Source of the DNA: Rhina ancylostomus
Lineage: Eukaryota
Reading direction: 5' to 3'
Assembly: GCA_030265395.1 (NCBI GenBank)
Contig: JARFYF010000001.1
Coordinates: forward strand, 67,631,604-67,695,603
Length of the DNA: 64,000 bases
Each line of letters opens with the position of its first letter. Within the stretch, counting starts at the first letter, position 1. Both the position numbers and the translations under genes were made by a program. Positions 1 through 64,000 of this stretch are shown piece by piece. The notes beneath the pieces are model-generated. The model saw only the letters and a list, made by a program, of their open reading frames with translations, was not told the DNA's origin and did not search any database.

Positions 1-2446
1 AACAACAGAGGTCCCAGCACTGATCCTTGTGGAACACCACTGGTCATGGACCTACAGCCAGAATAACAGCCTTCCACCCCTACTCTCTGTCTTCTATGGG
101 CAAGCCAGTTCCATATCCAAATGTGCAATTTACCCTGGATCCCATGCATCTATCTTCTGAATCAACCTACCATGAGGGACCTTGTCAAATCCATGTAAGT
201 CCATGTAGCTAATGTCTACTGCCTTAATCTCATCAAGCTCCTTTGTCACCTCCTCAAAAAAAACAATAAAGTTTGTAAGACAGGATCTGCCCTACACAAA
301 GCCATGCTGACTGTTCCTAAGCAGGCCATGCCTTTCCAAATGTGCATAAGTCCTATCCCTCAGTATCCTCTCCAATAGCTTCTGTACCACTGACGTGAGG
401 CTCACTGACCCTACTTGCAAAGGACGTTTCATGGCCTCTTGTGGCGCCCTGATCATTTTCATGCAACCTTTATATTTCACAAGGGCCCAATCAGATTTTA
501 GGTTCCCAGACCTTACGTCTGCTTCTTTTTCTTCCTGACTAAATTCAGGATCTCTCTGGTCATCCAAGGTTCCCTTACCATCATTGTCCTTGCACCTTAC
601 CAGAATGTGCCGATCCTGAACTCTGAATAGCTGGACAGTAAGCAACCCCTGCTCTCGCCCATGCCCCCCCCATGGACTTGTTTGACAGCAGCTGCTCCCA
701 GTCAATGTCCCTTAGCTCCTGTCATAATTTGCCCTCCCAAAATTAAGTACCTTCCCGCAAGATCCAATTTTGTCCTTACTCATAACTATATTAATACATA
801 ATGAGTTAATGGACACTATTCCTAGGATGTTCACCCACAATCAGGTCTGTCACCTGGCCTAGCTCATTTCCCAAAACTTGGTCCGTTGTGTTTTTCCCTC
901 CAGTTGGACTCTCCACATACTGTTTCGAGAATCACTCGTGGATGCACTGTAGAAGTCCTGCCCCATCTAAGATTCTTGTATTCAGGAAGTTCTAATCAAT
1001 ACTGGAGAAGTTAAAGTCCCCCACCAGGACAATCCTGTTGTTTCCGTACCTTTCCATAATTTGTCTATACATCTGCTCCGTCACCACTCGGTGACTATTG
1101 GGAGGCCGACAGTATAATCCCATCAGCGTAAATGCACCTGTCCTATTTCTGAGCTCCACCTAAATTGCCTCTGTGGATGAGCCCTCCAGTGTGTCCTCTC
1201 CGAGTACTGCTGTGACATTCTCCCTAACAGTCGTGCAACCCCTCCACCTCTTTTACTCCCACCCCTTCCCATCATATCTAAAACAATGAAACTCAGGAAC
1301 AATGAACTGGCAGTCCTGTCCCTCACACAATCAGGTCTCTGTAACAACATTGTAATTCCATGTACTGATTCAGGCTCTAAGTTCATCTTCCTTACCCATA
1401 ATACTCCGAGCACTAAAATAAACACATTTCAGCCCATCAGTCCCACCATGTTTATTGGCCTGTCTCTTACTGTCCTTCCTTTCAGTCTTACTTGTCACAG
1501 CATCTTTCTTGCCCTCAACCCTACCACCTGTGGCCCTGCTGCCGTGGTTCCCATCCCCCACGACTCTAGTTTAAACCCTCCCAAGCAGCACTAGCAAACC
1601 TCCCAGCGAGGATATTGATTCCCCTCCAGTTAAGATGCAAACTATCTTGTTTGCAAAGGTCCCACCTGCCCTGGAAGAGAGCCCAATGATCCATAAATCT
1701 GCACCAGCTCCTCAGCCACGTATTGAACGCACTATGTACTGTATCTATTTCTCACCTCACCAGCACGTAGCAGAGATAGTAATCCTGAGATTACAACCCT
1801 AGAAGTCCTGCTTTTTAACCTTCTACCTAGCTCCCTAAAACCTCGTCCCTGCTCCAGCCAATGTCATTAGTATCTACATGGACCACAACCTCTGGCTGTT
1901 CACCCTCACCTCTCAGAATGTGCTGTACCCACTGTGAAATATCCTTGACCCTGGCACCAGGGAGGCAATGCACTATCCTGGATTCTCAATTGTGGCCACA
2001 GTAATGCCTATCTGTGACCCTTACTATCGAGTCCCCTATCATTATCACTCTGCCTGACCTCACCCTTCCCTTCTTTGCCTCAGAGCTGGGCATAGTGCCA
2101 GTGCCCCGGCTACTGCTGCTGGCCTCTGAAAGGTTATCTACCCAACAGTATCCAAAGGGGTATACCTGTTACTGAGGGGAATGGTCATAGGGGAACCCTT
2201 CACTGTCTGCCTACTTCCCTTACCTCTCCTGATGGTCACCCATCTATCTGCAGCCTGCACCTGAGGTGTGACCACCTCATGAAAACTCTCATTGATGAAG
2301 CCTTCAGCCTCCTGGATGATCCTGAGTACATCCACCTCCACCTCCAGTTCCTTGACCTGGTCTGTCAGGAGCTGCACCTGGCTGCACTTCCCACAGATCC
2401 AGTCACCAGGGAGACGATGAGGTTCCTTGACTTCCCACATCTCGCA
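1..2446 (-). mobile_element. CR1-clade LINE, 5' half (ORF1 plus ORF2 endonuclease and start of RT), decayed and internally deleted; runs off the window
   Basis: ORF1-like MWEV..ICGKCSQVQLLTDQVKELE..VVTPQV..IPLSNRY (2138-2440); APE start GLKCVYFSARSIMGKEDELRA (1370-1561); RT-proximal VSLTSVVQKLLERILRDRTYAHLERHGLLRNSQHGFV (292-420); many stops and frameshifts. Confidence 0.9.
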
Positions 2447-2493
2447 GAAGTATATAAAATATTTTCTGATTTTATTTCTGTAACTGTCAAGTT

Positions 2494-3025
2494 AGGTGGC
2501 AAAGTGGTACAGCAGTTAGTGCTGCTGCCTCTCAGTTCCAAGGACCTAAACTTGGTTCTGACCTCAGGTGCTGTCTGTGCAGTTGCATATTCTCTGTGAC
2601 TGTGTCTGTTACATCCAGGTGCTCCTCTTGCCTCCTAAAGACATACCAGTAGGTTAATTGGCCGCTGTAAGTGACTGTTAGTCCAGGTCAAGGGCAAAAA
2701 GAATCAAAGGGGAATTGATGGGCACGCATGAAAGAGAATAAGTTGTAGGGGTACAAGGACTTAAAGAGAGAGGAATGGGACTAATGATGACGCAAGTGAC
2801 TGCAGATGCTGGAATCTGGAGCAAAAAACAATCTGGCCATCTCCACTCTCAGTCCTGATGTAAGGCGTTGATCATAAACGTTGACAATTCCATTCTGCCC
2901 CCACCTCCCCCATAGATGCTGCTCAACTTGCTGCGTTTCTCCAGCAGATTTTTTGCTACATGGGACTAATGGTGTTGCTCTCCTGTGTGCTAGCACAGAA
3001 CTAACAGGACAAAATCACCTTCTTC
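2494..3025 (+). mobile_element. tRNA-derived HE1/V-SINE-like element, interrupted by a Penelope hairpin
   Basis: A-box-like GTGGTACAGCAGTTAG head; V-domain-like TTGCATATTCTCTGTGACTGTG..AGGTTAATTGG; CR1-like tail remnant. Confidence 0.7.
2787..2959. mobile_element. Short inverted-repeat Penelope (PLE) terminal-repeat insertion with a degenerate hammerhead core
   Basis: 12-bp TSD ATGGGACTAATG at 2775-2786 and 2960-2971; arms ACTGCAGATGCTGGAATCTGGAGCAAAAAACAATCTG / CAGATTTTTTGCT; internal CAGTC-CTGATGT..AAAC-GTT-GAC. Confidence 0.8.
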
Positions 3026-4350
3026 TATATCATTATAAGTGCAAGATGAATCAATTTGCTGTATTGCTGAAATGGGAATGAAATAGCTTCCACACATATC
3101 AAACACAACCGGGAACCAGATAAAAATATTGCTGTAGGTGAAAGAATTTGTAGTCTACTATTCAAATTAAGGTAGTGTATTTTTGTTGCAAGAAAATAAT
3201 AAAACACATGCTTTCATGCAGACTTAAAGAAACAAAAATCAATGAAAGTGCAAGTAACTGGGATACTTTTATACCTTCACATCACTTGACATAGTAGATA
3301 CGACAAGGCGTGGGACAAGGGAGGATCAACCTCATTTCCTACAACAACCTTGGATAGGATATTAATTCTCTAACTTGTTGCACTATCAAAAACCAGTACA
3401 AAAATATTACCACAAATATAATCTAAGCCATTTAAAGCATGCAGCGGATGCCTACAAGACAGGAAATAAATCAGATGCAACCTCAAATGTTGAGGCATTA
3501 AGGATGATTAAGTCAGAATAAAAAAGGACAAGGACAAGTAGTTCAGGACTTGTGGATTTGCACAAGCAGCAGTCAGAAGTCTTCCCAATTTGATCTCCCT
3601 GTATTTTTGTGCACTTCTATTGTACATACTTAAAAATATCATTTCAAGAACACAATGAGGCAATTCAGCTTGAAGCTTGCCCTCTAATTACGCCAAATCA
3701 GTTCATACCATGTTATTCTAGCTCTACTATGTGTGATAAATGAATATTCCATACAAACATCTACTTTGTTCTGCTCACCAGCAAGGTTAGCTTGCAACCC
3801 AAAAATGCAGTCTTTGCATTACCAGAACATCCAGCTATTCTCCTGACACATGGAATCATCCCGAGCTATAAATGAAATCCTAGTCTAATGCAGTACTTCC
3901 TTGTTATTGAAAAAATCCTGACAAACATTCTCACACACCACACAAACAACTCTACAATTAGTGATTAATTTCCATGTTATGGCTATGAACAACCTCTACT
4001 ATTCTAATGATTTCGGATTTATTTAAAGTCACCTCCTAATCTGGCCTTTTGACAAGAGCTGCTTTGGTATCATTGTCCACAGAGATCCTGAAGCTGATTA
4101 CAGCTTCATACTGGGTGCAAGGGAATTAGCAAAATGCCAGCCTTTTGTAAATTTCTGCGTGCAGATCTATAGAATGAACAAATAATTATATATGCAAGAT
4201 CAAGTAAATCACATTGTTATCCTTGCTGCCTTAAGACAATCGTGTGATAAGATAGATCTGAGAATGGTCGGGGCCTTTAAATACTGGAGAAATATTTTAA
4301 AGGTAAATAATTACTCATGATAACCCATCTCCCTGCCTTGAATAATGTAT

Positions 4351-4637
4351 TGTACCGAAGTGCCACGCACTGAGCTAAGAATGAAACATGCAGTCAGAGG
4401 TCTGAACTCAAGTCTAGTTTATTGATCAGCTTCCCGTGCTAGCTTTTAAACCAGGTGAAAAGCCCACCCTTTCCGGATGGAAGTGACACCCACGGTACAT
4501 CACCAACATTTCCTGCGCGCGGGCTTTCTCTCCTCAGTCGGAGAAGGCGGCCTGGCCCCATTTTGCGGCCGGCCTTCCTGCAAACGTGTGCTCCGTTCCT
4601 GGAGCCAGTTCGCTTGACTTGAAGGTAGGTCGCTGCA
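4351..4637 (-). mobile_element. Gypsy LTR (3'-side copy), same family as 9362-9631
   Basis: TGTACCGA...TCGCTGCA termini; collinear with 9362-9631 (about 85% by eye, many CpG transitions, one ~20-nt indel); minus-strand AATAAA near 4420; preceded by GTAT. Confidence 0.92.
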
Positions 4638-4682
4638 TTGCATTGATTAACAAAGTCTGATCTTTTCATTTCTCCAAAGTAG

Positions 4683-4799
4683 AATTTTTCAAATGCACAC
4701 AGCACAATAAGTCACTCATTAAGCAGAATTTCAGAATTATCACTGGCAGGGAGTGACGGAGATCGACCAACAAATAAAGAGGAACTCTTAACTAACCAG
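4683..4799 (+). CDS. Candidate coding exon A (117 nt, phase 0-0) of an unidentified gene: NFSNAHSTISHSLSRISELSLAGSDGDRPTNKEELLTNQ
   Basis: Acceptor tcttttcatttctccaaagtag|; donor CAG|gtaaaa; open frame spans AG to GT exactly; phase matches exon B. Confidence 0.6.
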
Positions 4800-5399
4800 G
4801 TAAAAGTACAACCGATTAAGGCAATACCAGATTCAGTGAAGTAAAATGAAGTGTGTCACCAGCACAGTGGGGGTCCTTGAACCATGTGCATTTATATTTC
4901 AAGGTTCGGGGTAAGTTTTGGGCATATGTGATGCAGTGGAGTTCAATTGTGTCCTGGGCGTGATATTTAGAAATCCCCCTAGGCAGGAGGAGGAAAGAGC
5001 TATTTCAACACCAGACCATGCTCAATCAAAGACGACCTCACAGCAGTGTGATGGGAGGAATCACAGACCTGGAACAGTGGCGTTAGTGTTGCTAGTTTAG
5101 GCAATGCATGGTTGGAAGGAGGAGGCTTCCTGTGATTCATAGGGTATGATGAGGGAGGTTTTAGGGGAGGTTTGTTTATTCTGGGGACTGAGGGTGGCAG
5201 TCAGGGGAGAGCTTGCCAATCCCAGTAGGGCTTGTGAGAATGGTCTGGTCATGGAAGGCAAATAAGTTAACCTGGTGGTTAGCATCCAATGAATGAGCTG
5301 TCTTTTATTCCCTTTAGCTACTGAGTTTCCTACGGATGATCACGTTAAATCACTTGGCCCATGAACTTCTGAAGGGTAAATGGGATTCTTGAGTCATAG

Positions 5400-5760
5400 C
5401 GGATTATGGCACAAAGGGGAGGGGGCCATGGGGCAGCAGTAAGATGATTGTCGATCATTGTGTAGGTAGTTGGTGATTGCTGGGCTTTTGGAGATTGCTA
5501 GGAACTATGATCCAATGTTTGCAAGAAGGGTATGGAGTTTTGGAGGAATCGGTGATTGCTGTGTGGGGTCAGTGATGGGGAGAGGAGGAGGGTGGGAAAG
5601 ATTGACTGACTGATCGCAGCTGAAGGAGGGTGAACGATGGCAGATACACTTGGTGATTGCACATATGGGTTTCAGAGATTAGTTGGTGATTGTGGGGTGG
5701 GAGAGGGGAGTGGTATTCTGCGGAATTATAAGGAGCAAAGAAGGTTGATGACCGACCTTT
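5400..5760. repeat. Degenerate G-rich minisatellite-like tract
   Basis: (T/C)GGTGATTG recurs near 5470, 5551, 5651 and 5683 in G-rich sequence. Confidence 0.45.
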
Positions 5761-6128
5761 TAGAGATTTATAAAATCCTGAGGGGCATTAACTGAGATGG
5801 ATTATCAGTCTTTTTCCCAGAGTAGGGGAAGGTAAAACTGGAGGGCATAGGTTTAAAGTGAGAAGGGAAAGATTTAAAGGGGATCTGAGGAGCAGGTTTT
5901 TCACACAAAAGGTGGTGGATGTGTGGCAGTAGCTGCCAGAGGAAGTGGTAGAGGAGGGATACCATTACAACATTTAATAGCCATTTGGACAAGTTCATGG
6001 ATAGGGGAGGTTGAGAGGGATGTGGGCCAAATGCAGGCAAATGGAACTAGCTCTGAAGGCACCTTGATCGCATGGACAAGTTGCGCTGAAGGGCCTGTTT
6101 CTGTGCTGTAGAATTCCATGACTCTCTG
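5761..6128 (+). mobile_element. CR1/HER1-type LINE 3' end
   Basis: GGGCATAGGTTTAAAGTGAGA..TTTTTCACACA..; tail GAAGGGCCTGTTTCTGTGCTGTAGAATTCCATGACTCT. Confidence 0.9.
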
Positions 6129-6175
6129 ACTTTTTTTAAAAGAAATTTTTCTGTTCCCGCTTACAAATATATCAG

Positions 6176-6352
6176 GAGAGAACTGATTCCAAACTTGACT
6201 TGCCAAATGAAGAACCCCAAGAAGGACAGCTAAAGGTTTCATTCAGTAAGACAGGAATCTCGACACTATTTGTGGATCAGGTACTTCTTGGAGACAATAT
6301 GAAAGTTGAAACCAAACCTCTTGAAGTCAGTCGTCAAGAAAGTTATCAGTGG
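6176..6352 (+). CDS. Candidate coding exon B (177 nt, phase 0-0): ERTDSKLDLPNEEPQEGQLKVSFSKTGISTLFVDQVLLGDNMKVETKPLEVSRQESYQW
   Basis: Acceptor ttttctgttcccgcttacaaatatatcag|G; consensus donor TGG|gtaagt; 59 sense codons span AG to GT exactly; protein-like composition; too short for the ORF track. Confidence 0.7.
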
Positions 6353-6507
6353 GTAAGTGTTAATGATTGATCAAAACTTGAGTTATCATGCCAAGTGTTT
6401 AATGATTTGGACATAAATAATAAATCCTCCTCCTTATTTCTGATTTGGGTGAAGGTCAGTTTCACAATCTATTCCTTGGGTTATCAAGCAATGTTAGTGT
6501 CTCCAAG

Positions 6508-6860
6508 ATGTCAACACAGTGGTGCAGATGGTACAGCTGCTGTCTCATAGTTCCAGAGACCCAGATTCAATCCTGACCTCCAGTACTGCCTGTGTAGAAT
6601 TTGCACGTTTGCCCTGTGACTGTGGATTTCCCCCGGGTGCTCCAGTTGCTTCCCACAGTCCAAAGACAGACGTGTGGGCTGGTCTGTTAATAAACCACTG
6701 TAAATTGCTTCTGATGCATAGATGAGTGGTAGAATCTGGGGGATATTGATGAGACTGTGGGAGAATACAATGAGATTAGTAAATGATTAGTGTAAATGAG
6801 TGGTTGACAATTGGTTTGGAGTCAATGTGCCAATGGCCCAGTCTCCAGTCTAGGACTCTA
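6508..6860 (+). mobile_element. HE1/V-SINE-like tRNA SINE
   Basis: GTGGTGCAGATGGTACAGCTGCTGTCTCA..GATTCAATCCTGACC (A/B boxes); TTTGCACGTTTGCCCTGTGACTGTGGATTTCCCCCGGGTGCTCC central domain. Confidence 0.85.
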
Positions 6861-7165
6861 ATAATAAAGAGTGGTGGATTGAAAGGCCTGGGCAACTTGT
6901 CATCTATGTGCCCATTTCCAGGTGTAGTGTAATCCAATTTGTTCATTCCTGTTCATTCCTAATGCAATTTGTTCATTCCTGTTGCAACCAACCTGAGTGG
7001 TATATTCTATTCATCCAGCTTAAGTATGATCTGGAGTGAAACCTGTAGACTTTTCTGGCCACACCNNNNNNNNNNNNNNNNNNNNNNNNNNNNNNNNNNN
7101 NNNNNNNNNNNNNNNNNNNNNNNNNNNNNNNNNNNNNNNNNNNNNNNNNNNNNNNNNNNNNNNNN

Positions 7166-8645
7166 AAAACTCTGGGGGTTGCCAGCGCCCCTCGATGAGT
7201 TGTTCCAGCACCCCACCAACTGCTGTGTTGGACATGTCTACTGTGAGGGCGGTTGGGACGTCCGTTCTGGGGTGCACCAGCATTGCAGTGTTTGCCAAGG
7301 CTTCTTTGGCTTTAACGAAAGCAGCCGCGGCCTCTTCATCCCAAGTAATGTCCTTGCCTTTACCCAACATCAGGGTGAACAAAGGGCGCATGACTTGTGC
7401 TGCCAAGGGGAGGAAACAGCAGTAGAAGTCGACCACACTCACGAATTTCTGCAAGCTGTGGGGCGGGCGAAATGGCGGATCGCGTCTACCTTAGGGGGCA
7501 GGGGAGTTGCCCCGTCTTTGGTAATTCTGTGGGCCGGGAAGTCGATGGTGTCAAGTTCGAGCCGGTATTTGGCCGGGTCGATGGTGAGACCGAAGTCACT
7601 CAAGCGGGAGTAGCACAGGCAGAGGTGGGACAGGTGATCCAGGCAGTTGCTGCTGGCTATGAGGATGTCGTCTAAATAGATGAACACAAAGCCCAGGTTG
7701 TGTCCTACGGCATCAATCAGCCACTGGAACATCTGTGCGGCATTCTTCAGGCTGAAAGGCATCCGAAGGAACTTGAACAGGCTGAATGGGGTGATGAGCA
7801 CTGTCTTGGCGATGTCTTCAGGGTGTACTGGGATTTGATGGTATCCCCGGACGAAGTCCACTTTGGAAAAGATGCTCGCCCCGTGCAGGTTTGCCGCAAA
7901 GTCCTGTATGTGCGGTGGGGTTAACAGTCTGGGGTTGTGGCCTCGCCCAGCCGACAGTAGTTGCCACACGGTCTCCAGCCTCCGGCTGCTTTGGGCACAA
8001 TGTGCAGGGGGGGAAGCCCATGGGCTGTTGGACCTCCGTACAATCCCCAACTCCTCCTTCATCAGGCGGAGCTTGTCCGGGGGAAGCCGCTGTGCGCGGA
8101 GTGGTGGTCCCTTGGTCGTGATGTGGTGCTGTACTCCGTGTCTGGGTGTGGCTGCTGTGAACTGCGGTGCCAAAACCGATGGGAAGTCTGCCAGGGTTCT
8201 GGTGAATTCGTTGTCCAACAGCGTGACGGAGTCCAGGTGTGGGGCCGGCAACATGGCTTTGCCCAAGGAGAAAGTCTGAAAAGTCTTGGCATGTACCAGT
8301 CTTTTTCCACGTAAGTCAACCAGGAGGCTGTGGGCTCGCAAGAAGTCTGCCCCTAGGAGTGGCTGGGCCACGTCGGCCAGTGTGAAGTCCCATGTGAACC
8401 AACTGGCGCCGAACTGCAGCTGCACAGTGCGGGTGCCGTAGGTTCATATCGTGCTGCCATTTGAAGCCGAGGGTGGGTCCTAGCTTCCTGTTGCGGGTAT
8501 CATGCCCCGTCGGGGGTAAAACGCTGATTTCCACTCCAGTGTCGACCCAGAAGCGGCATCCCGATTGTTTGTCCCAGACGTACAAGAGGCGGTCCTGATG
8601 GCCAGCCGCCATAGCCATTAGCAGCGGCTGGCCTCGGTGTTTCCC
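7166..8645 (-). pseudogene. pol: Gypsy pol (protease-RT-linker), frameshifted
   Basis: ORFs 8316-8618, 7439-8425 and 7020-7454 carry successive pol motifs in shifting frames. Confidence 0.9.
8600..8645 (-). promoter_or_regulatory. -1 programmed ribosomal frameshift signal between gag and pol
   Basis: Slippery G-GGA-AAC (8645-8639) in the gag frame; 5-nt spacer; stem GGCCAGCCGC/GCGGCTGGCC (10 bp); the -1 frame reads into MAMAAGHQDRLLYVWD..DTG. Confidence 0.85.
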
Positions 8646-9310
8646 GGGAACTCACAGGGCAGGCAACACTGGTGGGCTTCTGCGCTCCACCGCTGGTGGT
8701 AGAAACACCACTGAACGTTGCCCCCCTCACTCCTGCCTCCAGTTGCGCGCGCTCCGTTGCCAGGCCTGGTCTGGTCTGCTGCTGGGGACGTGGCTTGGCG
8801 ATCTGTGCAACGGATGCCTCGCTTTCCCTCTTGGCCTTCCACAACACGTCTGCCTAGGCTGCTACCTTCCGGGGGGGTCACTGAAATCTGCATTAGTGAG
8901 TAGCAGATGTATGTCATCGGGCAGCTGCTCTAGGAACGCCTGCTTGAACATGAGGCAGGGCTTGTGTCCATCAGCTAGGGCCAGCATTTCATTCATTAGC
9001 GCAGATGGTGGCCTGTCCCCTAAACCGTCCAGATGCAGCAAACGGGTCCCCGCTCCTGCCGCAAGAGGCCGAAGGTGTTAATTAGCAGCGCTTTGAATGC
9101 TACGTACTTGCCCTCCTCCAGGGGCGACTGAATGAAGACCTCGACCTGGGCGGCTGTCTCCTGGTCAAGGGAGCTCACCACATAATAGTAGCGCGTGGAG
9201 TCGTAAGATATCTGTTGAATCTGGAACTGGGCCTCTGCTTGATCAAACCACAGTGGCGGACACAGCATCCAGAAAGTTGGCAGTTCAAGTGAAACTGCAT
9301 GAACAGCTGA
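8618..9310 (-). pseudogene. gag: Gypsy gag, frameshifted
   Basis: N-terminal AVSLELPTFW domain (ORF 9020-9361); C-terminal CFYHQRWSAEAHQCCLPC knuckle-like motif, ending GNTEASRC*. Confidence 0.85.
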
Positions 9311-9346
9311 AGGGGCGATCATCTTCGGTCCAAATCCCATTTGGAC

Positions 9347-9360
9347 CATTGGGGTCACCA
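9347..9360 (-). promoter_or_regulatory. Primer-binding site complementary to the tRNA-Trp 3' end
   Basis: Minus strand reads TGGTGACCCCAATG, 1 nt after the LTR; the tRNA-Trp PBS is TGGTGACCCCGACG, and both differences are CpG transitions. Confidence 0.85.
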
Positions 9361-9361
9361 A

Positions 9362-9631
9362 TGTAGCGAAGTGCCACGCACTGACCTAAGAATGAAACAC
9401 GCAGTTGGAGGTCTGAACTTGACACTAGTTTATTGATCAGCTTCCTGTGCTAGATTTTAAACCCAGTGAAAGCCCGCCCTCTCCGGGCAGAAGTGACACT
9501 CTTGCTGTGCACGGGCTTTCTCCCCTCGCTGTCAGAGAAGGCGGCCCGGCACTATTTTGCGGCCAGCCTTCCTGCCAACACGCGCTCCATTCCTGGAGCC
9601 TGTTTGCTTGAGTCAAAGGTAGGTCGCTACA
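9362..9631 (-). mobile_element. Gypsy 5' LTR
   Basis: Perfect 8-bp terminal inverted repeat TGTAGCGA...TCGCTACA; adjacent PBS; minus-strand AATAAA; followed by GTAT (9632-9635). Confidence 0.95.
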
Positions 9632-10221
9632 GTATACTCTTTACAAACTTCCAAATTCCAACAAATCAGAGTCACACATATCCAGCCACAATAGTTTGCA
9701 AATTATTTTGTATTTGCTCCTTGATTAAGTTTAGCTTATGGCTTTCTGACCTACTTTCTTTGTTCTAATGGAGTGGACCACAACAAACATTGATTGAATT
9801 GAATGAAAGGAATTTTACAAAGTAGCCAAAAAGTATACAGATGCAACATTTTATTCCAAATATCACAGCAGTTTTCATTTTTTTTACATATGGCTTGCTT
9901 TGTATCCTCTTAAGTCTCATTGACCTTAAACAAGAGTAAACAACCTTTGTTGCAAAATAATAATTTTGTTCACACCCTGTACATTGTACACATTGTTAAA
10001 TTGACAAGAGGAAAACAGAGAAATTATTATTTACATTCTGCATTCTTGAACTACCTTAACCACTAATTAAATTTAAATCATTGCCAGTTTTATAATTTCC
10101 AAGATTATTAACTGATTCATTCTCTGCTGCACAATTACTGAACGGAAGTTGGGAGAATTGGTGGTAATCATTAGCTCACCAAGCTTTCTTTCAATACCTG
10201 GTTTTTCAAAGAAACAGTAAT

Positions 10222-10793
10222 GTATGCTGAGGATATACTGCTGAGGCTTTATAAGGTGTTAATCAGACCACATTTGGAATATTTTGAGCAACTTGGACCC
10301 CATATCCATGAAAAGATGCACTGGCCCTACAGAAGGTCCAGAGAAGGTTCGCAAGAATGATCCTGGGAATGAAAGACTTAATGTATGAGGAGCATTTGAT
10401 GTCTCAAGCCTGTACTCGATGGAGTTCAGAAGGGTGAGGGGGGAATCTCATTGAAATATGTTGAACATTGAAAGGCTTGAATAGAGTTGACATCGAGAGG
10501 ATAGTTCCATTAGAAGGAGAGTCTAGGATCCAAGGGCAGTCTCAGAATACAGGGGCATTCTTTTAAAACGGAGATGAGGAGGAATTTTTTCAGCCAGTGG
10601 GTGGTGAATCTGTGGAATTCATTGCCACAGGGAGCAGTGGAGGCCAAGTCATTGGGTAGAGATTGATAGGTTCTTGATTGGTAAAGTGGTTACGGGGAGA
10701 AGGCAGGAGAATAGGATTGGGAAAAAAGCCATGATTGATAGGCAGAGCAGACTTGATGGGCTGAACAGCCTCATTCTGCTCATATATCTTATG
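10222..10793 (+). mobile_element. CR1 LINE 3' fragment
   Basis: Decayed LRLYKVLIRPHLEY..LQKVQRRFARMI coding; tail GGGCTGAACAGCCTCATTCTGCTCATATATCTTATGG. Confidence 0.88.
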
Positions 10794-23325: not shown

Positions 23326-24299
23326 AGAGGTCAAAGGTGCACTACCAAAAGTGTGCCATCACAGAAGCTCATCTGGATGCTGCACAGAAGTTAGATGCAC
23401 CAGCGCAAGTCCGGACCAAAGATGCCCAGTCCAGTTCTGTGAAAGTCATGAATTTTTCTTTTGATTGAGTGTTCTCAGTTCTCATATTTACTGAATTATC
23501 ACACTGTCTCTCTCTTTTCTGTCAGTAGGTGGCACTGCCTCATACAGTTACAATCTCATTGAGAAATCCTTACAGTCCTGAAAAACCAGCAATCAAAGGT
23601 TTTATTTTCACCAAATCTTTTTTCTTGTTCTGGTCCACCCACATAATCACATTATATTGCATGTGGCCTGAGCACCACACAGGGCCTTGTCACTTGGAAT
23701 CAAGGCTTCACTTAACTGTATCAATGCTGGATACACAAATGATACGTCTGAAGATATCGCACACATCAGTGGTGAGCTCAGCAGTTCACCACTAGCAAAA
23801 AGGTTTTGGCCCAATACTTTGGAGAAAGCCTCATCAAATTCTACTGTGATATTTAGAATCAAGACTAATTTCCTTACAAATCTGAAATTCACACCAAAAT
23901 AATACAATTGAACTTCTGTTCCACATTGTCAAAGAAAGGCATCAGTAGAAATCTAAATCATTTTGTACGTTAACATAATTCTATAAGACTAACTCACCAC
24001 AATCTTTTGACAATAACTGTATTTGAAAATCATTATAAAATATAAGATACATCATCATTTCTTATATGTAAGTGTACACAAGACACAATGAAGTTATTAC
24101 TATCAGTTATTCAAACCAAACTGATCACTAGCATTTCACTGCCTGTTCAAAGTTTTAGGTAAACAAGTCTTAGAATCAAATGGATGCATTTATGAAAGTG
24201 TGTTTATGGCAGTTTTGCAATTAATATATTGAATGAATGAATCCATTTTTACATTAGGATTCAGAGACAGGATATTAACTTGGCATGGCTTCTCTTATC

Positions 24300-24560
24300 A
24301 TTCCTATAAAGGCCTGAGTTCTCCAAGGATCTATCCTAAGCACCCTTTTATTTGTTTGCTACCCCTTCATAGTATCATTTGAAGACAGAAACTTCAGTTC
24401 CATGTGCATACTGATAATATTCCACTATCTCTATCAAATACTTCTGTGAACTCGTCCACCGTCTCAGCTTTGTCATCCTGTGTTCATGAAATTCAAAATT
24501 AGATCAGAAGAAATTTCCAAACATAGAGCAGTTTGATGCCAATATTGTTGCAAAAAGCTT
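24300..24560 (+). mobile_element. L2 LINE RT fragment, decayed
   Basis: GTTCTCCAAGGATCTATCCTAAGCACCCTT (VLQGSILSTL); TTCCATGTGCATACTGATAAT (FHVHTDN, a YADD remnant). Confidence 0.65.
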
Positions 24561-25744
24561 GGTGCTTAGATATTTATCCAGTTGAGGGAGTTTATTATAA
24601 TTATATAGATTATTGAATATGTTCAATAATCTGATGCCCTTGGAATCTTGGTGAGTTGGACCAACAGATTTTCCGGACTACTGTGCATTGCTGCTACAAA
24701 TATTCAAACATGCTTCTACTTCACTCTACTTTAAAAAGATGTTGCATGGCAGTATAATAAATCTTCCAGTGAACCAGCTGGTTGAAGGGAACAGGAAACA
24801 TACAAGCATCCCAGACCCAGTTCCAGCCACAAACCTACCCCTATTCACGTGCTGTTCCAGACCTCAATCCAGCTCCAGCTGCACACCAGTCCTCTGGCTC
24901 TGGCCATACACCCCACTTGCACTCTGGATCCCCAGCTCACATTCCAGACTAATGAATACACCTGATGCTGGACCATCAGGATATCTGAACACTCAGTTAT
25001 GGATCAGTTACTACATCCCCAAATGGCCTGTAACATCCAATAAACAAAACTCACCAAAGGTCAGCTACAAGAAAACAAAAAAAAGTATTTTATAAAAAAG
25101 TATTTTATAATACTTGATTTGCTACAGATCAGGGCACAAGGATTGGTTTCGTCACTGCTACGTCAGCAAAATCCAGATTTGCAACTTTGCCCCAGATCAA
25201 TTGCAGGCTCTGATAACATTGTTGTTTCAGTTTAACTGATGCAATCCTTCACGTTCACAAACAGCAAAGCCAATGAATGAGATTAGTGTCCACAACAACA
25301 GGTCAAAGCAAATACAGTAAGGAATATTCACTCTAGGTTTTTAAAGAGAAAGCAGACTGAGCTGGACAAATTATCTTCAGAATTTACAGGCACTTCTACC
25401 AGTTTAAGAAAATCCCAGGACCATGAGAGCTGAAAATGATTCCATTTCTAGAGGAATAGAGGAAGGAAATCTTGAAGATACAGTTATATTTCCCCTGGTG
25501 ATCAATGTCCAAGTTAAGTGATTACAATGAAAACCAATCCCCCAAGTCTCCATAAGGTAATCCCATCATTAGAAAACTTCAACCTCCAAATGAGAACCAC
25601 AGTACAGCCCCACTTGGATGTACCAGGTCTGAAACTCTGGGAGCCTATTTATATATTTAAAATAAATCCATTATTGCATTTACAGGCCCTGAAAATCTTT
25701 TGTATATATTTCATAATAATAGGTACTGGGAGCTAAAGGAAGGG

Positions 25745-27645
25745 AGGAACATGAAGCAATTATTTGAAGTATTAGGTAAATTAATGGTGCTAAAAGCTGA
25801 CAAGTTCCCTGGATCTGACAGCCAGCATCCTAGGATCTTAAAGGAAATGGGTGCACAGATAGTGCTCATGTTGGTTGTAATCCACCAAAATTCCCTCAAT
25901 TCTGGACTGGTCCAGAGAACTGGGAAACCGCAAATGTGCCACTATTTAAGAAAGGAGGAAGACAGAAAGCAAGAAGAGAGGAAGACAGAAAGCAAAAAAG
26001 TAAAGGCCAGTTAACCTAACATTTGTCATTGGAAAAATGCTCCAATCATTATTAAGGAGGTAACAAGAAGACATTTAGAGTCAGCATGATTTTATTTAAG
26101 GAAAACACTGTTTGACAAATGTAGGAGTTCTTTGAGGAAGAAACAAACAGGATAGATAAAAAGGAAGACCATAAGATGTAGGATGTTTGGATTTCCAAAA
26201 GGCATTTGATAAGGTGCCACATGAAAAGTAACATCACAAGAGAGCATAGCGTTTTGGCCATTATAGTCACTCCACTGTTCTTGACACTAACACAAAATGA
26301 GTGTGGGAATAAATAACTATTTTCGGGTTGGCAATCAGTAACTCATGGGCTGCCACAGGAGTTAGTGCTCAGGCTCAACTATTTATAATCTACATTGATG
26401 ACTTAGNNNNNNNNNNNNNNNNNNNNNNNNNNNNNNNNNNNNNNNNNNNNNNNNNNNNNNNNNNNNNNNNNNNNNNNNNNNNNNNNNNNNNNNNNNNNNN
26501 NNNNNNNNNNNNNNNNNNNNNNNNNNNNNNNNNNNNNNNNNNNNNNNNNNNNNNNNNNNNNNNNNNNNNNNNNNNNNNNNNNNNNNNNNNNNNNNNNNNN
26601 NNNNNNNNNNNNNNNNNNNNNNNNNNNNCATTTATAGGTTGGACTTTTGAATGTAATAATATTATAGGAGCTCGGTCATATGCCAGGGGTGTCCATAAAT
26701 TGGATGTTCTTAATCCAGTGTCGGCCTCAAGAAGTGAGTGATAAAGAAATTGGAAGCTGAAGTATCATGTGGAAAAGTGAGGCTAAACACTACAGAAGAA
26801 TGAATGAAAAGCAAATTATTATTTAAGTTGAAACTACAAAAGTGTTGTGTTACAAAGGGATCTGGGTGTCCAAGAACATGAAACACATAGTGTGAGTACA
26901 TAAATACAGCTAGTAATTAGGAAGGCAAATGGAATCTTGGCCTTTACTTCAAGTGGTATTAACTAAAAAAGTGGGGAGATTTTGATGCAGCTTTACAGGG
27001 CACTGATAAGACCACACACAAAGCACTTTGTACTGTTTTGGCCTCCACATTTAAGGAAGTATGTGACTGCGTTAGTGCAGAGGAGATTGAGTCTTGGGAT
27101 AAAGGGGCTGCTATGTGAAGCAAGTCAGGCAGGTTGGGGAGATATTCAGCAGGGAAGTGGCATTGAGGCCAAGGCCGGATCAGCCATGATCTTACTGAAT
27201 AGCAGAGGGGCTGAATAGCCTGCTTCTGCTTCCCATGTTCTTATTAAAAGTTGAACAGAATGGGTCAAAACTCATTGAAGCATAAAAGAATAAGTGGCCA
27301 TCGTTTAAGATTTTGAAGGGGATTAATAGAGTGGGTGCTGAATGGATGTTTCCCCTGCTGGGGATGTCTCTAACTAGGGAGTACAGTTTCACAACAGGAG
27401 TTGCCCATTTCAGACATGAGTGAGAAGGAATTTCTTCTCTCAGTGGGTGGTGAAGCTTTGAAATGCTCTACCTCAGAGAACTATGAAGGAAGAGTAGTTG
27501 AATATCTTTAAATTGAAGACTGAAAGACACAAACTGCAAGGGAGTATGGGATTTGGGAGACAGCAGAGAAGTGATGTTTTAAATCAATATGGGATTAGCT
27601 ATGGTTTTACTGAGTGGCCTACTCTTGCTCCTGGATCTTATGTCC
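25745..27645 (+). mobile_element. CR1 LINE pieces (RT region and two 3' ends), spanning a gap
   Basis: LKADKFPGSDSQHPRILKEMG; DFQKAFDKVPH; LYRALIRPH; tails at about 27200-27245 and 27590-27645. Confidence 0.88.
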
Positions 27646-27799
27646 TTATAATCTTGAATGATTTCCCTTGTTTAAGATATAATTTTGAATCTCTTTGCTC
27701 TTCATCTGTATGATCACTGTGCTCTAATGGCAACTGTTTCTTTTGCATTACAAAGAATCATCAGATTGGTTCCTTTGTTGGGTTGGGGGTGGGTGGGGA

Positions 27800-28110
27800 A
27801 CTGCATGAAGAGAGATTAACCAGTTTGGAAGAATGATTTCTTTGAAACATATAGTATTCTTGCAAGGTTTGACAGAGTGGATACAGGGATGATAGCTCCA
27901 CTGTTAGGGCTGTTTAGAACCAGCGGTCAGAGACTCAAAAGAGGTCAATCAATCAGTACTGATATGAGAAGACAAAAGTGACTACAGATGCTGGAATTTC
28001 AAAAGACAGAAGTATTTTTTCCATCCAGTGCATAGTCAGACTATAGAGTTTTCTACTCAAGACATCATGGGCTGAAAGGCCTGTTCCTGTGCTGTACTGT
28101 TCTGTGCTCT
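27800..28110 (+). mobile_element. Decayed CR1 3' fragments
   Basis: Tail ATGGGCTGAAAGGCCTGTTCCTGTGCTGTACTGTTCTGTGCTCT. Confidence 0.6.
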
Positions 28111-28247
28111 AAGTGAGATGTGCAGGTTCATTCATTCTGTATATGCAAAGAAAAGATCTACATTAAGGGAATCTGATAAGTACACCAAAGTAAGGCAGAG
28201 GTACTTTTATCTACCAATGACCTCTCGGTGTCCTTAATATGCAAAAA

Positions 28248-28752
28248 CACCTGGATCATTCGGGAGGTAGAGGCTGACATAGATAGGAGCTTCAGGGAGA
28301 TAGTCACCTCTAAAAGTCAGGAGGCAGGTAGCTAGCTGGGTGACTGTTAGGAAAGGGAAGGGGATTAGAAAGAAGGAGCAGAGCACCCCTGTGGCAGTTC
28401 CCATCAACAACGAGTATACCGTTTTCGATACTGCTGGTGGGGACGACCTACCAGGGACAAGTTTTTTAAAAATTTTATTTACAGCGTGGTAACAGGCCCT
28501 TCCAGCCCAATGAGTCCGCGCTGCCCATTTTAAACCCCAAATTAANNNNNNNNNNNNNNNNNNNNNNNNNNNNNNNNNNNNNNNNNNNNNNNNNNNNNNN
28601 NNNNNNNNNNNNNNNNNNNNNNNNNNNNNNNNNNNNNNNNNNNNNGTTATGGGCTGGGTGCAGGTAAATGGGACTAGCAGAATAATGTTTTGGCACAGAC
28701 TAGAAGGGCCAAATGGTCTGTTTTTCTGTGCTGTAGTTTTCTATGGTTCTAT
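28248..28752 (+). mobile_element. CR1 with an ORF1 fragment (28248-28460), a nested minus-strand SINE tail (28461-28544), a gap, then the CR1 3' tail (28646-28752)
   Basis: IIREVEADIDRSFREIVTSK..WVTVRKGKG..TPVAVPINNEYTVFDTAGGDDLP, homologous to ORF1 at 2138-2440; tail TTCTATGGTTCTAT. Confidence 0.8.
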
Positions 28753-29589
28753 AACATGAGTACTTGGTAATTTTAACACAGTGTTACTGAAACCGTGCAT
28801 ATCTTCAACCTGGAGACAATTTTCTTCTTAAAACAATACTTTGCTTGTGCAAGGTAAACTTCTGGAAATTGTGAACGTCTCCCAGCCCAGAAATTACTTG
28901 GTCTATTGTTCAACTGCTGCAGAGCACCGGAGGGATGGGTGTAGCATCACTATCTTTTCTGTTAATTCCAATGCCAAATTGATTGTAAATATTTGAGTTG
29001 TCACTTCATATTTGGGGATCAGTTACAAGAAAGATCAAATGATAAAGTTCTACTTTATGCTTCATAACAAAGACAGTTGCCATCACAACACATAAATCTA
29101 TTGGATCACGTTGAATAAGATCAGAGAGATTTAAATTCTGTTCTTATTACATCTTCAACAATGGAAATCAGTCAAGAATACACATGTTTTAATCATATAC
29201 AAAAGGTGTGCAAACAGAACAAATCATTGGATTTACAGATTATTTGGCAGAAACACTTTAGGATACTTCATTTGGAATCATCATACATCTCCCACCAGGT
29301 TATTACTATGCAAGTGGAACTCAAAGTCATCAACTCATGAACTAAATCTGCCCAGAGACTCAGACCCCAGACTAAGAATCTTCATTTTCAAAAAATTTCT
29401 TGCTGGTCATAAACAGAAGGAGCTTCAGAATATTTTTACACATTTTTCAAACTGTTGGTAACAAACATCCTAGTTGTCAAATTTCAGTTTTCTCAACAAT
29501 ACAAGAATTCTTATCTTTCTACATATTCAGGCCTCAAAATTCAAACAGTTCAGAAACAAATGCAGCTGAAACCTGGATGAATCGCCTGA

Positions 29590-31899
29590 GGTTTAAAAAC
29601 TGGTTAAGTGTATGTCCAGGCAAGTTTTGTCCTGCAATATATAGGTGGCCCAACAAGACGGGGGCAACACTCGATCTCCTCTTGAGAAATAAAGTTGGGC
29701 AAGTGACTGAAGAGTCTGTGGAGGAGCACTTTGGGACCAATGGCCATAATTCTATTAGTTTTAAAATAGATATTGAAACGAGATAGGACTGGTCAAGCCC
29801 TAAAGTAGGACAGGGCTAATTTTGATGGCATTAGACAGGAATTTGTAGAGGTTGATTAGGAGAGGCTGTTAGCAGGTAAAGGGACATCTAGCAAGTGAAA
29901 GACTTTTAAAAAAGTGAGTCAGGGGGAGTTCAGGGTTGGCATGTTCCTGTTAGCCCAGCCTGACAGGATTAGAGAACCCTGGCTGACAAGGGATATTGAC
30001 ATTCGAGTCATGAAAAAAGGAGGCATGCCAGATATAGGTAGCTGTGACCAAGTGAATTGCTTAACTACTTGGAGTGTAGGAGTACATTTAAGGAAATCAA
30101 GTAGGCAAAAGGGGGACATGAGGTATCCTCGGCAGATAAGGTAAAGGAGAATCCCAAGAGATTCTATAACTATATTAAGAGCAAAAGGATAATTCAGAAG
30201 AGAATAGGTCACTTTATAGATTAGCGTGGTCACTTATGTGTGGAGCTACAGGAGATGGGCGAGGTCTTAAATATTAATTTCTTGTCTGTATTTACCAAGG
30301 AGAAGCTCATGGAAACTAGGGAATTCATAGATGATGTTCTGAAACAGTACAAAAGAGGTGTTGATGGTCTTGAAGCACATAAAGTGCATAAATCTCCGGG
30401 GCCCAACCAAGTGTACCATAGGACATTGTGGGAAGCAAAGGAAAAAATTGCTAGGGCCTGAGGAGAAATTTTTCTATCTTCTTTGGCCATGGGTGAGGTA
30501 CCAGAAAACTGGAGTAGCTAACGTTGTGCCTTTATGTACAAAAGGACTGCAAGAACAAGCTAGAGAATGACAGACTGTTGAGCTTAACATCAGTGGTGGG
30601 AAAGTTACTGGAGGGGATTCTTAGAGACAGGATCTGCATTTGGAAAGGCAAAGACTAATTAGGAATAGTCGGCATGTTTTTGTGCGTGGGAAATAGTATC
30701 TGATGAATTTTATTCAGTTTGTTTTTTTAAAGAGGTTACCAAAAGGATTGATGAGGGCAGGGCAGTAGACATCATCTACATGGACTTTACCAAAGATTTT
30801 GACAAGGTCTCACATGGTAGGCAGATCCAGAAGGTGAGATCACATACAGGGTGAGCTTGCCAATTGAATAGAAAATTGGTTTGGTGGAGGGAGTCAGAGG
30901 GTGGTAGTGGAGGCTGGTTTTTCAGACTGGAAGCCTGCGAGAAGTGGTGTGTCGCAGGGTTCAGTGCCTGGTCCACTGTGGTTTGTCATATATGTTAACT
31001 ATTTGGATGAGAATATTGGTGGCATGGTTAGTAAGTTTGCAGATGACACCAAAATTGGTGGAGTGGTGAACAGTGAAGAACCTTGTCTAAAGCTACAAGA
31101 GGATCTAGATCAACTGGGAAAGTGGGCAAAATAATGGGAGATGGAATTTAAATCAGACAAATTTTGGGAAATTAGACCAGGACAGGACATGAACAGTGAA
31201 TGACAGGACCCTGGGGAATGTTATAAGACAAAGAGACCTGGGGGTATAAGAACATAGTTCCCTGAAAGTAGCGACACAGGTAGAAAAGGAGTGAAAAAGG
31301 TATATGACATGCTTGCCTTCATTGGACAGGGCATTTCATACAAGAACTGGGGTGTAATGTACAAGATACTGGTGAGACCACACTTGGAACAAGTTGTGCA
31401 GTTCTGGTCACCATATTATAGGAAGGATGTGATTAAGCTAGAGAGAGTACAGAAAAGGTTTGCAAGGACTGGAGAGCTTGAGTCACAAGGAGAGACTGGA
31501 CAGGCTTGGTCTGTTTTCCCTGGAGCAAAGGAGGCTGAGAGGTGACATAGAGATGTATAAAATCATGAGGGGCATAGATGGATGGTCAATCTTTTTCCCA
31601 GGGTTGGGCAGTCGAAAACTAGGGGGCTTATGTTTAAGATGAGAGGAGAAAGAGTTAAAGGGGACTCAGGGGAAAGATTTTCACATGGAGTATGGTGGGC
31701 ATATGGAATGACCTGCCAGAGGAAGCGTAGAGGCAGATACAATTACAACATCTGAAAGACATTTGAACAGGTACGTAGATAGGAAAGGTTTAGACGGATA
31801 TGGACCAAATGCAGGCAAATGGGACTAGCTCAGGAAGGTGGTAACATAGACAAGTGGGCCAAAGGGCCTGTTTCTGTGCTGCATAACTCTGTGACTCTG
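29590..31899 (+). mobile_element. 5'-truncated CR1 LINE, 2.3 kb, decayed ORF2 with RT
   Basis: GATLDLLLRN; SGVSQGSVPGPLWFVIYVNYLD..SKFADDTKIGG; LVRPHLEQVVQFWSP; tail CTGTGCTGCATAACTCTGTGACTCT. Confidence 0.95.
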
Positions 31900-33039
31900 C
31901 CATAAAACTATCAAAAATTCTACTTCCACTGCCCCTTGAGGAAGAACATTCCAAACTCTTGACCTATTCAGGGAAAAAAAAAAGCTTTTCCTTATCTGTA
32001 CCTTAATAAAAGCAACTTCTTATTTTAAGCAGTTGTGCTACATTCTCTCATAAAAGTAAATAGTCTCTCCACATCTGCTGTCAAGACACCTTATTTTGAG
32101 TTTTCAATTCCTCATATCTTATGTGCATACATCTTGGTTATTGCAATAGGAAGGAAAAAAAATTGGAAAAGTATGTATTTTGTTTAATGATTTCCAGGAA
32201 TCCTTCAGGAGCTTACTGTCAACCTCACCAAGACCAGTATAATTCTTACATTACAGTTAAATTAATTTATGCTAAAACAATCAGTTCTAGAAATTCATTT
32301 AAGTTCAAAAATCAAATACCTCTATTTTCAATTCAGTGTGCACAATAAAGTAAAGGGTATGTATAATGGGTCAAGTATTTCAAAAGGAAAGAGTCTGCTT
32401 GGGTCCAGATTGTCCAATACAATGAAAGGTCAGATAAAAGTCATTCAATTTTTGTTTATTCTGGCTTGATGGGATGCCTGTCAAATTTGGTCCCACCTTT
32501 CCAGCTTTTCCACCTGCGATCTTGCATATTTGTTCTCTACACTGAAGTTCCTTCATGAAACATGTGCCCTTGGCGTCAATAACTTAGGGACAAAAGCAAG
32601 GTATGCAAAACCACTGTACTTTATCAACCCTACAACAAACATTTTTGCGTGCCAATTGCTCATCTCTGTGGATTAAATAAAACTGGCATAACAGTAACCA
32701 AACCTACTCATTCATATGCATTTAAAACAAAAATACTTAACTCTTTCCAGGTTGGCCAAGTGGAGAAAGCACAAGCCAGCTAGACCACTAAAGCCAGCTA
32801 GCCAGCTAGACCACTAAACGTAAAAGAACAAGGTGAATAAGCTCATAAAAGGAGCAACTGCAAAAGTGAATATACGCATATAAAGATTGTGAATATGATG
32901 TATAGTATTTTGTTTAAATGAAGACTAAACAGTTTTAAATTACACAAAGGCTTAGTGAGGACTTCATTCTACCTTCTCTCCAAACAGAAAGGATCTCTGG
33001 TTTTCCTCAATTCCTTATATTTATCTGATGTTACAATAT

Positions 33040-33567
33040 TTTTAAGCACCCTCAATGTACAGCAATGTCCTGAAGTGCTTCACAAGATCATCAGCAGATA
33101 AAATTTGACAACCAGCCACCTGAGATGATATTTGGGCAAAGGTCAAACAGGTAGGTTTCTTCCTCAGTGTCTTAAAGTAAGCAAGAGGTTTAGGGAGGGA
33201 ATTCTAGAGCTTAGGTTCTGGAAGATAAAAGCACTGCCAACAATGCTGAAGTAATTAAAATCATGGAAGCTCAAATAGCCCGAATTAGAACAGTGTAGAT
33301 AACTCTATGGTTGCAAGATTCAGAAATAGGAAGGGCCCAGGATATGAAGGGATTTGAAAACAAGGATGAGAATTTTAAAAAAGCCAACTAGAACTATAGA
33401 AGCCAATGCTTATCGTCGAGCACAGGGATGTTACCTCATACAAGTTAGGACATGGACACCAAATTTAGGATGCTCTTTAATTGATGAGAAGAGTGTAGCA
33501 GCAATAAGAACAGTGTTATAACAATAAAGTGCAGAGGAAACAAAGGTATGGGCAATAGGTTCAAGAG
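33040..33567 (-). mobile_element. L2 LINE 3' fragment
   Basis: GAAGTGCTTCACA..GTAGGTTT..GTCTTAAAG..GGTTTAGGGAGGGAATTCTAGAGCTTAGG, typical of an antisense L2 3' region. Confidence 0.7.
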
Positions 33568-35554
33568 NNNNNNNNNNNNNNNNNNNNNNNNNNNNNNNNN
33601 NNNNNNNNNNNNNNNNNNNNNNNNNNNNNNNNNNNNNNNNNNNNNNNNNNNNNNNNNNNNNNNNNNNNNNNNNNNNNNNNNNNNNNNNNNNNNNNNNNNN
33701 NNNNNNNNNNNNNNNNNNNNNNNNNNNNNNNNNNNNNNNNNNNNNNNNNNNNNNNNNNNNNNNNNNNNNNNNNNNNNNNNNNNNNNNNNNNNNNNNNNNN
33801 NNNNNNNNNNNNNNNNNNNGTGTAGCTAATTCTGCTCCTATTTACTATTTTCTGTGCCACCTAAACTAGTATTACTTTAAACAATCACATTCTAACAAAT
33901 TTTATATGATTCGGTGGTCATGGCTTTGGAAAGGAATGAAATAATCAGCTCTAAATCAAAGAAACTAAATTACTGTGTTGGGGGTTCCCATAGAAACTAA
34001 TCTTGCAACTAAAATGATGCTGTAAAGAACAAATGTATATATGATCACCTATGAAAGTATATATTTTTTTAAAAAAGGTGACATTCCATAACTTAGAGAA
34101 AACAAATTTAAGGAGATGAATAAAATTGTTTGATGTGAACAGGACTTCAAATTAACCGAACATCCCACAACATTAGATGATGCACAAATCATCCAACCAG
34201 TTTGGAATAGATATGCTGAATTTTCTATTACCTGAGTTCCTCTTTAACTGAATGAAGAGTATTTACTCCTGGGACAGCAGCAAAAATCAACAATATTTGC
34301 TCCTACCAGCTGGATATTGCAAGTATTGCTTCTGGAATGGTAGTTAACATCATGACTATATATGAATCAGCCAGGAGGAGACCAAATCTAAAATGATTTA
34401 TCCATCTATGGACAAATACCAACAAGCTTGATACTACGGGATCAAATATGAATTGAGACAAATTTAACCTTCAGACATAAACGTTCAGTTTTTGCTCATC
34501 ATTCTCAGAAAACATTTCCATATTTGATCATACTAATATCAGCAAACAAGTGGCTTTGAACAAAGAGGAAATGGTGTAAAGTTACAAATCACCCCCACAT
34601 GATGGTTCTGCACCCCCACGTGCAGAAATACAAAGCNNNNNNNNNNNNNNNNNNNNNNNNNNNNNNNNNNNNNNNNNNNNNNNNNNNNNNNNNNNNNNNN
34701 NNNNNNNNNNNNNNNNNNNNNNNNNNNNNNNNNNNNCATGATTAACATGGGGGGGGTCTACAATATTGTGGTCATCACTGAGAATGTGGCCACTGTTAGC
34801 ACAGCCATGGAACCCTAAGTGCTTTGCATTTTTTGGCCAATGCCACAGTACAAATTGCAGTACCAATGGCTACCACCAGTGCAAAACGTTTCCATCAAAA
34901 GTCCAAATGGCATGGTGGAAGCTAAGATTGCTGCTTTAAGATCAGACTGCTGCTATTGGAACTTGTGTCTGTTGTTCAAATGGGCCTATAGGAGGTCACA
35001 ACAGCTTACTAAGTTGTACAGCAGATTAATAGTACTGCTGAGGCTTCACCCAGGTGAGTGGAAGTGACCATTCACACAAACTTGTTTTCTCAGAATGACT
35101 GCAATCCTGTTCACACCTCCATCATTCGACCTTTTAGCTTTTCTGTTGCTTGTCAAGTCCAGATGCTCCAGCCCAGGCTGAGATGGTTGACCTTGCTGCA
35201 AACCCTCCTGGGCCCAGAGCTTGTCAAAGTCATTTTCCAGAGCTGTCTTAGCTCTCATCAGTTGTAGTTTATCAGCTGTCCATCACACATTAGATAACTA
35301 CTGGAGAACTAACATGCAAGGAATATGGAAGACGAAAGTATGTACGGGGTGATTTTTAAAAATATGCATTATCTCATAAAATAATAAAGTTGGACTGTAT
35401 GATATATTTTCTGATGGCTATTGAGTTGTTAGAAATAAAACAGTGATGCTCAACAATAGAGGAAATGTATGAATAATGGGACTTGAGCTGTGGTTGAGTT
35501 TATTGTTGTTTGGCTTAATTGATCTTGTAAAGTTCAGATAGAAAGGACTTGTTT

Positions 35555-36420
35555 ACCTCAGAGCTTCTCTTTCTTTTCCTCTACTTCTCGTTTTCTTTCC
35601 CTCTTCATTACACCCTTTTTCTATGCACTTAATTCATAATAATGAGGTAGAGTGGAGTAATATAACAAACTTTGTTCAAATTTGCACTGCAGGAAATTGT
35701 TGGAGTTGCCCAGATATTGTAAGGTTTACTTGATGATTCCATTGCTGTGTGCTACAATGTTCTCTGAGGCAGCATGGCTTTCCTTGTTTTTGCTGTATAC
35801 ATTTGTATGATTCTTGACTGGAGTCAGATCATTAGTGAATACTTAGCCAGTTTTTGACTTGCATTAGCTGGTCACATGCAGGTGTTGCATTGCCTGTTGT
35901 AAAGTGGAGAATCAGGACAATTGCTATAATAATGGGCATTCACCTGCATGTTGTGATGCTTGTGGCCTGCATATTGAGGGAGAAGAATCCCTTTGGTTAA
36001 TGAAAATCATCACAAGAGCCACACTGCATCATAGGAAGCCAGCTATCAGCTCAAACCTTCCTTATCATGACTTCTTGTGGTTAGCCAGAGGAAATGAGAT
36101 TATACTGTTTCTCCATGTGTAACAAACCTTGTTAGTGTAGGTATGCACTACAATCTGAGGGATATTGCTTGTACTCTCCAGCAGCAGCCTGGAAAGAGTC
36201 AGACATTAGAAATATTGTCGTATCTGGCCTTCACATTCACATTTGGCTGCAGCAATTTGCAGAATTCAGTCACAACCTCTTTTGCGAAATCAAGACATGA
36301 TGTGCAATTGTCCATGCTGGGGCTGAGCAAAGATTTCTCTCTAAACACCTCAGTACCCACAGTCTCCTGCACTGAGCTCTATTCTTCCACTTTCTCCTCT
36401 TCCTCCTCCTCCCTCCTCTT
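35555..36420 (-). pseudogene. PIF/Harbinger transposase (HARBI1-like) fossil
   Basis: Collinear motifs across frameshifts: VFREK..DFAKEVVTEFCKLLQP; SDSFQAAAG; SNIPQIVVH; ISFPL..FELIAGF; FSLNMQ; MQVNAHYYSNCPD; LTPVKN..ESHAASENIVAHSNGIIK*TLQYL; purine-rich acidic ends. Confidence 0.8.
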
Positions 36421-38424
36421 GACTGACTGTTGGTGACCTACCTTTATTCTCCCAGCCATATTCAACTACTAGAGGAAGCATATATCTGTAAGCAACTTGT
36501 TTCAGTATATATACCTAAATAAACAGGGAAATATTTCAATGCTGGCCAGGCAGTGCCAATTATCATTGCAAGCTTCAGTCAAGAAGAGAAAAGTTCGAAA
36601 TACACATACCATCAGTCTGCAAATAGGTCAATATCTCTTTTAATAGCATGTGGTAGTTATTTTTAATTCCATTTAATATTGAGTTTAGTTGTGCAAATTC
36701 AAGACACGGCATTGCCTGAACTTGGAAAACTGTGGCATTGGAATCAAATTGCCTTTGCATTCCAATTAATATCATAATCTTCTTGCTCTACATGTTATCA
36801 GTAGTTGTTAACACACATTTATAAGATGACATTCCAGTGTGCTTTGCATTGGAAGTGCGCACTCACCTCCTATTTTCAGAATCTAATAAATGTGCTCAGT
36901 CCAAATTGACCCCTACATCCTCACATGATTAGCATTTGATATTGCTTTGAATCAGATTTGGAAGATGAATCATGGCAAATTGAATTTAGAATTTTCACTG
37001 CTGTAGTAATAAGATTACGTGATTCACATTTATTTAAATGTGATTACAGCTGCACTTTGTAAGGGTGGTAATCTTGGGCTTGTTGCCACCTCTTGAGGAA
37101 GCTTCTGTGGGGCCCCCTTCCAAAATATACTGTACATGTAGATGAATGTTGTTCAAAAGAAGCCAGATTGCACATGAATATAAACTTGTATGTAACTTCT
37201 GGCAATGATTTAACAGTACGGCAATGCAGTAATAATTTTCCCTCTTTCCCTGAGGGGAAACCTGATATTTCTCTTGACTAATTTTTATTTTTTTGTCTTA
37301 ATTATTAAGAAATTTGAAGATCAAAATCATCCTTACTCTTTAGAGCTTCTCTGGGCTCTTTTCAGCATCAAGATTTAAGTTTCAACAGCACGTGACATGG
37401 AGATTGAAAAGTGCAATGAGCCAATTCACCTGTAAACTGCTAAACTTGTCCCTTCTCCCTCAACAAACAGATGAATTGAAAGGAAAATTAAGTGCAAGTT
37501 AAATGTCTTTGATTTTGTCTGCAAAAATCAACCCCTTCAACTTGTTATTTTCAAGTTCAAAATGACACAAGTAATTATTGTTTTACAGAAAGCAAGGCAC
37601 CCAGTCAGGAAGGACATACTTTGTATCTTTATGCCATGTTTGACGCTGCAGTCTAACACACCAATTTGCAAAGTACAAGTACACCCATAAGAGGTTAAAT
37701 GAAATATTTTTTGTATCATTCTGACTCCATAAAGTATTTCTGGTTCTGACTGCTTATGCATGGAGAAGCAATCCTCTCATCGTACAAGACAAAACCGGGT
37801 GATTAATTGAAGTGCACTTACAAGCCCTGTTTAATGTATTTTCCTCCCACTTAAACTTCCGAAGAGTTTAGTCTGCCATTATATAATCAAATTTGAGGCT
37901 CTGACTGCAGTTGTCATTACCATTTTCCAGGGTAATAAGAAACAAAACCAACAAAGTATTAAGTAATCATGTCCCAGAGTCAAGAGACCAGAACACTATC
38001 CAGAAAGATTAAAGATTACATGACACCCAGGGTGCAGAAAGAAAATCCTGTAGTGGAAAATTTCACCATAGTAATATAATAACAGAGTGAACATTACAAA
38101 GAATCACTGGCTACAAGGTTGAGGAAATGAGATATTCAGTCAGAAGTCAGTGTGGGGTGAAGCAATTAACATTTGCGCAAGGTTAAGCAGCAGAATACAA
38201 GGCAGTTTCTCTCTCATACATAATGACTATGCAGCAAATCCAAAGAAAGGATATGGGCAAAGTTCACCTAGATACTCGAACCTTCAAGAGTCAAAGAACT
38301 GCACCACTCAAAAGAGCAAAAGGCAGGAAGAAATAAATAAAAGGTCAAGACATCATATTAGGAAAACTGGCTGATATAAACAAGGGGAAACAAAAGTTTT
38401 GAAATTTCAAACCAAACAAACCAT

Positions 38425-38764
38425 AGGTGGTACAGTGACACAGCTACTGCCTTACAACTCCAGTAACCTAAGTTCAATCCTGACCTATGCTGTGTGGAGT
38501 TTGCATATTCTCCCAATCACCATGTGGATTTCCCCGGGTACTCTGGTTTCCTCCCACATCCCAAAGATGTACGGTTTGTAAGTTAACTGGCTACTGCAAA
38601 TTGCCCCCAGTGTATAGGTGAGTGATAAAATCTGGGGAGAGTCAATGAGAATGTGCAGAGAAAATAAAATTAGAATAGGATTAGTGTGAATGGGTGCTTG
38701 ATGGTCAACACATGCAGAGTGGGCCTAAGGGCCTGTTGCCATGTTGTGCGACTCTATGACTCTA
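38425..38764 (+). mobile_element. HE1/V-SINE-like tRNA SINE, near full length
   Basis: AGTTCAATCCTGACC B box; GTGTGGAGTTTGCATATTCTCCC..GGTTTCCTCCCACATCCCAAAGA; CR1-shared tail GGGCCTGTT..ACTCTATGACTCTA. Confidence 0.9.
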
Positions 38765-39111
38765 AAGTACTTAGAAACTAAATTAATATGCTGAGTTTGT
38801 TGAAAGAAGACAGTCAACATTTTTTTAAGAAATATAGCGACAATTAAACTAGTTGTTATGCAAGCTTAGACTGGGTAAACAGCTGTCACTGAACTTCCTT
38901 TTAAAAGAATTTTAAATATTTAAAAACCTCTCTGTACATCAACATGTTATAAATAGAAACAATGAGTGAAATCTTGCTAAACCCAGATTCCATGCTCACA
39001 ATTGCTGCTTGCAGTTTCCCCATGCTCTTACTTAGCTAATCTGGATGCAGAGGGATATCTTGCTAGCCTGAAGTACTCTGAACCTCAGTTGTATTACCTA
39101 AACACTTTAAA

Positions 39112-39115
39112 ACGC

Positions 39116-39161
<46 letters not shown>
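39112..39161. repeat. (CA)n microsatellite
   Basis: Direct reading. Confidence 0.97.
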
Positions 39162-39165
<4 letters not shown>

Positions 39166-39329
39166 GAGCTGGCACAGCTTCACCAATGACATCTCTTCCA
39201 CCATCCATGCCTCCCTTCAGAGACAAAGGAGCCTCCATTTGCTATTCAGCCTTCAAAATACAGGAACTGAAGATAATCCCTTATATGCCTACTTAACCAG
39301 ACTGTGATCCTGGCTTATCTGGTCCAGTC

Positions 39330-40960
39330 CTTTTTGGTGCCAATTTCCCAAAACCCTCAAGTCCCCAAAACCCTCAATTCCCCAATCTTTCCTCTTTAAA
39401 TACTGCCAGTGTTCTAGCTGTCACAAATCTCCAAGGTAGAAGATGTTCCAGAATCCCCACCTCTACAAGACAGAATTTCTATGTACTTCAGTTTTAAAAG
39501 ACCATATATCCTTAACTTATAAATATGTTCCATCAAGTGTAATATCTACCTTATCATGCCCCCTTCAGATCTTATACGTTTCAATAAGATCAACCTCATT
39601 CTTCTCAATTACAAAGAAAAACACAATTAATTTTTTTAGATGCTTGTGCTGGGGCAACTCTTTTATCCCAGGGATTAGCTTTGTGAATCTCTTCTGGGCT
39701 GCCTTCAATGTTAGCACATTCTTTTTAAATAAATGGATCAAAACTGTACACAGTAGTCCAGTTGCAGCCTCATGAATACCCTATACAACTGAAAGAAAAC
39801 TCCATATTTAAAACTCCAACCATCTTGCAATGAAGGCCATTTGTGTTCCTAACTGTTTGCTGCACCTTGTATGCTAACCTGCATTTCATGAACCAGAACA
39901 CCTGGTTCCATCTGTGCTCCACTCATTTGCAATCTCTTTCCATTTAGATAATAGTCAGCCTTTGATTTCTCCTACTGAAATCTATGACTTCACAATTTAC
40001 GACATTAAACTCCATTTGCCAAGCTTTTGTCCACTCACTCAACCTATCTATTCCACTATATCCTTATGCAGAGTCCAAATTTCTTCACCACAGCATGCCC
40101 TCCCACCTATTTTTGTGCTATCAGAAAATCTGAATAATTTACCAGACACACAAGAGACTGCAGATATTGGAATCTGGAGCAACAAATAACCTGCTAGAAG
40201 AACTCAGCAAGTCAAGCAGCAACTGTGGGAAGAAAGGAATTGTTGACGTTTTGGGTCAAAAGCCTGCATCAGGAGTCCCTTTGCAGGTCCTGATGCAGGG
40301 TTTCAACCCGAAATGTCGAGAATTCCTTTCTTCCCACAGATTCTGCTTGATCCATTGAGTTCTTTCAGCCTATTGCTTGTTGCTTTGGATAATTTACACT
40401 CTGCCTCCCTCCTCTGAGTCATTAATATAAATAGTAAGTAATTGAGGGTCAAGAAGCAATCCTTGGGGCACTCCACTTGTTATATACTTCAAGTCTGAAA
40501 AAGGCAACATTATTCTGACTTTATCTTAAACTCGACAACTAGTCTTCAATCCATGTAACAAGATCTCACTATATTGAGAGAATTGTATCTAATGAACCAG
40601 CTTTTTAATATGGCACCTTATCACATGCCAGTTGGACACCCAAATACATTACGCTTACAGGTCCTCCTCTATCAACTCATTTTGTTACATCCTTGTAGTT
40701 GACTAAATAACTGGCTGGAAATTTCCCACTTAATCTCGCACCTTTCTTTTACAGGTAAGTCATATTTGCACTTTTCCAATCTACTGGTATCCTCCCAGAA
40801 ATCAGCAAGTTTTGAAAAACTTCCATGTCTCTACCATCTCCAGAGCCATTTCCTTTAAAACCCTTGGATGCAGGCCATCTGGTCGACTGTCCCATTAGTT
40901 TTTCCAATTTTAGGCTATAGGTCTGTCCGTAGATTAAAAGGCATAGACAAATCACCCCTT
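39330..40960 (-). mobile_element. Decayed CR1 LINE containing a nested Penelope hairpin
   Basis: Minus-strand FQNLLISGRIPVDWKSANMT; SGVPQG at about 40465-40480; 3' region at 39330-39800. Confidence 0.8.
40143..40385. mobile_element. Palindromic Penelope terminal-repeat element with hammerhead-like cores on both strands
   Basis: Inverted arms of about 100 bp around a short spacer; TSD TG(A/G)ATAATTTAC at 40131-40142 and 40386-40397; plus core GTC-CTGATGCA-GGGTT-TC-AACCC-GAAA-T-GTC. Confidence 0.88.
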
Positions 40961-42574
40961 CCTTCACATCACTGTCACTGATCTCCTTCCCCAGCTATAC
41001 ATCATTACACTGCTGCAATCCCCACTTTCAGCCATTCATTCATATGCAAAAAATTTGGCCTTGTGATTTGATTTGCTTTGTCCTTCACATCCTTTCCATT
41101 ATTTCCCTATCACCAATTCACATTTTTGTCACGTGCTAGGTTCAATTACTTTACCCATGATTTATTTTTCATATATTCCAGTGCATCATAGGAACCCTAT
41201 ATTGAGGAATTGTGCTCTTGTGGAAAGTCCAACATCCCAGATTATATCATAATGAATATGCACAATGGTCAGCTCTNNNNNNNNNNNNNNNNNNNNNNNN
41301 NNNNNNNNNNNNNNNNNNNNNNNNNNNNNNNNNNNNNNNNNNNNNNNNNNNNNNNNNNNNNNNNNNNNNNNNNNNNTTTTCATATATTCCAAATCATCTA
41401 AAAAATACATCTGCTACCATAAAAGTAGAAAGTGCTGGATATACTCAGCAGGTCAGACAGCATTTGTAGAGAGAAAAACTGCATCAACATTTCCAGTCAA
41501 TCCACAGCTGCAATTGATCAGTTACCTTTGCATAATATATGGATTTTGAAAGCTGCATTCTTGAAACAAATCGAGCGATTGACTTAAAATACACTGAAAG
41601 AAAACTTAATGGAGCAAAGAAGTTTCAGTGTTTTTCAATTATTATTGTGCAGAACAATGAAACAAGCTCCATCTATTTCCTTGCAAAACTGTGCCTTGGT
41701 CAGTGCCTGTTCTTTCTAAATAATTCCAATTTTTTGACTCTGAATTGCCTAATAATCACCCCCAGTACATGGATTGATTAAATTACAATTAGCTAAATTA
41801 TTACTAAAAGAAACTTCAATTTAAAGAGAGTACACATAAGTGAGAAAGAGACACACACAGTTGGACAGTACTACATTTATGAATGCTGAGATGCTCAGAC
41901 CAAAAGATGAGACAATTAACCTTCTTGCTAAAGAAATAAACTACTACTATAATATTTGATTTATGCCAAATCTAGTGTTTATCTGGGTCACATCAAGAAA
42001 ACTCTCAGCTTCCAGCTTAAACAGTCTCCAGATTTACTAGCAAATCAGCACATCGGATTCATAATTTTACTCACTAAGGATGTATTAAGACTATAAAGCT
42101 GCTTATACAAACCAAAATATATGAAGAAAATAAAACTACTTCCATGAACCTGAATGCTTTTATTTTTAAAAGAATCATGAATTTTCAGGTACCTGTAGCT
42201 CCAAGGACATTATTATTTCAAACAGTGCACATGGTTACACAATGATATTTTATCCTGGAAAACAATGGGACATTTGCCTTTAGACACATCTGGGAGAAAA
42301 CACTGAAAAATGAAGTCATTTTCTCAAAAATGAACCACAGGTATTAGCAAGTATTTAGTCTGTGCAAACTCAAATAATAATAGATATCTAGGTTCTATAA
42401 CATTCAGCAGTACAACAATGAAGATAGTACAACATAATGAACATAGCATTTAGGATTTTTTATGTAAAATCGCTTTAATAAATTTTCATTTTCAGCCTGC
42501 ATTTAAAAACAAAAGCTTTAGCCTACCAGCATCTGGTAAAGAATGAACCTATTTGGAAAAAGATGGAAGTTCAT

Positions 42575-42925
42575 GACACATGGGTGTCACCAACAAAGCT
42601 CAAATTTATTGCCTACCCCTAATTGCTCCCAAATTCAGAAGGGAGTTAAGAGTCATCTGAACTGATGGCATCTGGTGTTGCATGTAGGTGGATGAGGGCA
42701 GCAGATTTTCTTCCCTTAAGGACATTAGTGAATCCAATGGAATTTAACCATTCACTCACTTCATAGTCACCATTGTTGAGACTAGAATTTTATATTAAAA
42801 AGGCAATAATTATTTAATTACTTGAATTTCAATTCCCCAGCTTCCATGGAAGGATTCAAACTTGTGTCAACTACATTAGTGTCCCAGAATTTTGGCTGCT
42901 GTCATTTAACCACTATGTTACCGTG
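42575..42925 (-). mobile_element. tRNA-derived SINE (non-HE1) with a tail resembling the 21240-23325 LINE family
   Basis: Reverse complement: GGTAACATAGTGGTTAAATG..GTTTGAATCCTTCCATGG..TTCACTAATGTCCTT..GCAATTAGGGTAGGCAATAAAT. Confidence 0.7.
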
Positions 42926-44439
42926 AAGCAGTAATGCATAAAATCAGTCAAACAAATTAATGTACATCTCAGGACAGCCAAATACTGCTGATGCTCAAAA
43001 ACTGAAATCAAGAACTACCAAAAACAAATTCTATGGCAAAAATGCTCCAATTATAGCAGTATTTTAATTTAAAAAATAGTTGTACATATTTCTGTCATTT
43101 TGAGTCAGGCATAGTTGACTACATCAAAATCAAATGTGTGCAACTCTTTTTCTCCCCCCCAACCACTGGTGTCTGCCATTTCTCTTCAATATCACCTACG
43201 TTCATAAAAAAACACCTCAACTGTTGAGCACCAAAGTGTATCAGTCTCTCTTGTCAACCATGACTAACACTCAGTGAGCACATAAATTCCAGTGCAAGTT
43301 TGGACAAAGACATCAATATTTTGATTCTGGACCAGATCCATGGCAACCTTGCTGGTAATATGGAAATCTACAGTCACATTACACAACAGGATTGACTTGA
43401 TTCCAACAGACATGTTCATACTCTGTTTTATTGAACTGTTTCAAACATGAAGGGTAGACAAATAAGGGCGATTAAATCAATCCCTATTTAAGGAGACGAC
43501 AAAAACAAGGGTTTTGCCTGGACTTTACAGGGGCAGCATTTTTTTTTAAACCAGCAGGTATCAACGAAGGGTCTTCTTCATTGATAATCAGCTGCCAACT
43601 CAAGCCATCTACCCTGCTTATAGATTCCAAATGGCACTAAATATGCCACATTGGTACAGGTTGCAACTTGTTCTACAGCCAACATCTAACGAGAATTTTT
43701 GAGGTCAAAAACAAGTTATTCAGCCTAACCTTTTTACTCTGTATGTTTAGCACAACCTTGCTTCATATCAGCACAGCTTTCAATTCCTTTTTTTCTATTA
43801 TACCCTTTTCTCAAACAAGATGTGGGTTTGAAATGGTCACAAAATAAAATCATTAGCAAGCAGTAATACTTGGATAGTGGATTGTTTAGTAGCATTAGCA
43901 AGAAATGCATCTTCTGATTTCAATTTAAAGAATGTTGAATCAATTAAGTTTAGGTTACAACAACTGTCCAAATATGAAATTAACATACTAAGCCTCTCTA
44001 TTCTCATTTGTATTGACAAGTGGAGTTTGGAATATATGCACTGGTTGTTCTGAATCATGAAATGGTTTGCTCCATTCCTGGTTTCATTCTTGTTAATTTG
44101 AATTCCTGGGGGAAAAAAATCTGCAGGTTACATTTTTATAATGCAACATATATATCAGTGCTTGAAGAATATCAGAAAAGCTATCCAAAAAGCTAGAAGT
44201 GCACAAATATAAAGTAATGCCTCTTTTTAACAGCATGCAGCATATCATCATGTACAGGATCATGATTCAAAAGGTGGAAATGGAACCACTTAAGTCAGCT
44301 TTAAGATATTAGCCTATGAAAGACCAATCCCTCCAATTATTTGCACCTCCTAGATAGGATTAACCCAGATTTGCATCTGGACATAGAATTCTTTTCATCA
44401 TCCCTTGCAATTATTCAAATATCAAATGAAATTATATGA

Positions 44440-44885
44440 TGGAACCAAACTGGAGAAGATGTTTCCAGGACTGGAAAATTGTAGCTATGAGGAAAGTTCA
44501 GAAAAGCTGGGGTTTTCTTCTTTGGAAATGCCCAATGATTGGGGGAGACTTCATTGTCTAAAATTATGAAAAATGGCAAAAAGAAACCATATCTCTTAGC
44601 AGAGTGGTCAAACACTGGGGGGCATACATTTAAAATAATTGGTCGAAGGATCAAAGGGGAAATGAGGAGAAATGTTTTCACCCAGAATATGTCTAGAACT
44701 CACCATCTGAAAGGGTGGCAAGGGCAGACACCATCATCAGACTTAAAAAGTACTTGGACATATACTTGAAGAATCATGATCATGAACTAAATGCTAGAAG
44801 GTGGGATTACACTGGGAAGCTTGTTTCTGATTGGCATAGATACAATGGGCCATGTTACTAATGTGACATAGGTTTTCTCTGATGC
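44440..44885 (+). mobile_element. CR1 3' fragment
   Basis: SNTGGHTFKIIGRRIKGEMRRNVFTQ. Confidence 0.8.
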
Positions 44886-45127
44886 TATAAAATTAGTCAC
44901 ATTTAATAATCTTTTCCTTAAATAATTGCTTTGTTAATAACATTCTGTTATAACATTTTAACAAAGTTTTAAACTTGCCTTTAACATCAAAGTCATTGCC
45001 TACATGGGCAATATATACGTATCTGCCCTCAACTGAAACTTCTCCCCTCATCTAGGATGGGATCACCCTGCCACAATATTAAAAGACTATGAGCCTTCTG
45101 GATGATTTCCAAGATTTACTTTAAAAA

Positions 45128-45650
45128 AAACACAGAACACAGAGTACAGCATAGGAAAAGGCCCTCTGACCCACAATGTCCATTCTGAACATAATACCAA
45201 TTTAAATTAATCCCATCTGCCTGCACATGGTCGACATTCCTCCAGTCCCTGCCTGTTCATGGGTCTGTCTAAATGCCTCTTACATCTTGCTATCGTATCT
45301 GCTTCCACCACCTCTCCTGGCAGCACTTACCACTCTCTGTGTAAAGAAGAAAATTACCTTGTAAATCTGCTTTCAACTTTCCCTCTTTCACCTTTAATAC
45401 ATGTCCTCTAGTATTTAACATTTCCACTCTGGGGAGGAAGACTTACTATTTACCCTATCTATGCCTTTCATAATTTTATATACATCTATCAGCCTCCAAT
45501 GCTCCAGAAAGAAATACAATACAGGGTTGTCCAAACTCTCCTTGTAGCTAAAACTCTCCAATCTAGTCAACCTCCTGGTGAACCTCTATTGCACCCCCTC
45601 CAAAGCCTCCATATCTTTCCTGTAATGTAGCAACTAAGAATGCACATAAC
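45128..45650 (-). mobile_element. CR1 3' fragment
   Basis: Antisense tail AGAACACAGAGTACAGCATAGGAAAAGGCCCT and body. Confidence 0.85.
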
Positions 45651-45718
45651 TGAAAGTGAGATAAATTACACAGAACCACAACAGTCAGAATGGATAAGCT
45701 GTTTTGCAGGTGGGGCTG

Positions 45719-45898
45719 TGTTGTGGGAAAAGGTTCTTTTGGGTCTCAAAGGTAGAGGACTCTTGACAGTCTCTGGATTTTGAAAAATGATTTATTCACA
45801 AAGACAAACGCAAGAACAGAATGAACAGGAATAGATGCACACTCGCACACAGGTGATCGCGAAACATGAGGGGAGTCGCAATGGGGGTGGTGCGCGTG

Positions 45899-45943
<45 letters not shown>

Positions 45944-46509
45944 CGAACTAGTTACAAATGATCAGGGAAAATGCAATACGGTGCCTGAACCCTGGACAAG
46001 CATTCGCTCTACACTACTGGAAATCTACTTAGGATGCTCCAAAACCCCTGTGGAAGTGCACACTCTTACCAGTCGTCCCTCGGCGTGGTTTCGACTCCTG
46101 CAGCAATCAAAAAAAGAGAAAGAGCCACACACATGGCATTCTTTATAGTGCTGGAGAGCTGGGTGGAGCTAGCTCAGGTAATTCNNNNNNNNNNNNNNNN
46201 NNNNNNNNNNNNNNNNNNNNNNNNNNNNNNNNNNNNNNNNNNNNNNNNNNNNNNNNNNNNNNNNNNNNNNNNNNNNNNNNNNNNGCCACACACATGGCAT
46301 TCTTTATAGTGCTGGAGAGCTGGGTGGAGCTAGCTCAGGTAATTCAACAGGTTCAATAGGTCATGGCCAGGTACAAAAGGTGTGCACAGGAACCAACCGT
46401 CAAGAGTGTGTACTAATGAGTGGGTGGAGCCAGACCTTGATCAACAATGGTGTCACTTTCGACATGTACTTGATGGTGTCACATGACAGCCACAACCTTT
46501 CACGCTACA
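45719..46509 (-). mobile_element. Solo LTR with a 5-bp TSD
   Basis: TG...CA ends; imperfect terminal IR TGTTGTGGGAAAAGGTT / AACCTTTCACGCTACA; GGCTG at 45714-45718 and 46510-46514; minus-strand TATAAA and AATAAA. Confidence 0.88.
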
Positions 46510-47817
46510 GGCTGTACTAACAACACAAATATTTTCTGATCCCAACTTCCTGAGAGATATTTGCTACTGTCACTCTGACTGTAGCCCATTTAACAACCAG
46601 AGTAATTTCAGTATTAATTTCCTGCAGTTCCTAGCAGTCAGCCTGTGAAATCTGCCCACTGAGCTTGTCCCATCTTAGAATTGATGCAGGTTCAGTGATT
46701 TCATTCATTTCAAGGAAGTACAGCTCCAGAAGAGTCAGGCTTCTTTATAGCCATTTAAATTACTAATTAGTTTGAAAGAAATGTAAATGTACATCATAGT
46801 GTTAAGTATTTTTATTTTTAAACTATTAAATGTAATAATAGTACAATCAACTTTTAATAGTCAATGAATATTTTACAATGTTGGAGAACGTCACATATAT
46901 TTATAGATGCAAAGTCCTAAGACCATTTTGGACTGTTTCCTTGTACTATGAATCATTGAGAATAACAGAATATCCTATTAGCACTGCAACCATCACACTC
47001 ATCAAAAAGAAAGCAGTAGTCTAGCAGTACAACAGTCGAGAAGCTACCCATTCTGAAGACTATCTAATGGACCACTACTCACTAAAATCAAGCTCAGCAA
47101 GAATACAATGAGTGACCAATTTGGNNNNNNNNNNNNNNNNNNNNNNNNNNNNNNNNNNNNNNNNNNNNNNNNNNNNNNNNNNNNNNNNNNNNNNNNNNNN
47201 NNNNNNNNNNNNNNNNNNNNNNNNNNNNNNNNNNNNNNNNNNNNNNNNNNNNNNNNNNNNNNNNNNNNNNNNNNNNNNNNNNNNNNNNNNNNNNNNNNNN
47301 NNNNNNNNNNNNNNNNNNNNNNNNNNNNNNNNNNNNNNNNNNNNNNNNNNNNNNNNNNNNNNNNNNNNNNNNNNNNNNNNNNNNNNNNNNNNNNNNNNNN
47401 NNNNNNNNNNNNNNNNNNNNNNNNNNNNNNNNNNNNNNNNNNNNNNNNNNNNNNNNNNNNNNNNNNNNNNNNNNNNNNNNNNNNNNNNNNNNNNNNNNNN
47501 NNNNNNNNNNNNNNNNNNNNNNNNNNNNNNNNNNNNNNNNNNNNNNNNNNNNNNNNNNNNNNNNNNNNNNNNNNNNNNNNNNNNNNNNNNNNNNNNNNNN
47601 NNNNNNNNNNNNNNNNNNNNNNNNNNNNNNNNNNNNNNNNNNNNNNNNNNNNNNNNNNNNNNNNNNNNNNNNNNNNNNNNNNNNNNNNNNNNNNNNNNNN
47701 NTAAGCATGCCACACACACAATCTTAAAGGAACCTCACTAATTGTAACCTAGTCCATAACACCTGATTGACTTCACCTTAAGATCTTAAAAAGTGGCTAG
47801 TGAGATAGTTAGTGCAT

Positions 47818-48730
47818 TAGATTTAGAACACAGACGTGTACAGCATAGGAACAGGCCCTTCAGCCACAATGTCCCCGCCAAACATGAAGCTGAATTAAAC
47901 CTTTTCTGCCTGTACACAATCCAAATCCCTCCATTCCCTGCAATATTCATATGTCTAACACCCTCTTGAATGCCAATATTGTATCTGCTTCCACCACTAC
48001 ACCTGGCAGCCTTTGAAAAGCTCTTGACAGTATTTCAAAAGGTTAGGGCCCATGGGATCCTGGGCAAGTTGGCAAACTGGTTCAAAATTGGCTGGACAGT
48101 AGAAGACAGAGGGTGATGGTAGAGGGCTGTTTCGGTGATTGGATGCCTATGACCAGTGGTGCCCCACAAGGATTGGTGCTGGGACCCTTGTTGTTTGTAG
48201 CATATATAAATGACTGGGATGTGGCTGTGGAAGGCAAGATCAGTAAGTCTGCTGAATGGCAGAGTTGTTGATAGTGTGGAAGATAGTCTTAAGCTACAGA
48301 AAGACAATACGTTGGTGAAATGAGCTGAAAAATGGCAGATGGAATTTAATCCAGACATATATGAGGTGATGCATTTTGGGATTATGAATGAGGCTCGGAC
48401 GTACACTATGAATGCTAAGGCAACACAGGCAGATAATGTGGTAGGAAGGCATATGGGATACTAGCCGTCAGTGATCAGGGCAATGAATACTGAACTAAGG
48501 AGGATATGCTCTAACTTTATAAAACCTTGGGCAGACCGAAGCTGGAGTACCATGTGCAGTTCAGATCATCAAACAAAGGACATCATAATGCTGGAGAAGG
48601 TGCAGAGGAGATTCACAAGGATGTTGCCTAGGATGGATCAGTTCAGTTATGAGAAGAGACTGGAGTAGCTCGGTCTGTTCTCCCTGGGCCGGAGGAGGTT
48701 AAGAAACATAATTGAGGTATATAAAATTGA
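47818..48730 (-). mobile_element. CR1 with a minus-strand 3' end (47818-48010) fused to an inverted internal segment (48011-48730)
   Basis: Antisense tail TAGAACACAG..GGCCCTTCAGCC, then plus-strand SGAPQGLVLGPLLFVAYINDWD..LEKVQRRFTRMLP. Confidence 0.8.
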
Positions 48731-50124
48731 ATGGACCAGGACCACAGACAGTGCCAAGGGCAGAGTACCACAGACCAGCCGTTGTTCAAGTAGAGTTCTC
48801 AACAAGTGGAAGGGCACAAGTTGCTTTACCTTCTGTCAAATGTTTTCCTAAAATGTTTTTTTGTTAATGAATTAGTTATAATTACTTTGAGTTTTTTCTC
48901 TTATTTGACATCCTTCCAGATCTAAAACAATATCCGAATCAGAACAAATGCACAATTTGTAATTTCACTAGCTGCCCAGCATGCACTTCCTTCCTTATTG
49001 ACATAAATTGGAGCTTTTGTGTACAACCAATGACCTTTGTTAAACATTCACAGTACAACAAACAGTAAATCATGCTACTTCGTTACATTTATGTTTATTT
49101 CAAGGGACATCCAGCTAACATCCAAAGTCCTGATCAGGCACTGAACTCAATACAGTCTGTTCGAAACTTTTCAAAGTTCACAGTGTGTGCTTAAACTAAT
49201 AGGGAATGCTGATAAGATACAAAGTGAAAGTATACCACTTGGCCCTTCATGTCTGGTCCATATTCAATATGATCATGGATGCCTCACTACTGACACTAGT
49301 TGCAGCTATCCGTTCAAAATGTTTACACTTGAGGCACGGCAGGATCTGCAGCAATGCTAACAGCTGTGACACCAGTGTTACTTATCCTTGATCGATTGAG
49401 CATGCTTGTGGAATTAAAGGAAAATACTTATCAAAAATGCCCACCTTTCAGCCACAGCAGGTCACCAAGCGGAAACTTGTAATCCCCACCCTTCAAACAC
49501 CACCACACATGGAACTCGTCTTTTCCCTGCTGCCTCTCTCTCCCTACAACAGCAGCCATAATTTTATGTTGCTACTGCCTAGCTGCCCACATGCAAAGTG
49601 CCTTTATGAGCTGATGCCAATCTATGATATAGGCATAGCAAAGTGCAGTTATGTTTAGGATATTGCAAACCATACAACTCCCACTTTAGTGCATTTCTGC
49701 ATAAACTAGCCTATTGTCTTTTGAAAAGACACATTTTAGCTAATTTTGTTTTTTTTAAATGGGAAAAGTGGATGCTGGTGTTATACTCAATGTCAGTTTA
49801 GCACACCAAGAAGAGGTGAAGTCCAAGTATTAGGGATCTAGTAGTAATTACTACATTATCTCGGTATACCGGAAGAACAATTCATTTTGAAATACTTTCT
49901 AGCACAAAGTTTATACAAATAGTAATTAATCACTTTCCATTTGCCTTTAAAATACCCTTTGGTCCATTACGAGACTATGTGCAATAGAGTACAGACATAA
50001 GAAATAATAACAGGAGTAGGCTATTTTTCCCTGGCCCTGCTCCATCATTCAACAAGGTCACGCCTGATAATCTACCTGAAAATCATTTTCCTGCCCTAGA
50101 CACTTGACTCAAGCTTTTTTTTGC

Positions 50125-50370
50125 CTTCACAGGTCAACATTAAGATGCAAAGGCACTACTCAAAGGACCGGAGAGTTCTTCCAGTTTTCTGATCAAAATT
50201 ACGCTCAAAATAAAATAACCCCTTCATTTTACTAGTTGTAGAATTTTGCTGCATGCATTTTGGCTACTGTATTTGTCGACGTAATGGTAACTGCATTTCA
50301 AAAATTGCTTGTAGTTCTTAGGAACATTCTGAGGACTTCAGAAGCTAAAATATGAACTCAGATCTTTTTC
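50125..50370 (+). mobile_element. Deu-domain SINE, highly decayed
   Basis: AAGATGCAAAGGCACTACTCAAAGG..GAGTTCTTCCAG..TTGCTGCATGCATTTTGGCTACT..CATTTCAAAA. Confidence 0.5.
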
Positions 50371-50874
50371 ATACAGTCCCAGGTCCAGCACTGATGCTGT
50401 AGTCTCCCCATACCTGTCCCTACCTTGTCAGGAGGCCCTATTTTGTTGGCCAGAGGTATTCAGAACCACAGGAGCATGGACTAAAGAAGTCCCAACAGCA
50501 ATGCAACTGTGAAAGTTCTAATATTTAAAAATACAAAAAGTGAATAATTTTAAAAGGTCATTTAATTTTTTTTAGATTAGCCAAAAGCACCTAAAGTACA
50601 GTAAATAAAAGTTTTTAAATTAAACATTTACCTTCCCATTCACTTAAATCCAAAGCTCTATAATTACCCCCATTGAAATCCATGCATTTATCCATAGGCC
50701 AAGTCTAACCACTCACAAATCAGAGAGACAATTCTCCAATGCAAATGCTGCAGAATCTCAACAAGATGGCGTACTCCACTGCAAGTTTGAGGTCCTGCAT
50801 ATTACATGTGTAAAAGGTTCTAACTTGCTTCCTGTGAAATGGGTGAATGGATCCAATGGTATTTACAGCAAGAT

Positions 50875-51360
50875 GTGACTGCACCTGGAATATTGTGCAC
50901 AAGTCTGTTCCCGTACCCAAGAAAGTATACATCTGCAAGTGCAGCAAATGTTCACCAGTCAGACTCCTGGGAGGGCATAAGAGATTAAACAGATTGGGCA
51001 TATACTCTATAAAGATTAGAAGAAAGGGAAGTGATTTCATTGAGCCGCACTAAATTCTTAGGTACAAAGTTGATGTTTTCCCAAGGTATGGACTCAAACC
51101 AAGCTCACAGTCTCAAAGGGGGTTGGCCAACCTGGGAAGAGCCATGAATCTTTTCCACCTGGAGTGTATGAGGCTTTGGAATTTTCTCCCAGGAGGGTTG
51201 CAGAAGCTGAGCCACCCGAGATTTATAGGTTTTCAGATATTAAAGGAATGAAGCGTTATGGGGTTACTGCAGAATTAATTGCAAAGGTAAAAGCTCAGCC
51301 ATGATCTTGCTGCATGGTGGAGCAGGGGATGGCCAGCACATGATTTTATTCATGTTCTTA
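50875..51360 (+). mobile_element. Decayed CR1 3' fragment
   Basis: CTGCACCTGGAATATTGTGCAC; RLNRLGIYSIKIRRKGSDFIE; CAGCCATGATCTTGCTGCATGGTGGAGCAGG. Confidence 0.75.
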
Positions 51361-51949
51361 AAATAGGAACAGGAACAAAGCACAATAAACCTAACTTCAG
51401 CATACAGTATATGCTTTAGTCACAAATAGATAGAATCAGACAAATGAGATCAAGTGATGGAAGTTAATTTATTTGGCATTTAGCTAAACATTAAATAAAC
51501 ACATAGCGGGTGTAGCAGATGGTTGGCCATGAGGTAAATGGCAATAATCTAACTCGGAGATTCTGATGGCAACAAGTTAGGAGTGCAACGCTTAAGTGTT
51601 TATAATCTTCAACAGAATCCCAAATATTCTTTCACTGCTTTGAGCTCCTGCCAAACACGATATTTTTATTTCTTTATCTACCTGGTAGCAGTTAGACCAA
51701 AGAGTTTTTTTTCACCCTAAGTCTTTAGAATGGCTCATTGCCAGTTTTTTTTTTGGCTGTAATTCCAGCAGTCCTTTACTAGCTTGACATTGCTACATAA
51801 ATGCATGCTGCTGCAAATGTTCATCACCCACATTGTTTTTTCTCCAGGAAGTACACATTTTACTAATAGCATAAATGTAATGTTACTAATAGCATAAATG
51901 TCATGTCAGGACAAAGGGTTAATGAAAACATCATGGAGAAATTCAGAGT

Positions 51950-53720
51950 CATGAAAGCTGACCTGGACCTGATAGCCAGCCAACCAGGAGATGGCTGCAG
52001 AGATAGTGGATGTATTAAAGATCATCCAAGATAGCATACATTTCAAAATGGTCCAAATAGAATGGAAAGTAGCAAAAATGAATCTGCCAATCAACAAGAG
52101 GAAAATATAAAATAGGTTATGATAGACCAGTTAGCCTGACATCAGCTGCCAGTAAAATGCCATAGTACATTATTAATGATGTGGTAACAAGGCACTTAAA
52201 AATAAAATCAAACTATTAAACAGTGTCAACATAGTTTTATGAAAAGGAAAATCTGTTGAACAAATCAGAGTTTGGGGATGCTTAGTTTTCGGCGAGGGTG
52301 GGGGTGGGAGAAGAGATAAGATAGAGCCAGTGTTCGTTTCATACCTGGATTTTCATAAGCCTTCTGATAAGGTATCACACAAAAGGTTGCTGCATAAAAT
52401 TAGGTCATGTATTGGGGCAACAGATTAGCAAACATAGTGGAATGGCTCCAGGGACAGAAAACAAAATACTCCTGCCAATACCGATGTGTTTTTCCGGTCA
52501 ACAGGTGGTACTCGTGGGGCACAGTTCACCCAGCCTTTTTAATTTACAAAATTATGTTTAATGACAAGTTTTCCAGGACTGCATTTGTTTCATAAATCGA
52601 GAACTGGCTGGTACCAGAGTTTTGTACTTTCTTACCTGTTAAAAAAAAGTACTGTCTTTATCCTTTTCAACTAATGGGGTGTAATAGAAATCAGCATTGG
52701 GCCCTAAACAATTCACATTATTATATCTGAATATGCTCATGATACAAAGTTGGATGGGAAAGTAAGCACTGAGATAGAGGCAAAGAATCAGCAAAGGGTT
52801 ACAAATAGATCTGATTAGTCAGGGAGGAGATGACAGATGGAATATTTTAAAGGAAATTGTTATTCATTTTCTTAATAGAAATAAGAAAGCTTTAAAAAAA
52901 ATGAGAAACTAGAAACTGCTAGCAGGAGCCATTCCTAGATTTTCATTGCACAGATCCTCAAATCAAAGAAACGTACCTCAAAGAGCCAAAATTCATAAAT
53001 TAAACAAACAGTACCTGGTGATTACACAAACATATCTTGAAGTGCTACCTCACGAGATGTAGAAGTTAAACATCTAAATGCCAATTAAGCTAAAATCATG
53101 AGCTGCCTTTTATTTCAGGGGTATTGAGCACAAAACTAAGGTCATGCTGCAATTAAATGGAACTTGGTTGGGATCACAACTGGTGGTGTGTGTGCAGTTT
53201 TGCTTTCTGTGTCTGAGATAGGAAATATTTGCCTTGAGGTTGGTGTACAGGAGAGTCTAAATAGATTAATTTCTCTGATGAGTGTGTTATCTTGTGGTGG
53301 GAAGTTGAGCAAGATCACCTTGGACTCAATTGGAATTTATAAGAATGAGAAATATTCATTGTAATATGCAAGACTCAGAGTGACAAATGGGGTAGATACC
53401 AAAGGAATGCTTCCTTAGGCTGGAGAATCTAGAGCCGAGCACATATCATAAAAAATGAGGAGGAGAAATTTCTTTATTCGAGGAGTCTTCAAATCATTAG
53501 ATTTCTCCCTCCTCGGAGGCAGTAAACGCTCAATTATTGAGAATATTCAAGACCAAGATTAATGGATTTTTGGACCACAAAGGGAATTAAAAGGACGTAG
53601 AGATTGGGTACAAAAATGGAACTAAAACAGAAGATCACCTACAATCTTATTGAATGGGGAAGCAGGCTTGAGGGATCACATGGCTTGTTCCTACTTCTAT
53701 CCCTTGTCCTAATGTTCTAA
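51950..53720 (+). mobile_element. Old, fragmented CR1
   Basis: EWKVAK; RPVSLTS; YLDFHKPSDKVSHKRLLHKI; tail GGCTTGTTCCTACTTCTAT..AATGTTCT. Confidence 0.75.
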
Positions 53721-54329
53721 AACCTAATTCTTTGGTACCATATGGAGACATTAAGGAATGATTGAAAAAGCTCATAATTAAAGTACAGCTGTAGTTCATC
53801 ATGATGACAAACATAATATTAATAATGACATATTACAACAAACGTAACTTCAGAAAAGGGGAAAGCAGCAAGCATAATAAAACTGCCAAGTAGCTAACAA
53901 AAATGTTTACCAATAAATCTCTTATGGTTTAATTATAAAAATATTTGTACTTTCATATTCCTCATGCTATTCATATAAAATTCTTAACAATCAGCTTCTA
54001 GAAATAAATTATGCTTGCCAAAGCACATTCAGCTGTCAAGCCATGAGTGTTATATTTTGCTGAGTGCCTATACATTATTGAAGGTGTTGTGAAAAATCCT
54101 TTCACAAGGATCACAATTTGCCCGAGAAATCAATGCCTTTGTTTCTTTCTATTGTTACCCAGTAAAAGCAAACTTAGAATGCGAAACTAACATCACTACT
54201 ATATATGCACTCAATTGCAATATTTCTTTCACTTTCGTAATGAGGGATTTCAATACTTTGTGCAGTTGTATTTTAATTTTCCTTGGGTTCCAGAAGAGGA
54301 TAACAAAGGAAATCATTGCAAAAGTAAAA

Positions 54330-54726
54330 TAAATGTTGATGCTAGAAATCAGAAATAAAATACTAGGGAAATTCAGGAGATCAGGCAGCATCTATGGAAA
54401 CAAAAACAGAGTTAATATTTCAGTTCAATAACCTTCCATTAGAATTGAGAAATGTTATAAAGAGAATAAATTTGAAATTCCAGAGAAATGTTGGGAGTGG
54501 AGGGCTAGGAAAGGGGGCAGAGAGAATAAAGGGTAGGTCTGTGACAGGATGGAGATAAATATGAATCCACTCTATCACAGCCATTTCCTTTTGTTCCCTC
54601 AGTCCCTCATCCTTTCACTGCAATTTTACACTTATTCTATTTCTAACTTTACTCAGTTCTGATGGAAGTTCATGTACATGAAATGTTAGCCATTTTCACT
54701 ATGTATGCTGTCTGACCTACTGAGTG
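54330..54726. mobile_element. Older Penelope inverted terminal-repeat element
   Basis: Left arm TCAGGCAGCATCTATGGAAACAAAAACAGAGTTAATATTTCAG; right arm CAGTT-CTGATGG..GAAATGTTAG..ATGCTGTCTGACCTACTGAGT. Confidence 0.7.
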
Positions 54727-56429
54727 TCAACACAATGTAGTTAAACAGTAATAGCTTGCCAAAGCCAAAGGCCACCCAGTTCTCAATTCTTTATAATTGT
54801 GCAGAAACATAAAAGTCCTCAAAATTTTCATTCTAGCTCCCAAATGGGAATTCTCTCCAAAGACTGATTGTACTAGGGTCACATGATGCACAGCACCAAA
54901 TGAAAGACCTTGATTTATACAGCAACTTATGTTTATAGAGCCATACAAGTACTTCTGAAGTGCTGTCACTGCTATAGACAAATGGCCATTATTGAATATC
55001 ATGCTTTACTGGGAAGTGTATAGTTTAAAGTTACACAGTACAAACAAATTTAATCCTGAATGGCACATTATCCAGATTTATGCCTGAAAACTATTTCTTC
55101 ATATAATTACAGGTCTTTATCACTTAAGCTCAAATAATTCCCAGTGTAAACAATGATTACAAGTTTCAGTATTTATAAGACATGGTATCCAGGGCATTGG
55201 AGGATTAGCATTAATTTTGCAAACCCATACTGTACAATCTTTAGCAAGCTTACACTGCAGTTATATATGCAGAATAAATCTTTGCAGCAGATGGCTCTTG
55301 GACACAGAATTCTTTATCTGGTGCATGCTCTTTTTTATTGGACATTATCAAGTCAATAGTCATGAAATTAATCAGTTTTATATACAACTATATTTAAATA
55401 CTAATGTTGATCAATGCTAATTGAAACAAAAAAATTAATATGCCTGAACAGACCTGTCAGATTGTCCTGTAATCCTCAAGGGCAAGGTGGCAAACAAACT
55501 TCAGAAGCTTCACATGGCTCATTATTCCTATTTCAATCTTAAGAGAAGCTGAGTGTCAATCCAAGTGAGAAAGTGAAGGTTTATTTTCACTTCACAAGCC
55601 TTGAGAACAATAATCAAAGAATCGCAATGTTAACCCATAAATTTAGCATGTCCTTAAAATCAAAGTTTATTGAAGATACTAAAACTCCAAATCATCTGAA
55701 ATTGCCCGATTCAGAAAATTAAACATATTAATATGACAAATAAATTTAGTTGAGCAATAGTACGTGACAATGCCATTTTAAGTGTTTAATTTGAACAATT
55801 CTACAATGAAGTATGACAATTTCAAAAGAAACAGCAAGCTAAATACACAGTTTTATGAAACAACAACCCTTTAATATTACATCATAAATTGACATAAGGC
55901 ACTTCCTCAGAGGCCAAAGTGTAGCTGTACGCAGATTTAAACAAAACAGGCTTAGAAGTAAAATTGTCCAAGAACAAATAAATATAAAAAATTGAGAACA
56001 TCCTTGAAATCTTTTCCTCTATCCATCTGGTAATCTCTTCTCACAACAGAGCTCTAAATCATGTGAGAGTTTTGGGAGTCTTCTGTCAACTTGCCAATAA
56101 CATGGCTTGTTCAGTGATGCAACTGAGTATAATCAGCGCCTCAAATGCTGATTATCTTGGCCTGAGAGAGGATACCAATGTCCGTTTGCTTATCTTTAAA
56201 TTGAATTTTGCAGAGACAGCACTGGTGGTGTCTCTTTTATACTTTGAGAAACGTATTGTACAAAGATTGTAAACAAAGGAGATGTTAAAATTGCCAGAAC
56301 TTACATAAATGTATTGCAAATGTCTGAATAGGGAGAATAATGAAACTATAACAACTTCAGAGAGAAGAAATGAACAGAAATTTTGCATCATGACATTATC
56401 AGAAAGCACTTGAGATAATGAAGTCCAAT

Positions 56430-56950
56430 ATAATGTTGAAATCTTCTGCCACCTCTACCACCATGCCTAATTTTTTGTTCAGGAGTGCTCACCCCATTCT
56501 GCAGACACTTTCTCCCATCTCCAGAAGTCCCAATCCACCCAGTTCCCTCCTCTGGCCTTGTACCTTCTGTTGATCTATTCATTGCTAACTGACGATGGGA
56601 CATTGACTGCTTTGATTTTTTCCACTGCCCTCGTTCACTCTAACCTACTGCATTCTAAACTTGCAGCCTTCTGTTCACCAAGAACAAACCCAAACATCAT
56701 GATCAAACCTGCTGACAAGGGTGGAGCTATTGCAGTCTTACAAACTAACCTCAGTCTTGATGATGCCACATGCCAGCTCTCTGACATATCTTCAGCAGTC
56801 CCAATGGACCACATCCCCATCAGCTAACATCAGGCCGCTGTCTCCCACACAATCACGAACCTCATTTTCTCAGGAGATCTTCCCTTCAATTTTGCATAGA
56901 TGTTACCTGAACTGCTGAGCATTTCCAGCATCTTTTGTTTTTATTTCATA
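56430..56950 (+). mobile_element. Penelope-like RT N-terminal fragment joined to a terminal repeat
   Basis: TNPNIMIKPADKGGAIAVL (PLE DKG motif) in ORF 56558-56827, followed by AGATGTTACCTGAACTGCTGAGCATTTCCAGCATCTTTTGTTTTTATTTC. Confidence 0.85.
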
Positions 56951-57562
56951 ATGCATTAGGAAAAATGCTGTGTTGCCTAAAAGTCTGCAACTGCAGAATT
57001 GTAGTGTAGTAAAAATTCAGTGTAATCTAATTATCACTTCACAAAAAAATTACACCAACCAACCATGCTTTTAAAAAAATAATGTAATAGAGCACCTAAG
57101 ATCAAATGAGAAAGCACCAACATGCTACCAAAAATTATGATGCATATCATGTTTTTCCAAATATCATTTAAAACAAACATAGCTGACTGGTCTCTCATCT
57201 TCCCAACATTTCCATAAAACAGCAAAATCAAGTTCAGAGGTTTCTCAGATGGAGCCGCTACACATTTCTGTAAACTCTACCTAGAAATTTGATCACAAGG
57301 ACTACATTGTGGTGACATTATATCAAAGACAATATGTGAGCTTCCGCATTCCATTTGAAATTCAAAAACAACAAAAGTTGATGTTAAAATGATTGGCAAA
57401 TAGAAAATGTATTCAAATATATCCAGATGCTATCTAACTGCTTTATTCAGATTATATTTCAATACAGAAAAATATACAAAGCCTGTTAATGTTAACTACA
57501 GTAGCTTCAATAATCAACTAGTACAATGCTGTAATACAACTGTAATGTCTCTCATACAGTAT

Positions 57563-58842
57563 CTACTCAAATTAGCAACTTTATCAAACTCTTAACTGTG
57601 CCAAAGCTAAATATATATGAGACTAAAGAAAGATGGAACAAAGTAATATTCTCTATTTGTGATATCACATAATACAGTAGAGGAAAATAATCCATTACCA
57701 ACTAAATGCACACAGTTTCAAAGCAAGCTTTGGAAAATATGCATCTATAAACAACTAATACCTCCTGTCATTGAGACAAAATGATTTGGGAGCAAATTTT
57801 TTGATCCCTTGCAAACAAGCTGATGAAACAGCAGTTAGCTTGCAATATATCATAGGTCCAAACATAACCTGTGTTTTCTAATAAACAAAAACTCATAGCT
57901 TTAGCAATTTCCCAGAACACTTTGAACCTTTTTCACCTTTAACAATATCCCAGCAAGCACAATGTCCTTCATCAGACTATTTGAAGCAGCTGGACTTATT
58001 GCAGTATCCTAATTTTCCAGCACCCATGCAATTATTTTGTTTGTAACCACCTCTGTAATTCACTTATTCACAGTTTTACTTGTGTTATAACCAATTTAGA
58101 GCATTTATAATATGGCATTCAATTTTTGTGTTACCTCTACTAATATGTTCTCTTTCATCTTTCCTCTTATTAACAGGTCTCCCTAAATTTCCAAATCAAG
58201 TGTGTGTGTGACAAAACACCAAAACTAAACTAAAGAAAGTAACAGTCATGAACAAAATAATGGCATTAGAGGATGAACACCATACCCCAGGAGAGGGGAG
58301 TCTAAAACTAAAGGGCACTAAGGTGAGAGGGGAGAAATTTAAAGGAGATCTAAGGGGTAAGTTTTTCCACACAGAGGGTACTGATCATCTGGAACAAGCT
58401 GCCAGAACAGGTGGTAGAGGCTTTTACAATTACAGTGTTTAAAAGACATTTGGGCAGCTACTTAAATAGGAAATGAGTAGGTAGAAACATGCCTATTGCT
58501 GTCAAATAGGATGAGCATAGATGCGTACCACAGTAACCTGGATGGAGGCGGGTCCATAAGGGCCCATTTCTGTGCTGAACATTTCTATGACTCTAACAAT
58601 GCAAATGCCCAGAATGTAATCTTCCACATTCTCGCAATACAAGCACCACTCCCTCAGGCTGTAAAATTGTCAATGTTGCTCTGCTATTTACCAAAGGTTC
58701 AAGGGAATAAATGAAAAATAAATGAAAATACTGTATTACGACTGTAACTACTCAAATTAGCAACTTTATCAACCTCTTAACTGTGCCAAAGCTAAATATA
58801 CAAGAGACTAAAGAAAGATGGAACAAAGTAATATTCTCTATT
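57563..58842 (+). repeat. 95-bp dispersed direct repeat (57563-57657 and 58748-58842)
   Basis: 3 differences in 95 nt by direct comparison. Confidence 0.92.
58280..58593 (+). mobile_element. CR1 3' end
   Basis: KVRGEKFKGDLRGKFFHTEG; tail GGGCCCATTTCTGTGCTGAACATTTCTATGACTCT. Confidence 0.85.
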
Positions 58843-60279
58843 ACTTGAGTAAATGAAATTAAAGAAAATAAATGAAAAATCTCTTGACAGAAAATTAATA
58901 AAGTCTATAATCAAAAATGTTAGCAAACACCTTGAATTTGTTTTCATTTTTCAAACACAACATTACTCTTATCAATGTTCAAAAGACTACATTGTTTCTA
59001 ACCCTCCAATTTTATGCATAAACTTGGATATCCCTTTCAACTTATTCTACTCCTCAGTTTTAGGTCTATTTCGTCACATTTTATTTTTGCCTTTCTCCCA
59101 GTTCCCATCAGAGAAATGCATCAAGAATTTGTTTTGGGGAGCAGGAAAATGTTTTTGAATGCTACCAATCTCAGCTTCAAGACATTTGATAAAATCTTTC
59201 AAAAGGGCAATAACTAAAGTTGCTTACAAAATACAGGGAGTGAACAGACAGTGACAGAGAATAATTATAATGGGCAAGTAATTTAATTGGCTACATGAGT
59301 ACAAATGTCCCACCAGGATCAGTGTTTTAGCATAACTATTCACTGTATATATCAAAGTATATAATTTATCATATATAATTGAGAAGCATATGCAGAAGGC
59401 ACAAAGAGGATGGGATTCTAAGCACAACAGGCAGAAGAACAAAATTAAATTGATTATCAATGGCTGATCTGAATGAGAAAACTCAGGAAAATGGCCGCTA
59501 TAAGCAATTCAGATTGAAACTTAAGCCTATAAAACTTCTAAAGTTCGCCATAGAAATTTAATCAAGCCTTCCTGCATCTGCCCGTTATTTTATTAATCTC
59601 AAAAGTCCCTTTTAACTTTATCCCCAGAGAATCTTCAGCAGTTTTCACTCATTTTTAAGAGTCTATCTGTAGCATCCAAGATGGAAAGTTACTCTTGCCA
59701 ATATTTCAGGCTCGATTTTCGTTCCAACTCCAGTTAATTGAAAAACAATGTCACCTACTCACCAGCTTCATTAATAAATGTTTCAATCTTTCTCTCTCTG
59801 ATTTGGTTCTTGAATCTCCTTGTATTATACAAACTATTTATTAATTCTTGCAACAAATAAAGATTTAGAGGTAGATTTAGGAATCATTTGGATACTAAAT
59901 GGGGTAACCATTTTTAAAAAAACTTCAAAACATGCAATGGTTCAGCCGTCCATTTCTAAACCTGTTCATTGTCGATCAGGTCAAACAATTTTTTGTTGCA
60001 CTTTGATCATGAAGTAAATAAATAATTTTACATCTTGATAATCTTAATTTGGTGACACTTGATACACTTAATAAATCAGACCTGATTCCACTGCCTTTTT
60101 GTCCATTCGTTATAATATGCCCCAATAAAAAAGCTAAAGAAGAGAAAAACTACGACACAAAAGAACCTTGTCCAACATGAAAATATGTTTGACTGAAAAT
60201 GGAAACAAGTTGAATACAAGTTATAGAGATCAGGATCATCAATGTTTCAAGGAAGACCAATTAACATGTCATGTAGAGA

Positions 60280-60775
60280 TAAAAACTGAAATTACTGCAA
60301 AAACACTCACCAGGTCAGGCAGCATCTGTAGAAAGAGCAGCAGAGTTAATATTTCAGGCCAAGAACCCTTCATTAATATGGAAAAGTGAGAAAACAAGTT
60401 AATTTTAAGTTCAAAAAAATCAAATTGCCTTGTTCATGCTCAATGGGTTCCATTTCCTTCTGGTCTTTCATAAGGTGCTGACAAAACTCAGTTCCACAAC
60501 CACATCTTGTATTTTAGCAAATGTCTCCAGTTACAATTCATCCCATAGCGATTCCAGCTGAAATTCCACCCTTAATCATCTGGAACCACCCAGGAGCACA
60601 GGTATGTTTAAATTATCCATAGGCATCCCTAACCCCACAGCTTGAAACTAAATTGCTTTCTCACTTTTTGACTCGAAACATAACAGCTTCTTTCAACAGA
60701 TGCTGCCTGACCTGCTAAAGTTTTCCATCATTTTCTGTTTTTATTTCATAGTTCCAGCATCTGCAATTTTTGATT
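60280..60775. mobile_element. Penelope inverted terminal-repeat element
   Basis: CAGGTCAGGCAGCATCTG (about 60311) and its reverse complement CAGATGCTGCCTGACCTG (about 60697). Confidence 0.75.
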
Positions 60776-61404
60776 TCCATTTTATATGGAGAGCTCCAAT
60801 CAGAACAGAAGAACAAGATGATAGAGGATAAATGATTAGGAATTTAAGTAACAAAGGAATAGACAGCCAAGAATAAATAATATTGACCTTAACTAGAATC
60901 AATTTTCTATGACAAATACACTCTGGTTCATAAATAAATCAGCATCACAAGCCAATAAAGTGAAACCAGAATTCCAAAGCTGATTTATTAGTAGCATTAT
61001 AGTGCTATTAAGCTGATAGGACTGTATGAGCAACCAGCAAAAAGCTACGTACAAGTAGCAACGCAAGAGGTAGTTACACAAGCTTTAATCCAATGTTGAA
61101 CTATAAAAAGACCAAGAAAACTAAAGACATTAAAAAAAAATACATTCTCAGACCAAGAAAAGTCGAAGATGAACAGAAAATATCAGTTTTATGACAGTTA
61201 CCTTAAGCAGGCTCATTTGGGCAGAACCAAATTAATTGGCTGAATAGTTCATCAGTATTCTGAGCAAGTCAGTCTAATGCTGGGTGCTAAGTAAGCAAAT
61301 ATTCAATCTACATTTTTTTAAAGTATGAGAAGTATTATGCTGTAACTAATAAAAGCATCTCGTACAGAATCAAACTTCTATGGCATGGCAAAAGTTTTTA
61401 CTAT

Positions 61405-61710
61405 TTAAGGAATATAGACATCACTGGTAACAATGGAATTTGCCTATCCTGAATGCCCCTGAACTAAGGATGCAGCCAAGCGTCAACTACTTCGGTGGTA
61501 CCTGAAGTCACAGACAGGCCAGAATAAGCAAGGCCAGATTTTCCTCTCTGAAGAATATTAGTGAACCAGACAGTTTTATGCAGTAGTTATTGAGATAATT
61601 TAGATCGTCTAGAATATAAACTCTCCAACTACCATGATGGGACACAAACTCTGTTGATCAATGGTCCAGAACATAGCTGCTGGTCTAGTAATTTAACCAT
61701 TTTACCACAG
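61405..61710 (-). mobile_element. tRNA-derived SINE, same family as 42575-42925
   Basis: CAGATTTTCCTCTCTGAAGAATATTAGTGAACCAGA..CCATGATGGGA..GGTCTAGTAATTTAACCATT. Confidence 0.6.
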
Positions 61711-62199
61711 TATCCATTTATGGATAATACATTATTTCATTTGTGGAAATAATTTGGAGCCTTGCATTCACAGAGCCTCAGTATTTCAGTTACACTTCCG
61801 TCAACATGCAGGGATATTCCAATGAAATCAAATAACATAGAAATATGAAGAATAACAATTGCCATTCTACTGTACTCAGCAAATGCTGAGGAATCAAGAT
61901 AAAACTGCTGAGATTTCATTCTCAAGCTATGTGCAGGACTGATCGTTGTTTTATTTGGGACCACATAGCCATACAAGATCAACAGGGAAGTGACACTGCT
62001 TCAGCTGATCTTCGTAAGGCTTCCAATCTCATGCTGGCTGAAGCTGAGATACATGGATGGACATTAATAAAGTTTGTATTTATCATCACAATATTTACTA
62101 TGTCTTCAAAACTGCTAACACTGAAACTGGTACTCCCAAAGGAGAGAAGGCTTCATAACATCACAATTATGCTGCATATTTTCACCAATACATGAGATT

Positions 62200-62570
62200 G
62201 TATTATAGGAGATGACCCAAGTGTCTGGCTATCCTGCAGCATGACTCACCTCTTGACACTCCTAAGCCTTTCCACCATCTACAACACAAAAGTCAGGAGA
62301 ATGATACAAGTCTCCATTTGCCTGGATCAGCACAGCCCCAACAATATAAAGAGACTCAATATGATCCAGGACAAAGCAACTTTCTTGACACTCAATCCAC
62401 TCACAGATCCAATCATTCTCTCCAGCACAGATGCACGGTGGCTACAGCATATGCCACCTACAAAGTGCACAACAGTCACTTGCCAGTCATAGTACCTCCC
62501 AAAATCATGTCGTCCACCACCAAGGACCAGGACAGCAGACACACAAGAACATCACCACCAGCGTGGAGGG
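62200..62570 (+). mobile_element. LINE fragment of the 21240-23325 family
   Basis: AGCCTTTCCACCATCTACAA..ATCCAGGACAAAGCA, matching 22830-23050. Confidence 0.7.
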
Positions 62571-62579
62571 TGCAATAGT

Positions 62580-64000
62580 TTGATCTAAAACCAGTGTATT
62601 ATGCCTAAACAAAGGAGACTACAATGAGATGTTGGCGAGCATGGACTAGGAACACAGGCTATATGGTGGGACAGTTGAGGAACAGTGGAAGACTTTCAAA
62701 TAGTTTTTCACGATACTCAACAAAAGTATACTCCAGTTAAAAGCAACGATAGTAAGGGTGGGGAAAGCCAGCCTTGGATAACTAAGGAAATAAAAGAAGG
62801 CATCAAGCTAAAAGTTCATGCATACAAAGTCGCCAAGAGTAGTGGGAAACTGCAAGATTGGGAAAACTTTAAAAAGCAACAAAAGAACCACTGAGCAAGC
62901 AATAAGGAAAGGGAAGATAGATTATGAAAGTAAACCAGCACAAAATATAAAAACAGATAGTACAAGTTTTTATAATTATAAAAAGTGGAAAAGGGTGGCT
63001 AAAGTGAACATAGGTCCCTAGGAAGATAAGAAGGGGTAATTAATATTGGGTAATGTGAAAATCGTCAAGGCCTTGAACGACTATTTTGTGTCAGTCTTCA
63101 TGGTGGAGGNNNNNNNNNNNNNNNNNNNNNNNNNNNNNNNNNNNNNNNNNNNNNNNNNNNNNNNNNNNNNNNNNNNNNNNNNNNNNNNNNNNNNNNNNNN
63201 NNNNNNNNNNNNNNNNNNNNNNNNNNNNNNNNNNNNNNNNNNNNNNNNNNNNNNNNNNNNNNNNNNNNNNNNNNNNNNNNNNNNNNNNNNNNNNNNNNNN
63301 NNNNNNNNNNNNNNNNNNNNNNNNNNNNNNNNNNNNNNNNNNNNNNNNNNNNNNNNNNNNNNNNNNNNNNNNNNNNNNNNNNNNNNNNNNNNNNNNNNNN
63401 NNNNNNNNNNNNNNNNNNNNNNNNNNNNNNNNNNNNNNNNNNNCATATCTAAGTTTGCTGATGACACTAAATTGAGTGGAAAAGCAAATTGCGCAGAGGA
63501 TGCGGAGAGTCTGCAGAGAGATATAGATAGGTTAAGTGAGTGGGCAAGGGTCTGGTAGATGGAGTACAATGTGGGTAAATGCAAGGTCATCCACTTTGGA
63601 AGGAAAAACAGAAGATCAGATTATTATTTAAATGGTGAAAGATTGCAGTGTGCTGTTGTGCAGAAGGACATGGGAATGCTTGTGCATGAATAACAGAAGG
63701 TTGGTTTGCAAGTGCAACAGGTTATCAAGAAGGCAAATGGAAAGTTGTCCTTCATTGCTAGACGGATTGAACTTAAGAGCAGAGAGGTTATGCTGCAACT
63801 GTACAGGGTCCTGGTGAGGCTACACCTGGAGTACTGTGTACAGTACTCAATCCTTACTTGAGGAAAGATATTGCTGACATTGGAGGTGGTGCAGGGGAGG
63901 TTCACCAGGTTGATTCCAGAGATGACAGGATTAGCCTATGAGGGGAAATCTTATGGAAACATAGAGAATTATGAAAGGGATCGACAAGATAGAGGAAGGA
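62580..64000 (+). mobile_element. Relatively young CR1 ORF2, spanning a gap and running off the window
   Basis: QPWITKEIKEGIKLK; LNDYFVSVF; ISKFADDTKLSGKANCAEDAESLQRDIDRLSEWA; LVRLHLEYCVQ. Confidence 0.93.

What the first reader, a model, noticed from the sequence alone, without database searches (positions are those of the whole stretch)
4683..6352. Two orphan in-phase exons give a 98-aa open peptide of an unrecognised protein
Seen: exon A (117 nt) and exon B (177 nt) each fill an AG..GT interval with no stop and join in phase 0 over a 1376-nt intron, giving NFSNAHSTISHSLSRISELSLAGSDGDRPTNKEELLTNQ|ERTDSKLDLPNEEPQEGQLKVSFSKTGISTLFVDQVLLGDNMKVETKPLEVSRQESYQW. Both acceptors lie only ~45 nt downstream of a transposon end (LTR, CR1 tail). 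I found no equally convincing plus-strand exon elsewhere in the window and cannot name the protein. Inference: either part of a large-intron gene or a duplicated fragment that is still intact.
Basis: partly seen in the sequence, partly recalled or inferred. Interest (0 to 1): 0.7.

Follow-up and report, generated by a model that had tools for sequence, protein, structure and literature searches.

The report
Displaced exons of ray CatSper-tau gene
These exons are a stray piece of a gene 1.6 million bases away that resembles the sperm calcium-channel helper C2CD6 (CatSper-tau): one matches the exon missing from that gene, the other is likely its sister, and they most likely sit here through a draft-assembly misjoin at a jumping-gene repeat.

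Summary
The exons, phases and 1376-nt intron are as described. They are not orphans. Exon B matches, border to border, one exon of two ray proteins (60% and 56%). The rest of that gene lies at C1:69.166-69.348 Mb, 1.63 Mb away, behind the genome's only PF15729 (CatSper-tau) match. That locus lacks exon B and has a 2409-N gap where it belongs. Exon A has no protein match, but its closest DNA look-alike among 1,163 donor sites is the short exon just before that gap. In the window the pair lies antisense between SLX9 and ADAR2-type coding exons. It starts 45 nt inside a Gypsy LTR, where integrase and the polypurine tract should be. The stretch from LTR end to contig end is 2428 bp. One DNA run shows one copy at single-copy depth. 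Most likely the contig is misjoined through two LTR copies (0.62). A real templated insertion into the retroelement remains possible (0.27). No RNA data were available. An ordinary gene with low interest.

The parts
4683..4799 (+). Exon A: phase 0-0 short exon, likely a diverged sister of the short exons of the C2CD6-like tail
   Evidence: Open AG..GT interval. Best DNA look-alike among 1,163 donor-anchored windows is parent exon P, and 4 of the top 7 are exons of the parent gene. No significant protein match in 8 shark and ray proteins.
6176..6352 (+). Exon B: phase 0-0 exon homologous to residues 192-254 of XP_072900608.1 and 365-426 of XP_062907729.1; absent from the assembled parent locus
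4800..6175 (+). 1376-nt GT..AG intron with a CR1-like repeat at about 5750-6130
4351..4637 (-). Gypsy-family LTR (LTR1, TG..CA); outer flank GTAT; no polypurine tract and no matching target-site copy on its inner side; likely the junction point
4638..7065 (+). 2428-bp segment from LTR1's inner end to the contig end, single-copy outside its repeats; likely belongs in the 2409-N gap of the C2CD6-like gene (C1:69,267,040-69,269,448)
7166..9631 (-). Decayed Gypsy element: LTR2 9362-9631 with primer-binding-like site, gag-like (DUF7041) and RT (RVT_1) remnants, cut by a 100-N gap; outer flank GTAT

Best explanation
Exon B matches the exon missing from the genome's single C2CD6 (CatSper-tau)-like gene 1.63 Mb away, exon A is likely a duplicated sister exon of that gene, and the pair most likely appears here because the draft assembly joined two copies of a Gypsy LTR. 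In the real chromosome the order would be exon P, an LTR, A, B, exon Q. All of these are phase-0 exons that would add skippable Ser/Thr/Glu-rich modules to the long, probably disordered tail behind the N-terminal C2 domain. By analogy with mouse, the protein would help target the sperm CatSper channel to the flagellar membrane. The left part of the contig (1-4350) would be native DNA upstream of the ADAR2-type coding exons, next to the Gypsy element's own 3' LTR. Shown: homology, parent locus, gap, single copy, anomalous LTR. Inferred: the misjoin, use of exon A, function.
For: Homology exactly between splice borders. 14 of 15 and 10 of 11 genome matches of the two ray proteins lie at 69.215-69.348 Mb and the remaining one is exon B. 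PF15729 in the Narcine relative (3 of 4 proteins) and once in the genome, at 69.176 Mb. The parent has exons P and Q with 106-N and 2409-N gaps between them; the window segment is 2428 bp. Exon B is as conserved (57%) as the parent's other exons (medians 56%, n=18 and 12). Only 1 of 9,709,499 contigs of run X1 lies on exon B at 80% or more, and depth is 4.8 against 5.7 on the left flank, so no doubling. LTR1 lacks a polypurine tract and a matching inner flank, whereas 20 of 20 further copies are canonical. It shares 0 private variants with LTR2, against 3, 5 and 13 in three true pairs, as a hybrid would.
Against: A misjoin between random copies of a family of 200 or more would rarely pair loci only 1.6 Mb apart (about 0.2%, my estimate). 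The segment plus an LTR (about 2.7 kb) is some 300 bp longer than the gap. No contig-end overlap with the parent was found. No LTR is visible beside the parent gap. 20 of 20 other LTR copies and 7 of 7 exon matches of a control gene are in order, so misjoins are not common here. An X1 contig confirms the last 19 bp of the LTR joined to exon A's flank, and X1 neither bridges nor breaks the whole LTR. Exon A has no counterpart in the Mobula, Hemitrygon or Narcine models.
Confidence: 0.62

Rival explanations
1. Real templated insertion: a break in the Gypsy element was repaired from the C2CD6-like intron, primed at an LTR there, copying exons A and B with their intron into the element. The window copy would be a silent antisense passenger and the parent copy would be hidden in the 2409-N gap.
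For: Same-family LTRs in direct orientation with GTAT on both outer flanks. Same chromosome. Gap-filling capture with a cis bias is described for DNA transposons (PMC8277862, passages). The LTR end to exon-A flank join is present in X1.
Against: No second copy in the assembly or in X1, and no depth doubling. GTAT is a preferred target (3 of about 30 readable sites), so the flank match has only p of about 0.1. In PMC8277862, 56.9% of cases lie within 15 kb and 59.8% on the same chromosome, leaving about 3% distal in cis. Both frames and all splice sites are intact.
Confidence: 0.27
2. The whole 11,967-bp block between two 100-N gaps belongs in the C2CD6-like gene and was misplaced in scaffolding; LTR1 is a solo LTR with a damaged target-site copy.
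For: The block is bounded by 100-N gaps, lies in the same orientation as the parent, and LTR1 and LTR2 share no private variants.
Against: It needs a chance landing beside a truncated same-family element in matching orientation, with a matching flank. 7-12 kb cannot fit the 2409-N gap. All 5 solo LTRs keep both flanks.
Confidence: 0.06
3. The exons are part of an independent nested or second paralogous gene transcribed on the plus strand here.
For: Scyliorhinus canicula has two C2CD6-like proteins (P0030, P0032).
Against: Only one PF15729 match in the genome. No other tail exon within 200 kb on either side. The parent lacks exactly this exon.
Confidence: 0.03

Closest known systems
C2CD6 / CATSPERT / ALS2CR11 (Pfam PF15729), long form; Narcine bancroftii XP_069790195-214, Chiloscyllium plagiosum LOC122551910
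   Same: The parent locus has the PF15729 exons (42-94% to Narcine) followed by a tail that these proteins share up to a conserved C-terminal stretch. Exon B has a weak counterpart at the same place in Narcine (p=0.017).
   Different: Exons A and B lie in the tail, not the C2 domain. They match no shark or amniote protein among 33 tested. Exon A is absent from the relatives' models.
Mobula hypostoma LOC134348380 (XP_062907725-729) and Hemitrygon akajei XP_072900608.1, both named uncharacterized
   Same: Exon B 56% and 60% identical with the same borders and phase; the other exons map to the parent locus in the same general order.
   Different: These models start after the C2 domain and have no PF15729; exon P, not exon A, precedes exon B.
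Mouse C2cd6 / Als2cr11b (10.1101/2021.07.06.451342; 10.1101/2021.08.16.456347)
   Same: A C2-domain gene with long and short forms and a long downstream coding part.
   Different: Mouse Als2cr11b has one coding exon of about 5 kb, whereas the ray tail is many small duplicated phase-0 exons. No tail similarity to amniote proteins was found.
Single-copy Pack-TIR gap-filling captures (PMC8277862) and LTR-mediated retrocopies (PMC5131818, search listing only)
   Same: A host-gene piece lying between the ends of a transposon on the same chromosome as its source.
   Different: No parent copy is seen, the intron is kept, the polypurine tract is missing, the breakpoint is at the LTR end and the distance is 1.63 Mb.

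Membership tests
C2CD6 / CatSper-tau | N-terminal C2-type CTSRT domain (PF15729) in the gene | tested here: met
   At the parent locus, not in exons A or B: 26 bits against a cut-off of 24.4, the only match in the genome; two exons score E 1e-4 and 2e-6.
C2CD6 / CatSper-tau | Exon B is part of that gene's coding chain | tested here: met
   Border-to-border match in two ray proteins whose other exons map to the locus, which lacks this exon.
C2CD6 / CatSper-tau | Exon A is part of that gene's coding chain | tested here: inconclusive
   DNA likeness to exon P; protein-level p=0.13; no match in 8 relatives.
C2CD6 / CatSper-tau | Tail and C2 domain on one transcript | tested here: inconclusive
   Continuous in the Narcine and Chiloscyllium models, separate in the Mobula and Hemitrygon models; same strand and about 22 kb apart here.
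C2CD6 / CatSper-tau | Testis-specific expression and association with the CatSper channel | not testable with these tools
   No RNA holder listed; known from mouse.
Transposon-captured gene fragment (gap filling) | Host piece between the two ends of one element with a target-site duplication | tested here: inconclusive
   GTAT on both outer flanks, but it is a preferred site; LTR distance 0.15 equals the family background; 0 shared private variants; a 100-N gap intervenes.
Transposon-captured gene fragment (gap filling) | Parent copy retained at the source | tested here: inconclusive
   None found in the assembly or in X1, but the source has a 2409-N gap.
LTR-mediated retrocopy | Polypurine tract inside the 3' LTR | tested here: not met
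   Absent at 4638; present at 11 of the 20 copies (the other 9 are 5' or solo LTRs).
LTR-mediated retrocopy | Introns lost (recalled criterion) | tested here: not met
   The 1376-nt intron is present; antisense capture could also keep it.

The most novel reading that the evidence does not exclude
A Gypsy retroelement upstream of the ADAR2-type coding exons really took up a two-exon piece of the sperm-channel gene C2CD6 from 1.63 Mb away, in place of its own integrase and polypurine tract, by LTR-primed repair: DNA-level, intron-keeping gene capture by an LTR element in a cartilaginous fish.
Probability: 0.27. Interest if true: 0.45.

Novelty: new member of a known kind. Interest (0 to 1): 0.2.

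Why it matters
Mostly housekeeping. It names two 'uncharacterized' ray proteins as the likely tail of C2CD6/CatSper-tau and flags a probable misjoin in this assembly. It also shows that the ray tail is built from duplicated phase-0 exon modules rather than the single large exon reported for mouse. One search for papers holding CatSper, cartilaginous fish and C2CD6 together returned none. If the junction is real, it is an example of an LTR element filled with a host-gene piece at the DNA level.

Tried and rejected
Pfam on both exon peptides: 0 of 2. Word-index search of exon B among 105-2000-aa proteins: none, a sensitivity miss. ESM Atlas: best 0.87 to bacterial helicase-domain clusters, below the tool's useful level, rejected. 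P0005-P0007 (E 4e-8 to 2e-4) are summed weak hits to repeats in long fibre-like proteins, rejected. No RNA holder listed; X1 behaves as a DNA run and may be the source sample, so it is not independent. An apparent likeness between the parent gap's left edge and the LTR end scored no better than others among 292 contig ends. No overlap of contig ends with the parent. A search for an LTR end continuing into a polypurine tract found 0 (no proof of absence). Exon A against shark short exons: not significant. The control gene (PF11894) gave 7 of 7 matches in order, low power. Three partial LTR rows were dropped before counting private variants; the 32 comparison loci came from the 40 best-scoring of 205 candidates. 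No fold or complex prediction was run, as the peptides are short and low in complexity. Supplements of the papers were not read.

Full report
Observation. Both intervals exist as stated: 4683-4799 and 6176-6352, AG..GT, stop-free, phase 0, 1376 nt apart. On my approximate splice and composition score (frequencies recalled, not from a tool) they ranked 24 and 5 of 103 plus-strand candidates in the window, so sequence alone did not prove them. The window is G000:C1:67,631,604-67,695,603. Exon A, exon B and 4640-5700 each occur once in the assembly.

What exon B is. An unindexed search of 1.84 billion proteins gave 5 hits. Two are ray proteins, Hemitrygon akajei XP_072900608.1 and Mobula hypostoma XP_062907729.1, at 60% and 56% identity over the exon, starting and ending at its splice borders. 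The other three are repeat-driven chance hits. The Mobula protein retrieves Narcine bancroftii models (E 1e-78 to 1e-71) that carry PF15729, the CatSper-tau domain. The Narcine N-terminus retrieves 36 proteins, all with PF15729, mostly shark and amniote C2CD6.

Where the gene is. Searching the genome with the two ray proteins put 14 of 15 and 10 of 11 matches at C1:69.215-69.348 Mb on the plus strand; the odd match each time is exon B. The C2-domain exons lie just upstream, at 69,165,671-69,193,503, and hold the genome's only PF15729 match. In the relatives the order is short exon P, exon B, exon Q. The parent locus has P (69,264,785-910) and Q (about 69,272,283-483), both phase 0, no exon B, and gaps of 106 and 2409 N between them. 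Exon B's identity to the relatives (57%) equals the median of the parent's exons (56%).

Exon A. It has no significant protein match in 8 shark and ray proteins, and its protein likeness to exon P is weak (p=0.13). At DNA level it beat 1000 of 1000 shuffles against P, while 5 of 5,102 real windows scored higher. In a donor-anchored scan, P was its best partner of 1,163 and 4 of the top 7 were exons of the parent gene (hypergeometric 3e-5 to 3e-7, possibly inflated by shared coding composition). Exon B's best partner was exon Q. The tail is therefore built of duplicated short and long phase-0 exons, and A is likely one more short one. Whether it is spliced in is unknown.

Where the pair sits. 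Minus-strand dsrm and A_deamin exons lie 74-130 kb to the left and SLX9 exons 117-131 kb into the right flank. A CpG island at about 99 kb is probably the promoter of the ADAR gene; the name ADARB1/ADAR2 is my recall from its sequence. The pair is thus antisense and probably intronic. LTR1 (4351-4637) and LTR2 (9362-9631) are one Gypsy family in direct orientation, with gag and RT remnants on the LTR2 side of a 100-N gap and GTAT on both outer flanks. The family makes 4-bp target duplications, and GTAT is 3 of about 30 readable sites. Of 20 further copies, 11 have a polypurine tract, 4 a primer-binding site and 5 matching flanks; LTR1 has none of these on its inner side. It is 0.15 from LTR2, like unrelated copies, and shares 0 private variants with it, against 3, 5 and 13 in true pairs. 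From LTR1's inner end to the contig end is 2428 bp, against the parent's 2409-N gap.

Misjoin or real capture. Run X1, probably the source DNA, has one contig on exon B at 80% or more among 9.7 million and length-weighted depth 4.8 on the segment against 5.7 on the left flank. That fits one copy, not a recent collapsed duplicate; an old diverged copy could have been missed. X1 confirms the last 19 bp of an LTR next to exon A's flank but does not bridge the LTR's first 70 bp, which include a stretch well conserved across the family. A misjoin there would explain the matching outer flank, the missing tract, the lack of shared variants, the single copy, the intact frames and the gap size. Against it are the short 1.63-Mb distance, about 300 bp of excess length once an LTR is counted, no overlap or LTR at the gap edges and no sign that misjoins are common. 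A real repair-templated insertion explains the distance better but needs an unseen second copy; in PMC8277862 (passages) only about 3% of captures are on the same chromosome yet more than 15 kb away. A true deletion-type junction would remove 1.6 Mb including SLX9 and is unlikely (inference). I put the misjoin at 0.62, real insertion at 0.27 and whole-block misplacement at 0.06.

Function. In mouse, C2CD6 is testis-specific, has long and short forms and is needed for CatSper assembly and targeting (10.1101/2021.08.16.456347 and 10.1101/2021.07.06.451342; abstract starts and passages). Cartilaginous fishes keep CatSper (PMC6660944, one passage). The exons would add Ser/Thr/Glu-rich, fast-evolving, skippable spacer modules to the tail; one Narcine isoform skips the B-like exon. 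No specific activity is implied. Whether tail and C2 domain share a transcript here is open, as for mouse Als2cr11b.

Verdict. Real exons of a known gene family, out of place most likely through assembly. Interest 0.2.

Noticed in passing
L014:5025-5963 (-), L011:6513-6662 (-), L010:1233-1412 (-) and further exons to about 130 kb left of the window: ADAR-family gene (two dsrm domains, A_deamin exons in order); reads as ADARB1/ADAR2 from recall. Its first small coding exon was not found.
   Followed up: partly
G000:C1:67,749,065-67,762,917 (-); L028:6666-6773 and 7253-7312: SLX9/FAM207A exons; a second weak SLX9-like match with a stop lies at C71:9,526,184-9,526,375.
   Followed up: partly
L025, about 99.0-99.5 kb in window numbering; L022, about 65.8-66.5 kb: CpG island (GC 0.62, obs/exp 0.91), probably the ADAR gene's promoter; the weaker island at 66 kb overlaps a Gypsy gag fragment.
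   Followed up: no
L069:4412-4513 (C1:69,274,412-69,274,513, +): A further 102-nt phase-0 short exon in the C2CD6-like gene, with a donor region much like exon A's; not matched by the ray proteins used.
   Followed up: partly
L071-L075 (C1:69.290-69.337 Mb): The tail has several repeated exon types (two to three copies each), so it grew by exon duplication; shark tails carry different repeats.
   Followed up: partly
P0030 and P0032: Scyliorhinus canicula has two C2CD6-like proteins, one named 'futsch-like', apparently on the same chromosome.
   Followed up: no
window 17471-17589 (+) and L023:8068-8206 (+): Two further exon-like open intervals with charged peptides; no Pfam match and no match to the C2CD6 proteins.
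   Followed up: partly
L098-L129: This Gypsy family makes 4-bp target duplications with a preference for GTAT/GTAC/ATAN-like sites, and the assembly often breaks mid-element with a 100-N gap.
   Followed up: partly
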